Shown here piece after piece: positions 1 to 24,000 of a stretch of 24,000 nt of DNA. Every line of letters starts with the position of its first letter. Positions within the stretch are counted from its first letter, which is position 1. The notes beneath the pieces were generated by a model, which was not told where the DNA came from, searched no databases, and worked only from the letters and a program-made list of their open reading frames with translations. The DNA is from Candidatus Bodocaedibacter vickermanii (lineage in GTDB: Bacteria; Pseudomonadota; Alphaproteobacteria; UBA6184). The translations under genes and the position numbers were made by a program. Where the stretch lies: NCBI RefSeq assembly GCF_014896945.1, contig NZ_CP054719.1, forward strand, positions 147,153 through 171,152, written 5' to 3'.

Positions 1-781
1 TGAGGATTGTTCCTGGCGTTTGAGAGTGTCGGTCGGAGATAGTGTTTAATCCGCCGATTTTTAAGACAGTATTGTTATAGATCGTGAATGCGCCGGGCCA
101 TGGGGTGAATGCGCGCAATTGACGTTCCAATTCAACCGCTGTTTTTCGCCAATCCAACCGTGCCATAGATTTATCAATCTTGGGTGCCATGGTAACGTCA
201 TCCACGGGTTGAGGTGTCGCTGGATATTGATCAGGATGATGGAGATAGTCAACGATCATGTCTGCCCCTAAACGTGCAAGTTCATCAAACAGCATTTGAC
301 TGGTGGTTGTGGACGTAATGGGGACAGATCGTTTATACAGCATGTCGCCGGTATCCATCCCAACATCCATGTTCATGATCGTAATGCCAGTTTCAGTGTC
401 GCCAGCTAAAATAGCGTGCTGAATGGGGGCAGCACCTCTCCATCGGGGTAAAAGTGATCCGTGAATGTTAATGCAGCCCAGGGGAGGAATATCTAATACG
501 GCTTGAGGTAATATAAAGCCATAAGCTGCAACGACGCAGATGTCTGGCTTGAGCGCTTTAAGCTCGTCTTGGGCTTCAGAAGTGCGTAATGTTTTGGGAT
601 AATATACGGGAATATTATGGCGTTCAGCAAGGTCGTGCGTTGCTGATTTTGTAACCTCATATCCGCGCCCCACAGGTTTTGGCGGCTGAGTATATACGGC
701 AACAACATTCAATTTAGCCTCTAATATTGACTGTAATGCAGCAGCTGCAAAAGTTGGGGTGCCCATAAAAACGATACGCAT
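1..781 (-). CDS. fmt: methionyl-tRNA formyltransferase, N-terminal ~260 codons (3' end runs off the window start)
   Basis: The reverse complement from ATG at 781-779 reads MRIVFMGTPTFAAAALQSIL. The frame stays open to position 1. GCINIHGSLLPRWRGAAPIQ (around 420-480) is the classic Fmt motif. It is absent from the ORF track because there is no stop in the window. Confidence 0.9.
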   Translation of the reverse strand, partial: MRIVFMGTPTFAAAALQSILEAKLNVVAVYTQPPKPVGRGYEVTKSATHDLAERHNIPVYYPKTLRTSEAQDELKALKPDICVVAAYGFILPQAVLDIPPLGCINIHGSLLPRWRGAAPIQHAILAGDTETGITIMNMDVGMDTGDMLYKRSVPITSTTTSQMLFDELARLGADMIVDYLHHPDQYPATPQPVDDVTMAPKIDKSMARLDWRKTAVELERQLRAFTPWPGAFTIYNNTVLKIGGLNTISDRHSQTPGTIL

Positions 782-820
782 GTGTCCTCTGATATATAAA
801 TGCTTTAAGACACATACCAT

Positions 821-1093
821 AAGCAACGTGCCATTGGCAACGTGCCGTTGCATCCTTTAAGTTAGATCGGATGTGATTGGACACGGATTACAAAAAAACA
901 ACGTTCAACGGTTCATAAATTTATTCGTATAATTCTATTGAGTCTAGCGTCACGTCGATGGATGCAACGGCACGTTGCTTAGATCGGATTCGTTCTGACA
1001 CGGATTACAAACAACTAATTCTATTGAGTCCAGCGTCACGCTGGTGGATGCAATCGCACGTTGCTTAGATCCGATGTGATTGGACATGGATTA
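821..1093. repeat. Nested/tandem array of family-1 palindromic repeat modules: one full copy at 836-978 in inverted orientation, plus partial copies at 979-1066 and 1067-1093
   Basis: Terminal inverted repeat GGCAACGTGCCGTTGCATCC at 836-855 and its complement GGATGCAACGGCACGTTGC at 960-978. The TTAGATCGGATGTGATTGGACACGGATTA module occurs three times. CCAGCGTCACGCTGG hairpin at 1031-1045. Confidence 0.85.
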
Positions 1094-1990
1094 TTGTCGT
1101 TGAGAATGGTTTGATTGATCAATAAGGGTTCTGATCATAGTGGGGCATAGTCCTGTATATTTTACCATGCTTGCTATTGGATAGTTTTTATCTAAGCAAA
1201 GGTTGATGATTGCAATAACATCTATTAATTCCTTTTGTGTTAGAGGGGAATGAGGGGTTAAAGAGTTGTAATAATATGCTGTAGCTTCTGCAGACCAATG
1301 ATTTAAATCAAGGGCTGAATAAGCAATGGCAACGTTATCTGGGGTTTGTCTAGGAATATCCTGCATCAAGTGTGCTTGAGTTAAGAATTCAAGCCATGCT
1401 TTGGTTTCAGGATCTTTTGAATTTTGAAGGCGATCTGAGCCTAGACCCATTTGAACAACGCGAATAATTTTTTGGGTATGTGTGTGGTTTTGATTGTTGA
1501 AAACGAGTATCCTATCACTGTCACACTCTAAATCTGTTATCAAATTGTAAATGAATGTGTTGTGAGAAGCATCTGATGAGGGAGCAGGAGCTACCATCGA
1601 ATTGTCGAGCCATACACTTGAGGATGTAATTTGAAGTTCGGTAGATAGGGAATATAAATCATGATGTTGGATAAATTCTAGAAAGCTATTTCGAACATCA
1701 GGTACATAGGGCGCCCACTGAGGTCCAAGAAGACCTAAGGGAACGTACTGTAAAAAAGCGTGGTTGCATAAATGCTGAAGAATTTCAGGAATCTTGATTA
1801 ATTTATTGAGAGCTAGGGGGTGTGTTGCTTTGGCAAATCGTTGTATATTTCTTGGTGAGATGACTCGGTTGAGAACTGCGTTCCTTTTAATAACAGAGGC
1901 TCCACAAGGGAAATGATGTGCAGCAAATCCTGTAGAAATAAGGCTATTGATAACGATTAAATATTGCAGTGCTGTCGTAATAAATCTCAT
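1091..1990 (-). CDS. hypothetical protein (orphan), hydrophobic signal-peptide-like N-terminus
   Basis: Long ORF in the track (1091..2077). I prefer the internal ATG at 1990 (MRFITTALQYLIVINSLISTGFAAHH), which follows AGGGTGA. The upstream extension is low-complexity and overlaps the divergent ssb promoter region. No family recognised. The stop codon lies in the last 3 nt of a repeat module (GGATTA). Confidence 0.55.
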   Translation of the reverse strand: MRFITTALQYLIVINSLISTGFAAHHFPCGASVIKRNAVLNRVISPRNIQRFAKATHPLALNKLIKIPEILQHLCNHAFLQYVPLGLLGPQWAPYVPDVRNSFLEFIQHHDLYSLSTELQITSSSVWLDNSMVAPAPSSDASHNTFIYNLITDLECDSDRILVFNNQNHTHTQKIIRVVQMGLGSDRLQNSKDPETKAWLEFLTQAHLMQDIPRQTPDNVAIAYSALDLNHWSAEATAYYYNSLTPHSPLTQKELIDVIAIINLCLDKNYPIASMVKYTGLCPTMIRTLIDQSNHSQRQ

Positions 1991-2145
1991 GATCACCCTG
2001 AAATGTAATAATGTAGTGGTATGTCTAATATAAAGATTCAAAGCCGTCAAGATAAAGTGAAACGTAAAATACATCAAACGTCAAAAAAATGGCTTTTTGC
2101 TGAAAAAAATGGTATAGTAATTTAACCATTTATAAAGGAAAAGCT

Positions 2146-2661
2146 ATGGCTGGAAGTATTAACAAAGTGACGTTGATAGGAAACTTAGGGGCAGATCCCG
2201 AAGTTCGTATGGGGCAAGATAGTTCTAAAATCGTTACGTTCTCAGTTGCGACCTCTGAATTTTGGAATGATAAGCAAAGCGGAGAACGCAAAGAAAAAAC
2301 CGAATGGCATCGCGTTGTGATTTTCAACGATCGCATTGCCGAGGTTGCAGAAAAGTATTTGCGCAAAGGATCTAAAGTTTATTTAGAAGGTCAGCTTCAA
2401 ACACGTCAATGGAAAGATAATACTGGCGTTGATCGTTACACCACAGAAGTTGTGATTTCTCGATTTAAGGGTGAGTTGGTTTTGATTGATAGCCGCAATG
2501 GATCATCAGGCGGCGGTGACTCTTTTGGAGCGGATAATGGATTTTCATCTGGGTCAAGTTCATCTGGATTCGGTGGTCAATCTATGCAACAAGCATCGAG
2601 GCCCTCAACGCAAGCACAGCCAAAAAATAGTTTTGGCATTGATGATGAAATTCCGTTCTAA
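2146..2661 (+). CDS. ssb: single-stranded DNA-binding protein
   Basis: [23 protein letters not shown]-fold N-terminus, Gly/Ser-rich linker, acidic C-terminal tip DDEIPF. AAAGGAAAAG precedes the ATG. Confidence 0.95.
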
Positions 2662-2689
2662 ACTTATTAATTAACACATTGGATGTATT

Positions 2690-5395
2690 GTGAGCGATAA
2701 AAAGAATTCGGTATTGGATACGGATATTCGTGCTGTATCTATTGAACATGAAATGAAAAGTTCCTATTTAGATTATGCCATGAGCGTAATCGTGGGACGT
2801 GCCTTACCTGACATACGTGACGGGCTGAAACCGGTTCATCGGCGTATTTTATTTTCGATGAAACAAGATGGGTATGATTATAACAAACCCTTTAAAAAGT
2901 CAGCCTATATCGTCGGAGGCGTGATGGCAAGGTTTCACCCGCATGGTGACTCTGCTATTTACCATTCGATGGTGCGTATGGCTCAGTCGTTCTCATTAAG
3001 AGTACCATTGATTCAGGGGCAAGGTAACTTTGGTTCGATGGATGGTGACCCACCTGCATCATTCCGTTATACGGAAGCTCGTATGTCTAAAGCAGCACAT
3101 GCGATGACCGAGGATATTGATAAAGACACCGTCAATTTCCGTCCAAACTATGACGAAACATTATTAGAACCCTCTGTTTTGCCAGCGCGATTTCCCAACT
3201 TATTGGTGAATGGTGCTGAAGGTATTGCTGTGGGTATGGCGACCAGTGTTCCAACGCATAACTTAAGCGAAGTAATTGATGCATGCTGTGCGTTTGTGGA
3301 TAACCGGGACATTACCATTGAAGAGTTAATGGAGTTTGTGAAGGGGCCTGATTTTCCAACAGGTGCGATTATTCTGGGACGATCCAATATTCTGCAGGCA
3401 TACCGTACAGGTAGGGGCAGCATTATTGTTCGTGGGCGTACGGAGATTGAGGAAATTCGCAAAGGCCGTATGGCGATTATTATCAGCGAAATTCCGTATC
3501 AAGTGAACAAAGCAAAAATGGTCGAGCGTATTGCGGAAACTGTTAAACTAAAGATTATTGAAGGCATTTCTGAAATTCGTGACGAATCCAACCGTACTGG
3601 TGTGCGCGTTGTCGTTGAATTGAAAAAAGATGCATCACCTGATGTTGTGTTGAACCAGCTGTTTAAATTCACACCGTTGCAAACCAGCATTAGCTTTAAC
3701 GTATTGGCGTTGTATAACAACCGACCAGAATTGTTAAACTTGCAACAGATTATTAAAGCCTTTGTGGAATTCCGTGAAGAAGTGATCACGCGTCGTTCTA
3801 GGTTCTTGCTGCGTAAGGCTCGTGAAAAGGCTAACTTATTAGTAGGTCTGGGTGTTGCCGTTGCAAACATCGACGAAGTTATCCGAATCATTCGTGCAGC
3901 GTCTGACCCCAAAACAGCGAAAGAAAACTTGCTGGCTCGTGAGTGGGATACAAAAGACATTGCACCGTTCATTCAATTAGTAACGGGCGAAGAGGTCTTG
4001 CTTAAGACGTATCAGATGTCTGAAGAACAAGCCAAGGCAATTTTAGATTTGCGTTTACACCGTTTAACAGGATTAGAACGCGAAAAAATATTAGACGATT
4101 TGAAAGAGGTTGTTGCTGAAATTGAACGCCTGTTAGACATTTTGTCGGATAAAGCTGTTTTATATGCGTTGCTAAAGCAGGAAATGATCGAAGTTAAAGA
4201 TCAATTCGGAACTCCACGCAAGACTGAGATTCAAGAGGGCGAATTTGAACATGACATCGAAGACCTGATTGAACGCGAAGATATGGTTGTGACGGTTACG
4301 ATGAGTGGATACATTCGTCGTTCATCATTGTTGTTATATCGTGCGCAACGTCGCGGTGGAAAAGGTCGATCTGGTATGGCGACCCGTGATGAAGATGCTG
4401 TACAAGATTTGTTTGTTGCAAATACGCATACACCATTGTTGTTCTTTACGACCCATGGTCAATGTTACAAATTAAAAGTGTACCGTTTGCCAGAAGGTAC
4501 GTTGCAATCTCGGGGTAAAGCCTTAGTGAATTTGCTGCCATTGGAAGCAGGTGAGCGTATTGCGACCATTATGCCAATGCCAGAGGATGAAGCAGAATGG
4601 GCAAACATGTTCATTATGTTTGCGACAAACCGTGGTAATGTTCGACGCAACCGTTTGAGTGATTTTACTCAAATTAGATCATCGGGTAAAAAAGCGATTC
4701 GTTTAGATGAAGGTGAAAACTTAATTTCTGTTCAGCCCTGTTATGATACTCAAGATGTATTATTGGCATCGCGTGATGGTAAATCGATTCGATTCTCTGT
4801 TACCGACATTCGTGTATTTGCTGGACGTGATTCCAATGGTGTTAGAGCGATCCGCTTGGCAGGTGAAAATGAAGTTGTGTCAATGTCATTATTAAACAGC
4901 ATTGATTTCACAATCGAAGAGCGCAATGCATATTTGAAGATGCGTCGTTTGGATGATGATTCCGTTGCTGAAGATGATGACGAATCAACAGCAGAAGTCA
5001 CCCTGACCGAAGAGCGTTTTAAAGAACTGCAAGCCAAGGAAGAGTATATCTTAACCCTTACAGATAAAGGCTATGGTAAACGTACGTCGTCTTTTGAATA
5101 TCGCGTAACGCACCGTGGCGGGCAGGGGCTTACAAACATTGGCTTGTCGGCTAAAAACGGTAAAGTGATTAGCTCATTCCCTGTAGGTCATGGAGATGAT
5201 ATCGTTTTGATGTCGGATGCAAGTACAACGATTCGTTGCCCTGTTGAAGGTGTTCGTATTTGTGGACGAACTTCCCAAGGTGTAATCGTAATTCGATTGG
5301 CTGAAAATGAAAAAGTCATATCAACAACGCGTTTGGACGAATCAAAAATTGTCCAAGATGACGCGATTGATATAGAAGTAGGTATTGAAGAGTAA
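2690..5395 (+). CDS. gyrA: DNA gyrase subunit A
   Basis: 901 aa with a GTG start. Motifs DGLKPVHRRIL, HPHGDSAIY (QRDR) and catalytic FRYTEARM are present, plus C-terminal beta-pinwheel repeats. Confidence 0.97.
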   Translation: MSDKKNSVLDTDIRAVSIEHEMKSSYLDYAMSVIVGRALPDIRDGLKPVHRRILFSMKQDGYDYNKPFKKSAYIVGGVMARFHPHGDSAIYHSMVRMAQSFSLRVPLIQGQGNFGSMDGDPPASFRYTEARMSKAAHAMTEDIDKDTVNFRPNYDETLLEPSVLPARFPNLLVNGAEGIAVGMATSVPTHNLSEVIDACCAFVDNRDITIEELMEFVKGPDFPTGAIILGRSNILQAYRTGRGSIIVRGRTEIEEIRKGRMAIIISEIPYQVNKAKMVERIAETVKLKIIEGISEIRDESNRTGVRVVVELKKDASPDVVLNQLFKFTPLQTSISFNVLALYNNRPELLNLQQIIKAFVEFREEVITRRSRFLLRKAREKANLLVGLGVAVANIDEVIRIIRAASDPKTAKENLLAREWDTKDIAPFIQLVTGEEVLLKTYQMSEEQAKAILDLRLHRLTGLEREKILDDLKEVVAEIERLLDILSDKAVLYALLKQEMIEVKDQFGTPRKTEIQEGEFEHDIEDLIEREDMVVTVTMSGYIRRSSLLLYRAQRRGGKGRSGMATRDEDAVQDLFVANTHTPLLFFTTHGQCYKLKVYRLPEGTLQSRGKALVNLLPLEAGERIATIMPMPEDEAEWANMFIMFATNRGNVRRNRLSDFTQIRSSGKKAIRLDEGENLISVQPCYDTQDVLLASRDGKSIRFSVTDIRVFAGRDSNGVRAIRLAGENEVVSMSLLNSIDFTIEERNAYLKMRRLDDDSVAEDDDESTAEVTLTEERFKELQAKEEYILTLTDKGYGKRTSSFEYRVTHRGGQGLTNIGLSAKNGKVISSFPVGHGDDIVLMSDASTTIRCPVEGVRICGRTSQGVIVIRLAENEKVISTTRLDESKIVQDDAIDIEVGIEE

Positions 5396-5410
5396 AACTA
5401 GTCAGCTTAT

Positions 5411-5441
5411 AAAAAGCCCCCAAACTTTGGGGGCTTTTTTA
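5411..5441 (+). terminator. rho-independent terminator of gyrA
   Basis: AAAAAGCCCCCAAACTTTGGGGGCTTTTTT: an 8-bp GC-rich stem followed by a T-run, 16 nt after the gyrA stop. Confidence 0.85.
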
Positions 5442-5466
5442 TTGGATATTCATTTGCTGTTAGGCT

Positions 5467-5605
5467 GGCAACGTGCCGTTGTACCAGCGTGACGCTGGAC
5501 CCAATAGACTTATGCGAATAAATTTCTAACTGTCGTGACGCTGCTTTGTGTAATCTGTGTTAAATCACATCGAATCTAACCTAACGGATGCAACGGCATG
5601 TTGCC
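5467..5605. repeat. Family-1 MITE/RPE-like element, near full length (139 bp)
   Basis: GGCAACGTGCCGTTG ... GGATGCAACGGCATGTTGCC termini. Internal CCAGCGTGACGCTGG hairpin (5484-5498). The AATAGA.TTAT.CGAATAAATTTCTAA core is shared with the copy at 6793-6936. Confidence 0.85.
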
Positions 5606-5777
5606 GGCTCAAGGGCGCTTTACGCGCCAGAGCGGCGGGTTGCCGCTATCAAATCGCATTGCGATTTGCTTGAGCCGCATAAAGACAGAGGCGGGTATAA
5701 ATGAGAGAGTTGATACAGCCGGGAGATATGCTGAGAGAGATCTCCAAGGAGCATTGGGTTGTTTTTGTAATCCGTGT
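5606..5777. repeat. Family-2 structured repeat; this copy carries a 71-nt multi-hairpin insert at 5606-5676
   Basis: Aligns with 9961-10086 (CTyAAGGGyGCTTTrCGCrCC ... CATAAAGACAGAGGCGGGTATAAA.GAGAG ... TAATCCGTGT). Hairpins at 5614-5628, 5632-5646 and 5651-5667 are closed by GGCTCAAG/CTTGAGCC. Confidence 0.7.
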
Positions 5778-5793
5778 TAACGCAGAGTGGGTC

Positions 5794-5865
5794 TAAGTGA
5801 CGGGGCTGCACCCTATAAGTTAGACCCGATGTGCTCAAACACGGATTATAGGTGTTTAGCTATAT
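5794..5865. repeat. Family-1 half-element variant
   Basis: GTGACGGGGCTGCACCCTATAAGTTAGACCCGATGTGCTCAAACACGGATTATAGG..AGCTATAT is nearly identical in layout to 10449-10518. Confidence 0.8.
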
Positions 5866-6067
5866 TTATTAATGTTAACTCACCTTTTTGTGAGAAAATG
5901 ACGTATTGCTTCGTCTGTTGTTTTTACGATTTAAGGGGTGTGTGACATGTTAATTATTAACCTTCATTAACACAGGATAACGAGTGAGTATTTTTTAACC
6001 ATTCGTATCTGAATTAAACGAGCGTTACTATATTTCTGAAATCATGTTATTGGGTGCTGGTAATAAA

Positions 6068-6107
6068 TAAAAACCCCTCACTCATATAGGGTTGAGCAGG
6101 GGGGGGG
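6068..6107 (-). terminator. probable intrinsic terminator of the 6124-6648 gene
   Basis: On the minus strand: CCCCTGCTCA..TGAGTGAGGGG, an imperfect stem followed by TTTTT, 17 nt after the stop. Confidence 0.5.
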
Positions 6108-6123
6108 CTTATATAAGTATAGA

Positions 6124-6648
6124 TTATTGTGTTAAGTAAGCATGGGCTGTTTGAAGGCCTTCAGCAACGGCTGCGGCTGCTGTATACATTAGTTTTCCAC
6201 TAAACCAGAAGATTTTAGTTAACGACACACTTAAGGTTGCAACACTAATTGCGATATTCGCGATTGGCGCAACTAAACTAACTATGCCATTTAAAACCTC
6301 AGCAACAGCTAGAGTACTTTCTTTTAGAGCTTTTTCAATTTCAGATAAACTTGCCTTAAGCTCTTCTGTGTGACTGGAAAGTTTTACTTCTTCTATTATT
6401 ACCGCAGTAGTTTCAGTAGTTGTTGTGTCTGCTGAAGCAGCAGAAACTGTAGCATCATTTTCCGTCGGTTTAGCAACGGTTTCAGTGTCTCTTTTTATAT
6501 CTGTTAGGGTTACTGCTTCGGTTGTTTCTGTAGAAGCGCGTACATAATCCTGTTGGCTGACAGGATCTAAGTATGCATCAATGTGTGCGCCGAATAATAA
6601 AGCAGCTGTTAACCCAATAACGTGTAGTGATAATCTCATAATTTTCAT
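6124..6648 (-). CDS. hypothetical secreted/membrane protein, Thr/Glu-rich with a hydrophobic C-terminal region
   Basis: ORF track 6124..6699. Start preferred at MKIMRLSLHVIGLTAALLFGAHIDA (signal-peptide-like, AAGGA upstream). The middle is T/E/A-rich. The C-terminus IVSLVAPIANIAISVATLSVSL looks membrane-spanning. No family recognised. Confidence 0.6.
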   Translation of the reverse strand: MKIMRLSLHVIGLTAALLFGAHIDAYLDPVSQQDYVRASTETTEAVTLTDIKRDTETVAKPTENDATVSAASADTTTTETTAVIIEEVKLSSHTEELKASLSEIEKALKESTLAVAEVLNGIVSLVAPIANIAISVATLSVSLTKIFWFSGKLMYTAAAAVAEGLQTAHAYLTQ

Positions 6649-6792
6649 CGTTCCATTAATCCTTAAGGGGTTTATAGGGGTAGATAGAAATAAAGTCAAG
6701 TAAATTTACACAAAATTAAGAATTATATTTATTAGTTCATTGAACGGACGTTATTAAGCCTTCTGAAGAGGGATGATCCCTGGACTCCATAG

Positions 6793-6936
6793 GGCAACGT
6801 GCCGTTGCATCCACCAGCGTGACGCTGGACTCAATAGAATTATACGAATAAATTTCTAAGTGTCGTAATGTTGTTTTCTAATAATCCGTGTCAGATCACA
6901 TCGGATTTCATCTAATGGATGCAACGGCACGTTGCC
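6793..6936. repeat. Family-1 MITE/RPE-like element, best-preserved copy (144 bp) with perfect 20-bp terminal inverted repeats
   Basis: GGCAACGTGCCGTTGCATCC (6793-6812) and GGATGCAACGGCACGTTGCC (6917-6936). CCAGCGTGACGCTGG at 6815-6829. The right end overlaps the last codons of holC. Confidence 0.9.
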
Positions 6937-7342
6937 AACCGCCTTGAACTTGTTCTTCCCAAACGGTGAGATCTCCGATGGATTGAGCCCATTGAGTGGA
7001 TTCATTTGACCATGCTGAATCCAAGATTAATACTTTCTCAAATTGGCTTAGGTTAGTTGGGCGGACGGCATCGATTAAGACGAGCACTTGCGCGCCATTT
7101 GGATTTTCATCGGTACATGTTAGCCAGATAGGTTGGTAGGATGGATTGCCATCGTCAGCGGTTCCGTGGGGAAGTAGCTCTGATTTAGAGTATGTCCATA
7201 GGAAAGTATCAATGATTTTTAATTGATCTTCCGAAGGTGCCATCACCACGGCACGTTGTCCTGCGGCTAAGACTTTTTCTAAAAGCTTAGGGAGTACTTT
7301 TTCTAAAGGACTAATACTGTGGTGATAGCCAACAATCTGCAT
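6908..7342 (-). CDS. holC: DNA polymerase III chi subunit
   Basis: 144 aa, 4 nt downstream of pepA (the common pepA-holC arrangement). N-terminal FYH-like pattern (VGYHHS), then RAVVMAPSEDQLKIIDTFLWTY, typical of HolC. Confidence 0.8.
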   Translation of the reverse strand: MQIVGYHHSISPLEKVLPKLLEKVLAAGQRAVVMAPSEDQLKIIDTFLWTYSKSELLPHGTADDGNPSYQPIWLTCTDENPNGAQVLVLIDAVRPTNLSQFEKVLILDSAWSNESTQWAQSIGDLTVWEEQVQGGWQRAVASIR

Positions 7343-7346
7343 GGGG

Positions 7347-23336: not shown

Positions 23337-24000
23337 GTTGGTCGCTTCTTAACGAATACGGTATGGATGTACCCGGAGTCGTGTCATTTCGGTTGGAACA
23401 GTCCAAGGAAAAACCCGCAACCTTAACGTGGGAGTTGCCGACAACAAACGCTATTGCTGCATCAACTGTAAGCTTATGGCGAGAGGATGAATGTATCTTT
23501 AAAGGTCGCGTTTATGAACGTCCCACTCACATTCAAGATGGGTTAAGTACGTGGACAGCGATAGCACTGGATGATACGTTTCAAACTCAACGTTCAACCA
23601 TAATTTCAGAATTGAACAAAGATTTTAAATTGTCCGCAAATATCAAAGAGTGTGAAGGCGCTAACGCAGGGCATCTGCACATTGATCGGGTGACCCATTC
23701 TGTAAGTTGGGTTTCCGTAGATAAGCCGCTGACTGTCTGGGATACACAAGGATTACATGAACGAGACAGCCTTTATATTACGCCAATCGATCAGGCATTA
23801 AAGGGGCTTTCCGGGTCATTCAAATTGCAAAATAATCGTATGGAATCGGGCATGATGGATGTTGGATCCCATATTACTAGCAGGCTATTTCACGACATTG
23901 AAACATACTCTGGTGCAGCCCTTGAAGATCAATGGACAAAGATTGCCCATAAAGCCACGCATGCAGGGTATGATGTTCAACATGCAGAGTTATTGCCGAC
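23333..24000 (+). CDS. hypothetical phage-module protein, 5' part (open to the window end)
   Basis: ATGA overlap with the previous stop. My hand translation (MSWSLLNEYGMDVPGVVSFRLEQSKEKPATLTWELP...) shows no stop to position 24000. It is absent from the ORF track because it has no stop. Confidence 0.5.
   Translation, partial: MSWSLLNEYGMDVPGVVSFRLEQSKEKPATLTWELPTTNAIAASTVSLWREDECIFKGRVYERPTHIQDGLSTWTAIALDDTFQTQRSTIISELNKDFKLSANIKECEGANAGHLHIDRVTHSVSWVSVDKPLTVWDTQGLHERDSLYITPIDQALKGLSGSFKLQNNRMESGMMDVGSHITSRLFHDIETYSGAALEDQWTKIAHKATHAGYDVQHAELLP

Follow-up and report, generated by a model that had tools for sequence, protein, structure and literature searches.

A REP/REPIN-like family of modular palindromic repeats in Candidatus Bodocaedibacter vickermanii

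Background

What kind of palindromic repeat sits between the genes of Candidatus Bodocaedibacter vickermanii, and how do its copies arrive there? This bacterium (Paracaedibacteraceae) is a Paracaedibacter-like endosymbiont of Bodo saltans. The window analysed here is a stretch of 24,000 nucleotides from its genome (contig NZ_CP054719.1, positions 147,153 to 171,152), and all coordinates below are positions within that window. A first-pass annotation, made from the sequence alone, had singled out a 144-bp element at 6793-6936 as the best copy of a modular family, and had likened this family to Rickettsia palindromic elements (RPEs) and to MITEs.

The question is of some practical interest. The repeats account for most of the differences in spacer length between the endosymbiont and its close relatives, and at least two proteins, HolC and the portal protein, owe their present ends to them, which matters for annotation. 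They also bear on how a 1.39-Mb endosymbiont genome still gathers selfish DNA. The same short unit is present, identically, in an endosymbiont, in marine Verrucomicrobiota, in gut Akkermansia and in Clostridia. This provides a handle on whether such elements cross phyla.

Several kinds of short repeat have to be considered. RPEs typically insert in-frame inside genes, and we know of no transposase for them. MITEs come with consistent target-site duplications and with a parent insertion sequence that has the same ends. REPINs are inverted doublets of REPs that form a hairpin, in which the REPs are better conserved than the spacer between them, while singlets decay (Bertels & Rainey 2011, PMC3116915). 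Published REP superfamilies are told apart by the tag at their end, GTAG or CGTC (Di Nocera et al. 2013, PMC3733652). The CGTC superfamily has 8-9-bp stems that start with AT and loops of 4-5 nt, and includes RPE-4 and RPE-6 (PMC3733652). REP motifs of different taxa show low similarity (2025 survey, PMC12306157).

The answer given here is that the window holds a real REP/REPIN-like family, undescribed for Ca. Bodocaedibacter vickermanii and outside the catalogued REP superfamilies. The first-pass annotation was right in kind, in that this is a non-autonomous, modular palindromic family, but it is REP/REPIN-like rather than RPE- or MITE-like. The 144-bp element itself is a REPIN-like inverted doublet of one unit around a spacer, and not a classical MITE bounded by terminal inverted repeats (TIRs).

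The genes of the window include ssb, gyrA, holC, pepA, an MBL-fold gene, rtcB with an RF-1-domain gene, tatD, recR and ybaB. There is also a head module of phage- or GTA-like type, with genes for portal, prohead protease, capsid and connector. The window has no tRNA or tmRNA genes, and comparing it with Rfam at gathering and at permissive thresholds delivers only chance matches to leader peptides.

The hairpin unit

The 144-bp element has the perfect 20-bp inverted termini that had been reported for it: 6793-6812 reads GGCAACGTGCCGTTGCATCC, and 6917-6936 is the exact reverse complement. Both of the hairpins that had been noted, GCAACG-TGC-CGTTGC and CCAGCG-TGA-CGCTGG, are found in it, as are the AT-rich core and the TAATCCGTGTCAGATCACATCGGAT module. 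These had been taken for two different hairpins, which they are not. Their stems covary while loop and tail are alike, so both are variants of one unit. This unit is 20-21 nt long. It starts with a G, continues with a 6-bp stem that returns after a TGN loop, and ends in an A(T/C)CC(A) tail.

Such units are far more frequent than chance would have it. The 15-nt palindrome GCAACGTGCCGTTGC, allowing at most 2 mismatches, occurs 10 times in the window where 0.03 occurrences are expected, and the window has 15 strict hairpin units, compared to 0.1 in shuffles. A covariance model of the unit finds 14 strong copies, 2 more that are clipped by overlap, and around 5 degenerate ones, split evenly over the strands. 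Folding the 144-bp element and comparing it to shuffles leads to z = -8.7 as DNA and -8.2 as RNA.

Stems differ between copies, and all the variants pair. In the window, in its relatives and in other phyla these include GCAACG/CGTTGC, GCAGCG/CGCTGC, CCAGCG/CGCTGG, CCAACG/CGTTGG, GCAACC/GGTTGC and the 5-7-bp AGGGA/TCCCT. Selecting units by their hairpin would make any covariation analysis circular. The set used for this was therefore picked via the adjoining D' module, regardless of pairing. Within this set, four of the six stem pairs have changes on both sides, 77% of cells pair (truncated copies included), and the covariation score is reached by 0 out of 500 shuffles. The D module was also considered as a conserved hairpin, for which the window copies provide no support in the form of compensated changes.

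The tail, A(T/C)CC, is followed by an A in 67% of units, and it is linked to the stem. If position 4 of the stem is an A, the tail is ATCC or ATTC (116 of 118 units). With a G in that place, it is ACCC or ACTC (20 of 21). This link holds across different outer stems, and across phyla. It could stem from two ancient subfamilies, or it could be a functional connection between tail and stem, similar to the pairing of guide and cleavage site in IS608. In addition, a 5' half-unit (GGCAACGTGCC or GGCAACGT repeats) often stands before a full unit. Half-units are found at 823-835, 14274-14282 and 14558-14566 in the window, and also in Scatosoma and Cerasicoccus.

Units frequently come as inverted pairs. 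There are six of these in the window, of 102-188 bp (836-979, 5467-5605, 6793-6936, 9771-9958, 16093-16235 and 22508-22609). Each one is arranged head-out, with the tails pointing inward; tail-out pairs number zero. The spacer between paired units is 60-150 nt long, with a second unit, an AT-rich core and a D hairpin. Comparing the three best full copies, identity is 95-100% in the terminal units, 67-77% in the core and 75-80% in the D module. Solo units 10444 and 14283 score only 13-14 bits, versus 25-36 bits for paired units, while solo unit 14567 is intact. The most decayed units are thus solo ones, in a small sample.

Copies in the window

The repeats and their parts are listed in Table 1. 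BLAST with the 144-bp element delivers full-length matches at 836-978 (minus strand, 85%), 5467-5605 (plus strand, 83%) and 16094-16235 (65%), and partial copies at all remaining sites of the first-pass annotation. Together with repeat finding, this recovers every site that had been listed.

Comparing the window to itself leads to repeat blocks at 834-1094, 5467-5605, 5674-5868, 6793-6938, 9769-10131 (three blocks), 10443-10518, 14274-14381, 14558-14663, 16093-16236, 16671-16700 and 22505-22610. This adds up to 1615 bp, or 6.7% of the window and around 24% of its non-ORF DNA. An earlier tally by hand had arrived at 1.9 kb (8%), which is close, if somewhat too high. The intergenic DNA had also been called saturated, which is too strong a word: about half of the spacers of the window are occupied. 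Spacers without elements include 2078-2145, 8829-8915, and several between 17.5 and 20 kb. The description as a composite family rather than a single MITE does hold up. The copies form a dispersed, modular and palindromic family.

The 29-nt tail module does not look like a promoter in a simple scan. The pair at 22505-22610 lies within what looks like an older unit.

Table 1 Repeats of the palindromic family in the window, with their parts and surroundings.
Position	Strand	Feature	Details
823-1094	-	Nested array	5' half-unit 823-835; inverted doublet of full length 836-979 (minus orientation; 85% identity with the 6793-6936 reference); two more D/unit B/unit A repeats 980-1094, abutting the 3' end of ORF 1091-2077
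5467-5605	+	Full inverted doublet	139 bp; 4-nt deletion fuses units A and B; GGCT on either flank
5603-5707	+	Second repeated module, attached to the 5467-5605 doublet	Three-hairpin structure closed by GGCTCAAG/CTTGAGCC, then GCATAAAGACAGAGGCGGGTATAAA; recurs at 9956-10018 (with internal deletion) and in UBA6184 (locus L025)
5768-5868	+	Inverted D-module pair with truncated unit	Truncated unit GGGGCTGCACCC
6736-6792	+	Extra block, inserted along with the 144-bp element	Variant unit AGGGA-TGA-TCCCT-GGACTCCATAG at 6769-6792
6793-6936	+	Reference inverted doublet	144 bp; unit A 6793-6812; unit B 6813-6832; AT-rich core 6833-6881; D hairpin module 6882-6916; inverted unit A 6917-6936; holC (6908-7342, minus strand) has its final 9 codons and stop in the right terminus
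9771-9958	+	Head-out inverted pair	188 bp; unit A 9771-9790; unit B 9937-9958 (minus strand)
9985-10132	+	Further modules, same spacer as the 9771-9958 pair	GCATAAAGACAGAGG block copy; D module 10064-10101; degenerate 7-bp-stem unit 10109-10132 (minus strand)
10443-10518	+	Solo doublet	Degenerate unit (TACAACGTGACGCTGCACCC) and D' module; ends 17 nt before the rtcB start codon
14274-14381	+	Half-unit, degenerate 7-bp-stem unit, D' module, 29-nt tail module	One of two direct copies, spacing 282 bp
14558-14663	+	Second direct copy	Half-unit, intact unit (CCAGCG-TGA-CGCTGG-ATCC), D' module, 29-nt tail module
16093-16235	+	Inverted doublet	143 bp; between portal and prohead protease genes
16671-16700	+	Lone 29-nt tail module	CACGTTCATTTTATCCGTGATTTGCTATA
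22505-22610	+	Short head-out inverted pair	102 bp (22508-22609); CCAACG-TGA-CGTTGG and GCAACC-TGA-GGTTGC; ACGCT on either flank; overlaps the 3' end of ORF 22130-22555

Comparison with close relatives

Four syntenic loci from relatives, L093, L094, L095 and L097, are around 84-90% identical to the window. L097 is the metagenome assembled genome (MAG) UBA6184. The spacer between the MBL-fold gene and pepA, which has no element, measures 87-89 bp in all five genomes. Spacers with elements on the other hand vary 3-10-fold in length among these same genomes. Between orf175 and gyrA for example, three relatives have a spacer of 62-72 bp and one has 233 bp; the window has 728 bp.

The 3' end of holC comes in three states. 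In the UBA6184 clade (L095/L097) the site is empty, reading GGCGGCTGG^CTAAAAAAATA, and 6736-6933 is wholly absent. L093 and L094 have decayed stubs that begin with CAACGTGC, as does the insert in the window, which is an intact 198 bp. The direction of change is known because the HolC protein alignment provides it: the C-terminus is QGGWQRAVASIR here, where the ancestral form is QGGW(A/V)KKI. The derived protein reads QGGWQRA..., which is the translated unit. Near fmt, the relatives have one degenerate orthologous unit in the spacer, and in the window the expansion adjoins it.

The element between portal and protease has a different history. It supplies the portal protein with its final ~9 residues and stop codon, and ends exactly at the ribosome-binding site of the protease gene (AAGGAG, followed by ATG at 16248). 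It is orthologous in three genomes (the window, UBA6184 and a JGI relative), and is therefore old. Its terminal hairpins have changed in a compensated way, with CCAGCG/CGCTGG versus GCAACG/CGTTGC at one terminus and GCAACC/GGTTGC versus GCAGCA/TGCTGC at the other. The family thus displays gain, decay and long retention.

Coding sequence had been described as tolerating these elements. This is true of gene termini, but not of the insides of genes: real copies in the window overlap gene termini only, and no in-frame copy was seen within an ORF, where the model has only weak matches at chance level.

The repeats are also not confined to this locus. The same modules are present on at least nine other contigs of MAG UBA6184, and in the four syntenic relatives. 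A doublet of ~62 nt (unit plus D module) is found all over UBA6184, in part in 83-nt tandem arrays. B. vickermanii is the only genome in which the AT-rich core and the full 144-bp composite were found. Beyond UBA6184 and the close relatives, only the 20-nt unit recurs.

Occurrence in other phyla

An exact-match scan for the 20-mer covered one genome per species, 596 Gb in all, for which around 1 chance match is calculated. The 20-mer was found in 91 genome stretches and, in a scan of metagenomes, on 23 contigs, from at least eight bacterial phyla. Multiple intergenic copies are present in Cerasicoccus maritimus, C. frondis, several Akkermansia species and other Verrucomicrobiota, and also in Planctomycetaceae, Capsulimonadaceae, Candidatus Scatosoma, Eubacteriales, Clostridiales and Oscillospiraceae MAGs. 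Single matches come from Acidobacteriota, Melainabacteria, Kapaibacterium, Selenomonadales and Bifidobacteriaceae. The 23 metagenome contigs deliver the same picture as the genome scan, and viral contigs and plasmids have no match. Eight actinomycete matches were set aside. These represent one conserved coding sequence (LPDGNVPLHP) and fill the chance expectation. In Akkermansia the copies are often at contig ends, which is to be expected because repeats break assemblies.

The conserved block is sharply limited to positions 0-20, and its flanks are not conserved between lineages. In each lineage, the unit has its own second hairpin attached downstream. Identical compensatory variants of the stem recur in several phyla. 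In Cerasicoccus maritimus nine units could be scored, and every one has the orientation of the gene upstream of it, at a distance of 0-59 nt from the stop codon of that gene; several of these share the TAG of the stop. The distribution among species is sporadic, and copy numbers differ greatly between close relatives.

A unit that is shared letter for letter across phyla is unusual for such elements, and points to an enzyme or host factor that recognises it. REPs are normally lineage-specific, and the unit is therefore an unusually clean handle for finding the protein involved. A more far-reaching idea, which we hold only tentatively and think is probably too bold, is that GGCAACGTGCCGTTGCATCC(A) represents a third, uncatalogued REP-like superfamily. 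It would have come to occupy at least eight phyla through horizontal spread or through one conserved partner protein, while seeding composite repeats specific to each lineage. The strict identity, the link between stem and tail, and the duplicated half-units would then be footprints of a hairpin-specific enzyme.

How copies may arrive

The explanation favoured here is that of a non-autonomous palindromic family of the REP/REPIN type, mobilised in trans as single-stranded hairpin DNA by an HUH/Y1 enzyme (RAYT or IS200-IS605). We put the probability of this at roughly 0.45. The elements would spread within the genome as single-stranded hairpins, and an enzyme acting in trans would read the shape of the hairpin plus the bases of loop and tail. 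The likeliest candidate would be an HUH/Y1 tyrosine transposase of the RAYT or IS200-IS605 type, encoded elsewhere in the genome. Going by where copies are observed, new ones would insert into spacers and into the outermost 3' end of genes. Landing beside or inside existing units would lead to nested arrays. Once settled, copies would be transcribed with their neighbours and tolerated, and on occasion kept for long, the portal-protease copy being an example.

That a folded single strand would be recognised is suggested by the covarying hairpin, the invariant bases of loop and tail, and the inverted doublets. It is also suggested by the lack of target-site duplications at most copies, and by insertions beside and within units. 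IS200/IS605 TnpA and RAYT enzymes act in this way, on a folded single strand. That most full copies come without a target-site duplication is likewise as expected for HUH enzymes.

The enzyme was searched for near the units. No HUH/Y1 gene adjoins the units of the window, those in ~105 kb from relatives, or those in ~0.75 Mb of other loci that have units. In line with the first-pass annotation, the window ORFs that were scanned have no transposase domain among them. Clustering the ORFs of 91 loci delivers only common transporter families, and the 20-mer has no transposase gene next to it in any of 114 loci, which come from many phyla.

Several candidates were considered and dropped. Locus L066 has a RAYT-like ORF (found by an HUH/Y1 motif screen, with Pfam Y1_Tnp at threshold), which is flanked by classical GTAG REPs of its own. 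It has 1539 homologous proteins, and among the top 120 none could be traced to genomes with the unit. Locus L061 looked like an autonomous element, and has no intact gene between its inverted units. Locus L109, another such candidate, is an artefact, a mirror image produced by assembly. In Akkermansia, the copies at the ends of contigs adjoin ordinary genes, not transposases. Finally, GTAG-tagged hairpins near the unit might have linked it to RAYTs, but at just ~2.6-fold enrichment this is too weak.

A rival reading is that of a classical MITE. In that case the 144-bp element would be a deletion derivative of an insertion sequence with a DDE transposase, with the 20-mer as TIR, moving by cut-and-paste and creating short target-site duplications, and the broken ends of elements would be seen as solo units. 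The size, below 200 bp, and the perfect 20-bp terminal inverted repeats fit this, and a few DDE transposases are annotated elsewhere in the B. vickermanii genome (paper supplement). Direct repeats of 4-5 bp also flank two of the six pairs, GGCT at 5467-5605 and ACGCT at 22508-22609. The other four pairs however have no duplication, and these include the youngest-looking copy, at holC, for which the empty site is known. In addition, the termini are hairpins with compensatory stem changes, which recognition of a double-stranded TIR does not require. Head-to-tail arrays of units, and quite different stems that share the same loop and tail, also do not fit well, and neither does the lack of an abutting transposase gene in the 114 unit-bearing loci. 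A MITE is unlikely. Membership of one of the RPE families is far less probable still, and can nearly be dismissed. The host is an obligate intracellular alphaproteobacterium, the elements are 100-190 bp with a palindromic fold, and they overlap coding sequence at gene ends, all of which agrees with RPEs. But RPE-4 and RPE-6 are CGTC-tagged with 8-9-bp stems that start with AT, and the unit has neither of these; no copy lies in-frame inside an ORF; and the relatives of the unit are in Verrucomicrobiota, Clostridia and other phyla, not in Rickettsia.

It is also conceivable that the host selects the hairpin as a cis-acting RNA or DNA element. It could stabilise the 3' ends of mRNA, stall ribosomes after stop codons, or bind gyrase or a nucleoid protein, with copies arising mainly through recombination and gene conversion instead of transposition. 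Some E. coli REPs indeed stall ribosomes just after stop codons. As function would have it, different phyla share an identical 20-mer, and conservation is much higher in the termini than in the interiors. The portal-protease copy, kept in three genomes with compensated hairpins inside an operon, and the co-oriented units of Cerasicoccus maritimus, point the same way. REPs at most 15 nt from the end of an ORF have furthermore been discussed as translational regulators (PMC12306157). Against this, both orientations are represented among the units of the window, which are not limited to 3' regions but also lie in divergent promoter spacers. Many copies are decaying, and the sporadic distribution over species and the very different copy numbers of close relatives are not what a host function would lead to. 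And a function explains why copies are retained, but not how new ones arrive at empty sites. As the whole explanation, a host function is improbable. A role at the level of the host, as an mRNA 3' hairpin or stop-codon-proximal element, is compatible with the retention of copies, and may coexist with the hairpin-mediated mobility favoured above.

Relation to known repeats

No already-named repeat family of this taxon was found to match, in the literature or in the genome papers. The genome paper and a 2026 follow-up on Ca. B. vickermanii make no mention of repeats, palindromes or mobile elements, and a literature search for the sequence of the motif led to nothing relevant. The stem sequence of the unit is absent from the text and supplements of PMC3733652, and the motif is not listed in the 2025 REP survey (PMC12306157).

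The likeness to RPEs that had been proposed stands where lifestyle and size are concerned: both are abundant palindromes of 100-150 bp in a reduced intracellular alphaproteobacterial genome, and both may add coding sequence. It does not extend further. Only gene termini are affected here, and going by the published description of RPE-4 and RPE-6, sequence and tag differ, as there is no CGTC tag and no stem starting with AT.

Like the bacterial MITEs (Correia/NEMIS, the Coxiella MITEs, MITEAba12), the elements are small, non-coding, intergenic and multi-copy, have terminal inverted repeats, and alter the ends of genes. MITEs however have consistent target-site duplications, where just two of the six pairs in the window have short flanking repeats, and a parent insertion sequence with the same termini, which was not found in the 114 loci.

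Cyanobacterial small dispersed repeats (SDRs) are reportedly ~21-27 nt long, common to several genomes, nested in larger repeats, and inserted without duplication. The unit is similarly very short, shared between genomes and nested, and most copies are inserted without duplication. The sequences are different however, and where SDRs are restricted to cyanobacteria, the unit spans many phyla.

The REP superfamilies come closer. In the GTAG superfamily, over 90% of REP copies have one end with GTAG, or something very similar, left unpaired. For the unit this test is negative: the upstream sequence is not conserved, TA directly upstream (NTAG) is found in around 15% of copies, and GTAG itself in 3. 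What is shared with GTAG REPs is a short palindromic stem-loop with complementary stem substitutions, which is extragenic and present in high copy number. The test for the CGTC superfamily is negative as well, given a GC-rich 6-bp stem, a 3-nt loop, no CGTC and no AT at the start; what the unit does have in common with CGTC REPs is a short unpaired tail that fits CCA. Compared to published REPs in general (PMC3733652), the agreement is broad: a stem-loop of 20-40 nt with stem covariation, loops of 2-3 nt and a short unpaired tail containing CCA, organised in head-head dimers that frequently follow directly after ORFs and in some cases lie within other repeats. Unlike REPs, whose sequences are normally lineage-specific, the sequence of the unit is common to several phyla.

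From REPINs, finally, the family differs in lacking the GTAG tag, in its longer spacers (60-150 nt) with extra modules, and in that no RAYT was found linked to it in the ~0.9 Mb examined. Like REPINs, it has short palindromic units that are paired in inverted orientation, with a spacer of lower conservation between them, and folds as one hairpin. And also as with REPINs, the copies are extragenic, clustered and sometimes in tandem, most of them have no obvious target duplication, and units that end up on their own tend to decay.

Structure of the unit

The tail of the 20-21-nt hairpin unit varies together with its stem. In the window and in the numbered unit-bearing loci (L001-L121), covariation links the second base of the tail to stem position 4 and the base paired with it. 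An A-T pair in the stem goes with an ATCC tail and a G-C pair with an ACCC tail, and this holds across phyla. In three phyla, full units are directly preceded by 5' half-units (GGCAACGTGCC, or GGCAACGT in tandem). This arrangement suggests that the half-units arose by hairpin slippage, or by insertion into pre-existing units.

The 20-mer unit is also present in L066, from a Verrucomicrobiota MAG, 3.7 kb from a RAYT-like gene (HVHAL...YIRMNPVRAGLV). Upstream of this gene lies a classical GTAG-tagged REP (GTAGCGCGCCCTCG/CGAGGGCGC). The two halves of the metagenome contig Ga0179591_1009601 (L109) mirror each other almost perfectly about position ~2600: each arm carries the same isocitrate dehydrogenase fragments and the same small ORF. 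The contig is most probably a chimera produced during amplification or assembly.

Additional repeat modules

Distinct from the unit is a repeated module whose fold comprises three hairpins, with GGCTCAAG...CTTGAGCC as the closing 8-bp stem. The relative UBA6184 retains this module and shows one or more compensated changes in it (AAATCGC/GCGATTT versus ACATCGC/GCGATGT). The module's fold z-score is only -2.4, and an internal stretch is missing from the copy at 9956. A further module, of 29 nt, has the consensus CA(G/C)GTTCATTTTATC(T/C)GTGATT(T/G)(G/C)CTATA. Two of its three copies in the window form the tail of doublets of a unit and the neighbouring D' module; the third is solitary. A simple scan of this module found no promoter-like character.

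Positions of the features (window coordinates unless a locus is named)
Feature	Position	Remarks
Three-hairpin module	5603-5680; 9956-9977; L025 370-450	L025 is a UBA6184 locus
29-nt module	14353-14381; 14635-14663; 16672-16700	
5' half-units	823-835; 14274-14282; 14558-14566	Also in L026, L060, L065, L070, L076, L081
gyrA/orf191 terminators	5411-5439; ~6064-6100	Compared with L093, L095, L097
rtcB and RF-1-domain genes	10535-12306	4-nt overlap
Head gene cluster	14902-23336	Portal, prohead protease, capsid, head-tail connector, head-completion-like
Protease start region	16218-16250	
Five-ORF stretch	17029-19813	153-177 aa each
RAYT-like gene	L066 3790-4320	

Neighbouring genes

Three relatives have one bidirectional terminator in the convergent gyrA/orf191 spacer. 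The window and the relative L094 have two there, one on each side of the inserted repeat block.

A cluster of phage- or GTA-like head genes adjoins housekeeping genes, and its portal-protease portion is kept in two relatives, L095 and L097. For the protease, the longest ORF begins at ATG 16218, which falls within the repeat. Comparison with relatives, together with an AAGGAG at 16236-16241, upstream of ATG 16248, indicates that 16248 is the true start, not 16218. Between protease and capsid lie five successive ORFs without Pfam match or detectable mutual similarity, all with a hydrophobic, signal-peptide-like N-terminal segment. They look like a secreted-protein island inserted into the head module.

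The rtcB RNA ligase gene, broken into two ORFs in L095, overlaps in the window with the RF-1-domain gene, which is PrfH-like; the two form the known RtcB-PrfH pairing.
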